In this document: positions 1-64,000 of the stretch, piece after piece | How the letters are laid out: every line of letters starts with the position of its first letter | Position numbering within the stretch: position 1 is the stretch's first letter | Assembly: GCA_964016885.1 (NCBI GenBank) | Contig: OZ024741.1 | Coordinates: forward strand, 299,150,001-299,214,000 | Length of the DNA: 64,000 nucleotides | Origin: Eledone cirrhosa | Lineage: Eukaryota | Reading direction: 5' to 3' | The notes under the pieces: generated by a model | Databases searched by the model: none | What the model was told of the DNA's origin: nothing | The model's input: the letters and a program-made list of their open reading frames with translations, nothing else | Position numbers and translations under genes: made by a program

Positions 1-1650
1 TTATACATTTTATACAGAGAAAAGTGGCTCCAGAATGCAAAGCCCTGTAAACTGTATTTCGACCAATCAGTGTGTAGTTTCACTGAATTACTACAGCTGA
101 TTGGTTTAAGCGTCACGGCTGGTTGAGCATGCTAACGACCAATAGTCATACCCAACGTATCAATTGTTTTGCTTTTTGAAATGATGAAAATAGCATTTTC
201 TATTAATCATCACCATCAACATCACTTTTATTATTATTATTATTATTGTTGTTGTTGTTGTTGTTAGTGGTCGTGGTCATAGTGGTAGTAGAAGTAATAC
301 CCCTAGGCGTTATTATTGTTCATTTAGCTTGGGTTTGAATTTATCAATAAAATTCTTTTCTTTGATTTTTCTCTTGATTTCACTTGGGCTGTGTAATTTG
401 TAGAATGGGAATATTATAAATATTCCCTGACCACATGTTGCCAGGTGGCCGCTTAGGGGTATCTGACGGACATTTGGGTGTGACTTTGTGTATATGTGTG
501 TGTGTGTGTGTGTTGAAAGACAGTTTAGTCTGGCACGGCCCTTTTTTCTGCAGATGCTTAACGACATATGATATAGAAGGAATTCTTATTCCATAACTAT
601 TTTTGTTCATAGAATTGAATTAGTTAGCTATACCTTCATTAACAGTTTATCGTAAAGAAGTCAAAGATAGTTTTACAGAAAAATAAAGTAATGAGAAACG
701 AGGATGATATAAACGTGGTTGAAATATAAATACTAAAACATGTTGAAGTCTAATGGCAATTTGTATGATGCTTTCAGAAAAACATAAAGTGTTTTCAGTA
801 AATGTTTCCAACTGTGGTATTTAAACCTAATAGAATGCTCTCTTTCAGGTTATAACATTCGAGTGGAAGATTGGCTGAATCTATTTCATTCAATAAGCAC
901 TAAGTAGATTTGACCAATAAAAACTATGTAATGAAATCCGCTTTACATTTCTTTCCAAATGATTTCTGCAGAAGTCATCCATTTTGCATGTAGCATAACA
1001 ATGTCCAGTTGCCGTTGTTGTCATTGCAATGATAATGATGATGATGATGATCATCATAATAATCGTCATAATTATCATCATGACCATCATCATATCTTCT
1101 CCTACCTCACCAGTACCTAGCCCATAAACATCTGCGACATCAGCTGCTACAAACTCCATAAGCTGCTGTATTTTTGTATCGATCATCGTCTCCTTCATCG
1201 TCATCGTTGTTGTTACAAATGACGTCACAAGAAGAACACACCGCCATAATAGATTTCGTTTGTATTACGAGCAAATCGGATTAATAATAGGGTCTGGACT
1301 TAGAGAACTAAAAAATAAAGTAGAGTGGCCTAAGCAGAAAATAAACAACTGTGATCAAAGATAATGATTGCTTACTAAATTTATATGTCACAAATATTAC
1401 AGTGGGGAAGGTTTTATGGGACCTTCTTGCCTAAATGTCATGAACTGAGTAAGTAATGGGAATTGGTTTCAGTTAGGAATTAAAAGATCGATAAGGACAC
1501 TCCAAATGTAAACCAATAACTTGCGAATGGAATTTAGTAGCTAGAAGGCCACTGTAAACTCACGCACACATGGCACACATACATAAAACTTTCACATTTG
1601 AAATTATAGTCGCTACAATGCAAATAGCTATAATAATAGTGGAATAAATT

Positions 1651-1992
<342 letters not shown>

Positions 1993-2340
1993 ATTCAGGA
2001 ATCCAAACAAAGAGATGCAATTACACAGTTTTATTAGTTCCCCCCGTGTTGGAAAAGGAAAAGGAATGCCTCCCAGTTAGTCCTTTATCAAGAAAAAGTA
2101 ACATTAGGAGAAAGGGGAGTTGGGGGGGGGATTTAGGAAAGACGTATTTATCAGCATGAATGTGGTTGGCAGGTGAGCACTGTAGCGTGCACAGTATTGT
2201 GCTGTGGGGTTTGAGGAGCGTCCGGGTTTACTATTGGTACGTGTATGTATGGATGAGGTACATTTTGGAGTATGCGTACTGTGTTTACATTTTATTTGAT
2301 GGTATACGTGTACCGCATAAGAGGGTTGATATGTATAACG

Positions 2341-2398
<58 letters not shown>

Positions 2399-2747
2399 CT
2401 TGGTTACCATGTTGAGCTCCGCTGATGAACGAAATCCAACCGTGACCATCCCCACTGAAAGTTTTCGTGAAATAGTCTTTTCAAGACTATACAGAGCATT
2501 TGAATTTGTCCCAAATTTAAGGTTGAGTACATTACACTTTGTTTTATCATGAGTTAAGGCTCTATTGATTTTTCCCTGGATTTCTCTAAATTCTGTTTGA
2601 TAAATCTATATCCTGATTCCTTTTGAATTGAGTCTGAATTACTTTTCCCATATCTTATGTTAACTATTTTTGCCATTTTGACGCTATAGTCACTTATATG
2701 TTATGGAATACTGTTAGCTTCTCGCTACAACAATTTCCATACTTTTC

Positions 2748-2840
<93 letters not shown>

Positions 2841-4239
2841 CATATATATATAGATACATAGGTGTAAATTAGCCAAATAACACCGTTGTTTAATGGTCCA
2901 TGGACAAGAACATTCATCTGTATGTTTGATGTTATCATCACCAAACGTAAGCATTTTAATCTGTAGTAGTTATGTTCATTAATTATTCAGCGTCAAAGGA
3001 TTTCGGTCCTTTATTACAAAGGAATGGACCTCCATTGCTTTCGACGTTCAATGGTCCAGTGGTTAGATCAATGGAACAGCCTGCTCGTGAAATCCATTTA
3101 CAGGCGCCTGAGCACTATGGGAAAGCTAGCCTTTTGGATTACAGGTATACTCCATGCAATCGGCTTCCAAGCAGCTTCCACCAACCCGATTTAATTCACA
3201 TGGCTTTGATTGACACGCACCTATGCTACATGACACATATCCAAATTCCACGTAGTGTGATCGTTCCCGAGACGTAATGATTGATTGCGAAGTGAGCTTC
3301 TTATGCTGTGACCTCTCTTTTTACTATGGGGTTTATCGCCATAATGAGCTTATTAAAAGGATTCTTAAAATCACGATACACAATCTGTTGACCTATTATC
3401 ATGTCCCTCTCTAATTCCATCTAAACATGCATTCCCAGAAACGCTTATACATACATTTGGATCATGTACACTTCCACGCGGAAATTTAAGAATATAATAT
3501 AATGCATTTTAAATGAACGAACCGTCCTGTAATACGTAACGGGCTGTTGTAACACAATCGAATGCTTTATGTCCACGTGTTGTAAAGGTCAGCTATATGG
3601 AAGATGATAGAAAGTCTCGGATACGTCGAATAAATGAATAAAGAAAGCTCGAAAGCGTATCTTTACTAAACCGTCTATTCGACTTTCCGACTACCAACAT
3701 CGTTTATGCGATAGATTTCACATGCTATCTGGTAAAACATCACGATCTAGTCCTTGGATGCTTTTAGCAGAGTTCAGTGTGTTTCATACATTTAGATCAG
3801 ACCAGCTTTCTTCCATTACCTACGATTTTCTTTTACTAATTTATCTGAAAATATTTACACAGCGCATAATCCGCACGGATTCCATCAGTCTAGAAAGATA
3901 TGCAATAATCAAGGAGAGCTTTTGTTGCTACTTTATAAATATAAATTCTACGTTTCGCGTATAAATGCAGACATGTTTCTATTTAGCTCACAAGTTACGT
4001 CTGATCGATTAGTCTTATAACTTCAGACATGGCCATCACATATTTTTCTGACATAGTGTATTGCCCAATGCGACATTTTAGAAGTCGTTACGATATGATT
4101 TAATTTTTATTGCTTGCAGGGGGGTGACTGTGAAAACAGTCCTTCGTTAGATAGAAAGGCACAGTTATTTAGCTGTATAGTAAGAAAATCTTTAGCTTGA
4201 GAGTTGTGATATCAATATGTATATAATCAAATATAAATA

Positions 4240-4560
4240 TTGTGAGAGCTCGTACCTCAGAAGGTATGGTGTTCGACCCACGAGCATATGCATGTGAGTT
4301 CAACTGCCTGTTGCGCGTTGTACCTTTAAGCAACGCCCTTCATTCTCTGTTCCCCCAACCAACTCATTTGACAAAAATGAATCGTACTTGTAATTCAAAG
4401 CGTCGGTCTTGTCACATATTTTGGCGCGCTGGACCTCACTGAGAATTGCGTTAACTTTACAAGTGTCTGCGGAATGTATAGTTAATTTCATGTTAATTTC
4501 ATGAGCAGATTGTTCTGTTTATAAAGCAACTGGAACACTTGTCGACGAAAGCGACGTTGA
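4240..4560 (+). mobile_element. Degenerate tRNA-derived SINE
   Basis: B-box-like GTGTTCGACCC at ~4270, then a 'gttgtacctttaagcaacgcccttcatt' core and a tail shared with other copies (e.g. ~2950-3330 -, 52150-52480 +, 54100-54280 +). Confidence 0.5.
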
Positions 4561-4632
4561 TCAAATAAACAAACAATGAAATAAACAAAACAAAAAAACC
4601 TTCATAAATGCTTGAAAAGTGTCAACACTTAC

Positions 4633-4816
4633 TTGAAATAAAAGGTATTGTTTTTAAAACCAAAAAATGGTGCAATATATGTCATCATCCAAATGTAACC
4701 TCCACCACAATCAAAGTAAGGTCGACTCCAATGGCCGTCATCATAACGAACCAGTATTACGGAATCGTTTAAGAATTCTCCTTGATATGAAGCATTATAG
4801 CGTTTCTGCCAGACAT
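4633..4816 (-). CDS. Internal exon of a GPR158/GPR179-family (CG31760-like) class C orphan GPCR, extracellular Cache domain
   Basis: Translation DVWQKRYNASYQGEFLNDSVILVRYDDGHWSRPYFDCGGGYIWMMTYIAPFFGFKNNTFYFK matches the family motif (DG.WS.PY.DCGGG.IWM.TY..PFFG). Acceptor tttcctttgacag| precedes 4816 and donor |gtaagt follows 4633. The exon is 184 bp, phase 1 to phase 2. Confidence 0.88.
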
Positions 4817-4949
4817 CTGTCAAAGGAAATAACATACAAGTTAATGCAAGGTTCAGATTACTGGCAATTCTTTAAGCACAGCTTTAAACATTTACTATTT
4901 ACTTAATGAAGTAAATGGATATAAATAACATCAGTAGCAATAATAATGA

Positions 4950-5044
4950 TTGTTTCTACTTTTGGCAAGAGGCCAGCAATTACCATAGTGCATTACTGCT
5001 GCTATATTTTATCGACCCTGTAAGAATGAAGGGCAAAGTTAACC

Positions 5045-5046
<2 letters not shown>
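4950..5046 (-). mobile_element. 5'-truncated SINE (family with ...cctttcatccttacggggtcgataaaataaagtaccag core and (ATT)n tail)
   Basis: Reverse complement matches the full-length copy at 43681-43897. Confidence 0.8.

Positions 5047-5088
<42 letters not shown>
5047..5088. repeat. (AAT)n microsatellite, tail/target of the Tx1-like LINE
   Basis: Directly visible; follows AATAAA on the minus strand. Confidence 0.95.
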
Positions 5089-5090
<2 letters not shown>

Positions 5091-8000
5091 TTTCTTTATT
5101 AACCACAAGGGTTTACATAAAGTAGACATTAAGGACAGTACAGGACAATACAGGGCGCTACAAATGGGCATTTCTGCGTGTAAAAAAAACAAGAAACAGA
5201 GCATGTAATAATAGAACAATGAAAACATTCCCCAATAGGGGGGAGATTTCCGAGAGACATTGGGGGAGAAAGCCCATTAAAAAGCCACAGTGACCCTGAC
5301 CACCAGGGCAAGTGCCCTCTCCCAGTTTTCCACCTTTAATTTACAGACATATACTTAGAGTAGGCCTATTTACTCGGGCCATTCTGGCCTCTCTCACCCA
5401 TCTTTCAACAAAATGCTGGGAAGAGAACACTTCCCTTTCTACCCTGATTTTCCTTTTCAAATGAAATTTGAAAAAGTTAATCAGGGCATCACCGAAGAGG
5501 TAAGTGCTCGTCTTCAGCCCTTTCAGACGCGGCCACCATACTATCGCTTTCGCTATGGCCACCATACAGATAAAAACTTCCTGCCCTTCCAGGCTAAAGG
5601 AAGAGGGCGGGGCAATCCCCACGATGGACTCTGCTGATAGTCGAATCCGTTCTACACGCGACAGCAGGTGTTCGACATAAACCCACAAGTCAGCAATGCC
5701 GGACACTGGACGAGTGCATTCAGGATGGTTTCGTCTCCCTGCGCGCATCCCGGACATGCCCAATTGACGGCACCTCCATGCCTGTAGAGTTTATCCCGAA
5801 CTGGCAAAGCTTCTCGGTAGCACTGCCAGGCCAGGGATTTCTGGAAGTTGTCCATAGGCCCCGGCCCAAAAGTTCTTCCAAAGAGATTGGCTAGTTGATT
5901 TTCGTTGACGCCTAGAGTTTCCCCAAGTACGTCGTCGCTTTTCCCTTCCACTAATCCTCTATAGAACGCCAAGGTGGAGTTTCCACCGATCACATTGCCC
6001 GATTGGTCGAGGGCTGTGAGCGCCTGAAGACATTCCAGTCTCCAAGCACTCCCTCTCGGTCTTCATTTGATCCAGGACTGCAGCTCCGTCAAGACGCGTC
6101 TAGCAAACGGCGACCACATTTGATCACCGCCGAGGAAGAGGTGGAGATGTCGAAGCCTGAGCGCGTGTCTGCGCATCATTAGCCACAGCAGATGGACCGC
6201 CTGACCGTATGAGCGCGTCCTTTCCACAAAAAGCGAAAGAGCAAACGCCCAGCGCAGTCAGGCGCGGCTTAGGACAAGGTACGACGGTCAGGCGGTAGTA
6301 GATAACGGACGCGATGTACGCGTTAGCCACCTCCGCTCGACCTTTCAGAGATAGCTTCCTCTCCGCCCATTTCTGGATGAGAGAAGCCACCCTGCTTGTC
6401 ACCCCGTTCCAGTTTTTGTCCGTCTGGAGTTCCGGACCGAAAGAGACCCCTAGCAATTTAACCGGTCCGTCCGTCCAGACCCCGCCGACGCCGTTGGACG
6501 GCATGGACCTGCCTCTCCAGGTGCCGATCTGCAGGCCTACTGACTTTTCCTGGTTGATCATTGCTCCTGTCACCGCTTCGTATTCTCTTAGTGCAGTGCC
6601 AACCGCCTCGATGTGTTTGGCGTTCGACACCACTACGGTGACATCGTCCGCATATGCTGACACGGATCTTCCGCATCCTAGTTCGGCGGGACCCCCCTCA
6701 GCGTCTCCAGTTTGTGAAGTAATGGCTCGAGAGTCAATACGTACAAGAGGGACGAGAGGGGACATCCTTGGCGGACCGAGCGCATGATGTTGAACGGGTC
6801 CGAAAGGTGACCGTTCACTCTCACCACAGAGCAGATGTCGCTGTTCATGGCAGCGATCCAGCCTCTGAAGACGGGCCCAAAGACAACCGCCCTCAGGACT
6901 GCCGCCAGATAACGATGGTCGACCCTATCGAAAGGTTTCGACTGATCTAAATTGATCAAGGACCCACCCGTACCAGGTTCCCTAGCTACCCGCTCCACGA
7001 TGTATCGCATGAGGTGGAGGTTGTCGTGGATGGATCTGTCGGGAATGGTGCATGTCTACGCCTCTCCTACCAGACCACCAACGACAAGCGCCACCTCTTT
7101 GCTAGCACTTTGGCCAAAATCTTGAAATCTGTGTTTAGATTAGTTATGGGCCTGAAATTATCCCCCTTGTTCGGATCCTTTTTAAGCAGCGCCTCCGCTC
7201 CTCGGCTCACAGAGCTGGGAATTCTCCCGTTCTGTTGCCAGTTGCAGTAGAGGTCCGCCAAGAGGCCTCCGAACAAGTCTGGCATCTGTACGTAAAGTTC
7301 ATAGGACAGACCATCCAAACCAGGCGATTTACCCCTTGAGCAGCCAGTAATTGCCTCCCATACTTCAGCTGCTGTTATCGGCTTTTCGCAATACTCTGCC
7401 TCAGTGGACGAGAGCCGGCCCGCTGCTGCCCCCGAACAGCTGAGCGAAGTGTTGCTGAAAAGCTTCACACATTTTCCCGGGATGGAGTAGCATGCGCCCG
7501 TCGTGGTCCACCAAAGACTGGATCGTGGCTTTGTAGCCACGACGCGCCTCCGCCACTCGGGTCCATTGAACGGCTTTCGTCCCCTCGTGTCTGAGCGCAC
7601 GCACCCTAGCTCTGACAACGCAGCCTTCGTGCTTTACAGTGAAGAATTGGTCAAGAGCTAATTTCGCGCAAGTACGTCGGTCGCGATGTCTTTGCTAAGC
7701 GCCCGTCTAATTTTCTAACTATTTTTCTCTATTGATAAAGCCTTACTAAACCTAATGGACTCTGTTCTAATCTCTCTTTTCAGAGCAAACCATCACTTGT
7801 TGTTGACGATGGCCCCCGTCAACGCCCGCTTAACTAGATCGCTAATCCTGTCTCTGTAGGCCTTGCGCGCCGGTAATGACGCGTTTAGCTTCCAATAGCC
7901 GGGTCCTTGTCTATGAAGCCTATCTAAGTCAACCACACAGATCCTGAATTTGTGGTCCGTGTAGCTAACTATCTTGAATTGTGGACAGCCTATGCTAGAC

Positions 8001-9758
8001 CTATCTATTTTCCTACAAAATACTCTATCTAGATATGATCTGGATGACCCGAGACGGTTTGTGCTAGTCGACATTGGCACGTTCGGGAAATCCAAACGGT
8101 ACCTGTCAGACAGTTCAAAACGCCTGAGCAGGTTGGTGAGGCTCTTGCACCCTCCTCCTCTATCCGCTAATCCCACACAGTCGTAGCGTGCATCTAAGTG
8201 CCGTTCCAGTCGCCCACTAACACTAAAGAGCGGAATGTTCCAAGACTGGTCTCCAGACGCCGGATGAAATCAGGCCGCCCTACTCTTGTCAGGGCATAGA
8301 CGGCCACTAGTCTGAAAGCTTGCACGTCTCCGGTGGTCACGTCCAGCACCACCAACTTACCTTCTGGGTCTAGGAAGATGGCCCGTATGCCGAGATCCAA
8401 ACCTCTCCGAAAAAGCACAGCAACTCCCCCCCACCCTGATCCCGGACGGCTGGGAGATGCGTACACATCGTAGCCGCCGAAGATCGGTGCGAAGACCCGT
8501 GCCTCGAAACTCGGAGATTCTGGTCTCGCTGATGGCCACCACATCTATGTTTAGAGACATGAGATTGATCAGCAGGTGGCCCTGCTTCCAAGACGACCCC
8601 AGGCCACGTACATTTATGTTACCTATTCTGAGAGTAGCATATTGGCTAGGATAGGAGGAAAACAAGTGAGAGGGGAGAGTTACAAAAAATTACCTGTGAT
8701 CCATCACTCCGACCATTGGTGGGTTTCTCCACGAGAATATCCGTGAATATTCTTTTGGTGATGTTCCCTCGGTAGTCTCAAATTGATGTGGGGAACATTT
8801 TTTTTAATGTTATGTAATTTTTTTGTGTAATTTCTATTATTTTTGTGTGTGGGGGGTGCAATTTTGGTGGTTTGTACGTAGTTTGTTTCTGTGATGTTGG
8901 TGTGGTGTTGAATGTAATTTAAAAGCTTTGTTATGTCTGTGTCTATGGCTGTGTATTGTGTCTGCTGTTTGGGTGTTGGTGTTTTCTGTGTTTTCTATCG
9001 TGTTGTTGCAGGTGACGATGGAGTAGATGGTAAGGGTGGTGGTGGTGGTGGTGGCGGTGACGGTGCTAGTGGCGGTGGCGTTGGTGGTGGTGGTGGTAGT
9101 GATAGTGTAGGTGGTTGTGGGGGTGTGGTTGTTGATGGTGGTGGAGCAGGTGGGTTATTTTTCACTTTCTTTTTTTTTTAAGGTTCTTTCTTCCTCTTTT
9201 ATGGGGGGGGGGGATGAGGGTAGGGAGTTCTTCCTTTTTTTTGTTGGAATAGTTCTCCACTCTTCGGCCTCATCGCACTCCTTGTCCGATTTGGCTATAT
9301 TAGGAAAGGGTATGCTTTCCATTGGTTTTGTGGGTGGTGGAAGAGATGGTGTTTGTGTTGTTGGGGATGGTGATTTCTCTTCTGCCACTGTGTTCTTTGT
9401 TTGTTTGTCTGCTCCAGTTGCAGGGCACGGCGTGGGTAGAAGGGGTGTGTGCGTGCCTGTTTTGGTAATTTTGTGGCAGAATGCCTTAAGGTGCGTCTTG
9501 TAGCTGCATCCATGACACCTTGGGCGCCTACCATCGACAGTCACGTGTAGATGGCTGCCGTCGTCCAGGTCTATTACATCGGGGATGGCCTCAACGATTT
9601 CATGGTTTGCTTGGACGATTAGCTCCATCCCCGACCCTGTCCAATTTTCCTGTCTTATTCGTATGACGTTGAGTATGGTTGTTGAAACGTTAACGTCAGC
9701 GAGGACGGCTGCCGTCAACCACGCCATCTCCACTGAGGGTGGAACCTGACCTACTCTA
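5089..9758 (-). mobile_element. Tx1/L1-clade LINE (subfamily A), 5'-truncated within ORF1, frameshifted
   Basis: ORF1 remnant 9155-9733 has a CX2CX4HX4C knuckle (CHGCSYKTHLKAFC). ORF2 fragments: APE (NINVRGL, ISETR, GDWN, YLDR, TDH), RT (KSPGLDG, FRPIT, DQSKPFDRV, RQGCPLS, YADD) and C-terminal zf-RVT (CPGC..GDETILN). 3' AATAAA then (TTA)n. Confidence 0.93.
9155..9733 (-). pseudogene. Tx1-like ORF1 (gag-like zinc knuckle), N-terminally truncated
   Basis: RRPRCHGCSYKTHLKAFC knuckle followed by a low-complexity P/T/K-rich tail, upstream of the APE ORF. Confidence 0.8.
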
Positions 9759-11458
9759 TGACAAAACCATTAATCACTTGTTCTACATGGATAACCTGAA
9801 ACTATTTGCAAAAAATGATGAATAATTGCAAGGGCTATTATCCACTGTGGAGCAGTTCAGTGATGACATTAAAATGACAGTGATGACATAGTTTCGACTA
9901 GATAAATGCGCCAAAGCAACGTTCACCAGAGGAAAGCTGCTGAAAAGTTCAGACATTAATCTTGATCGGTGGAATGTGATAAGAGAACTTGATCAAGAGG
10001 AAACTTACAAATATCTAGGTGTTTGTGAAGGAGACGGAATCAAGCACTCGACATGGGGGAAAGAATAAGGAAGGAATGTTACCGCAGAGTAAGAGCAATC
10101 TTAAGAACGGAATTGAATGCAAGGAATAGGATCGATGCCATAAACACACTTGCCATACCAGTAGTAACCTACAGTTACAATGTCATCAACTGGTCAAGCA
10201 CAGAGATCGGTAGGCTCGATACAAAAATTAGAAAATTCTTAACCATGCACAGAATGCATCACCCTAAGGCAGATACAGATAGAATATATCTCCCTAGGAA
10301 AGAAGGAGGACGTGGGGGTAATCCAGTTAGATATTGCTTTGAAAACTGCAACAATTGGATTATCTACATATCTAAGGGAATCACATGATTGGATGATCAA
10401 ACTAGTTTTGAAACACGAAAGCATCAAAAGATTACAAAAGATGCACAAAGATACAGTAATGAACTACAAATTTCAGAAGTCCCATTTACTGTTGAAATGG
10501 AAAACACAGAAAAAGCAAAGCAGTTAAAAGTAACAGCAAAGAAAGAACTGCTACAGAAACTGGCTAAGAAATGGCAAGAAAAGCCTCTGTATGGAAAATA
10601 CCCAGAAAGAGTTAACAATCCTGATGTTGACAACACTTTAACCCATCAGTGGTTGGCATCCTCTGGACTGAAATCGGAGACTGAAGGACTGATTATATCA
10701 GCAGAAGATCAGTGTCTGCCAACATAATAAAAAATGGATGCAACCCATTATGCCGTGTATGTAAAAAATAACCAGAGACCATTGATCATATAATTTCAAT
10801 GTGCAGTCCTATAGCTCAAACCGAATACCTAAACAGGCATGACAGAGCTGCACAATACATACATTCGATAAGGCGTAAGCATTTTGACCTGCCCCATCAA
10901 AAGAATTGGTGGGAGCATCAACCACCTCCCATACTTCAAAAAGATCACATCTCAATATTGTGGAACTTTAGCATCCAAACAGACCGAAAAATAGATGCAA
11001 ATAGACTTGATGTAATACTGAAGGACTTTATAAAGAGGGTATGCCTGCTAATTGATATGTCCGTTCCAATAGACAAGAATGTATCTATAAAAACATTTGA
11101 AAAATTGAGCAAGTATAAGGACCTGGAGATAGAAATTGGAAAAATGTGGAAATTGAGAACTAAAACAATACCAGTGGTTGTAGGCGCTCTAGGAATGATA
11201 CGTAAGGGCTCTAATGATTACTTATCGCAACCCAGGAAACCCGCGTATAGGAGAAATACAAAAGATAGTACTAATGGGAACTGCCCATATACTAAGGAAG
11301 ATTCTGTCAATATAAGTACATCACAAGTCTAAACACCTAAAGATGCATGTGTGTGTATGTATGTTCTTTCTTGAACATGGCGGACCTTATTGTCTCTTGA
11401 GGTCACTGGTTGTGACTTGGTCATAACACGTATGAACATAAAGAAAGATAAATGCAAC
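9755..11458 (+). mobile_element. R4/Dong-clade (RLE) non-LTR retrotransposon, family A, 5'-truncated
   Basis: YDKTINHLFYMDNLKLF, YKYLGV, RIYLPRKEGGRG, ETEGLIISAEDQ, C..C...ETIDHII..C, RHD, NRLD..IDMSVP..EK..KYKDL (RLE). Ends in (TAA)n at 11459-11500. Confidence 0.92.
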
Positions 11459-11500
<42 letters not shown>

Positions 11501-11646
11501 TGTTTCTACTTTAGGCACAAGGCCAGCAATTACTCCAGTGCATTACTGGTACTTTATTTTATCGACCCGGGTAAGGATGAAAGGCAAAGTCAACCTCGAC
11601 GGGATTTGAACTCAGCCCTTAAAGGGACGTAACTATGCTGGAAAGC
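11501..11646 (-). mobile_element. SINE, same family as 43681-43897, 5'-truncated
   Basis: tgtttctactttaggcacaaggccagcaat...ggatttgaactc matches the family's reverse complement. Confidence 0.85.
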
Positions 11647-11654
11647 AATAATAA

Positions 11655-12461
11655 TGATTTCATTTATTAGCCACAAGGGCCGACATGTAGTGGACAATAC
11701 AAAGACAGGGACAGCGGGGTTTACAATAAGGTCGAGTAAAAGTGCACAATGGCAAGAATAATTTAACAATGAAGATATAAAAATATAAAATAAACTATGC
11801 ATAAATATAACAAAATAAATTACCCGATAGGGGGTGGACGACCCTGGGGTGACTCGGGTACCCCACCAATCCTGAACCACCCTGCGCTTCTAGGGCACCC
11901 AGGGAGCGCACCCCTCTCCTCAAGTTAGGTAGCCCATAGGCGCATGGTCAGAGTAGGCCCATTCACACGAGCCATTCTCGCCACATTCACCCACCTTTTA
12001 GCAAATGTACTGGGGAGCAGCACTTCTCTCTCTTCCCTCACCTTCCTGTCCAGGTGAAACTTGAAGAAGTTGATGAGGGATTGGCCGAAGAGAAAAGTGT
12101 CTGTCTTCAGTCCTTTTAACCTGGTCCACCATATAACCTCTTTCGCAACTGCCACCAGACAGAGGAACATTTCCTGCTCTTCCTGACCTAAGGAAGGCGG
12201 TGGGTCGATCTTCACTATGGACTCGGCCGATAGCCGGATTCGGGTCACACGCGACAGTAGCTATTCGACATAACTCCACAAGTCAGTAATGCATGGACAT
12301 TGGAAAAGTGCTTGCAGAACGGTTTCGTCGTTCTGTGCGCATCTTGGGCAGGTCCGTCTAACAGCACTTCCGCGCCTGTAGAGTTTATCCCGAACCGGCA
12401 GAGCCCCCCGGTAGCACTGCCAAGCGAGGGATTTCTGGAAATTGTCCATCGTCCCCGGCTC
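11655..12461 (-). mobile_element. Tx1/L1-clade LINE 3' fragment (subfamily B)
   Basis: MDNFQKSLAWQCYRGALPVRDKL..CPRCAQNDETVLQALFQC is homologous to, but diverged from, subfamily A. Has AATAAA and is flanked on both sides by (AAT)n. Confidence 0.9.
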
Positions 12462-12949
12462 ATGATAATAATAATAATAATTTATTTTATCATTGGACTC
12501 TTTTCATACATAAATATAATCATTAAAAAAGGATACAAAAATGTGTGAGGATGTACATGAAAGTTGTATAAAAACGAGCAAAAAGAAGAGATAAGCATAT
12601 TTTATATTGGACTAGAAAGAAACCTTTGAACCATCCGTATGAATTTCAACTACATTCTATGGTCTTATAGTCATGATATCACGCCCTATTTCCTCCTCTG
12701 AATACCTACCTTTTCTCCTGTTTGTCACGTTGTTTATCCTTAGTACCAGAACATTCATGCCGATCTATGAAAGCTTGTACTCATGTATTTTCTATGCCCC
12801 ATGTTGGGACTCAGTTATTTTCTCTCTCTTTTTATTACTTTTAATTTTTCCGACAGTTTGTATCATATTTAAATTGCTGCATGAAAATGGGGTACTACAA
12901 TTAGGTGAGAGAGACATGCGATTTCCTAGTCGTCTTTCCTGTTACTGGA

Positions 12950-13300
12950 CACGAGCTGACACTTCTGACCATCCTAATTTACTGTGACCAGAGTTACTTC
13001 GAAAACAGTAGCTTCTGTACCTTGCTGTTATTGTTGCTGGCTTTTCTGATGTCTGTTGTTCTCTCTCTTTCTCTCTCATTTTCACGTTTTTCTTTTTCTC
13101 TCTTTCTCCCTCTCTTCTTCTGGGGTCCCGATAAATCGCAGCAAAATTATGCAAGTCAATTTTACTCGCACACATGTAACGGTGGAACCTCCTGACATCC
13201 ACATCCAATTCTATCACTTTCCTCTCCGCTGCCATGACGGAGCAGAGCTTCACGGTGGTTGTGTAGTCTTCGAACAGTGATTAGCAGCTTCCAGCCTATG
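12950..13300 (-). mobile_element. Possible old Tx1-like ORF1 remnant
   Basis: LDVDVRRFHRYMCASKIDL resembles HVTVDGRRPRCHGCSYKTHL of the ORF1 at 9155-9733; the knuckle is degenerate. Confidence 0.35.
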
Positions 13301-13499
13301 CCAATCCCAAACAAATCACATGTGATTTTAGGTCACCTCTTTATTCCCAACCTGCCCTCACTGAGCCTCAAAACGTATAAATGGCGTTAAGGATGGGGAG
13401 AGGGTTACAGACCGAAACTAAATGATAGTCACCAATGAAATATGAGTGTTGCATGGGGTAGAAATGCATATAGGTTACGCATAAAGTGTGGTTAGAAAT

Positions 13500-13980
13500 A
13501 TGAAAATTTAAAGCTTTAACGTATTTTCCTTAAATAGAAGGCTGACATGTGAGGTGTCACAAAATACGAATAGAAATATGAAATTTAGGAGGAAATCAAT
13601 ATGAGGTATTTGAAGGACAAGGATATTCAGAAATACGTGGAAGTAAAGTCTGAGAGAAGGTGGAAACAATGAGGGGTAACAAATCAACAAAAAAGAAGGG
13701 GAGAATCTAAAAACGATAGTTGATAGATGGGTCCGATATTAAGAAGTGATGAGGTTGTATATATCGCGATGTATCGTTAGTGTTACAAATGAAAATATAT
13801 TGTGAAGAAGAAAAAAGGAACGAGGAAATCTAAAATGGGCGAAAAAAATTAAAAATTCGCCGAAAGAGTAATCAATCGTTACAGAAATAATAATTGGGTC
13901 GAAGAAACATATTTGTAGCACAATTAAGGAAGGTGAAAATAAAAAAGGAAGTCTAAGCAAAGTATTTATTGGGAATGACA
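13500..13980 (-). mobile_element. Possible degenerate Penelope-like RT fragment
   Basis: FLLHNIFSF..HRDIYNL and LYFHVFLNILVL resemble PLE RT motifs (N.F.F...Y.Q..G; YFRYVDDILV). Confidence 0.3.
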
Positions 13981-13987
13981 ACTAAGA

Positions 13988-14114
13988 ACAAATTGAAGTG
14001 AAAGCAACTGGTACGTGTGTTTCTTATTGGCAACATGACCCTCCCAAAGTATAACAATATCGGTTTCAACACACGTTTTCAGATAAAGAATCTTGCTAAA
14101 CAAATTCAGAAACG

Positions 14115-14117
<3 letters not shown>
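13988..14117. repeat. Dispersed (TA)n-associated repeat, Penelope-terminal-like
   Basis: tttcttattggcaacatgaccctcccaaagtataaca is shared with 19870-20148 and 62263-62720; always abuts (TA)n. Confidence 0.75.
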
Positions 14118-14173
<56 letters not shown>

Positions 14174-14832
14174 TGTATGTATGTATGTATGTATGTATGT
14201 ATATATATACTTGTGTATGTGAATGTGTTTGCAAATACGAATACACACATACACACGCATGCACACATATACACATATAGTATCGTTACAACAGTAGATA
14301 ACAGCTGTTGAGAGTTAGTCTTAAGTGATCGGTAATTGAGCAATAATGGTGCGTAATATTTCGTTCAGCAAGCTGTTGATACGTAGTTCGTTTCCTGGCA
14401 GTCGGCCATTTTTAACTTCCTGTCTCAAATTGGCTTTTACAATCGTCTCAGAACATTATACTGATTAATACCTCTTAGCATTGAGAAAGTAGAAATTAGT
14501 TAATAATAATCCATATCCTAATGTTAATTTGAAATGTTTACTTCAAATACTTTTTACTTAATTATTAGGTGTGCATAATTAATATTTCACAAGAGGAAGC
14601 ATTTGGATGTTACGACGTTTCTGTATTTCCCTTGAGTATTTTAACCAGAAGTGAAGAAACGTATTAACATCAAAGAGGAATGGTAATAGTGTTAGTGTCT
14701 CGGACATTAAACAGCTTGCTTCATACACATTATGAGTCTCAGTAGTAAAGAGGGTGGAAATGACAAGTTACCATTATTTACTCTCCTTCTCTCCCTCTCT
14801 CCCACTCTCTCTCTCCTTTTCTTTCTCTCATT

Positions 14833-15078
14833 CTAAAGCAGTGAATAATTGTTTCTACTTTAGGCACAAGGCCAGCAAATACCCAATACATTACTGGTAC
14901 TTTATTTTATCGACCCCGTAGAATGAAGCAAAGTTAACCTCGGCGGCATTTGAACTCAAACCGTAAAGGGACGTTTGAGTTCAAATCCCGCCGAGGTTAA
15001 CTTTGCCTTTCATCCTTACGGGGTCGATAAAATAAAGTACCAGTAATGTACTGGGTATTTGCTAAAGCAGTGAATAAT
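14833..15078. mobile_element. Head-to-head inverted SINE insertion with 17-bp TSD
   Basis: CTAAAGCAGTGAATAAT at 14833-14849 and 15062-15078 flanks SINE(-) 14850-14972 joined to SINE(+) 14974-15063. Confidence 0.9.
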
Positions 15079-17290
15079 GAAGTATACTTAAAGCGTTTTC
15101 TTTTTCACAGAGATTAAATACTTAAAAATAAGTAAATAAGTTTGCTTTTTACAAAAAAAAAAATATAGTAGTTTTTTCATTGTGTATTTTTCTTCGATAA
15201 ATTGGCTTTCGATTACATTGAAATAGTCATCTCCATACACTTGCTATATCTGATCAAACAATTTGAAAGTTAGTAATCACGTTTTACAAATCACTACGTG
15301 ATTTATTCTCGTGGTTTTCAGGCGCCGGGGTAATGGTTGGAGTAGGGGAAGAGGAAATATATATATTTAAAATATTTCTCATATAATTTACAAATGAGGC
15401 GTTTTATTATATATTTCGTCTGTACCTCATATTAATAAAATATATCGTTAATGTTATTGGCGTTGTTATTCTTAAATTAGTTCCTGTATTTGCTTTTTTA
15501 TGTTTTGTGATATATTCTTGTTTTTGTTGGTGTTTTATTAACATTGCTTTATGTTGTTCTCTAAGAGATTCTGTTTCTGCTTTAAACACCATACTTGTTT
15601 CAATATATAAAGCAATAATATAAATTGTGTTACCAATATATAAAAATCATATAGCCAGTTAATAGGTGACTAAGCACATTAGGGGCAATTAATAGAACAG
15701 TTACAAAAGGCACTTCAATACATGTAAAACTGACGTCCGAACGAGTATCCTCCACTACCAACTAAGTTACGCACCGCCTCTGAGTCGTAGCCAACAGGGT
15801 GAAGAATGCGTTGCCTCTGAGAACGACGAGGTAGACGCACTTAAACAGCCATTCCATCTCGTGGGGCTCGCACCTCCGGTGGCCAACTCCACTCTGATTA
15901 TTCATATTGCAGTTATTTTGTAGTTACGATTGGGGTTCTGATCATTTTTTTTTTGTTGCTATTACTGCTGCTATTGTCAATATCTATATTATCATTATTG
16001 TTGATTTACCTAGTCATCCTTACGGGGTCGATGCAATAAACTACCAGTAACGTACTAGGGTCAATATAATTGGTTTTCCCTCCCCCAAAATTGCTGGCCT
16101 TCTACTTAAATCAGTAACAACTAATGTTGATATACTTGTGGTTCGTCTTGTTTTTTTAGCCACAGTTCAACATTTGCCTAATACATATGATCAAAGGCAT
16201 TCTAAACGCGACCGCACACTATCTTCTGAATGGTTCTAGGACTATATTACCCAGTGTGTCTTAAGTGTAATGTATTTGTAGGTCATGTATCACACAAAGG
16301 ATCTCTCGTTAGCATTTTGTTATTGTTGCCGTTGTTGTTCTCCTTACTATTGTTGATGGTTTTATCACCATTACTGCTTCTACTGCAACTGCTGCTGTTA
16401 CTAATGTTGCTGCAACACTTGTTATCATTGTTTTGTTTTTCTCGTTGACGTTGTAGTCGATCAGACATCTTTGAGTCAACTTCTAATGAGCGACGATCTG
16501 TCCATGACTTTCACATCAATCTTTGTATGTCATGCACGCCATTAACCAATGGGACTTGGGTGTTTAAAAAGAACTTGTGATTTGTGTGAACTTGACTTCT
16601 ATTTCTTGTCTGCCAAGTGGTTGTAAAAGTCTCTCGCATAAGTTTGTGGCTTCAGTTTATGCCACTGATTCAAGATTGTAATACATATGCTGCTAATATA
16701 TTCCAATCAGTATTACTGCATCTACAACTAAATTGCCTATTGTCTCCTATCTGTAAGATGATTTGCTATAATTTAAAGAAGAATTAGTTACTATTTCTAG
16801 CGAATCAAATAAACACCTAATGCTTTCGTTGTTGGAGCAAGTATTTTCTCCGTTTTTATTATTTCTATGTACCTGATTGCGATTCATGTTACTATATCAT
16901 GGTTGTTATTGCTATATTTCTCTTGGTCATCTCATTGTATATGCCGTATAAAGAATATCTTATTCCAAGTCGTGTGTGTGAGAGAGAGAAGCGTGTGGCA
17001 GAGTCATGGGAGAGGGGGAGGACGATAGGGGGAGAAAAAGATGAGGAACCGACTCCAGTATTGAATTTATCTCTCTCGAAAAGATGAATGATTAACATAT
17101 TCACAACGGACTTGAAAGCCTCACACACAGACGGGGTGCAGAAAGCCTCACCAAATCCCGTGAAGTATTCTATCAGCTGACTTATGAAATAATAAGCCAC
17201 TTATCTCTATATGTATATCTATATCTATCTATCTATCTATCTATCTGTCTCTCTCTGTCTACACACACGCACACACACACATATATATAT

Positions 17291-17344
<54 letters not shown>

Positions 17345-17624
17345 GTGTCTGTGTGTGTGTGTGTCCGTATTTCCTCTCTCACAATTTTACTAAAATGATT
17401 TAATCTTCTCCTGCTACTCATCATGTCCCCTATAACATTCGATCGTTTCATCTTTGTAATTATGTGATGCCTAACACTCGGATAGATGCTGAAATTGGAG
17501 AGAAAATAATGCGAACGAGTTGACCGTGACAATGGACGTTTCTGTACATATTTTGTGTTAAAATGCAGATAACTGTATTATATACATCGTTTTCTTTGTA
17601 AATGAATATGTAGTAGCCAAACAT

Positions 17625-18165
17625 TTGCTGGAGGCTGGCTTGTGCATCAACATCTCCAAACGAAAGTGTATAACAACTGATAAAAACAATGCCAATCTCC
17701 AGCTCACGATCTACAACCAGAAAATTGATCACGTTCACAAACTATCATCAAACAACAATGGAATGGTTGCTGCGCAATATCGAATCGCTCTAGGTTGGGC
17801 AGCTTTCAACAAGAACAAGGAAGTACTAACATCAAAATGAGTTTCCTATCATTTGAAGCCTAACATCTTTGATACTTACATCCTACCAGTTGTGTTATAT
17901 GGTCTTGACTGTGTTAATTGGGCGACAAGGTCACTTCAGGAGCTCTCAACATTCCAGAAACACATCATGAGACTTATGAATGACAAGCGGCTCAGCGACC
18001 ATATCTGTATCAGTAAGCTGCTCAACATTACCAAACTTAGACCAATTACATCAATTGTCAAGTCAAGAGTACTCAAACTATACGGTCATATAAAAAGATC
18101 AAGTTGTGCTGTGAGTAGGTTATGTCTGGAAGGAAGGTTGGCTGGTAAGAGAAGCAGAGGCCCGG
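17625..18165 (+). mobile_element. Degenerate RTE-clade LINE RT C-terminal fragment
   Basis: GLCINISK.K, RIALGWAAF, ILPVVLYGLD, LKLYGHIKR, EGRLAGKRSRG; interrupted by a stop and deletions. Confidence 0.8.
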
Positions 18166-18547
18166 CAGTCAAAATGATAGCTGGATAATGTCTACCTGTG
18201 GACCGGTCTTGACTTTTGATCTTTAAACTTTGCTGTTGGTGATCGAACTTTGTGGAGAAAAATATCTCATGTTGATGCACAATCTGCAACTGGCAGTGTT
18301 TAGCGTCAAGGTAGTAGTACCAATGTATACATTGTTTCGAGTTATTTGGATGTTTTATATCTTCACCCAAACATATACATGCTTGTATGCATTTAACTAT
18401 ATTTGTGTGTGTTTGATTGTAAACTTTCAACCACTTTGCGTACAATTTTATCTACCTACATACAGATGACTTTGTATTGATGTGTTTTCATATATATTTG
18501 CAGGTGTGACTGTAGAAGTTATATTCAATTTTCATAAATATATATGT

Positions 18548-18600
18548 ACGAAATAAATCTTTTCTGACATCAGTCCTGGAACTTTTGTGACACACCCCGT
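18548..18600. mobile_element. Solo mariner terminal inverted repeat
   Basis: gaaataaatcttttctgacatcagtcctggaacttttgtgacacaccccg|ta matches the TIR at ~30311-30360. Confidence 0.75.
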
Positions 18601-18887
18601 ATATATTTTCTAATTCACACATTTGTTTTCATTATGTCTCAATCTCTAGACACCACAGTATCTATTTGCTTATCATAGGGTCCCGGTTTCCATCCTCGAG
18701 CGTGGCATGTAAAGCCAGTGCCATACCATCGTAAGAACCCAAGGCTTGACGGGGAAATAGGTTAGGTGGAAACTATTTGAGAACTCGTTCTATATAGTGT
18801 ACTCATAATTCAGAGGGTCAACCTTATCACGCAATACGTCACGCCTAATCTCCATGAAAGAACGTTCCTTTTACACATTTGTGGAAT

Positions 18888-19162
18888 ATATATATATCTA
18901 GGGCGGGTAAAATTCCCGAGATCCATGGACGAGTTCTCTCCAGCGGTCTCTGTCCCTCATTATCGCTGCCATGTCCTGCATCTCCAACAGATTAGTGTCT
19001 GTCCTTAGGGCATCAACATACGTTAACCTTGGTCTTCCTCTTCCAGTGTGTCCATGTAGGGGCTCCCACAGGAGCACTGAGTGCAATGTCAACTCTGGAT
19101 GTCGGTGAGCATCTCCAGCTAACCTCAGTCTCCTCTGTGTCACTTTTGAGCTGACTTTTGGA
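18888..19162 (-). mobile_element. RTE LINE 3' fragment, same family as 56010-59281
   Basis: RLRLAGDAHRHPE..GRGRPRLTYVD..REFYPP* is near-identical to the 56018 ORF end; (TA)n follows the stop directly. Confidence 0.92.
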
Positions 19163-19611
19163 GAATTATTACATACTTACACACATACATATATATGTGT
19201 GTGTGTAATATTCTCAATTCATCTTCTAACAATGAGGTTTTCAACTCCACCATTTTCAACGGCTGTAAGTCCATTAGCGCTAGCTTCAAATTTCACATTG
19301 ATTGTTTTCTCTCGTGTGAATGTCCGTTAGCGTTATTATGTTTCACTTTTACTTTAATTCAGTTAACGTTTTAACAAATTTTACAGACCTTTTATCATTG
19401 CTTCATTTATAACTCGACATTCCAAAGAGAATTAATGAAACCACTTCATCATCCTTTAAATTTCGATTGTATATATTTAAAGAAAATACTTTTCCACAAT
19501 GCACACACACACATACATACATATTTATACATACATACCTATATATATACAAACACGCACACATACATTTATATATTACACACACACATACACATACACA
19601 CACACACACAC

Positions 19612-19672
<61 letters not shown>

Positions 19673-19675
<3 letters not shown>

Positions 19676-19745
19676 CTATCTGAAGAACGACTTCGGACGC
19701 TTCTGTTAGAATCGCCTGACTTCGTGAAACCTTGGGTAATGGGGA
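19673..19745 (+). ncRNA. Putative type I hammerhead ribozyme
   Basis: tttctat-CTGAAGA-acga...tcgt-GAAA-cc ttg gg-TA-atgggga: helix I with several G-U pairs, helix II acga/tcgt, helix III, GUA cleavage triplet. Embedded between TA tracts. Confidence 0.55.
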
Positions 19746-19869
19746 TAAGTATATATAATATATATATATATTTAATATATATATATATATATATATATAT
19801 TTAATATATATATATAATATATATATATATATAAGTTTATCCCGGGTTCGATCGGTAATCATGTTTTTG

Positions 19870-20148
19870 TGTGTGTTGTCAACACACACACAAAAACAAG
19901 ATGGCGTAGGACAGAACAAAGGATAGGCACAAAAAATAAAGAAAAGGATCCCCAGTCACTGAAGTGGTCACATAATGTGTGACGAAAGAACTTTGACAAT
20001 ATATGAACAATCATCTGGTCGTGCAACCAACTAACCAACAGGAAATGTATAAATTCCTAAATTTATAAATTTAATTTATAATAAATTGAAGTGAAACAAA
20101 TGGTGCGCGTGTTTCTTATTGGCAACATGACCCTCCCAAAGTATAACA
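19870..20148. repeat. Dispersed (TA)n-associated repeat, Penelope-terminal-like
   Basis: Near-identical to ~62455-62720. Confidence 0.8.
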
Positions 20149-20174
20149 GTATATATATATATATATATACATAC

Positions 20175-20348
20175 AAATTTAAATAATGTTAAAGGCCATA
20201 CAATGCATTATAAAATTAAAAGTGCCAAAATAACAATATCATTTTACCTTAGAAAATTTAATTAAATTTGCTTAGGTAAGATTATATTGTTATCTTGGCA
20301 CCTTTAATTTTATAATGTATTGTATGGCTTTTAAAATTATTTAAATTT
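20175..20348. repeat. Imperfect palindrome (~75-85 bp arms)
   Basis: aaatttaaataatgttaaaggccatacaatg... is mirrored by ...tattgtatggcttttaaaattatttaaattt. Confidence 0.85.
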
Positions 20349-20619
20349 ACATTTAAATTCAACAATGCTTCAAGCAAACTAGAACACTGATATATCTATA
20401 AAAAAATGAAGTTTTTTTTTTTAATAAAAAAAACCAAAAACGAGTGAAAGTATAAGGAAAAGAAATCGAAAATGCAACTTGAGTCCTTTTAAGAATATTT
20501 ATTTGTTTCCTTTACCGGTTTCACAGTTCTCATGCTTTTCAAAAGTAAAATTTAAACGGAGGGTCTTGATTTTTCTCGCATCTGGTTGGTCTTCGAATGT
20601 CATTTCTGTTTTATGTGGA

Positions 20620-20965
20620 AATAAGTGGCTCGAATTGCTGTTTTTTTTTCTTTAAATTATTTTGTTGGTTGATAACTACCACGTGAATAAGTATAATAAA
20701 TTTCGCGCCAGTTCGTGTTACAAAGTTCTTATTGTATTTACCTTTAAAAATGTGGCTCAAATTGTTGGTTTTTTAAAAATATATTAGTGAAATTTTGTTG
20801 GTTAGTGACTCACGTGAACATCAACTTTCGCGCCAGTTCACGTTTGAGAGTTCTTTATTGCCATTTTTACTGAAAAATGTGGCTCAAATTGATTTTTTTA
20901 ATAAATGTAATTAGGTTGGTTGACGATTGTCACGTGAATAAGTATATCAGATTTCACACCAGTTC
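20620..20965. repeat. Diverged tandem repeat, ~125 bp x3
   Basis: gtggctc(g/a)aattg ... cacgtgaa ... tttcgcgccagttc recurs three times. Confidence 0.7.
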
Positions 20966-21636
20966 ATATATATATAACGGAAATTTTAACCTACTAAATT
21001 CTACTTCATATACATACATACAACTTATTGTTATTTACACTTCATCTCCGACCATCTGAGTTGTGTATGTTTAAAGGTTCTATATCCACGACAACCATAT
21101 AATATTGTAACATACATGTGACATTATAATTTATGCTTTACCTCCGGACATAAATAAAAGATAAATTAAGTAACTTAGGACTATCCACAACACTAAATGG
21201 TATGGTAATAATATAATAATATTATAAAATATAATATAAAACATAGCTACTACATCCGTCAATCACAACCGAATTTAATTTGGCTGTATGTATCATGTTT
21301 ATACTAAAGTTAGGGTTTTAGGTATCTATTCTGTCGCAAGTAATTTAGGACAGCCTAACAACATTCCCTTCTTTAATACAGAGGAGCAAACAGGATGTGA
21401 GAGTCGAAACGTGGGTGGGCTGCATCAGCTTTAGAATTGTACTTTAATATGTTCAGAAAGGATAAATGGCAAAATAGAACTCAGAAGACTGGGACCAAGA
21501 ACACGTATCCAACATGCTAACAACTCTGTAAAAACGACTGTCTAGATAGTAGTATAATAAATACTTATACCACAACACATTGTTTAGTATTTCACACCAC
21601 ATGCAAGTATACTTACATACATACATATATACAATA

Positions 21637-21674
<38 letters not shown>

Positions 21675-21680
<6 letters not shown>

Positions 21681-24600
21681 ATAAATGCTCTGAAATAGCG
21701 ATATATATGTGAATATAGACATAGAATATTCGAAAATATTCTGTATGTTTATAATAAACATTTTGAAGACCTAATCGCTATAGAATAGAATACGTCACGT
21801 ATTACAATTAGATTCTCGATAAAAGCAAGGGAAGTAATCTACGCGTTTCATTCTCGTTAGAAATCATCAGGACTACATATCCAGTGCTTTTATCGAGAAT
21901 GACACAGCTAGAGACTTATAGAATACTTAGCTGTGTACAGGAACTGGTTTGAAAGAGCGGTTGCCGGTCCGGCAGAAATTAGAAATTGGAATAAATGCTC
22001 TGAAATAGCGATATATATGTGAATATAGACATAGAATATTCGAAAATATTCTGTATGTTTATAATAAACATTTTGAAGACCTAATCGCTATAGAATAGAA
22101 TACGTCACGTATTACAATTAGATTCTCGATAAAAGCAAGGGAAGTAATCTACGCGTTTCATTCTCGTTAGAAATCATCAGGACTACATATCCAGTGCTTT
22201 TATCGAGAATGACACAGCTAGAGACTTATAGAATACTTAGCTGTGTACAGGAACTGGTTTGAAAGAGCGGTTGCCGGTCCGGCAGAAATTAGAAATTGGA
22301 ATAAATGCTCTGAAATAGCGATATATATGTGAATATAGACATAGAATATTCGAAAATATTCTGTATGTTTATAATAAACATTTTGAAGACCTAATCGCTA
22401 TAGAATAGAATACGTCACGTATTACAATTAGATTCTCGATAAAAGCAAGGGAAGTAATCTACGCGTTTCATTCTCGTTAGAAATCATCAGGACTACATAT
22501 CCAGTGCTTTTATCGAGAATGACACAGCTAGAGACTTATAGAATACTTAGCTGTGTACAGGAACTGGTTTGAAAGAGCGGTTGCCGGTCCGGCAGAAATT
22601 AGAAATTGGAATAAATGCTCTGAAATAGCGATATATATGTGAATATAGACATAGAATATTCGAAAATATTCTGTATGTTTATAATAAACATTTTGAAGAC
22701 CTAATCGCTATAGAATAGAATACGTCACGTATTACAATTAGATTCTCGATAAAAGCAAGGGAAGTAATCTACGCGTTTCATTCTCGTTAGAAATCATCAG
22801 GACTACATATCCAGTGCTTTTATCGAGAATGACACAGCTAGAGACTTATAGAATACTTAGCTGTGTACAGGAACTGGTTTGAAAGAGCGGTTGCCGGTCC
22901 GGCAGAAATTAGAAATTGGAATAAATGCTCTGAAATAGCGATATATATGTGAATATAGACATAGAATATTCGAAAATATTCTGTATGTTTATAATAAACA
23001 TTTTGAAGACCTAATCGCTATAGAATAGAATACGTCACGTATTACAATTAGATTCTCGATAAAAGCAAGGGAAGTAATCTACGCGTTTCATTCTCGTTAG
23101 AAATCATCAGGACTACATATCCAGTGCTTTTATCGAGAATGACACAGCTAAGTATTCTATAAGTCTCTAGCTGTGTCATTCTCGATAAAAGCACTGGATA
23201 TGTAGTCCTGATGATTTCTAACGAGAATGAAACGCGTAGATTACTTCCCTTGCTTTTATCGAGAATCTAATTGTAATACGTGACGTATTCTATTCTATAG
23301 CGATTAGGTCTTCAAAATGTTTATTATAAACATACAGAATATTTTCGAATATTCTATGTCTATATTCACATATATATCGCTATTTCAGAGCATTTATTCC
23401 AATTTCTAATTTCTGCCGGACCGGCAACCGCTCTTTCAAACCAGTTCCTGTACACAGCTAAGTATTCTATAAGTCTCTAGCTGTGTCATTCTCGATAAAA
23501 GCACTGGATATGTAGTCCTGATGATTTCTAACGAGAATGAAACGCGTAGATTACTTCCCTTGCTTTTATCGAGAATCTAATTGTAATACGTGACGTATTC
23601 TATTCTATAGCGATTAGGTCTTCAAAATGTTTATTATAAACATACAGAATATTTTCGAATATTCTATGTCTATATTCACATATATATCGCTATTTCAGAG
23701 CATTTATTCCAATTTCTAATTTCTGCCGGACCGGCAACCGCTCTTTCAAACCAGTTCCTGTACACAGCTAAGTATTCTATAAGTCTCTAGCTGTGTCATT
23801 CTCGATAAAAGCACTGGATATGTAGTCCTGATGATTTCTAACGAGAATGAAACGCGTAGATTACTTCCCTTGCTTTTATCGAGAATCTAATTGTAATACG
23901 TGACGTATTCTATTCTATAGCGATTAGGTCTTCAAAATGTTTATTATAAACATACAGAATATTTTCGAATATTCTATGTCTATATTCACATATATATCGC
24001 TATTTCAGAGCATTTATTCCAATTTCTAATTTCTGCCGGACCGGCAACCGCTCTTTCAAACCAGTTCCTGTACACAGCTAAGTATTCTATAAGTCTCTAG
24101 CTGTGTCATTCTCGATAAAAGCACTGGATATGTAGTCCTGATGATTTCTAACGAGAATGAAACGCGTAGATTACTTCCCTTGCTTTTATCGAGAATCTAA
24201 TTGTAATACGTGACGTATTCTATTCTATAGCGATTAGGTCTTCAAAATGTTTATTATAAACATACAGAATATTTTCGAATATTCTATGTCTATATTCACA
24301 TATATATCGCTATTTCAGAGCATTTATTCCAATTTCTAATTTCTGCCGGACCGGCAACCGCTCTTTCAAACCAGTTCCTGTACACAGCTAAGTATTCTAT
24401 AAGTCTCTAGCTGTGTCATTCTCGATAAAAGCACTGGATATGTAGTCCTGATGATTTCTAACGAGAATGAAACGCGTAGATTACTTCCCTTGCTTTTATC
24501 GAGAATCTAATTGTAATACGTGACGTATTCTATTCTATAGCGATTAGGTCTTCAAAATGTTTATTATAAACATACAGAATATTTTCGAATATTCTATGTC

Positions 24601-26154
24601 TATATTCACATATATATCGCTATTTCAGAGCATTTATTCCAATTTCTAATTTCTGCCGGACCGGCAACCGCTCTTTCAAACCAGTTCCTGTACACAGCTA
24701 AGTATTCTATAAGTCTCTAGCTGTGTCATTCTCGATAAAAGCACTGGATATGTAGTCCTGATGATTTCTAACGAGAATGAAACGCGTAGATTACTTCCCT
24801 TGCTTTTATCGAGAATCTAATTGTAATACGTGACGTATTCTATTCTATAGCGATTAGGTCTTCAAAATGTTTATTATAAACATACAGAATATTTTCGAAT
24901 ATTCTATGTCTATATTCACATATATATCGCTATTTCAGAGCATTTATTCCAATTTCTAATTTCTGCCGGACCGGCAACCGCTCTTTCAAACCAGTTCCTG
25001 TACACAGCTAAGTATTCTATAAGTCTCTAGCTGTGTCATTCTCGATAAAAGCACTGGATATGTAGTCCTGATGATTTCTAACGAGAATGAAACGCGTAGA
25101 TTACTTCCCTTGCTTTTATCGAGAATCTAATTGTAATACGTGACGTATTCTATTCTATAGCGATTAGGTCTTCAAAATGTTTATTATAAACATACAGAAT
25201 ATTTTCGAATATTCTATGTCTATATTCACATATATATCGCTATTTCAGAGCATTTATTCCAATTTCTAATTTCTGCCGGACCGGCAACCGCTCTTTCAAA
25301 CCAGTTCCTGTACACAGCTAAGTATTCTATAAGTCTCTAGCTGTGTCATTCTCGATAAAAGCACTGGATATGTAGTCCTGATGATTTCTAACGAGAATGA
25401 AACGCGTAGATTACTTCCCTTGCTTTTATCGAGAATCTAATTGTAATACGTGACGTATTCTATTCTATAGCGATTAGGTCTTCAAAATGTTTATTATAAA
25501 CATACAGAATATTTTCGAATATTCTATGTCTATATTCACATATATATCGCTATTTCAGAGCATTTATTCCAATTTCTAATTTCTGCCGGACCGGCAACCG
25601 CTCTTTCAAACCAGTTCCTGTACACAGCTAAGTATTCTATAAGTCTCTAGCTGTGTCATTCTCGATAAAAGCACTGGATATGTAGTCCTGATGATTTCTA
25701 ACGAGAATGAAACGCGTAGATTACTTCCCTTGCTTTTATCGAGAATCTAATTGTAATACGTGACGTATTCTATTCTATAGCGATTAGGTCTTCAAAATGT
25801 TTATTATAAACATACAGAATATTTTCGAATATTCTATGTCTATATTCACATATATATCGCTATTTCAGAGCATTTATTCCAATTTCTAATTTCTGCCGGA
25901 CCGGCAACCGCTCTTTCAAACCAGTTCCTGTACACAGCTAAGTATTCTATAAGTCTCTAGCTGTGTCATTCTCGATAAAAGCACTGGATATGTAGTCCTG
26001 ATGATTTCTAACGAGAATGAAACGCGTAGATTACTTCCCTTGCTTTTATCGAGAATCTAATTGTAATACGTGACGTATTCTATTCTATAGCGATTAGGTC
26101 TTCAAAATGTTTATTATAAACATACAGAATATTTTCGAATATTCTATGTCTATA

Positions 26155-26158
<4 letters not shown>
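21675..26158. repeat. 310-bp tandem array with central inversion (retrozyme array): ~4.8 units in one orientation (21675-23150) plus ~9.7 units inverted (23151-26158)
   Basis: Period is 310 (tgaaatagcg at 21691, 22001, 22311, 22621, 22931; tacacagcta at 23451, 23761 ... 25931). Units look identical by eye. (TA)n on both flanks. Confidence 0.97.
23178..23266 (+). ncRNA. Minimal type I hammerhead ribozyme (representative; 10 copies on + with cores at 23208+310n, 5 copies on - at 21864+310n)
   Basis: GTAGTC(23202-07)-CTGATGA(23208-14)-t TTCT aacg AGAA t-GAAA(23229-32)-CGCG-TA|(23238)-GATTAC. Helix I is extended by a 16-bp stem attctcgataaaagca/tgcttttatcgagaat. Helix III is the palindromic ACGCGU. 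Confidence 0.9.
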
Positions 26159-26194
<36 letters not shown>

Positions 26195-26195
<1 letters not shown>

Positions 26196-26535
26196 GCATG
26201 ACTACCTCTCTCTCTAAATGCAAGATTTCATTTTCCAGTCTTCTCAACAAGAAATATAAACAAACTTGCCGCAACACTTGATTTTAAATCCTTAATTTTT
26301 AATTCTTTTTAATTCTTTTTAATTCTTTTTAATTGTTATACTCAACACTTGATAAGATGGATTTCACTGATACATCGAAACCGGTTATATTATATATACA
26401 TTATAAAACTATTTAAAAAAAAATAATTGTCCCTCTTATCTTTTCAATAATGTCACTTTGACGAATCAAAGAAGATAAAAAAGGAAAAAAGAAACCCTTA
26501 AATATATTTTTCGTGCTATTTCCAATTTCACCATT
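26195..26535. repeat. Dispersed Penelope-terminal-like repeat, paralogue at ~28570-28925
   Basis: Shares caagatt(t/c)cattttcc, ttctcaacaagaaatat and aatgtcactttgacgaatcaaagaa with the paralogue; contains a degenerate hammerhead-like TTGATAA-gatg..catc-GAAA-ccgg-T. Confidence 0.7.
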
Positions 26536-26746
26536 ACTCTATAATTACTGTTTTGTTTAGAGACTTACTCCCTTTTAAAATATATTTATATATGATTTCT
26601 CCAGAATGAAACAGTTCTAGTCCTGTAGAAGCCATTTCTGTATTAAATATTTATAATCTACTGTGTAATGAGTACCCTACTTACTGTGGTTACCCCCGAT
26701 TGAACACGGGATAAACATAACTTTTAGCACTTTACTGTGCTCCTCT

Positions 26747-26873
<127 letters not shown>

Positions 26874-26907
26874 GTGTGTGTGTGTGTGTTGTGTGCGTGT
26901 GTGTGTG

Positions 26908-26938
<31 letters not shown>

Positions 26939-27476
26939 CATGCTCGGGGAAGAGAGAGCGAAATATCCAGACATGCAGAATGTAGTGTGGAGGTTAAGAC
27001 TGATTCTCGTAAACAAAGTGATAGAACAATAGACAATTGAATATAAATGAAACGAAACCAACAAAGAAACAAACATATAGAATAAAGCTTAGTATTTGTC
27101 TATGAATATTTGTATACAGCTATCAGATATTAAAAAAAATATAGTATATATATATATATAAAAAAAAGTAAAGATATACCTTCAACACAAAGAACATTAA
27201 AATCGACAGATTTACACAAACAACGAAATATGTTGGCATTCTCTTGCTACAATTAATGTCTTTTATGAGGAAAAAATATGCACATGCGTGGCATTTTAAA
27301 ACTCTTAATATATTATATCAGTTTGTTTACAACAATACTTCTATGATGAAAATAATATATAGTTTTCCTGTAGAGGTCGAAATGAATAGACGTGCTATTT
27401 CTCCCTGACGTTTCATTTGGTTCTGCTGCTGTTCACTCTCCACTATCTTTCTATTCCATCTTAAATACATTATTCT

Positions 27477-27525
27477 AGTTTCTGATGAAGGACTAGCGAC
27501 CGAATCGTTAAGACTCTCTTCCTAC
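27477..27525 (+). ncRNA. Degenerate minimal hammerhead ribozyme (PLE-type)
   Basis: agttt-CTGATGA-agg..cc-GAAT(mutated GAAA)-cgt-TA-agact; helix I agttt/agact pairs. Confidence 0.45.
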
Positions 27526-28375
27526 AATATTAAGTGTATAAGTCATATATTTCTTCGTTATTATTTCTGTTTAATATTTATATACGGATGTATGTTTTTA
27601 TATATATTTATATATTAGATAATTGTTTCTACTTTTGGCACAAGACCAGCAATCGCCAGTGCATTACTGGTACTTTATTTTATCGACCCCGGTAGTAAGA
27701 CGGGACTAAATAACCATAATTGTTTATTGCATTTTCTATATTACTGTCACATGGTTATTCATGTGACTTTGTCAGTTTCTTACGCAATCATTGCTTCAGT
27801 TATGCAAGTATTGTGATGTGCTGGTGTCCATGCACGTCCATCCAGTAGTGAAGTGGTTTGGCATATGGATCTTCTGTATGTTAAGCTAGTAGTTTATGCA
27901 TAAGTTTTCTGAATGGTTATTCTAGTCTTTAAGAATTTTTTAGTTTTTCTTCGGCATGTGGCTACTCTCTCAGTATGTGGTCCATCAGTTCATCTGCATG
28001 CTTTAGTTATTTCGTTTTCGGACAGATGTCACTATGTCTGGTTAAAAACGAGAACTAGTTAGCATATGCCACCAAATCTTTGAAAAATCCACACCATAAT
28101 TCGGGACAGGGCTTATCAAATGACCGAAATAACGGAGGTGAACTTTGTTCTACCATTATGTTTTTCTGTTTTTGTCTGATGAGGTCATTGCTGTTGAATA
28201 ATGGTTATCATCGAAATAAATATTACAGCGCCTATCAATAAAAGAAGTTAACTTTAAACTGTTGACTTACACTTCTTGTTTTTAAATTAATCTAGAGTAA
28301 ACAGACCCACCTGCGCATCTCATTGAGTGCCCTACCCTGCATACTGAAGTGTCGGTAACCAACCAAAAGATACAC

Positions 28376-28413
<38 letters not shown>

Positions 28414-28505
28414 CATACATATATTACTAACAATAATAAGTATTTCAAGTATCAATATCTCTCTCCCTCCCCCATTTCCCCTATCTATCTACCTCTCTCT
28501 CTCTC

Positions 28506-28565
<60 letters not shown>

Positions 28566-28569
28566 GACT

Positions 28570-29037
<468 letters not shown>

Positions 29038-29460
29038 AGTGGTTACACAACAGTTAGTTCACCATACCGAGAACAATTGTTTCACCTTACGGATCCTCAG
29101 TTCGTAATGGACATGGTTTTACGGAACAGGAAGGACAACTGTACGAACGCGCATGCGCAGAAACCGTCACTTCACACAGGCAATACTAAAAAGCGTGCGA
29201 GAGGTGTAAGGGAGATAACTGCGAAAGTCCGAAAAAATTCTATTTGATAAGAAAATTAGGATGTTGTGATTCAATCCGGAGCTTTGTAGTTATGTAAGAG
29301 GTGTTTCGAGACGTGTGGACAACGTGTGAAGAATTAATTTGTCATGTTTAGGCAATCACTATTGCATAATATCTTTAGAATATTTATTCGTTCATCAAAA
29401 CATACTCCACACGATTTCCCCTTGCGTATATATATATATATAGAGAGAGAGAGAGGTATA

Positions 29461-30360
29461 CGAGGTGTGTCAGAAAAACTCCAGGACTGATGTCACAAAA
29501 TATTTATTTCAAACACAAACTTCACACTTAGACTAAGAGTTTTCTCCGTCAAAGTAACCCCCTTAGAGTCTAATGCACTTTTCCATCCTTTTTGCCACGC
29601 TTGCATGCACTCGTGGAAGGATTCTTCCGGGATCCTCCGCAGTTCCGTCGGCACGGCCTTTTTGATGTCGTCCACGCCTTCAAAACGGTTCCCCTCGGGG
29701 TCGTACTCGAAGATCCATAACTCATCACCAGTGACGACTGTCTCTACCAAGTCTGGTTCGGTTTCAAACGCTTGAGGATGTCCTAGCACACTTGCATGCG
29801 TCGACCCTTCTGGTCATCATTCATCAGTTTTGGCACCATCTTCGCGCAGACTTTCCGCATGTCCAAATCTTCAGTGAGAATCTTCCAGACGCTCTCCGGA
29901 TTCATGTCCAGCTCATTTGCCATCAGTCGAAGTGTCAGCCGACAATCGCTACGCACCATCTGCCTGACGCGCTCAACGTTGACCTCAGTCCTGGTTGATG
30001 AGGGCCTTCCGCTCCTGTGGTCATCTTCCACGTCCTCGCGTCCTTCTTTAAACCTCTTGCACTACTCAAAAACACGTGAGCATGACATCGTCTCATCTCC
30101 ATACACTTGCTACAGCAATCCCAGTGCTTCTGACGGAGTTTTCAAGTTTGTTCGCTGCTCTGTGCTCATTGCTTCACGACCTGAAACAGAGGACATGTAT
30201 ATAAAATTATGAAGAAAAACGTTTGATCGCTGCAGAGAGCTCATATTACAGTTACATACTCCAGGGGGATTAGTTTGAAGTAGAAAACTCTTAGTGTGAA
30301 GTTTGGGTTTGAAATAAATCTTTTGTGACATCAGCCCTGGAACTTTTCTGACACACCTCA
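29461..30360 (-). mobile_element. Internally deleted mariner (Tc1/mariner) transposon
   Basis: TA|cgaggtgtgtcagaaaa...ttttctgacacacctca|TA with TIRs of ~80 bp or more. Transposase remnants: MSTEQRTNLK, EDDHRSGRPS, CAKMVPK, VTGDELWIFEYDPE, then a jump to GNRFEGVDDIK (rest of the catalytic core deleted). Confidence 0.93.
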
Positions 30361-30973
30361 TATATATATAAGAAGAGGTTATACTACGTATTATAAGAGA
30401 GGAGGAGAGGGAGAGAAAGCTAGAGGTGTGATACAGTATGGTGAATGCCGATAACCGAAGCGAGGGGTGCTCGATTGGCTTCAGTATCAACAATTTTATC
30501 TTCTGTTTGGATTCTATACGAAACTCGATTAAAGATATTTTATTTTTTCAATTTACAGGGAATTCGTATTTTCTAGGATGTTTTCATGTCTACATAGTTG
30601 ACATGCGTATATATTTATACAGGTTGGTGCAGTCTCGTTTTCACGCACTGTATTTATATTGACATAATTTCATCATACACCTTATCACATATATATTCAT
30701 TTTACTATCGAAATGACTGCTACAGGACGAGAACTGTTTGATTAGAAAGAAATCATTATGAATGAAACGGTTTTAGTCTTGTAGAAGTCATTTATATAAT
30801 AATATGAATATCCATACACTGTGTTAACATATTGAGTACCTTTTTGAACACCAGTCACCTTCCGATTTACGCAAAGGCAGACGGCGAAAGCACATGTTAG
30901 TACATCATTCTCAAATTCGCTAGCCGTTTCTAAACAAAACCTTCTTTGTGACCCCCCCCCCTCCCCAGATATC

Positions 30974-31038
<65 letters not shown>

Positions 31039-33971
31039 GCGTGTGTGTATATACATCCCTGTGTGTGCCTGGCTGTCTACCTTCCTTACTGATTAATGTT
31101 TTGTAATGATGTTCCGATAACGCAATTTCCCATTGCATCATTATGAATGATCTGATTTCTGTAATGTACGCACGTTTGATTACAGCGAAAACTCACCTTG
31201 AAATTTCGTTAATCTCTCTATTAATGTTCATCAACAGAGAAAGTGATTAACCTTTAGCACTCTTAACGCAATACTGATGGAAACCTGCTTTGAAAAGTTT
31301 CCTGTGGAATATTGTGATTGTGAACCCGTTTGACCGTTATCATTTTAGAACCAATAATACAAGTAGGGTTAATATATCGTACTAATGGGTGAAAGTTATG
31401 AAAGGGATAATGTCGTTGATAGTATTTAACAAATGACATACAGCACAAATTGAAAATTACGTTGTTTTCCATGAAATCTAATTTTCTTTCACACTTCTGA
31501 CACGAAAATAAAGATCATTTTCAGGAATGGCAGATTCCTGGCTTTTATGAGAAAAGTTTATCTTTGAACCATAATCTTTCCGTTATATTTACTAACGAGC
31601 TTCTGATAAGCAGGTATTTATTTTATTTTTAATCCACCATTTGTTAGTTTATTTATTCTATACATCGCAGCATTGCGGAATGGTTAAGGAGTTCACTTCG
31701 CAATTATAGGGTTTCGTATTCGATCACACAGTGTAGCGTCATAGGAAAGTAGAATTTACTATAGCTCTGGTTAGCCAAACCTTGTAAATGACATTGAATA
31801 GAGGTAAAACTGTTTGGAAGCCCATTAATGGACTGTACCTATAAAATCAGTTGATTCTCCTTGGAAAAATCTTTCTTGGTATATGTTTCGTTGAGAAAAA
31901 AATCTGGAACCTTTATCATAAAAAATGACGGAGATCCATTACATGTTTTGTATGTTTTGCTTAACTATCTATATTTAGTCCTACCAACTCTCGCGGATGA
32001 AGATATAAAAGTTAGGCACACGCGTTGGGATATAATAGTTATAGTCAGAAGTGGGACCTAACCAGCAGATAGCCCTGTGGTATGTTCTGCTGTGAAGCAC
32101 CTTGTGCAAGTGTCTTCTACTGTAACCGCAATTTGACCAAGGCCTGTTCCGAAATTTATAAATAAATCAATAAATCGAAAGATTACGTACCAGATTTGAC
32201 ACAATAAGTAATTGGGTTGGCATGATCGACTAAATCAGGGCAGGTCAGTGCCCCAGCATGGACACAGTCTAATGATTGAAACCAGAAAAAAGAATAACAC
32301 TAACCTTCAATATGAAACATTCTTGGGTAATCTCCATTTCCAATAGACTACTACTGCTAATAATAAACCAATAAATTAATTTCCAGTATACTAATTACTT
32401 GTGGTGTCTTGTGACCTGGTGACAGAACATCCTTCAGTCTGTTTCCTCCACCAAGAAGCACGCAGGGATCATAGTGAGAACAAAAGCAATCGAAGGAAGA
32501 AACATGACACATCAACACTAAGTCCAGACCAACATTTCCCTTGCAGCCGTCACAATCAGGTCTTTCTGTCCTATATTAGTCTTGTCAGCTTCAAGCGAGA
32601 CTGCAATAGACGTGGGGTTTTCCCCTTCATAACTATTTGTTAGTGAAGTCAACCCATGAACAACCTAAGGAGTAATCATCTATATATGAACACATCTCGC
32701 TGCTTCTATTTTCTAAAACAATATGAATGACTTATATTCAGTTTTCTTTTCAAATACGAAATTTGACGTTTTTTGTAATCTTTTAGATTTATTGCCATCG
32801 TCACCAATAAACACTCACTCTTTCAATGTTTTGAAGACGACTCAAATTTGCATTTTCTGAATTCATTATATTCTTTAAAAAAAAAATTTAATTAGCCTTC
32901 TGCGTTCCTTTTAAAAATTCTTTTCTTTCAGCTCATTTAAAATTCTCTGTATTTCTTCGTAGAGATCCGATAATCATATATATTTAAATGCACGCAAAGT
33001 AGTATACACAACAAAGACTTACTGTTCATGAAACATGTGTAGATATTTAACTGACAACCGCCATTACAATTGCTAACATTGAATAGCTACAATGTTTTTC
33101 TATGGAACTTTTAATTTAAAAACATTGCTAAACATCTTCCAAGTTATTATGTTTTCATATTGTATAGCATACTTTTTCCTACGTAATGCGTCTCATACAT
33201 GAAAAAGAAGCAACTGATTAAAAACGACAGCTCTCATATCTGAAATGGCATGTATCTATAAATGTTATTGCGAAGTACATTTAGAAGAAAGCCTGAGGGA
33301 TACAAATTTTGCTCAATCGTCAAAACTAAATCCGTCACCAATAATCGTATTATATTATTTTCTCTGCGTGTGCCATAGCTTTCTAACTTTGTAACATAAT
33401 TTTCAGAATGTATCCAATCTCCATTTTAACATTCTTATTCCATCTCACTTTCTGATTCTCGCCACCAGGACTGATTTTCCTAAAAGTAGCATAAAGCATT
33501 GTATAAACATTGCTTTTAATAGTAACACCATTGCCGTATGGATATGTTATCTTCCTAATTTTGAATTATACTCTAAAATCAAAAGATTTGAGATACATAA
33601 TCTTATATTTCTAATTAGGGAGCTTTAGGTGAGTTCAAAGAGGACTAACACTTTCATGCCTGGTGAAAATATTTCATTTTAGTTTTCAGTTGCTGTGAAT
33701 CAGAATTGCAGACGGGCAGAGTGTTCCTAATAAGTCTGTACAAGGTTAGTAGAGTTTATTAGATATTGGTCTCGAGCACGTGCAAGATATAGGTTCAATA
33801 CACACAAAAATATTGGTGCATAAGATGCTGATGAGAATAATCAAGCCTGTACTACATGTTTACAAAATCTACAAAACATTCAATGTTTCACGGAATAAGT
33901 TATTGTCTGCTGGTGATGAATACTAATTCTGAAATACTTATATTCATTACCCTTTCAAATGTAATATAATT

Positions 33972-34380
33972 ATTTCTGCTTTAGGCACAAGGCCAGCAAT
34001 TACCCAGTGCATTACTAGTACTTTATTTTATCGACCCCGTAAGGATGAAAGGCAAAGTCAACCTCCGCGGGATTTGAATTCAGATCATAAAGGGCCGTAA
34101 CTATGCTGGAAAGCATGGTATCCGGCCCCCTACCGATCCTGCGATAAGTTATTATACATCAATATGTGGATTCGCAGTATCGACAGAGGCTTGGACACCA
34201 TGCTTTGAAGCATAGAGTTACGGCCCTTTATGATCAGAGTTCAAATCCCGTCGAGGTTAACTTTGCCTTTCATCCTTACGGGGTCGATAAAATAAAGTAC
34301 CAGTCAGGCACTGGGGTCGATTTAATCGACTTTCCCCTCCTCCAAAATTGCTGGCCTTGTGCCTATATAAGAAACCAATA
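33972..34380. mobile_element. Two SINEs head-to-head: (-) 33972-34143 and (+) 34165-34380
   Basis: Both carry the tRNA-like head, the cctttcatccttacggggtcgataaaataaagtac core and the ggccttgtgccta tail. Confidence 0.85.
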
Positions 34381-35271
34381 TATTACAACACGGTCAATAT
34401 TTTGGGGATCGTGGGGACGCCATTGTGATATGGGACTTATCTTTGGCATTTTTATAAGGTGATATAGCTCGTCTCTCTCCAGGTCTGACAGGCAGCCGAC
34501 TTATCTCAAAGAAAGAGAGGAGGAGATGGAGAAGGAAAGTAAGAAAGTGATATAAATAAATATCCATCCTAGTACTGGAGAAATATGTTTTTTAGCAACC
34601 TCGAAAGGATGAAAAGCAAAGTTTACATTGGCGCGATTTGAACGATTGAGGTTGAACGAATATCGGAAAGCATTATATCCGACCATTTCACGAAGCTGCC
34701 AATTCACCATCTTATAAAGGTCTGTACACACCTTTATTATATATGATACAATATGATATTGGATGCTGTGTATATTGGTGTTATCTCATTGCGAAAGGGA
34801 GAATAAACACCAATAAATTATATGTAAATAGCACGATCCCATTTTTATTAGCAAATAATAAGACGGCGAGCAGTAAAGAGAAGAGAAGACGATACGTTAT
34901 CATTTACAAAACAAACTACCTTTAACCCAACCTATGATTATTAGTGGTTCCCCCGGTGAACAGACTCAGTACTTGAAAACTGACGCATTCACACATACAC
35001 ACTCAAACGTAGTTTCGAGAATGAGAAGTTCAGTTACTCGATCGTCAGAACAGCTAGCCCGTGAAATTAATATGCAAATGACTGAAATTTCCACAGACAT
35101 GTGCACCATTAACATAAGACTCAGCACAACGCTATGGTAAATGACATGTTACGCAAGTGGGATGAAACTGGGAACACAAATATTGCAAAACGAACCTCTT
35201 AACCATTTGACCACGCTACGTTCAAAACACTCACTGATATACGCATATGCGCACGTACGCGGGCGCGCGTG

Positions 35272-35337
<66 letters not shown>

Positions 35338-35794
35338 GTGTGCATGTGTGTGTGTGTGCGTGTCTTTGCTGCATAGATAATTTGATAGAGGTGTATCATA
35401 TGTAATACCGAAACAAAATTACACTTTAAAATATCTATCGTGAAATCTATACCATATAGCGTTTCAAAAAATCACATACACATAAAGAGCAACATATGCA
35501 TATACACACAAAAAGGAAGAATGAAAATGGACTGCTAAAATAGAAAAATATTTAAATTACACTGGGTGATTTAAATTTTATATTGATCGATATTTGATAA
35601 GGGGTTTTATACAAATTAATATGTTGTTGATTTTATCAGTGGTTCCATCTTCAAACGGTAGCAGCTTGACAATTGTGTTAAAGAAAATTGATTTACAGCA
35701 ATATCTCCCTATGGAATGAGATATAATTTACGGTAATCTCAGTAAAACCTTTGAAATAAAACATCTTAAGTATAAAAGACAAATACTTATAAGC

Positions 35795-36550
<756 letters not shown>

Positions 36551-36781
36551 TGTGTTTGATATGAGATATGTTGGTTGAATACTTATGGGAGGGTCGAAGC
36601 ATAGAATATCGATTTCTATGCATCATGTAAATTTCTAAACCACTAGCCAATCGGTGATAGTAATTTGATGATGCAGAGAAATTTCAGTTACTACTGTACT
36701 ACTGTGTCACTTGTCGCATTTACTGCCATAGCCAACTCAGACTGGGATCGAATCCTGTCGATCGGTTTTTGATTAGGCGAG

Positions 36782-36882
36782 ACCCGCTGATGAAGCCACA
36801 TTCGCCGATTGTGTATTATTGCAGTCAATGGGTGCTATACGCTCCCTTATTGCATTAAGTGTGGCAGAAATCGAGTACAGGT
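36782..36882 (+). ncRNA. Putative type I hammerhead ribozyme with long helix II
   Basis: acccg-CTGATGA-a gccaca...tgtggc a-GAAA-tcgag-TA-caggt; helix I has one mismatch. Confidence 0.45.
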
Positions 36883-37029
36883 ATAGATTTATAGTAATCA
36901 TTTACGTGTACTGCTTCGAGGCAAATAACTTTGTGTCTACTCTGGGATTTATACATAATCTTACTTATTGAGTACGATTAGATGCAACCAGTACTAGCAG
37001 AGAATCCCTATACCTGTCCTGTTAAACCC

Positions 37030-37273
37030 TATTATTATTATTGTTCTTTGAGTCTCAGTCATTGATGTTATTTAACTGGAAATTTTGTTGAAATGAATAT
37101 CAAGTCACTACCTGCAGCCTCAGATATGCAGGACGTTAGGGAGGGTTCTTGCTGTTCCCAGCAAGCATGCCTTTTGAGGTGTTCCAAACAACGGGGCTGG
37201 ACTAATCTTCTTTAACCATTCTTGGAAACTCTTTGAGATAGTACCTAGTGCGCCGATGAAAATCGGGACGACC
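37030..37273 (-). mobile_element. R4/Dong LINE family B 3' fragment
   Basis: VVPIFIGALGTI..QKACLLGTARTL; matches 38700-38930; (TAA)n tail. Confidence 0.88.
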
Positions 37274-37912
37274 TTATTATTATTATTATTACAGTTGCAT
37301 TTATCTTGCTTTATGTTCATAGGAGTTATCACCAAGTCACAACCAGTGACCTCTCAAGAGACAACAAGGTCCGCCATGTTCAAGAAAGAACATACATACA
37401 CACACATGCATCTTTAGGTGTTTAGACTTGTGATGTACTTATATTGACAGAATCTTCCTTAGTATATGGGCAGTTCCTATTAGTAATATCTTTTGTATTT
37501 CTCCTATAAGTGGGCTTCCAGGGATTTGCGATAAGTAATCATTAGACCCCTTAGGTATCATTCCTAGAGCGCCTACAACCACTGGTATTGTTTTAGTTCT
37601 CAACTGCCACATTTTTCAAAATTCTATGAGGGTCTTTATACTTGCTGAATTTTTCAAATGTTTTTATAGATATATTCTTGTCTATTGGAACGGACATATC
37701 AATTAGCAGGTATACCTTCTTTTTAAAGTCCTTCAGTATTATATCAGTTATATTTGGATTTTTTTCGGTCTGTTTGGATGCTAAAGTTCCACAATATTGA
37801 GATGCGATCTTTTTCAAGTACGGGAGATGGTTGATGCTCCCACCAGTTCTTTTGACGGGGCAGGTCAAAATGATTACATATTATCCAATATGTGTATTGT
37901 GCAGCTCTGTCG
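37274..37912 (-). mobile_element. R4/Dong LINE family A 3' fragment
   Basis: Reverse complement of ~10840-11460 (LLIDMSVPIDKNISIKTFEK); (TAA)n tail at 37274-37290. Confidence 0.9.
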
Positions 37913-38126
37913 TAACAATGCTGGTAACAATGATGAAGTGGTGGCGGTGGTGATGGGATAGTGGTACTGTAATGATGGCGTTGTCGCTACTGAATTCTGT
38001 TGAATAGATTGTAGCTAGTATGCGTTTGCTTGATGTGTATATCTATGCGGTTTGTCGCCTGCTTAATATTTCCTTAATATTTGAATTAAACATTTTGAGG
38101 AAACTTGAGATACAATAATAATGATA

Positions 38127-38296
38127 ATTGTACCTACTTATGGCACAAGGCCAGCAATTACTCAGTACATTACTGGTACTTTATTTTATCGACCCCGTAA
38201 GGATGAAAGGCAAAGTTAACCTCGGCGGGATTTGAACTCAGAATGGCAAGGGCCGTTAAAGCATGGTGTCCCACCCTCTACCGATACTGCCAATCC
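38127..38296 (-). mobile_element. SINE, same family as 43681-43897
   Basis: Core, tail and head are present. Confidence 0.85.
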
Positions 38297-38665
38297 AATG
38301 CTGGGATTGGTGGTGGTGAAATTGCCGTCATCTGGCTGTTTTATTTAGTGTTATGTGGTGTATCTAGGTTGTGATGGTGAAAATATCGTTATTTGGCTGT
38401 TCTATTTAGTGTAGACAGAGTGAGTTTTCTTCCATTTATAACCATTTTCTTTTTTTTTATATAAAAAAATTTCTAATACAAAATTGAATATTTGAGCCAT
38501 ATGTCAGGCTGTTATGGGTACCTATTTCCTGGGAGCGAAGACTGGTGCCTTATGTCCCATTTGTACTAAGAATTGTTATATAACAATTGTTTTAAATATG
38601 TTAAAAATCAAAACCTTACTGGAGCGATTCCATAACACTCTATCCACCACGTGCTTCTCCTTCCC

Positions 38666-40490
38666 TTTATTGTTATTATTATTATTATTATTGTTATTAC
38701 TCTTTGAGTCTCAGTCATTGATGTTAGTTAACTGGAAAGTTTGTTGAGATGAATATCAAGCCACTACCTGCAGCCTCAGATATTCAGGACGTATCGGAGG
38801 GTTCTTGCTGTTCCCGGCAAGCATGCCTTTTGAAGCGTTCCAAAAAGCGTGAAGGGGCCAATTTTCTTTAACCATCCCTGGAAACTTTTTGAGATAGTCC
38901 CTAGTGCGCCTATGACAATCGGGATCACTTTGACTTCATGGCAGTTCCAAATCCTTTTTACCTCCCACTTTAAGTCCTGGTATCGGTTAATTTTCTCCCT
39001 CTACTTCTCTTGCACTCTCGTGTCGAAAGGGCAGGCTACATCCACAATCAGGCACGATCTTTTTCTTTGTCCAAAACCACTAGGTCAGGTCTATTGTGTT
39101 CCAGTTTCTTGTCCGTCTGTATCCTAATATCCCACAGCACCTTCACCTGATCGTTTTCTATCACCGCCTCTGGCTTATGCTCATACCACTTCTCAGAATG
39201 TGGTAAATTGTTTACTTTGCATAGGTGCCAGTGGATCACCCTGCTCATCAAATCATGTCTCCAGCCCTTATAGTGAGTCTGGGCTAGGTGTTTACACTCG
39301 GATACAATGTGAGCCACAGTCTCCTCTCTCTCTCCACAGATCCTGCACAGTGGGCTAGCCTCCTCCTTGTAAATGTGGTGTTTCAACCACTTCGTTTTGA
39401 GGGCCTGCTCCTGCGCAGCCATTAACATTCCTTCTGTAGCCTTTTTAAGGTCTCCTCTTTTCAACCAGTTCCATCTCTGTGGATCTCTAAATTCAGTTTT
39501 CTCAAAGAAGGTACTATGAAGGGATTTTTCCTGAAGGCTTCTCTTACTCCTTGATGTTATTTCCTCCTTGGACATCCCCTGGCCTATTGTCCCCTCCTTC
39601 AGTACAGTTCTGAGCATTGGCTCCTTACTATCAGTCACGTATTTGTGTAGGTTGTTTTTCTCCATCTGAACACAGTCCTCTATGCTGATAAGACCTCTTC
39701 CACCCTCAGATCTCCTTAAGTAGAGTCTATCGACATCACTCCTCTTGTGGAACATATTGTTGATAGTCAATAGCTTTCTAGTCTTCCTATCCATTTCTTT
39801 CTGTTCAGCAACATTCCATCTTAGAATTCCCGCACTGTACCTAATAATAGACACAGCTCGGGAATTTACTTTACTTATGGCATTCCTACTGTTCAGATGT
39901 GACTTTAATACGCTCCTTACTCTCCGAAGGTATTCAGTTCTTATCAATTCCTTCATTTTTTTGTTCTTGATGTCATCAGCCTCCAGAACGCCCAAATACT
40001 TGTATCCTTCCTCAGAGTCAATTTCTTTTATCATCTCACCTGTTGGTATCTGGATTCCGTTACTTCTGCTCAAATTACCCCTCCTCATGACAATGACTCC
40101 ACACTTACTAATACCAAATTGCATACATATATCATTGCTGAAAATACGGACAGTGTCAACAAGCATATCCAACTCCTTCTCACTCTTCCCGAAGAGCTTA
40201 AGATCGTTCATGAAGAGGAGGTGATTGATGGTAAGCCCTCCCTTTCCCAACCTGTATCCTGCTCTCACTTTTCGCAGTACACTGGTCAGGGGCATCAGGG
40301 CAAGGACAAACAACAGAGGGGACAGACTATCTCCCTGGAAGATACCTCTCTTGATCTTCACGCTTCCCAAGGATTCTCCAGTTGATGTTAACTCTGTTTC
40401 CCAGGACTTCATACTTTTGCCCAACAACTGCCTGATGTTATCTGCCACCTTGAAGATCTCCAGGCTTTTGGTGATCCAAGAATGAGGCAT
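38666..40490 (-). mobile_element. R4/Dong-clade (RLE) non-LTR retrotransposon, family B, 5'-truncated
   Basis: ORF 39048-40490: PHSWI, GIFQGDSLSPLLF, HLLFMNDLKL, YKYLGV, RLYLRRSEGGRGL, AAQEQ, CRICGEREETVAHIVSEC, RHD, NRPD. (TAA)n tail at ~38666-38699. Confidence 0.95.
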
Positions 40491-42864
40491 AGGGTCATCC
40501 AGATTATATCTAGATAGAGTATTTTGTAGGGAAATAGATAGGTCTAGCATAGGCTGTCCACAACTCAAGATAGTAAGATACACGGAAAACAAATTCGTGA
40601 TCTGTGTGCTTGACTTAGATAGGCTTCATAGACGAGGACCCGGCTACTGGAAGCTAAACGCGTCCTTACCAGCGCGCAAGGCCTACAGAGACCGGATTAG
40701 CGAACTAGTTAAGCGAGCGTTGACGGGGGCCATCGTCAACAACAAGTGGTGGTTTGCTCTGAAAAGAGCAATTAGAATAGAGTCCATTAGGTTTAATAAG
40801 GCTTTAGCAATAGAGAAAAATAGAGCAGAGGGAGAATTAGTTAGAATATTAGACGAGGCGCTTAGCAAAGGCATCGCGACCGACGTACTTGCGGCGAAAT
40901 TGGCCCTTGACCAATTCTTAAATGCAAAGCACGAAGGCTGCATTGTCAGAGCTAGGGTGCGTGCTCTCAGACACGAGAGGACGAAAGCCGTTCAATGGGC
41001 CCGAGTGGCGGAGGCGCTTCGTGGCAATAAAGCCACCATCCGGTCTTTGGTGGACCACGACATCTGCTCTGTAGTGAGAGTGAACGGTCACCTTTCGGAA
41101 CCGTTCAACATCATGCGCTCGGTCCGCCAAGGATGTCCCCTCTCGTCCCTATTGTACGTATTGACTCTCGAGCCATTACTGCACAAACTGGAGACGTTGA
41201 GGGGGGGGGGGTCCCGCGCTAACTAGAATGCGGAAGATCCGTGTCAGCATATGCGGACGATGTCACCGTAGTGGTGTCGAACGCCAAACACATCGAGGCG
41301 ATCGGCACTCCACTAAGAGAATACGAAGCGGTGACAGGAGCAATGATCAGCCTGGAAAAGTCAGTGGGCCTGCAGCTCGGCACCTGGAGAGGCAGGTCCA
41401 TGCCGTCCAACAGCGTCGTCGGGCGCTGGACGGACGGACCGGTAAAATTGCTAGGGGTCTGGTTCGGTCCAGACCTCCAGACGGACAAAAACTGGGACGA
41501 GGTGACGAGCAGGGTGGCTTCTCTCACCCAGAAATGGGCCGAGAGGAAGCTATCCCTGAAAGGTCGAGCGGAGGTGGCTAACGCGTACATCCCGTCCGTC
41601 ATCTACTACCGCCTGACCGTCGTACCTTGTCCTAAGCCCCGCCTGACTGCGCTGGAGCGTTTGCTCTTTCGCTTCTTGTGGAAGAGACGCGCTCCGATGG
41701 TCAGGCGGTCCATCTGCTGTCAACACCCGCTACGTGGAGGGCTGGGCATGCCGTGGCCGATGATGCGCAGACACGCGCTCAGGCTACGACATCTCCACCT
41801 CTTCCTCGACGGTGATCAGGTGTGGTCGCCGTTTGCTAGACACGTTTTTCCCCAGCTCGTCTCCTTGACGGAGTTGCAGTCCTGGGTCAAGCGAAGATCG
41901 AGAGGGAGCGCCTGGAGATTGGAATGTCTTCAGGCGCTCATAGCCCTCGACCAATCGGGCAATGTGGTCGGTGGAAACTCCACCTTGGCGTTCTATAGGG
42001 GATTAGTGGAGGGTAAGAGCGACGACGTACTTGGAGAAACTCTAGGCGTCGACGAAAATCAACTAGCCAATCTCTTCGGAAGGACTTTCGGGCCGGGGCC
42101 TATGGACAACTTCCAGAAATCCCTGGCCTGGCAGTGCTACCGGGGAGCTTTGCCAGTTCGGGATAAACTCTACAGGCATGGAGGTGCCGTCAGCCAGGCT
42201 TGTCCGAGATGCGCACAGGGCGACGAAACCGTCCTGCACGCAGTCGTCCAGTGTCCGAGCATTGCTGACTTGTGGGTTTATGTCGAACACCTGCTGTCAC
42301 GTGTAGAACGGATCCAGCTATCAGCTGAGTCCATTATGAGGATTGCCCCGCCCTCTTCCTTTAGCCGGGAAGGGCAGGAAGTTTTTATTTGTCTGGTGGC
42401 CATGGCGAAAAAGATAGTATGGTGACACGTTTGAAAGGGCTGAAGACGAGCACTTACCTCTTCGGTGATGCCCTGATTAACTTTTTCAAATTTCATTTGA
42501 AAAGGAAAATCAGGGTAGAGAGGGAAGTGCTCTCTTCCCAGCATTTTGTTGAAAGATGGATGAGAGAAGCAAGTATGGCCCGAATGAATGGGCCTTCTCT
42601 GAGTATGTGTCTGTAAATTAAGGGTGGAAAACTGGGAGAGGGCACTTTCCCTTATGGTCAGGGTCACTGTGGTCTTTTAATGGGCTTTCTCCACAAATGT
42701 CCCTCGGAAGTTTCCCCCCTATTGGGGAATTTTTCCTTGTTATTTTATTACATCCTCTGTTTTTTTACACGCAAAAATGCCCATTTGTACCGTCCTGTAT
42801 TGTACTGTACTGTCCTTAATGTCTACTTTATGTAAACCCTTGTGGTTAATAAAGAAAACATTAC
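40491..42864 (+). mobile_element. Tx1/L1-clade LINE subfamily A, 5'-truncated in the APE domain, with an internal deletion at ~41060
   Basis: Near-identical to the reverse complement of 5089-8052. GYWKLN, RQGCPLS, YADD, zf-RVT; AATAAA at 42848; (TTA)n at 42891-42920. Confidence 0.95.
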
Positions 42865-42889
42865 TGGTAGGAGTTTTATTGGTAGTTCC

Positions 42890-42953
<64 letters not shown>

Positions 42954-42957
42954 TATT

Positions 42958-43011
<54 letters not shown>

Positions 43012-43015
<4 letters not shown>

Positions 43016-43089
43016 TATTGGTGCTCTGAAATAGCGATGTATGCATGAATGTATGTATAGTATATTTGGCAATATACCGAGCACCAATA

Positions 43090-43093
<4 letters not shown>
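43012..43093. repeat. Short fragment related to the 310-bp retrozyme unit, with inverted ends
   Basis: tgctctgaaatagcgat is shared with the array unit; taagtattggtgctc...gagcaccaatactta; (TA)n on both sides. Confidence 0.7.
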
Positions 43094-43160
<67 letters not shown>

Positions 43161-43168
43161 ATATATAT

Positions 43169-43650
43169 ATTGGGTTGGACAGAAAATCCCATCTGTCATT
43201 TAAAAGGAGCTAATTTGGTAGAGTTTTCTTGTAATATTGAAGGTTGCGCATGCTTACAAATATCGGAAGTGACGTTGGTACGCACCATGTACATTTCTCA
43301 TTTTTTTTTTGTTACGGTGTTAAATGGGAAGCAACATGGAGCTATCCCATTCGTTCATTCGTTTCTGTTTAGTTTATGACTTAAATCTGGCTTAAACGCG
43401 GCAGAATCGAGGTCTTTGCATTAACAATGCATTTGGGGCATACGCCAGGGACTGGTTGGCACGCTTCCCTTCCGGTGATTATAGTCTTGAAAATCAACCT
43501 TTCACCGGACGCCCGTCCGGTTTCAATGACGAGCAGCTGCGTGATCAGGTGGAAGCTGACCCACGCCGGACATCGCCTCAACTCCTCGAAGTGTGGGTCA
43601 TCGAAAACAACCATCCACAATCACCTACATGCAATAGGGAAACGATGTAA
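43169..43650 (+). mobile_element. Mariner 5' fragment (second family), degenerate
   Basis: TA|ttgggttggacagaaa TIR-like start; RFPSGDYSLENQPFTGRPSGFNDEQL..VEADPRRT..HNHLHAIGK HTH region. Confidence 0.8.
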
Positions 43651-43680
43651 ATTTTATTCTTATATTTACTGCATTATCCA

Positions 43681-43897
43681 GGGCGGTGGATTGGCAGTAT
43701 CGGTAGAGGGACTCCGCTTTGACGCATAGAGTGACGGTCCTTTATGATCTGTGTTCAATTCCCGCCGAGGTTAACTTTGCCTTTCATCCTTACGGGGTCG
43801 ATAAAATAAAGTACCAGTCACGCACTGGGGTCGATTTAATGGACTTTCCCCTCCCGCAAAAATTGCTGGCCTTGTGCCTATATAAGAAACAATTATT
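43681..43897 (+). mobile_element. Full-length tRNA-derived SINE with (ATT)n tail
   Basis: A-box TGGCAGTATCGG (~43692), B-box GTTCAATTCC (~43753), a conserved central domain and a 3' ggccttgtgcctatataagaaacaattatt. Further copies at ~16015, 27623, 44180, 45410 and 60090. Confidence 0.85.
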
Positions 43898-46800
43898 ACT
43901 GCATTATCCAATGTGTATTTTCGTTTAAAGCTGCGGGAGATTTGGCAGCTCGTTTCTAGTAGGCTTAGCGAATACTGAGAAACGCACTTGTTGGCTCGTA
44001 ATAAATGACTAGGGATGTATGGAAGTATATTTCATTGGCAGTATGCAACCCATACACAATTCTAGCTTTGTGCTAACGTTAGAGTTCAGTAAATTAATAT
44101 ATACTGTATATCAGTATTAGAATTTTTCTTAACAAAGATGCTTTACATACTGATTTCAAATTGGATGAAAAGTAAGGGATCGTCGATTAAAGCGTCCACA
44201 GTACTTGACTGGTACTTTCTTTTATCGACTCCGGAGTGAACAAAAGGGAAAGCTGACTTTAGCAAGATTTGAACTAAAAACTTTAAGAGCCGTAAGTAAA
44301 TGCTCTAAAGCATTCTGTCAAACGCTCTAATGATTCTGTCAACCACCGCCCTCAGATCTAGCATGTAATAAAGTGTAATCTTATTCAGTGCAGTGGAATA
44401 TCTAGGTAGTGATAATGTCATTTCATTTTGAGCATTTTGGAAGATTTCCTTATTCGTGATATTCTATTGCTTTGAAGTTTACACATGGCTTAAATCGATG
44501 TATCTTAGTCATTGCTTTGGACTTGATAAAACAATCCCAATGATAAGTGTGGGCGTAACTAATCTGCAAACACACACGAACGACTTATCTAAACGATGAT
44601 ATGTTGAAATATTTGGTGATAAAAAACTCCATCCGGTTGGCTTCATGATGGCTTAGCTTTCGTTTCTATTTAATTATCGATATAACCCCTTTCAGGCATG
44701 ATATTTGGACATTGGGAGGGGGCCACAACTTCCACAATCATATTACACAACCAACCTTTCAACAACTGTGAGTTTTAGATGAGTGAAATTAAGTTATCTG
44801 TTATCTGTTGATAAAGATTGGCAGAATATATTTCAATCCTGATGTTGTAAGTTAAATATAAAGCATCTACGCAGATAGTGGTAAACACACACTTGCGGGA
44901 ATAGTAATCTATAAACAGCTACAAACATACACACACACATAAACATACACATACATACACACACAAACGTACACACGCATGCAATGTATGCCCATGCATG
45001 CACAACGCAGAAAAACAAAAGGTGGAGTGAAAAAGATGGAGTATCTGGAGCCGGTGAGAAAGTCGAAATGACGGTAAACATGTCATTGATAAGTTTACAG
45101 AATATATGAAAAAAGAGCCTACCGAATTTGGTAAATACCCATTTGCTTATGTAACCAACCGACGAATAGGCTAGTTATCAAATTAATTATTACTAATATA
45201 AGTACACGAAGCGGGAAAATCGAATAGATCGACCGTAATACTTTCCTAGCAATTTATTTTAACCACCCCTAAATGTATGGCAGTTAAAATTGAGCTCTGT
45301 TTTATTTGAACTCAGAACGTAAAGAGCAATAACAAAGCATTTGGTCGACGCTCTCGAGATTCTGCCAATCCTCCTCCCAATATATTGAATTTTAATTTAG
45401 GCACAAAACCAAGGAATTTCTTTCGGGGGATGGGCAAAGTTGAGTAAATCAACTCCAGTGTTTGAATGGTACTTTATGTTATGAATCACCCGAAGGCTGA
45501 AAGACAAAATTAATGTCAACGGGATTTGAACTAAGAACGTTAAAATCCGGGAAGAAAACCTCAAATCATTTTTTTCTTTAAGACTCTTACGGTTTTGCCA
45601 ATCCATCGCTCTCATTGTTACCCGAATTGTAAATAATAAACAAACACTGAAATGAAACTCAACTGCAACATGTCTTATATGGCCACTTGGTCCTATCAAA
45701 ATATAACGACGTCTTTGCTACATACAACCTTCTCTAAGTAGGTTCTCGGAACTGCTTTAGATTCTTTTAACGTAGGATGGAAACAAAACGATACTGTAAA
45801 ACAAAATATAATTATTAAAATTACAATAACCAAACTAGTATTATTCTATTGTAGTAAATAATAGAATAATCGAATTTGTATTATTCTGTAGTTATTGTTG
45901 TTTAGTCGAAATTGACTCTGATGGTACAGGTCATTGATCAAAGCAATACTACTTATGACTATCCTCTTATTATGTGGAGTCATAGTGTACCTTGTGGTAG
46001 ATCATACATTGCATACCTCCTTTATTAAGACGGTATGTCAATACGAGTGCTCGCTTGTATATCGTATCATATTGCTGTTAAATATCGTAACGCAAAATGT
46101 ATGTCCCTTGTCAGATATTACCATGATGAGATTTCTGTCCACATGTTTAGCAATATCAATTCATTTCAACCCCTACAGGGCTCAAGGGAGGTGCAGTCGA
46201 TACACTTCCTATTTTCTCCTCCTAAAATATAGAATATTTTTCATGATACACAGAAACTGTGACCGCGTGATTAAGAATTTCGTTCTCTTTGCAACCATGT
46301 GCTGACCGGATCAACTCTATAGCGCGTTACCTTGGACACTATTCTTCGATTATAACACAAAGCTACATTTATGTGGCCATATCTTCATTATTTGTTGATT
46401 CTTCATTCCAAGACTTATAACTCCATAGGTATAGCATTCCATCGTGATTGATAACTCAAGTCTTAATCTTTCTTGGATGAAATTCAATTCATTACACACA
46501 TTTTCAACAAAAGTGCTTAGTCAAAGGAAGTTACCATATACAGCATTATATAATATTATATGAAGTATTATAATATTAACTATATCTTGTGTTGTGAAAG
46601 CAAATATATTTAACAAATATACACCAGGTGCGTTGCAGTATGTTATATAGGCTATTTCAGTAATATATCAAAATCCTATGCGTGTTAACTTTCGGTTTTA
46701 ATGGATATAAACCTATAAAATAAGCATCAACAAATTACTGGGTCGATAAAATCAATAAATTATATTATTTTCTTATAAAGATCAGACATGTGCCTCTGTA

Positions 46801-47391
46801 ATCCAGCATTATTTAATACTTCAAACCAAACGTTAATCGCGTCAACATCGCTTTATCACCCACTTCAGGAATGTCTAAGGAAAATTTGGTTACGATTATT
46901 GTCTCTCAAACGTAGACTACCGTATAAAAAATTGCCAAATAAAAAAAGATACAAAGAATAGACGCAAAATAAAATTAAAATGGTTTTAAGATACTGCTTT
47001 CAATTATGTCTAACATTTCATCATAGTCAACAATCAGTTACTGAAATTCTTGAAAACTAATCAATTTTGGCTTTTTATTGGGAAATGGAGAACGGCATCA
47101 AATTTCAGATTAGAGAAAATCTGAAGATATAAAGTGATTGCGTATAGGGTGTACTCGGAATAATACTCATGTAATCCTGGCTAATAAAACTGGTGAACAA
47201 AGATTTATCTGTTAGATGAGATATTAGTTACCATAGAAGTTTCAAAGTTTTAAGTATATCAAGATAAGTATAACAATGTAGGAAATGCATATACGTTCAT
47301 AAAGAGATTCTAATAAAAACACACTGACAATACTGACAAACAGACATGAAACTTCTCCATTAATTATAAATTACTTTCTTAAAATGAATAC

Positions 47392-47675
47392 CGCCGGGAT
47401 TTTACCTGTGCACTAGAACACTGCACCGACCTAGAATCAAGCTACTATGATAATACTAACAAACAGGTATATTTAACCTCTCCACGATTGATACATTTCT
47501 TTATTAAAAGGGATATCGCCGGGATTTTACGTGTACAAAAGGACATTGCACTGTCCAAAAATCAGGCTACAATGCTAATACTAACACACAGGTATATATA
47601 ACCTCTCCACTATTGATACATTTCTTTATTAAAAGGGATATCGCCGGGATTCTTCATGTAGTCCTAGAATCAAGT
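47392..47675. repeat. 125-bp tandem duplication (~2.2 copies)
   Basis: cgccgggat at 47392, 47517 and 47642 with colinear sequence between. Confidence 0.85.
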
Positions 47676-50346
47676 GGTTCAGTAGCCAAAAGCCGATTAA
47701 GAAAAAAAAACGATTTATTCCAACGTCAGTAATTTGTGAAGCGCATCGGAGTGATGTGTTAGGTTGTATTACTCATATCTCTGTCTATCTCACTAGACAT
47801 TACCTACGTACCTGGTTCGAATCTCGTCTCTGCTTTATCACGTAGCGTTCACAACTCTATAGGGAATAAACTATGTTGTATTTAAGTTTCCAATGTTCAT
47901 ACCGGAGGTTTCGGATCATTTTTTCTTCTTCTTCTTCTCCCACTTATTCCTGAGGGTGTCATGAAGGTAGAGTAATCAAACCCTTCTCCCAGCGGGTTCT
48001 GTAAGAAGCAACCGTCTCCAAGAGGTCCCGCTGGATCCCCGAGCGAGACGAGGCAACATCAAAGATATTATCCAATTATCTTGCTCGGGGTTTACCTGTG
48101 GGTCTCCTGTCGGTTGTGTTTGCCTTGGCGTATTGTATTCTTCAGCAAAATATTTTATTTCACGTTACCCCAGTCCCTTCATCCTGAAAAAATAAGTTGT
48201 ACCTGTATTCCAAAGGGGTAGTGTAGTGACACACTGCATCACGCTGACTCACCATGAGATTTACGTTAAGAGTACATGTTTCTGTTGAAAGCTCCGCCAT
48301 TTGCTCGTTATTTTCCCGCAAAAGCTTTCCTGTTGTTTAGACAACTGGAATACTCGGAGATTCAACAATATAAATCGTTTGGATGAAAACACGAGGATGG
48401 CTCTTCATGAAAAGTTAGTGTGTCTATATATTTTTTACTGATAATGTTTGGCTATCATGCTTTAAACGATTAAATCAACCGCACTACTTAACTAGTCCTT
48501 ATTTTATAGATAATAGAAAGATGAATTATATCCAGCCGTGGTGGTGTTGGAACTCGTATTGAGGAAATGTAACTCAAAATTATACAACGCAAATTAAAAG
48601 AAATAATGTAACCAAACGGCAGAGAAAACAGCACTGCCTGAGGGACTCATCAGAACCATCGTTATAAATAAGCAATGAGAATCGAAGAACGACAACAGGT
48701 ACAAAGCTGCAGTCAACTTGCTGAGTTCTCTTCAACATCCTTGATCATACAATTACAATATGAAAGAAATAATACCTCATGTGTATGGAAACATTAAACA
48801 ATATGTTTTTAAATTATTAAGCTGAACAAACGAGAAGTGCGGCTATCGAGAATAGATATGTCAGAGAAGTAAAACAAAAGACTATGATATCATAAGTAAA
48901 TAATTAAACAATAAAGAAGTGAATCACGGTGTCTTTGGTATTTATTGCCAAATAAAACATTTCCAAAATACAAGATCTGATAAACAATTGATTAAACATG
49001 ATTTTCAGATCACAAAGGTTTGTGAACATATACTAAGAATAATTATATTTTTATGTTGGTTTGAAAGAAACAGATATATCTATTATTCATCCCACCTGAA
49101 GATGATATATTGTTCAAGTTTCATAGTGGGTAGTATTCTGTCTGTGACATTTTCGGATATATTCATCCCGTGATGTATTGGGGGTTCATTTTATATTAAA
49201 TCTGTATTATTTTATGAAACTCTATGTTCTACTAGTTCATGCAACTCTAATATGTTGTACTATTTTATGTAACTCTAATATGTCGTACTGATTTATATAT
49301 ATCATACACATACGTACACACACACACGTGTGTGTGCGTGTGTGCGTGTGTGGGTGTGCGTGTGTGCGTATGTATGTGTGTGTTTATGTGTGTGTGTGTG
49401 TGTGTGTGTATGTGTGTGTGTGGGGGGTGGGGGGTGAGAGACTATTAAACAGAAATAACAAAGTAGGCCCATCGCCAGTTCTTGCAGTGTTGGATTGAGA
49501 CTGCAAAACATTTTTTGAACAAACCTCTCTACCTAAACCTGAACGTTTGAATAGCCAGAGCTGTTCTAGAGCGGGTACTGATTCGTCTACCAGATATGAT
49601 GGTCAGTTGCGTTATCAGGTGGCTACTGCCAAACGAATAAGCAATGTGGACCAATAGCGATGAAGTACTAGGGGAGATGGAGAAATAGGTGACAGTGTTA
49701 GCGTACAAGAAAATTCTCACAATCCAATGATGTAGCTACGACGAGGCAAGTAAACGCCACCTCTATAAAGCCTTATCTTCGGGTCTGAAAAAAAAATACG
49801 TTAGAGATTGGCGCCAATAGGGTACACTGCAATATACTTAAACAACACCCTCCTTCGCGTGGGGTAAGAAAGAATATATATATATATAACGGCGATGAAT
49901 TAGTTTTGCGAGGTTTTTTATATGAAATTGTGTGTCGAAACAAATATTGTTATACTTGGGGGGGGGGGGGGGTCATATTTGTGTAATATTGCCAGAATTA
50001 ATAACAGAACACACTCACTGTTTGGTTGGTTTTCGCTTTTCGCTTCTGTGTCTTTTATATCGGTAATTAATTCTGGCAATATTACACAAATATGACCCTC
50101 CCCAAGGATAACAATATATATATCGACAGGCGATCGACTTTTTTTTGTCAAATCGGACCGAGGAAACAGTGTTTCCATTGGTCTTTCCAATTGCTAATAC
50201 TATCTATCGGTCGCAACTCCAGGTAGAAGGAGCAACGTGAAATAAAGTGTCTTGCCCAAGGACATAACGCATCGCTTGGTCCGGGAATCGAACTCACAAC
50301 CTCACGATTGCGAATCTAATTCTCTAACCACTCAGCCACGCGCCTC

Positions 50347-50710
<364 letters not shown>

Positions 50711-51629
50711 AAGACGAACTGGTAAACACCGATTGCGTAGGACTTACCTCGCCCTCAAACCCCCTAATGACCCGGGTAGGTAGACTATGACTGCAACATC
50801 CCACTTGCCGAATAAGATAGGGGAAACCCCAGCTTACATAGGTAGATGTACCTCTTTTCTTTTCCTTTCTGTTTTCTTCTTCCCTTTGTCTCCTCCTATC
50901 ACTTTCTTCCACTCCCTAACTCCTTCCTCTTTCACCTACCCCGAGGCAGCCCATGGGGCCTTTGTAGCCTCAGTACCCCCACCCGAGTGAATTAAAGATA
51001 GCATTGGCCGAAAACGCAGTACAAACTAATTATAGCCGCTGTTTTAGACCCCAGAGATTGTGTATTACTTTTTACTACCCAATTCTATAATTTCAAAATT
51101 TTTTATTCTTCTATTCTCAACCTATTTACTACAGCATTGGCCAAAAACGCAACACCAACTAAATATAGCAGCTGTTTTAGACTCTACAGTTTTTCTTTAT
51201 CACTTCTTACTATCCAATTTTATATTTTAATATATTTTTTCTTATTTATTTAGTATCTCCTAATCTCAATTGATTTACCTATTCTATAACGTCCCTTCTC
51301 TATTTTCTCCAGAACCCTTTTTTTACCTCTGGCCTAGTTTCATACTCAATCCTTAGAATTTGCTGTATAGATTTCACTTTCAATGCTTAACCGGCTCCAC
51401 ACACTCCCGCATTGTTCTACAGGCAAGTTCTCTCACCCACTGCTATGATAGACTTAATTGTGTTTACAAGAAATGTTGACCAATCCTCTTGACAACTACA
51501 ATCTTCCCATATAAGGAATACCCCTTTAAAAGTTCGGCTATTTATTTACCACGCTAAACATTCTAATTTAGTCCAGAAATAGCCGTCGAAACGGCTTGAG
51601 ATCTGCCGTCGGTGTCACACATTTTCCTA

Positions 51630-51748
<119 letters not shown>

Positions 51749-53379
51749 TTCGTATCTCCAAAGAAATACGGTTTGAGGAGGCCGTAGCTATGCAAACACC
51801 TCATTTACACAGACGAGAAAACTATATATTCTCGGCTGTCTTCTAGTCCACCAGACGCAAACGGTGGGAAGGATCGTCTTGACAAAGGCTAGTTAAGCCT
51901 GAAATGCATTGTATAAAGCTATGCTTGAAGCGAAATCTTATCTCTCTTCTATATATATATATATATTTATATATATGTGTGTGTGTGTGTATATATGTGT
52001 GTATATAGCATTTATGTTGTGTGGTTTACCAATGGGTAAAACTGGTCATTCCGTTTAGTAAACAGTGATGAAATAGTAAGAAAATCACACTAGGTTATCC
52101 CGTGCAAATAGTACCGTTCATTTTGTGATATATTAAGTATAGATGCAGCATTACAGAATAGTTTCGAAGTTTGCTTTGCTATCATTAGGTCTCGAATTCA
52201 ATCCTGTTACGTGGCATCTTGAATGAGTGTCATTTATTACACTGTCCCGTCGACCGTTGCCTTGTGAGTGAAAAGGGTTGATAGAAACTGTTTGCAAGCC
52301 CTTCGGATAGACTATACACGTAATTCAACAGGTCAGCCCCGACGCATACTGTGTCATGCTAAACCTTCCTGAGAATTTCGTTAAGCGTGCACGTATCTGT
52401 AACATGCACATCAATTTACACATTAATTTTACTAACAAGCTGTTCCGATGGTTGAACAATTGAAGCACTCGTTGTCGGAGATGGTGGTGGTTCAGTATAT
52501 ATATATACTGAACCACCACCACCACGAGTGCTTCAATATATATATACATACATATAAAACTTTTTCATGAAGTCAACCCTAACTTTATTCTTATGGGGTT
52601 TTGAACGTGATCAAATGTGTAAGAAGACACGTTTTTGCATTATGGATACGCTTCATTTGATGATCTTCAAAAGGTTTTCGTCTGTTCCTACATAATTCAC
52701 AAGGTACGGATTGACCCTCAGTAACGACAAATTATATTTGTCAAAGATACCACGCAGTGCATCGAACTCGGTACATAATAACCATTCGGCCACATTACGT
52801 CCACACTACAGAGTAGCAAATTATTACTGTTACTGTTTTTTCTTTATTCAGACATAATGCAGGTGATACTATTTTATGCACTACTGAAAAGATACTACCG
52901 CCTTTTGAAGGAGATTTGGCTACTATGTCTAGCATATTGAGCGATTATCTAGAGGCTCTGCTATTGCTTCGTAGCTTAATGAGATGTATAAGACGGCAGG
53001 TGTGAACTGAATATATTAATATTACCTCTTTGTAACTTCCTCGCGGTGAAATTTAATCACTTCCAAATATAATTAAATTAGTATTAATCATTCAGTAATA
53101 TTAACCACATAATTATTCCTAGTTAAACAGTTTGAATGCTTCCTGCATTAAATTGTTAACAGTAGCTTAAATATTGTTTTCCATACGACTGTAGGGCTCC
53201 CTTAGTAACATTAACAAATACACCAATCAGTGTTCAATTGTTTAGAAATGTTTAGTAATTTTCCTATAACTACGGTCAAGTCTATGCTTCTCTGATAAGG
53301 GCCTAATTTACCCTAAATATGCCGATTGTTTTCTACTATACTGACAGAAATGAGTCTAGCCTCTAAAGTCTGCCTTAAG

Positions 53380-53650
53380 CCAGAAGACTCCTCAGGCCGG
53401 TGTTTATACTTGTTTTGTAGCGTGAAGCGACTGAGATTACAAGACACGTACTTGGACATAACGTCAGTCTATTGCAGGGTTAAACTTCCAGCTATTTCTG
53501 CTGGTACTAATTTTTAGCTCAGTATACTGGAGAGACGTGAAATGAAATGTTTGGCTCAAGAATATAACACTCAACCCGGCCCAGTAATCGAAGTCACGAC
53601 ATTATGATCGTACGTCCAACACACCTTACCACTAGACGACGCACCTCCAC
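53380..53650 (-). mobile_element. tRNA-derived SINE (second family); a related head is at 50225-50349 (-)
   Basis: Minus strand reads gtggaggtgcgtcgtctagtggtaagg..gacttcgattactgg (A/B boxes) followed by a ttgagccaaacatttcatttcac core. Confidence 0.65.
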
Positions 53651-55652
53651 AATAGAAATGAAGATAATGTTAAATACATTTTTGACAAATTTTGCTTTAT
53701 CCTCACAGTCTAGTCATATTTACTTCTCTGTAAATTTCTCCACCACATCAAATAAGTCAGTTCGTATTACATGTAAAATAAGAATTCACATCCGTACGTA
53801 GTTTCTTACAGAGAATGGATGTCATTACGATAGCATACGTGAACGCAGCATGGTGAAATGCTGTTCCCTCCCACTGAATGACACCTTGGACGAGTGTCAT
53901 TTACTATAGCCTCAGATCGACCCAAACCATATGAGTGAAATCATTTAAACGGAAACTATTTGGACAAGGTGGACTTAATTCAAAAGGTCAGCCTTGTCAC
54001 ACACTAAATCTTCCTGAGAATTGCCTTAAGAGTACACTCTCTGCGGAATGCTCAGTCAGTTACTCGTTAAGTTTCTGATGAATCTGTTCCGTTAATTGAA
54101 CCTGTAATTCAAAAGGCCAGTCTTGTCACTCTCTATGAGACGTTCAATCTCCACGAGTATTATGGCAAAAGTAAATATGTCTGTGGTAGAATACTCAGTC
54201 ACTTACACGTTAATTTCCGAGCAGGTAGTTCTATTGAGCGAACACATGGAACACTCATTGCTGAAACCAATGGAGATCCATTCCATTTCATATGTATTTA
54301 TTTTCGTTATATAATTTATTAGCTGAGGTACCAGGCCTCACCCGGGTGGAGAGTTAAAGGAAGACGGGTAGAAGAGAAAATGGCTTTACTGTATGTATTG
54401 TCAGGTTCACAGTATGAGTTGAGACAGTAATTTGTGTGTGCGTGTGTATGACAAAAATCCAGAAATACCAGATTCTTCGTTTTACAGTTCGGGCATTGTA
54501 TATGAACATTTCTAGGTGTTCCGACACGTGAATAACCAACAATCAAATACCTGGAACACTCATTGTTGAAACTAAGTCCATTCCAATTAATAATTTATAA
54601 AGATTTAGTCTCGTAATATAACCTATTATGACTGCATTTGTGTATATACATCGGCACTTGTGTATACATCTGCATTTGTGTATATACATTTGACGATAAC
54701 CTATGAGATTATTGTCTATCATGATAATTACATAGAATTGTTGTCGTATTGTGTGAATAATGGTATAGATATCTATCTCTTATTTAACCCAGTATCTGTG
54801 TATAACTGTATGAATATCTATTATAACAATTATAAATATAACATACCATACCTGGGATGCTATTGTGGGCGTTTGAGTAAGTGAGTGTTATAGTATAGGT
54901 ATGGATGTTCTGTTATGTAAACTAGTTATATCATTTCGGTGTAAGATCTCTCTACTTTGTAAATTATATTTCTGCAATACATTTTATTTTCCTCGATATA
55001 CGAATGTTATTTATTTTAGACAGCGAGGCGGATAAATTTTAGTTTCTTTATTCTATATCCTATTTCCGAGCGAGTGAATTCTAATTTCTATTGTACTATT
55101 TTCGTTTACAACATGAAGTGTTGTTACTTTTTCTTCCCCGGTTAAGGAAAAGATAAAAGTAGTGTAGCATAGAAACGAACAACAGATTTATCTTCAATAC
55201 ACAAGAAACAATACTCTTGAAATTAACAAACATCAAACATGTAACTGGCGGCGATTTCGACACAAATTATCGGCTGCTGACTTTATCGTAATTGAATATA
55301 AATTCTGTTATGTCTAGGCTCAAGAGATTCATATATACATATAAATATATATATATATATATATAACACATATATTTTTACATAAGGGTTCAACATCTCT
55401 TCACTTCAAAATAAAAATATGACTATATAAATCAATATAGCTATGAAGAAAAACAGATAGAAATAAAGATAAAATATGAATACATAAATAGAAAATCAAC
55501 AGATTTATAAAACGAATGAATATGATTGTAAATATAAATGTGAATATAAAAATGATGTCCTTTGGACTTTCTGCATTTGAATATATATAGCTGTTGGTGC
55601 TTTTAAAGGTATAAGGAAGTTAGAACATACATATACACATACAAACACGCAC

Positions 55653-55711
<59 letters not shown>

Positions 55712-55715
55712 TTTA

Positions 55716-55839
55716 CAGGGGCCTGCCAAAGCAGGAATACACTACCGAAAAACAAAGCGTATTATGCGCACAATACGTATTATGAATCCTCGCCCCACTT
55801 TTATAATGCTTACTGAATGCATATTTTTGCAGGCCCCTG
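55716..55839. mobile_element. MITE, Tc1/mariner-like, TA TSD
   Basis: TA|caggggcctgccaaa ... ttttgcaggcccctg|TA inside a (TA)n tract. Confidence 0.75.
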
Positions 55840-55873
<34 letters not shown>

Positions 55874-56009
55874 AAATCGTGTATCGAAACAAATATTGTT
55901 ATACTTGGGGAAAACCAACCGAAACCAAACAGTGAATGTGTTCTGTTATTATTTCTGCCAATATTATAACAATATGACCATCCCCATGTATAACACACTA
56001 TATATATTT

Positions 56010-57064
56010 CTATCTATCTAAGGCGGGTAAAATTCCCGAGATCCATGGACGAATTCTCTCCAGCGGTCTCTGTCCCTCATTATCGCTGCCATGTCCTGCA
56101 TCTCCAACAGACCAGTGTCTGTCCTGAGGGCATCAACATACGTTAACCTTGGCCTTCCTCTTCTCGTGTGTCCATGTAGGGGCTCCCAAAGGAGTACTGA
56201 GTGCAATGTCAACTCTGGATGTCGGTGAGCATGTCCACCTAACCTCAGTCTCCACTGTGTCACTTTTGAGCTGACTTTTGGGATGCTCCCATACAGCTCT
56301 GAGTTTTTCATCCTCAGTGTATACTGATTAATGTTCAGAGCCATCCTCAGCATTCTCGTGTAGCACCCATCCACCATCTGAGTGAGTTTCTTGGTCAGTG
56401 TCCAAGTCTCAGACCCATACAGCAGCACAGACTCCACTGCAGCAATGAAGAGGCGGATTTTCAGGTCTCTACGAAGGTCCGACTTCCACACCGATCTCAA
56501 GCTGTGGCACGCCGCCCAGGCCTTTCTCTTCCTCTCAACCACATCATCTTCCGTATTCCCAATCTTTGCTCCCAAATACAGGAAGTCCTCAACCAATTCC
56601 AGCGGCTTCCCGCCTACATTAGTGATCCCCTCTGGCTTCTCAACATTCTCTACCAGATATTTTGTTTTAGTCTCATTCATTCTCAGCCCCACACTCATCG
56701 ACACAGTCTCAACCTCCCGCATCAAATCCTCTGCCTCCCTCACTGTATTTGTCACCAAAACTATGTCGTCGGCAAATTCAGCATCCGATACATTTTTCGC
56801 TCTAACTCTCATGCTCTGAGCCGGTGCTACAGTAAAGCCAGAGTCCTGGTGTTTCTCCAGTGCAAGGCGCATACAATAGTCCACTACGATGATAAAAATG
56901 TAGGGAGCCAATGTATCTCCCTGGAGCACTCCAGCCAGTATCTCAAAGGACTCTGTCATCCCATCAGGTGTAATGACTTGGGCTTTGGTGTTGGTGTAGA
57001 GCAGTGATATCAGGTCCACCATCCTCTTGGGGATTCCATAAGCCTGTAAGATCTTCATCAGGCA
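56010..57064 (-). mobile_element. RTE-clade LINE, 3' half (RT domains 4-7 and C-terminus)
   Basis: MKILQAYGIP, GVLQGDTLAP, FADD, FLYLG, LLYGSETW, RGRPR..REFYPP*. Confidence 0.95.
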
Positions 57065-59281
57065 GTAACGGGAGTTCAGGAGATGTGGGGAATGTGGAGT
57101 TACCCTTTAGTTGTCATGACTCCCAGGTCTGCCCTGGCCCGGGGTGGTAGTACCTGTTAGGGTGCCATTTATGGGTTAAATAACTACCTTATTCGAGTGG
57201 CGCCGGTAAGGTATTGTCAGCCATTGAAAAGAAATATGGAGAGTCGATCTAACAGCACTAGGGTTAGAGCCCCTAATTACACTGTCAAGGAGCAGCCTGG
57301 TCGTTATGACTCTGCTGGCTTAGAGCCACAGAGAGGGCCAGTGGATGATGGATCAGCTGTCTCTGAGACAAATATAAAGAATGCAGTTTTGTCCTGCAGA
57401 AGAGCCATCACAATGGGCACTTTGAATGTGAGGACTATTCGGACGCTGGAGAAGAGAGAGGAGTTGGGACATCTGTTCAAGGAGAGTGGTATACAGATAC
57501 TTGCGATCCAAGAACACAGTATTCTACACGATGAGCCCGTGAGGAGTGTGATGATCGGGAAGAAGAGCCAGCTCATCACTACATCGGCAGTGAAGAACAC
57601 AACAAATGCTGCAGTAGGAGGAGTAGGTTTTGTGTTCAGTGCAAAAACCAATCTGTTGGTGAGGGAAATAATGCCTATCTCCCCGCGAGTGTTGAGGGTG
57701 ACCTTCAATGGAAACCCAAGACTGACAGTCATCTCAGCCTATAGGCCAACCGAGGGGGACAGTGATGTGAATGCGGAAGAGTTCCATGAAGAGGTGTGTA
57801 GAGCTGTCAACACCACTCAGGCACACACTATCCTGCTTGTTTTGGGGGACTTCAATGCACATCTGAGTAAGGAGGGCAGTGAAGATCCTTGCTGGTACTT
57901 ACATAACAACACCAACCGAAATGGAAGACTACTGAGAGACACCCTGCAGGAGGCGAACTTGATGGCGACGAACCTAAGGTTTAGGAAGAATCTGGGGAAG
58001 ATGTGGACCTACATCTCAGATATGCACCTGTCCAAGTCCCAGATTGATTTCATTCTGGTGAGGAAAAAGTGGCGGAATAGTGTTCTGAACACGGAATCAT
58101 ACAGCTATTTCAGTACACTGGGTAGTGACCACCGGCTTGTTATGAGTGAGGTCCGCGTGAGCTTAAGAAAGAGCAAGGCTCAGCCCCGGAGAACAATCTA
58201 TGACTGGGGAGCTTTCAAGGAAGATGATAAGCTACAGGAGAGGTTCACAGTGGAAGTGAGAAACAGGTTTAGTGCTCTGTGTGGAGAGTCAGAGGAGAGA
58301 GAGATTGGATGGACTGAGGAGAGTGTGAGGAGGAGGTACGGCCACTTCACCAATGCAGTGGCGGAAGCAAGTAAAACCCTGGTGCCGAGGTAAAAGAACA
58401 AAGGGAAGCACGTCAGCTCTGCAAGCCCAAAAGTGTGTGCAGCCAGAGAACACCTGAAAGCTGCCAGGGACCAATTCTATGCTGATCCTACGGAGGAGAG
58501 GATGGAGACTGTGGAGGTGATGAGGGAAGAGCTCTGTACCGCTTACACTGAGGTCAGAGAGGAGGCACTGATAGAGAAGATCAGAAGTGTGGAGAGAGCG
58601 GTTGACAGATCTGGATGTAAGGAGAGCTGGATGATCATCAACGAGATCACAGGGAGGAAGAGAAGGTGTTCGAGTCAGATCCAGGGAACGGGGCCCGAGG
58701 ATAGGAAGAGGAAATGGCTAGGCCATTTTAGGACCCTACTAGTAGAGCCACCCTCCACAGCCCAGAGCACTGGGGTGATCCGGCGGCTGTTTGAGGAACT
58801 GGATGTTGAGACAGAGCCCTTCACCAGAGAGGAGCTTCAGAGAGCCAAGAAGAGGATCAAGGAGGGCAAGGCTCATGGAGAAGATGGAGTGGCATCAGAG
58901 GTAATGAAGAGGTGTGATTTTGATGATATCATCCTGGGGTTCTGTAACGGGGCAGTGGAGAAAGGAGTTGCCCCGAATCAGTGGAGGATCAGTAACATCG
59001 TCCTAGTGCCAAAGAAGGGAGATCTCTCTAACACCAACAACTACAGGGGGATCTCACTGACGTCACTTGTGGCAAAGTCCCTCAACAGGATGATTCTTAA
59101 CAGGATCCAGCCTGAGATGGAGAAGAAGCTCAGGGACAACCAGAACGGCTTCAGAGAGGGTAGATCAACCACCAGTCACATCCTGATGCTGAGGAGGATA
59201 TTAGAGGGAGCTAGAGCAAAGTGCCTTCCTGCGGTCATGGTTTTCCTTGACTTTAGGAAGGCCTTTGATTCTGTGGACCGT
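57065..59281 (+). mobile_element. RTE-clade LINE, 5' half (5'UTR, APE, RT N-terminus), inverted relative to the 3' half
   Basis: GTLNVRT, AIQE, GDFNA, IDFIL, SDH; KGDLS..NYRGISL, QNGFR, FLDFRKAFDSVDR, then (TA)n. One stop near 58391. Confidence 0.95.
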
Positions 59282-59379
59282 ATATATATATATATACGTG
59301 TGTATAATGGTAGCTATGATGCTTACATAGGCGGTATGCCAAAATTAGCACTCAATATTCATACAGAGCAGAGTGTGGA

Positions 59380-59621
59380 TAGTATAAAAAATCGAAAAAT
59401 CAGTGATGCATCTGGACTCACTTTATTGCGTGTTACAATTGCTTCGCCGGCAGGTAACTCGAGACAAGAACACTGTATGGATCTGGCTGATTATACGGCT
59501 GCAGGTTCCGTAGAATCAGCCAGATCCATACAGTGTTCTTGTCTCGAGCTACCTGCCGGCGAAGCAATTGTAACACGCAATAAAGTGAGTCCAGATGCAT
59601 CACTGATTTTTCGTTTTTTTA

Positions 59622-59626
<5 letters not shown>
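59380..59626. repeat. Near-perfect palindrome (119-bp arms, 9-bp spacer)
   Basis: tagtataaaaaatcgaaaaatcagtgatgc...tacgg ctgcaggtt ccgta...gcatcactgatttttcgtttttttatacta; about 3 mismatches. Confidence 0.92.
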
Positions 59627-59677
<51 letters not shown>

Positions 59678-59939
59678 ATAATAATAAAATTGAAGACTAA
59701 AATCCAAATTTCATCAAGCGTAGACAAGGTATGGTTTTGGTTTAAAAACACCCTGCACTTTGTGCATACTAACTAGTGTTAACTTTTAAAGCTCGGTGCC
59801 AGTCTTAATGCTACAGATTCAGTAGAAGTTAAGAATAGTTTGGTTTAATACCGAAACAATAATTAAAATTATAATCCTCAATTCGAGAGAAAAATTGTTC
59901 ATTTTACAATGCTTTACACACCATATTCCTTCCAGATGA

Positions 59940-60036
<97 letters not shown>

Positions 60037-61898
60037 GAGAGAAAGAGTAAGAGAATGGGATAAAGAGAGCTACGGGAAATATCGAAACTAATACTGGACT
60101 GGTGTTTTATTTTTCGATCTCGAGAGGATGCAAGATAAAATTGATGTCGGCTGGATTTGAACTCGGAATGCAGTTAGTCGGAACAAATACCGAAGCATTT
60201 AGTTTTGCTATTTTGCCGCCTTTCAATAAAGGGAGAGATAACTAAATATCACAAGACATTTTAACTACTGCATTCGATTAAATCTAAGTAATCTATAAAT
60301 ATCTCTGCAAGCTATATAAACACTTAAGTATTGTTTAATTAGTATTGGGTTGACGAATTAAGTAGACAATAAATGATAGATGAATATCTCTTTGTGTAGA
60401 ATGACAGTCTATGATTAGGGAACATTTCCTGAGTTCTTGATCGTTATCCTAATTAGGTGACCGCCCGTCTAGTTAGGTTAACGGAGATTTATGACTAATT
60501 AGCTCACTCGTCACAGAGAAAAGAAAAATGAAACACCAACACTGGTATTAAAATCACAAATATTAATATTAAGCTCCAATACATTAGTCATCTTTGCCTT
60601 AATGTATCAGCTAGAAATGAAAGAAATATCTCAAAGAAATATCAAGAGATTTAACATTTTCAGAATTAGTGTAGTGGCGTCTATACGGAAATCTAAAACA
60701 AGACGTTCTGTATTTTATTTCTTGCCATAATTTCTGAGCCCGATTAGAATAGTTAGGGAATTATTTGTAAAAGTAGCAATTTTTAATGAAATAGTTCTTT
60801 TACGAAGCGTAAAGCGATTGAATTTTGAAAGTAAATTAACATATTGTAAGCTTCTGCAACACAGGCTTGAGCATTGAAAAGTCGAACACATTCGTTATTT
60901 ACACCGCTAGTGAAGTATAAAAGTAGGTGGAGGTCACCTCTTCATTTCCACAGGTGATCCTGTTCACATTTTCCGTCTCTAGGATTTCATTTGCCCAACT
61001 TGTTCGACAATTTAGTAGTCATATGCATTGAATCAGCGTCTAACATGATACCAATTTTCAGTTTCAGGTGCCTTAAAAATAGGTTGGGTAAAGATAAAGA
61101 TTTGTGAGGCAACTTTCTTGGATTTAATGAAATGTTTAACAATATGTTCTCCTTGCTGAAATGCTGTCGGTTTATTCGTGCTCATTAATATCGTTTATGG
61201 TATTTTAACAACTCTCAGTCAAACAGTTGTGTGTGATTTTTTACAAGCGTTAAAACGTTCACGGCATAAATAGGGAAAAGGGAAAGAAGCTGTGTGTCAG
61301 ATTAGATCAAGTAAATAGTTTTTTTATTAGTCTTTCAATTTTTGATGCTATCTGAAGGTCACAACTCCTGGCAGAAGAGGCAACGTGAAATAAAGTACAA
61401 GAACACAACGAACCGTTTGATAGAGGAATGGAAATTATCATTTAACTCTTTTAGAATATAATTTCATTCTTCATCATGAAAGAAGGTGGATGATGAAAAG
61501 GCGAAACAAGCATTGTTCTTGTGTGAATGTCAATATTGGTAAAAGTAGAGAAGAGGGAGATAGAGTTAGGGGCGTAGAGATACAAACAGATATATAGACA
61601 GCGAGAAGAGGGAGGAGAGAGTACAGAGAAATAGCGAAAGAATGAGACAAAGAGAGAAGGGGAGAGATAAGGTTTGAAAAAGGCGAATATATCAACTGAC
61701 AGGAAGTGAATCACGATTATATCGCTTGATTGTAAACCTTACAGCTTACACTCCGAAGCAATTGCCTTCTCACGCCATTGACTTATACCTTCTGATGGGC
61801 GGTTTTAAATTTAAAAAAAACGTGCGTTTAAAAACCCATTTCTTTCTAGGTCTGAACACCACCGATTTCGTGCGGAAAAGACGATAGAAAAAGAGAGC

Positions 61899-61971
<73 letters not shown>

Positions 61972-62262
61972 ATATATAGAGAGAGGAGAAAGTAAAAGAA
62001 AGAAAATTTTCTGGCCTTGTTCTTAAATTAGAAATCATTAAAAATCTTTATAAAACTCGATTGAAAACGTAGAATCAAATCCTTAAAAGTATCGTTCTTG
62101 TAACATTTCTTGACTCAGATAAGAAATAAAATAAAAAAAATCATAGACAGTTTGAATAAGATTGCGTAGAAACTTTATTAAAGCTGCTTATATGAATCCT
62201 TATAATGCATTCATTATTCACAGACATATATATATGCATATATGTATATATATATATATATA

Positions 62263-62715
62263 TTTCGTTTCTGAATTTGTTTAGCAAGATTCTTTATCTG
62301 AAAACGTGTGTTGAAACCGATATTGTTATACTTTGGGAGGGTCATGTTGCCAATAAGAAACACACGCACCAGCGCTTTCACTTCAATTTATTATAATAAA
62401 TTTATAAATTTAGGAATTTATACACCCGGATGTAAGACATGCGCAAACTAAGCACACAACACACACACAAAAAACAAGATGGCGTAGGACAGAACAAAGG
62501 AGAGGCACAAAAACAAAGAAAAGAATCCCCAGTCACTGAAGAGGTCACAGAATGTGTGACGAAAGAACTTTGACAATATATAAACAATCATCTGGTTGTG
62601 GAACCAACCAACCGGAAATTTAGAAATTCCTAAATTTATAAATTTATTATAATAAATTGAAGTTGAACAACTGGTGCGTGAGTTTCTTATTGGCAACATG
62701 ACCCTCCCAAAGTAT

Positions 62716-62720
<5 letters not shown>
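62263..62720. mobile_element. Inverted (two-armed) insertion of the Penelope-terminal-like repeat, between two (TA)n tracts
   Basis: 62320-62420 is the reverse complement of ~62622-62720. The left arm matches rc(13990-14117) and the right arm matches 19870-20148. Confidence 0.8.
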
Positions 62721-62760
<40 letters not shown>

Positions 62761-64000
62761 TATGTATAAATATATATATATGCACATACATATGGTCTGT
62801 GTATATGTGTGTGTGTCTGTGTTTGTTTATGCGCGTGTTTGTGTGTGAGCCATAGGTAGTGGGCGTGAGAGTCATCAATAACTAGATAAAGACTGGAAGA
62901 GAATTAAAAACTTAATGATACTCTTCAGAGACGAAACTAAGAAAGATAATGTGAGATGAATATATGAAATCAACAGAAGATAGTAAGAGAGAGATTGATA
63001 TAGAGAAAGAGCATTTGGGAGGATGAGAGAGGGTGAGGAAGAAAGAGAAAAGGTAGAATGATAGAGAGAGAGTGGAAAACTAAACTGAGAAAACAATACA
63101 GAAAAATAACCTCATCAAACATGAAATAGCGAATGAAGATTAGCAGAGAAAATGATGGTGAAGAAAGGAAAATAGAATGGATTAAAACGGAAGATTTAGA
63201 TAGATAGAGAGTGATAGTAAGAAATAAGCAAGTCATATAAACTGAGTAAGGTGTTATCTAAATATATATTAGTAAAAAGTGTATGTATATATATAAACAC
63301 CCAGTCACCCCCCACAAACACACACAAACCCAAGAACACAGACACACACACAACACACACAATGTGACACTTGAATGCGAGCAACTAGTTTCATCTTCAG
63401 CTACGAAACTGTAAACTAAATGCTTGTATCCATTTCCTGCTTATGTTCGTATTCTATGAGCACATTCGCTGATATAGAGTCATGAGATCGATTTGCGGGT
63501 GATGCATGACACTTCATGATACGTTGCTCTATTCAACTTACAAATAGAAGTTTCGACCAATCTAGTGCCAAGATCTATCCATCTCAGACAAGATTTAGAG
63601 AGGGGAGGGTAGTTACTGACTGACTTGCCATACAACCTCATGCACAGGCTTCTCTATATATATGTGTTAGGCCATCATCGGTTCAGCCGACGAGTGTTCC
63701 AGATATACGAAACTGGGAACAGCTTGCTCGTGAAATTAAAGTGCAAATGAATCATTATGTCACAGGAACATGCACTTATAACGTAGATCTCAGGGTTATT
63801 CATTAGCACACTATGTGTGATAAGGCTGGTCTTTTGAATTACAGGTATAACTGCTTTTTATCAGCTAAAAAGATTGGGGCAACATGAAATAAAGAATCTT
63901 GCTCAAATTACGATTATGAACGGAAGAACAACGCTGTTTCTTTTCAATGTGCTTCTAATATGTAAATATTTTAATTGCTATGGTATGAAGTTATCTCTTG

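Follow-up and report, generated by a model that had tools for sequence, protein, structure and literature searches.

How do two arrays of the same short repeat come to meet head to head inside a single microsatellite, each facing away from the other? The question is raised by a block of about 4.5 kb in Eledone cirrhosa (assembly GCA_964016885.1, contig OZ024741.1, the one assembly on which all of the anatomy rests), within the 64,000-nt stretch of DNA analysed here, which we call the window. Here, we propose that the block is probably a single insertion of a 310-nt element into (TA)n. An enzyme of the Penelope-like elements (PLEs) would have cut both strands of the target and used one element RNA as the template for lengthening each 3' end. 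The anatomy was read directly, here and at some 70 further loci, whereas we infer the template RNA, the enzyme and the sequence of steps.

The block consists of two opposed arrays of a 310-nt tandem repeat (GC content 34.5%) that fill window positions 21670-26167, 4.8 units making up the left array and 9.7 the right (Table 1). TRF reports the left array at 21675-23150 (period 310, 4.8 copies, 100% matches) and the right array at 23142-26167 (period 310, 9.8 copies, 99% matches), while repeat finding returns palindrome arms at 21670-23150 and 23168-24648, each of 1,481 nt, 100% complementary and 17 nt apart. A perfect inverted repeat of 1,481 nt cannot be due to chance. Since the hammerhead-like motif lies on the minus strand in the left arm and on the plus strand in the right, the ribozyme sense faces outward. 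A sequence-only reading of this DNA had described an orientation flip at 23150 through a 9-bp internal inverted repeat, a 17-bp spacer at 23151-23167, arms of about 1.48 kb and outward ribozyme sense on both arms, and each of these is borne out. Its palindrome of about 3 kb holds for 2,979 nt of perfect palindrome, but the insertion as a whole is asymmetric, with arms of 1,476 and 3,017 nt, the right array continuing 1.5 kb beyond the palindrome. Similarly, both outer ends do adjoin (TA)n as it had stated, but they are not merely AT-rich spots of the unit: they differ in unit phase, the left end lying near position 261 and the right end near 226, and fall at two fixed sites about 35 nt apart. 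TSDs are unreadable inside (TA)n at the insertion.

Table 1. Features of the opposed arrays, in window coordinates
Feature	Position	Strand	Basis and remarks
Left (TA)n flank (remaining part of the target microsatellite)	21640..21674	.	About 18 TA repeats adjoining the array; edge ambiguous by a few bases, repeat finder puts the arm start at 21670
Left arm, 4.76 units, ribozyme sense on minus; outer end at unit position ~261 (B-type, 'tail' end)	21675..23150	-	Repeat finding, TRF, unit mapping
Innermost left-arm hammerhead-like motif	23074..23116	-	One of 5 on minus at 310-nt spacing, the others starting at 22764, 22454, 22144 and 21834; mirror image of the plus copies; defined by Rfam HH9 alignment
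Junction microhomology ACACAGCTA, one half of the unit's internal inverted repeat, assignable to either arm	23142..23150	.	Overlap 9; junction analysis IR 0/26
Right arm, 9.73 units, ribozyme sense on plus; outer end at unit position 226 (A-type)	23142..26158 (TRF end 26167)	+	Repeat finding, TRF, unit mapping
17-nt spacer, the loop of the unit hairpin, in right-arm orientation	23151..23167	+	Repeat finding, 17 nt between arms
Innermost right-arm hammerhead-like motif	23202..23244	+	One of 10 on plus, each 310 nt up to 25992; Hammerhead_HH9 alignment
Right (TA)n flank	26159..26192	.	Sequence reading

What kind of element is the 310-nt unit? Each unit carries a putative hammerhead-like motif of type I, in the minimal form resembling that of PLEs. 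Its parts are a helix I of GUAGUC/GAUUAC, CUGAUGA, a helix II of UUCU/AGAA, GAAA and the palindromic ACGCGU, with a cut site predicted after GUA, between unit positions 96 and 97. The core has CUGANGA and GAAA, an A15.1-U16.1 pair and a cleavage-site residue other than G, ACGCGU being followed by A, and across subfamilies it varies at N7 only (U, A or C). Helices I and II flank the core (Rfam alignment and MFE fold), and helix III has shrunk to a loop-less palindrome. The pairing of helix I is kept across variants (GUAGUC/GAUUAC, GUGGUC/GAUUAC and GUAAUC/GGUUAC, with AGAUUC/GAAUCU in a related family), although this covariation is modest evidence because few independent changes are involved. 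The match to Hammerhead_HH9 reaches 15.8 bits (E 0.5), far below the Rfam gathering score of 52, and an Rfam search over 6 kb returned no hammerhead at E ≤ 1. The 43-nt motif core has 4,033 exact copies genome-wide (2,147 on the plus and 1,886 on the minus strand; control 0). The family has the DNA-level features of a non-LTR retrozyme: tandem AT-rich units in the 170-400-nt range, a type I hammerhead-like motif in each and many dispersed copies. The relevant passages on metazoan non-LTR retrozymes (Cervera and de la Pena 2020, PMC7229834; Li, Clavereau and Pollet 2026 preprint) likewise describe AT-rich units of about 170-400 nt repeated in tandem, every one bearing a type I hammerhead, with copy numbers in the thousands; in the axolotl motifs, as here, helix III is weak and helix II has a U.U at its base (PMC7229834). 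The likeness is one of DNA sequence. In contrast to what we observe, the passages searched in PMC7229834 and the preprint say nothing of arrays in inverted or opposed orientation, nor of insertion into a microsatellite; in the searched parts of the preprint, the lone uses of 'inverted' and 'microsatellite' concern neither array orientation nor insertion target.

Is the opposed layout peculiar to this locus? We fetched 72 complete arrays from elsewhere in the genome in three locus samples. The first 10 loci of the motif-core match list gave 9 two-armed arrays and 1 single-armed; 55 sites with the B-end pattern gave 46 simple and 1 complex two-armed arrays, 4 single-armed arrays and 4 sites that were not assessable; and among 37 sites with the A-end pattern, 26 lay in two-armed arrays already counted and the 11 new ones comprised 8 two-armed and 3 single-armed arrays. 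In all, 64/72 are two-armed, every one of them minus-then-plus with the sense outward, 8/72 are single-armed and none faces inward. The opposed two-arm layout is the family's standard insertion form and not a one-off. The outer ends follow an equally strict rule, one lying at unit position 214-235 and the other at 253-268, about 35 nt apart, in 64/64 two-armed arrays, with no A+A or B+B pair (0/64). A (TA)n run borders both flanks in 68 of the 70 arrays counted by script, and one flank in the other 2. Arm lengths show no enrichment for whole units, inner ends do not pile up at the predicted cleavage site and there is no length difference between A-primed and B-primed arms (Wilcoxon p 0.36); the lengths of paired arms correlate weakly (Spearman 0.29, p 0.026).

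These traits invite comparison with PLEs, for which our sources were Evgen'ev and Arkhipova 2005 and Arkhipova 2006, as cited in Craig et al. 2021 (PMC8557442), and Frangieh et al. 2024 (PMC11167929). The passages of PMC8557442 on PLE insertions describe (TA)n as the target of some clades, a tandem arrangement with a head-to-head inverted, 5'-truncated copy, and a tail of 30-40 bp, often on one end only; the target, the tandem and inverted copies joined head to head and the one-ended tail are found here as well. In vitro, purified PLE protein cleaves and extends both target strands, and begins RT at two adjacent internal sites that bound the tail (PMC11167929). By this analogy, our two outer-end sites, about 35 nt apart and one per end, match the PLE 'tail'. 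There are also differences: the 310-nt unit is without an ORF, the arms are multi-unit non-coding arrays and not truncated coding copies, and the single tail that in those passages is present 'often' is strict here (64/64). Animal retrozymes have themselves been proposed, in the relevant part of a preprint (10.64898/2026.07.22.740005), to be PLE derivatives.

As judged from sequence, a PLE RT and GIY-YIG endonuclease are encoded in this genome: searching it for GIY-YIG domains yielded 10,597 candidates, of which all 150 that were scored exceed the cut-off, and one 938-aa ORF combines RVT_1 with a C-terminal GIY-YIG domain. PLE coding copies also form sense-outward palindromes, with arms of 1,629 nt at one locus (L122) and 1,732 nt at another (L117). 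A blastn search of the unit against 23 PLE-bearing loci, from more than 10,000 candidates, found no partner PLE with the unit's start-site region; its matches were of 27-28 nt only, at the hammerhead core, in small non-coding repeat families beside PLEs. Rfam matches on the PLE loci were to miRNA only, and we rejected them as false matches driven by microsatellites.

In the proposed insertion, a PLE enzyme would cut both strands of the (TA)n target, and one target end would prime near unit position 226 and the other near 261. Each RT would then copy several rounds of the unit, from a template that may be a circular monomer or a multimer, and the 3' ends of the two cDNAs would pair via the 9-nt inverted repeat ACACAGCTA/TAGCTGTGT; the cDNAs having the same polarity, such pairing is possible only by inverted complementarity within the unit. 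In second-strand synthesis each cDNA would be the template for completing the other, and the outcome would be two arrays with the RNA-sense strand outward. Since the traits of the family match published PLE hallmarks, the dual-priming model gains inferential support. The sequence-only reading had also suggested that synthesis was primed from the two 3' ends at a break in (TA)n and that the cDNAs joined by microhomology, and this finds support by comparison and not by experiment, in the sense-outward two-armed form (64/72), one end of each class, private variants shared between arms, excess microhomology and the recurrence of the window's junction at 6 independent loci.

The strongest competitor, which we nonetheless consider unlikely, is twin priming by a LINE-type RT with an APE endonuclease in place of a PLE, as has been proposed for L1 copies that carry an inversion. 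Roughly one in four L1 insertions is inverted. L1 twin priming, reportedly set out by Ostertag and Kazazian in 2001, is said to start from two primers at a single staggered break and to leave the 5' segment inverted, with microhomology where the pieces meet. The topology would be the same, with the sense outward and microhomology at the inversion point, and fragments of LINE RT and APE are present in the window, where an ORF scan otherwise gave sub-threshold noise. Yet the enzyme class and target would be different ones: the arrays sit in (TA)n, without poly(A) or a T-rich target. Likewise, L1 offers no parallel for multi-unit arms or for a fixed pair of internal start sites 35 nt apart, each end using one of them, in 64/64 arrays, and the two-armed share of 89% is near-universal and far above the minority share in L1. 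Finally, the hammerhead is of the minimal type that reviews, in the passages concerned, tie to PLEs.

The joints between the arms bear on a second alternative. In the window the arms join through the 9-nt word ACACAGCTA (23142-23150): the minus run extends to 23150 and the plus run already begins at 23142, so that the two arms share the word and overlap by 9 nt. Ordinary units have ACACAGCTA and TAGCTGTGT on either side of the same 17 nt. It is well known that palindromes in DNA can grow from short inverted repeats, and it could be argued that a one-way array was inserted and later made palindromic at the DNA level. This might have happened after a break, with the 9-nt inverted repeat priming synthesis as a fold-back or hairpin, or by template switching in replication, the junction falling exactly within such a repeat. 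We regard this as very unlikely. Fold-back predicts equal arms with the same end phase, whereas here the left arm measures 1.48 kb and the right 3.0 kb, their ends lie at 261 and 226 and both adjoin (TA)n; nor would DNA-level inversion enforce the sense-outward orientation seen in 64/64 arrays. Moreover, most junctions at other loci overlap by 0-4 nt and lie at many unit positions. The window's 9-nt inverted-repeat junction is found at 6 loci, which belong to different subfamilies and whose flanks are unrelated, and the unit's 16-nt inverted repeat is the junction at 18. Of 53 junctions, 38 are without filler and overlap by 3.0 nt on average, against 0.76 in simulation, with an overlap of at least 2 nt in 29/38 against 18% expected (p ~1e-14). 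By a conservative measure 15/53 contain filler; one filler of 272 nt (L053) has no match to the PLE loci, to other fetched loci or to any Rfam family.

Could the palindrome be an artefact of assembly or library, from fold-back chimeric long reads or a collapsed repeat? All of the units are 100% identical, which leaves an assembler with little to anchor on. We hold this to be highly improbable, since an artefact would not yield A+B ends in every array, constant orientation, (TA)n on both sides and private variants shared by the arms at more than 60 loci. In addition, short contigs of runs X1-X3 (one sample, which may be the assembly's own data) contain many different minus/plus unit joints. Across 20400-24600, short read-derived contigs (one sample, probably the assembly's own data) cover the left flank at about 7-10x, and none of those listed bridges the window junction. 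A search with the left flank for an empty allele or alternate haplotig found the flank single-copy in the assembly, with one occurrence at 100% identity. Even less credible are two independent insertions in opposite orientation, for although (TA)n is clearly a strongly favoured target and might serve as a hot spot, no (TA)n is left between the arms, plus-then-minus is never seen, every two-armed array has one A and one B end, and arm-representative units are identical within an array in 22/28 cases (largest difference 2) against 12.7% of pairs between arrays (median difference 2).

Returning to insertion by a PLE enzyme, what might account for the strict pairing of ends? Because either start site served both strands in vitro (PMC11167929), the one-of-each rule is unexplained by published data. 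A tentative option, which we think possible but rather doubtful, is that a dimeric PLE particle primes both cut strands on one circular retrozyme RNA at sites 35 nt apart; the RTs would chase each other round the circle, and the displaced same-sense cDNAs would pair via inverted repeats or microhomology, each templating the other's second strand. If this is true, one mechanism would cover the PLE tail, inverted copies, pseudo-LTR tandems and second-strand synthesis, and the one-A-one-B rule (64/64) would be its footprint.

The sequence-only reading had further placed the left arm in an intron of a minus-strand host gene and suggested that a transcript through the locus could form long dsRNA. 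No host-gene exon was found in 12 long ORFs and 85 stop-to-stop ORFs (of 236 listed by script) in the window. The capacity to form long dsRNA follows, as a prediction, from the sequence of the palindrome. Each two-armed locus, being a long perfect inverted repeat, is a potential source of hairpin RNA and a potential fragile site, and such loci are easily mistaken for assembly errors in annotation.

How PLE integration is completed is an open question, its later steps being, by the in vitro paper's own statement, not validated (PMC11167929). The present family offers about 1,000 very young, near-identical insertions in which ends and joints are legible at single-base resolution. We see in them in vivo footprints of priming on both strands and of a fixed pair of start sites, each used once, with joints that favour inverted complementarity between two same-sense cDNAs. 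In this way an animal 'retrozyme' is linked to the PLE machinery by the anatomy of its insertions and not by phylogeny alone.

The array in the window typifies an abundant family built on a non-coding 310-nt tandem unit with a hammerhead-like motif, and is itself very young. A reading of window 21300-26500, together with repeat finding, resolved it into two blocks of head-to-tail units in opposite orientation (see table), with (TA)n directly at both outer ends, as the sequence-only reading had stated. When k-mers were mapped onto one unit, the minus run stopped at 23150 and the plus run began at 23142, so that nine bases, ACACAGCTA, are common to both arms. Since ACACAGCTA and TAGCTGTGT bracket an identical 17 nt in every ordinary unit, the strand switch passes through the unit's internal inverted repeat, which bears out that reading's account of the orientation flip. 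Its description of the array as a palindrome holds for the perfect inverted-repeat arms and their spacer but covers only part of the insertion: the right arm runs on for another 1.5 kb, and the entire insertion measures ~4.5 kb. Judging from the sequence, read-through RNA of the locus would certainly carry a 1.48-kb perfect hairpin. No host gene was detected in the 64-kb window by a scan of 12 long and 85 further ORFs. Insertion-free (TA)n/(ATAT)n tracts elsewhere in the window offer plenty of potential targets.

Coordinates of features in the window and at other loci of the same assembly (L, fetched loci with local coordinates; C, contigs; PLE, Penelope-like element)
Feature	Location	Orientation	Details
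Left block	window 21675-23150	minus	4.76 units, 100% matches
Right block	window 23142-26158/26167	plus	9.73 units, 99%
Perfect inverted-repeat arms	window 21670-23150 and 23168-24648	opposed	1,481 nt each, 100% complementary, spacer 17 nt
Reference unit	window 23452-23761		position 0 = first A of ACACAGCTA
Repeats just left of array	window 20165-20358 and 20619-20965		97-nt inverted repeat, zero spacer, 87% complementary; ~125-127-nt repeat, 2-3 copies
LINE-type fragments	window 39048-42425 and 56018-59776	both strands	RVT_1, zf-RVT, Exo_endo_phos_2; without PLE domains
Insertion-free (TA)n/(ATAT)n tracts	window 1655-1992, 35812-36550, 50350-50710		340-740 nt
Doubled arm junction	L041:5105-5282	minus-plus-minus-plus	unit positions 161/125, copies 173 nt apart
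Paired 16-nt inverted-repeat junction	C4:101767353 and C4:101769311	same strand	2 kb apart
GC-rich filler between arms	L053:3357-3628		272 nt
PLE coding palindrome	L122:3260-6525	sense-outward	arms 1,629 nt, spacer 8 nt
PLE coding palindrome	L117:2613-6102	sense-outward	arms 1,732 nt, spacer 26 nt
Distinct hammerhead unit (CTGATGATCGCCAACAGCGTGAAAC...)	L101:2420-2890 (C1, ~267.12 Mb)	two short opposed arms	(TA)n / (CA)n either side; 3' of PLE endonuclease fragment; 3' part 78-82% identical to 310-nt family positions 156-251
Third small family	L121:7560-7720 and 8500-8700; also L117:1683-1708 and L125	head-to-head once, single-armed once	in (TA)n; more complete type I hammerhead with CAG/CUG as helix III and an 8-nt loop; core CUGAUGAUUUCUAA...GAAUGAAAC, same as 310-nt family's

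The 43-nt motif core has 4,033 exact matches (2,147 plus, 1,886 minus) in the 3.0-Gb assembly, in which the window occupies C2:299150001-299214000, and a reversed-pattern control has 0. Arrays were drawn from three samples. Sample a, the 10 loci underlying the first 100 core matches, with ends unselected, held 9 two-armed arrays and 1 single-armed array, all assessable. Sample b, the first 55 sites of the outer-end pattern CCAAT(0-2 nt)(AT)5 (total 623 plus and 1,113 minus, the latter double-listed), yielded 46 simple and 1 complex (L041) two-armed arrays, 4 single-armed, and 4 not assessable and left out (L048, N-masked; L050 and L074, beyond the fetched 8.2 kb; L079, two-armed, cut). Sample c was taken from the other-end pattern CTATATTCA(TA)n (367 + 371 matches; reversed control 27 + 7) and comprised its 37 sites on contig C1 at coordinates below 140 Mb; 26 of these lay in known two-armed arrays and the 11 new ones, all assessable, divided into 8 two-armed and 3 single-armed. 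Pooled, these give 72 complete arrays, 64 two-armed and 8 single-armed. Minus-then-plus order holds in 64/64 two-armed arrays, so that the RNA-sense strand points outward, and none of the 72 points inward. The opposed two-armed layout is the rule for the family. Either duplication of a joint or repeated template switching to and fro could underlie the doubled junction at L041; for the pair on contig C4, a duplication of the local sequence and two neighbouring arrays are both conceivable.

Outer ends fall into two classes by unit position, and all 64 two-armed arrays, as well as the window's, have one of each: an A-type end at 214-235, mostly ...CTATATTCA fused to (TA)n at 226, and a B-type end at 253-268, mostly ...TTATTCCAAT fused to (TA)n at 261, the two sites lying ~35 nt apart in the unit. 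No A+A or B+B array occurs among the 64, whichever end was used for ascertainment, and the rule is also kept by 9/9 two-armed arrays of the unselected sample a; the side of the B end is arbitrary (left 27, right 39). Among 70 arrays (omitting 2 whose TA flank and unit start are identical to another array's), a (TA)n run lies at most 25 nt away on both sides in 68 and on one side only in 2. LINE-type twin priming would produce the same topology, but its target, the two fixed start sites and the frequency all differ, and we consider it an unlikely origin of the arrays.

Arm junctions are scattered over many unit positions. By a conservative first-mismatch rule, 38/53 (window counted in) are filler-free, with a mean overlap of 3.0 nt versus 0.76 in 200,000 simulated random joints; overlap reaches at least 2 nt in 29/38 (18% expected; binomial p ~1e-14) and at least 8 nt in 4/38 (0.17% expected), all four of the latter located in inverted repeats of the unit. 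Fillers of 1-272 nt are found in 15/53, an upper bound because some are arm sequence with a mismatch. For the filler at L053, neither Rfam nor the remaining fetched loci gave a match; a switch of template to another RNA may have produced it. The window's exact 45-nt junction is present at 6 loci (C2 twice, C3, C8, C9, C10), which have unrelated unique flanks and differ in arm length and subfamily, and a junction at a 16-nt inverted repeat (positions 36-51/109-124, bracketing the hammerhead) is present at 18. Joints are thus commoner with longer inverted complementarity (16 versus 9 nt), as predicted by annealing between two same-sense strands. DNA-level fold-back as the source of the palindrome is very improbable, since its products would have equal arms ending at the same phase and would obey no rule of orientation. 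We regard an assembly artefact as scarcely credible; it cannot account for regularities over >60 loci. The short read contigs bearing on this question come from one sample and show many minus/plus joints of the unit, but among those listed none spans the window's own junction.

Representative units of both arms are identical in 22 of the 28 arrays having at least one full unit per arm, to which the comparison was restricted, with a maximum difference of 2; between arrays, the median difference between units is 2, with 12.7% of pairs identical. The subfamily length variants of 308, 311 and 312 nt are common to both arms. Each array is, as its arm sequences indicate, the product of one event, and two independent insertions are practically excluded by the shared variants, the constant orientation and the lack of TA separating the arms.

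In the relevant passages of Craig et al. (2021; PMC8557442), PLE insertions are 5'-truncated partial tandems, frequently directly adjoined by a 5'-truncated inverted copy and often with a 30-40-bp 'tail' at one end only; (TA)n is preferred by Naiads and hypothetically by Neptune too, and the origin of the tandem and inverted structures is stated as undefined. A purified PLE protein, a dimer by prediction that prefers AT-rich DNA, differs from R2 and L1 in that it cuts both strands of the target and extends each of them. Its reverse transcription begins at two neighbouring internal positions of the RNA, which mark the limits of the tail, and requires no homology with the DNA at the cut (Frangieh et al. 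2024; PMC11167929). A 2026 preprint (10.64898/2026.07.22.740005) argues for PLE descent of animal non-LTR retrozymes from distribution and phylogeny. A GIY-YIG search of the assembly returned 10,597 candidates, with 150/150 scored above the cut-off, and a 938-aa ORF carries RVT_1, with a GIY-YIG domain at its C terminus. PLE coding fragments also form near-perfect palindromes, with endonuclease ends outward and microsatellites nearby, and two further small hammerhead families stand head-to-head in microsatellites (L101, L121). The 310-nt family shares every defining trait of PLE-type insertion that was assessed, apart from kinship to a specific autonomous PLE: for that trait, comparison of the unit with 23 PLE-bearing loci, out of more than 10,000 candidates, showed only short matches, of 27-28 nt at the hammerhead core, located in small non-coding families next to PLEs. 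Our literature search found no report of retrozymes described as head-to-head: the accessible text of PMC7229834 makes no mention of inverted arrays or microsatellites, and the 2026 preprint has nothing on array orientation, head-to-head or palindromes ('inverted' occurs only within a reference title, 'microsatellite' only in a satellite-birth remark). In openly searchable main texts, the opposed layout is thus documented for PLEs but nowhere explicitly for retrozymes.

Is the motif a hammerhead? An Rfam search of 6 kb of array gave no hammerhead at E<=1, and the sole match of a single unit, Hammerhead_HH9 (15.8 bits, E 0.5), lies below the gathering score of 52 for hammerhead membership. Despite this score, the HH9 alignment locates all core elements: helix I (GUAGUC/GAUUAC), the core boxes CUGAUGA and GAAA, helix II (UUCU-AACG-AGAA above a U.U pair) and, replacing helix III, the loop-less palindrome ACGCGU, then A. 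PLE pseudo-LTRs harbour minimal type I hammerheads without non-conserved helix III nucleotides, for which dimer cleavage is possible (review passages in PMC7761336), and one axolotl retrozyme class is reported to have a U.U at the helix II base (PMC7229834). Across ~540 units taken at other loci, the core varies at N7 alone (U, A or C); substitutions in helix I preserve its pairing, and loop II is free to vary. In a small related family of this genome, helix I differs but still pairs (AGAUUC/GAAUCU), and helix III is properly formed. The MFE fold of the linear monomer (-72.5 kcal/mol, z = -3.9) contains helices I and II. Core alignment, review descriptions, N7-only variation, paired helix I and MFE fold point to a probable PLE-type minimal hammerhead, with predicted cleavage.

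How might such an array be made? The sequence-only reading proposed a two-primer cDNA origin; inference from the anatomy supports dual priming, for which PLE-type integration is the better label. A PLE particle would cut a (TA)n tract on both strands; on the element RNA, one 3' end would start its cDNA at site A and the other would start at site B, and each enzyme would copy the unit for 1 to >26 rounds. The same-polarity cDNAs would then anneal to each other at their 3' ends by a few bases or, as in the window, by an internal inverted repeat, and each would be completed using the other as template; single-armed arrays would be events with one end only extended. We infer these steps from an anatomy that is itself directly seen. 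The template could be either a circle or a multimer: inner arm ends show no pile-up at the predicted cleavage site, which speaks against cleaved linear monomers, and, the family being young and nearly uniform, a circle would more easily sustain the arms of >26 units seen at L050 and L074. PLE protein in vitro used both start sites on both strands, whereas 310-nt arrays are strictly one-A-one-B, a rule that those data therefore do not predict. Its strictness suggests that both primers share a single template molecule, our boldest remaining reading. The 310-nt family provides natural data of unusual clarity on how PLEs complete their integration.

Follow-up and report, generated by a model that had tools for sequence, protein, structure and literature searches.

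The locus described here lies in a 64-kb window (the whole stretch of Eledone cirrhosa DNA that was analysed, 64,000 nucleotides, on contig C2 of a 3.0-Gb genome) and consists of a 5'-truncated Dong-type element on the minus strand, termed Dong-B, whose truncated end abuts the truncated 5' end of a Tx1-type element on the plus strand (Table 1). The preliminary description of this DNA had reported the two elements as fused head to head and directly, and this was confirmed in the assembly. When the join was compared with other copies of both families, the trinucleotide GCA was found to be common to both, every other base could be assigned to one family or the other, and neither a spacer nor any untemplated base was present. 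The dinucleotide TA at 40490-40491, which was considered as untemplated bases or as the remnant of a tract, is Tx1 sequence. The Tx1 copy begins at position 2787 of the 5866 positions of its reference, at the last motif and end of the APE domain; the earlier placement of its start within that domain was thus correct, while the coordinate, given as 40492, had to be moved, since homology runs from 40487 and the GCA at 40487-40489 belongs to both elements. The Dong-B copy contains one frameshift near 39050. It had also been proposed that both outer ends meet (TTA)n, which holds for the left end but not for the right end, where a single ATTA is followed by a degenerate stretch of 26 bp. A larger array contains the pair, and two other pieces of Dong lie to its left.

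Table 1. Features at and around the Dong-B/Tx1 join, in positions of the window
Feature	Position	Strand	Remarks
Dong-B-like 3' fragment	37045..37268	-	Left piece in this microsatellite array; 89% to the 3' end of Dong-B
Dong-A 3' fragment	37293..37911	-	(TTA)6 between this fragment and the 37045..37268 piece
SINE fragment	38134..38241	-	93% to the SINE at 11.5 kb
5' end of a further Dong copy	38308..38667	-	78% to Dong-B reference 1-377
(TTA)n tract, including Dong-B-encoded tail	38667..38700	.	Tail also in most Dong-B copies
5'-truncated Dong-B: RT C-half, zinc motif, restriction-like endonuclease, 3' UTR	38701..40489	-	98% to full-length L129; RVT_1
GCA, 3-bp microhomology joining Dong-B and Tx1	40487..40489	.	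Family continuations on either side
5'-truncated Tx1, 3' end intact	40487..42860	+	96-97% to 5.9-kb full-length copies; zf-RVT
Internal Tx1 deletion junction, about 710 bp lost, 4-bp microhomology	41058..41061	+	Reference 3361 joined to 4074
Degenerate single-copy target DNA right of Tx1	42860..42889	+	Right copy of the Tx1 TSD expected in its initial 13-16 bp
(TTA)10 tract, then (TA)n	42890..42921	.	

The two families differ in their coding capacity. The full-length Dong-type copy (L129) has a single long ORF with a match to RVT_1 only and without an APE domain, and the best solved relatives of its reverse transcriptase are R2 proteins (E 1e-21, versus 1e-4 for L1). Its C-terminus shows, by eye in the translations, a zinc motif, for which the zf-RVT match was weak and below the cut-off, and a putative PD-(D/E)xK endonuclease. 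The full-length Tx1-type element has an ORF1 and an ORF2, the latter with Exo_endo_phos (APE) and RVT_1 domains, a C-terminal zf-RVT domain and similarity to L1 ORF2p at E 1e-51. The name Dong for the element with a restriction-like endonuclease (RLE) was already used in the preliminary description and is probably right. Architecture and target together suggest the clade names Dong/R4 and Tx1, the latter as opposed to L1.

Dong and Tx1 both insert into (TTA)n, but with opposed polarity, the sense strand reading TAA for Dong and TTA for Tx1. Among the loci examined, 118 of 127 Tx1 3' ends ran into TTA, while TAA came after all Dong-B (84/84) and all Dong-A (33/33) 3' ends; occasionally the tracts of Tx1 were TTC, TAC or TTG in place of TTA. 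At their 5' ends, 35 of the 39 focal Dong copies also lay on a TAA tract. Both families are abundant: the exact 3'-end motif of Dong-B occurs 9,515 times genome-wide, that of the window's Tx1 group 7,811 times, which is a lower bound on its copies, and that of another Tx1 group 2,762 times, and a TTA tract lies immediately before the Tx1-B 5' start at 2,408 places. Because Dong and Tx1 use one tract on opposite strands, they can pair only head to head or tail to tail. The preliminary description had argued that two head-to-head chimeras in 64 kb imply a mechanism, and this is borne out for the pairing, which follows from the shared (TAA)n targeting, but not for a dedicated process of fusion or co-insertion.

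The two chimeras of the window arose independently, as had been claimed, and one is not a duplication of the other, since the Dong family, the Tx1 subfamily and the breakpoints all differ. The Dong elements of the present case and of the case at 5-11.5 kb have 41% amino-acid identity over 85 aa, the Tx1 subfamilies are 88-90% identical in DNA, and the join at 5-11.5 kb, which lies at other breakpoints, looks blunt. No further copy of the junction at 40487 was found: when 40 of 1100 candidates were scored, the window alone spanned it. Transposition of the chimera as a unit was therefore rejected.

A junction census, which had been suggested earlier for the whole genome, was run on 256 loci outside the window. 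Of the 73 head-to-head pairs counted there, 64 still have TTA between the elements, and nine are directly fused (12%, CI 6-22%). One locus (L109), with a gap of 124 bp between old copies, was dropped from the direct count, which was originally ten. The same loci contained 60 tail-to-tail pairs with a spacer, three without one, and two cases of neighbours in the same direction. A subset of 80 loci, chosen by position and without regard to score among the initial 82 of 100 places listed for C1, contained 30 spaced and five direct head-to-head pairs, and four of its 80 Tx1 copies were fused directly to Dong. Applied to the copies with the exact motif, which number at least 7,811, this rate extrapolates to about 390 direct joins in the genome, and our guess is that there are perhaps 1,000 when diverged copies are included. 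The Poisson expectation is that 1.6-10 windows of 64 kb have two or more fusions, before clustering is considered. Two fusions in one such window is an unusual draw and not the sign of a separate mechanism. Fused head-to-head pairs are probably an ordinary by-product that is common in this genome, and a new mechanism of joint insertion is unlikely.

This was also suggested by the junctions of Tx1 copies that have no Dong neighbour. Of 118 focal Tx1 copies that could be classified (one more ran off its locus), 40 had Dong upstream and 78 had other DNA; 18 of the latter were without a repeat, and after the removal of three misparses and one duplicate 14 of 74 remained. The misparsed copies contain an internal SINE; a SINE-headed Tx1 subfamily, considered at first, was rejected. 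Tx1 5' ends without a tract numbered 4/40 beside head-to-head Dong as against these 14/74 beside other DNA (p=0.29), and a TSD-like sequence was missing from 6/40 and 19/74, respectively (p=0.24). Both rates indicate that the left junction of Tx1 is lost at least as often without Dong as beside it. From the other side, eight of the 39 focal Dong copies have Tx1 upstream, and all eight keep TAA and none is fused.

A target-site duplication (TSD) enclosing both elements would be expected at the tail of Tx1. Tx1 TSDs of 13-16 bp, starting at the tail ATTA, were found in three copies (L045, L125 and L217), where the target is imperfect; the scan of 119 Tx1 copies flagged 15, the other 12 being matches to the tract only or very short. 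At the present locus, the first 12 bases from 42860, which would begin the left copy of such a TSD, are absent throughout 37000-42850, so the left copy has been lost and the pair as a whole is not enclosed by a TSD. The preliminary description had proposed a possible TSD in a repeat beginning with cctttatt at 38664 and 42888. The match itself is real, but it does not lie where Tx1 TSDs do, as these start at the Tx1 tail and the repeat lies 28 bp further to the right. The CCCT of the left flank is the 5' terminus of the neighbouring Dong copy at 38308-38667, and other Dong 5' starts likewise end with CCCT(T) and a tract. CCT precedes a TTA tract in 2 of 308 cases, and the match between the flanks appears to be a mild, unexplained coincidence of about 1%. 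The 26-bp stretch to the right of Tx1 occurs only once genome-wide when up to one mismatch is allowed, and its reading as a 3' transduction or as a piece of either family was rejected, because it is single-copy and the best matches in 1.44 Mb of loci reached 18 of 26. A comparison with an empty allele had also been suggested; a search of the assembly with the left flank found no second haplotype, with nothing above 84% among 41 matches, and neither an empty nor a longer allele was seen.

From these results, it is likely that Dong-B and Tx1 inserted one after the other into one TTA tract and that a deletion, mediated by microhomology, removed the spacer. In such a sequence of events, the two elements would have inserted head to head with opposite polarity, and the deletion through the 3-bp microhomology would have taken out the TTA between them together with the left Tx1 TSD and the 5' parts. 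Against this reading, some 6% of joins would show a 3-bp microhomology by chance alone. If Tx1 was once full length, the deletion at the join was at least 2.8 kb, and only one of 38 internal Tx1 deletions is that large.

The deletion could have occurred at two stages. Chances are about even that it was a later genomic event, like the 710-bp deletion within the same Tx1. Deletion after insertion is active: 38 internal deletions, spanning 42-2884 bp and differing in position, were found among 119 Tx1 copies, and more diverged copies have more of them (of 84 long copies, the younger 42 have 12 and the older 42 have 25; rho 0.26, p=0.019). Furthermore, in two of the three tail-to-tail pairs without a spacer (L206 and L229) both 3' ends are gone, which is impossible by TPRT, and therefore deletions across spacers do occur after insertion. 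However, the observed 12% of fusions exceeds the 3.8% of spacer loss expected from deletions of the internal type (p=0.002), so that later deletion at the internal rate is insufficient on its own, and there must be a contribution from deletions too large to have been detected, from the fragility of the tracts or from losses in 5' end-joining. Alternatively, and with less probability, the sequence may have been lost when the second element underwent 5' end-joining. One direct join (L222) has a Dong-type 5' duplication, which hints at joining coupled to integration.

The excess of fusions over the expectation from internal deletions would also fit co-insertion, in which both enzymes would use one break, that of Dong priming cDNA on its TTA strand and that of Tx1 on its TAA strand, before microhomology joined the two products, as twin priming with two RNAs. 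The geometry suits this, each 3' end pointing outward on its preferred strand, and insertions of two RNAs in opposite orientation have a precedent in human L1 cell models (PMC11702581). The ages of the halves do not differ significantly: private changes outside CpG sites numbered 21/1728 (1.2%) in Dong and 40/2064 (1.9%) in Tx1 (p=0.09), although such dating is confounded by subfamily structure, notably for the Tx1 at 5-11.5 kb. One fusion elsewhere (L131) joins two very young copies of equal age, with 3/915 and 2/970 private changes. In contrast, co-insertion calls for a common TSD beginning at the Tx1 3' end, which is absent, although a blunt or deleting variant of the process could lack one, and for two rare events simultaneously at one site; direct joins were not enriched beside Dong, with 0/8 among the focal Dong copies with upstream Tx1. 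Concordance in age does not set fused pairs apart either, since the halves were compatible in 6/9 fused and 31/53 spaced pairs, and two fused pairs (L137 and L161) have clearly discordant ages. Co-insertion is thus improbable for this locus. Equally doubtful is the wider proposal that some pairs without a spacer, including the join at 40487, are single integrations in which an RLE and an APE element nick one TAA tract on its two strands, either of them providing the second-strand primer for the other; if true, this would account for the roughly threefold excess of fusions and would represent cooperative integration between clades in a natural genome.

Two further explanations have very little probability. 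The flank repeat could be the true TSD of the Dong insertion alone, with the 24 bp before it being extra 5' bases and Tx1 having inserted inside later and deleted the rest. That CCTTTATT is matched on the two flanks would seldom happen by chance, by the 2/308 given above, and the 26-mer has no other copy, as expected of untemplated bases. However, none of the 39 focal Dong copies, inspected by eye, has 3'-flank bases duplicated at its 5' junction, the left CCCT is encoded by Dong, the 26-mer resembles degenerate tracts found beside other Tx1 copies, such as L045, and Tx1 looks slightly older than Dong rather than younger, a difference that was not significant. An assembly mis-join between two repeats with thousands of copies in each family is just as remote: the matches listed for contigs of four public runs are short pieces of many copies, none of which bridges 40487, but assemblers do not normally overlap unrelated sequences of opposite strands at a clean 3-bp microhomology, nine similar joins exist elsewhere, and the scaffold of 416 Mb has no N in 37500-44000.

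The arrangement of Dong-B and Tx1 resembles several known systems. In Bombyx, SART and TRAS are two non-LTR families that insert into one simple repeat, the telomeric one, in opposite orientations and form mixed arrays (PMC10088271). The likeness to Dong and Tx1 lies in the two families of opposite orientation in one simple repeat, but SART and TRAS are both APE elements of the R1 clade at telomeres, whereas here an RLE and an APE family occupy interstitial (TAA)n genome-wide. The Dong element of Bombyx mori (R4 clade) likewise has a 5' end adjoining TAA repeats and a single ORF with RT and RLE (PMC3774820). Microsatellite-specific Tx1 families are also on record (PMC4494074; PMC4640811), among them Kibi and Koshi, which are APE elements of the Tx1 type as here but belong to fish and have (TC)n and (TTC)n as targets instead of (TTA)n (PMC4494074). 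At truncated L1 5' ends, microhomology and loss of target sequence are documented (PMC4245944; PMC11702581); the present join has the truncated 5' end, the short microhomology and the loss of the TSD in common with them, but the deletions quoted for them are 0-20 bp, while the present loss took no less than the spacer and may amount to kilobases. L1 insertions from two templates in opposite orientation, including synchronous L1 bridges, similarly join two cDNAs 5' to 5' by microhomology, but they arise de novo in cells with one enzyme, L1 ORF2p, whereas the present pair involves two classes of enzyme and lacks the TSD that would be expected (PMC11702581; 10.1101/2024.08.27.596794). Literature searches, whose scope left out most subscription journals and the Repbase reports, found nothing on the pairing of Dong with Tx1.

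The junction itself is minor, being one of probably several hundred such joins. A modest interest lies in the thousands of interstitial, SART/TRAS-like arrays in which RLE and APE families use the two strands of (TAA)n, and these arrays provide a natural ruler for rates of deletion and of TSD loss. Co-insertion, if it were shown, would have a direct bearing on the way in which second-strand priming reaches completion. In Octopus vulgaris, Dong-R4 and L1-Tx1 are listed among the recently active elements (PMC13282606).

Full-length copies predominated in Tx1, accounting for 73 of the 118 focal copies among the sampled genomic loci L091-L126 and L182-L261, where tandem Tx1 arrays with TTA spacers between the copies were also present, in contrast to Dong-B, for which 37 of the 39 focal copies were 5'-truncated. 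In sequencing run X1, which carries another organism label, the Tx1 part (window 40500-42895) was present at high depth and almost no Dong-B was found at 97% likeness, which faintly suggests a greater age or a wider distribution for the Tx1 group.

The interval between ORF1 and ORF2 of Tx1 contains, at reference position 1894, a hotspot of independent SINE insertions (L114, L262-L267), and the exact junction between the SINE end and Tx1 occurred 202 times genome-wide, compared with 0 for the control. At all seven of these loci that were read, the SINE 5' ends differed from one another, and the TSD was 16-19 bp long with ATTA at its start. Because the polarity and TSD style of the SINE insertions match those of Tx1 itself, it is likely that the hotspot SINE is mobilised by Tx1.

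Tx1 copies with near-identical ORF2 and 3' ends (L091/L183, L103 and L252) fell into three or more types by their 5' ends/ORF1 regions, and these combinations suggest that 5' modules may have been swapped among Tx1 copies. At L223, two TAACCC-like units were joined to a truncated Tx1 5' end, perhaps through telomeric-repeat capture. Truncated 5' junctions at L134, L140 and L222 carried short tandem duplications of the Dong 5'-terminal bases, which resemble template jumps. Elements of the same class (Tx1-Tx1, Dong-Dong) were also joined in opposite orientation with no spacer at L095, L124, L202 and L245; the join at L095 involved two Tx1 subfamilies, while that at L124 looks like a 5' inversion.

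The window also contains a tandem array and a further LINE, presumably RTE-like.

Other repeats in the window
Feature	Position	Strand	Remarks
Tandem array	21675-26167		310-bp unit, ~14.6 copies, 99-100% identity; two TRF rows
Long ORFs of an APE-RT LINE	56018-59776	(-)	LINE of a different kind
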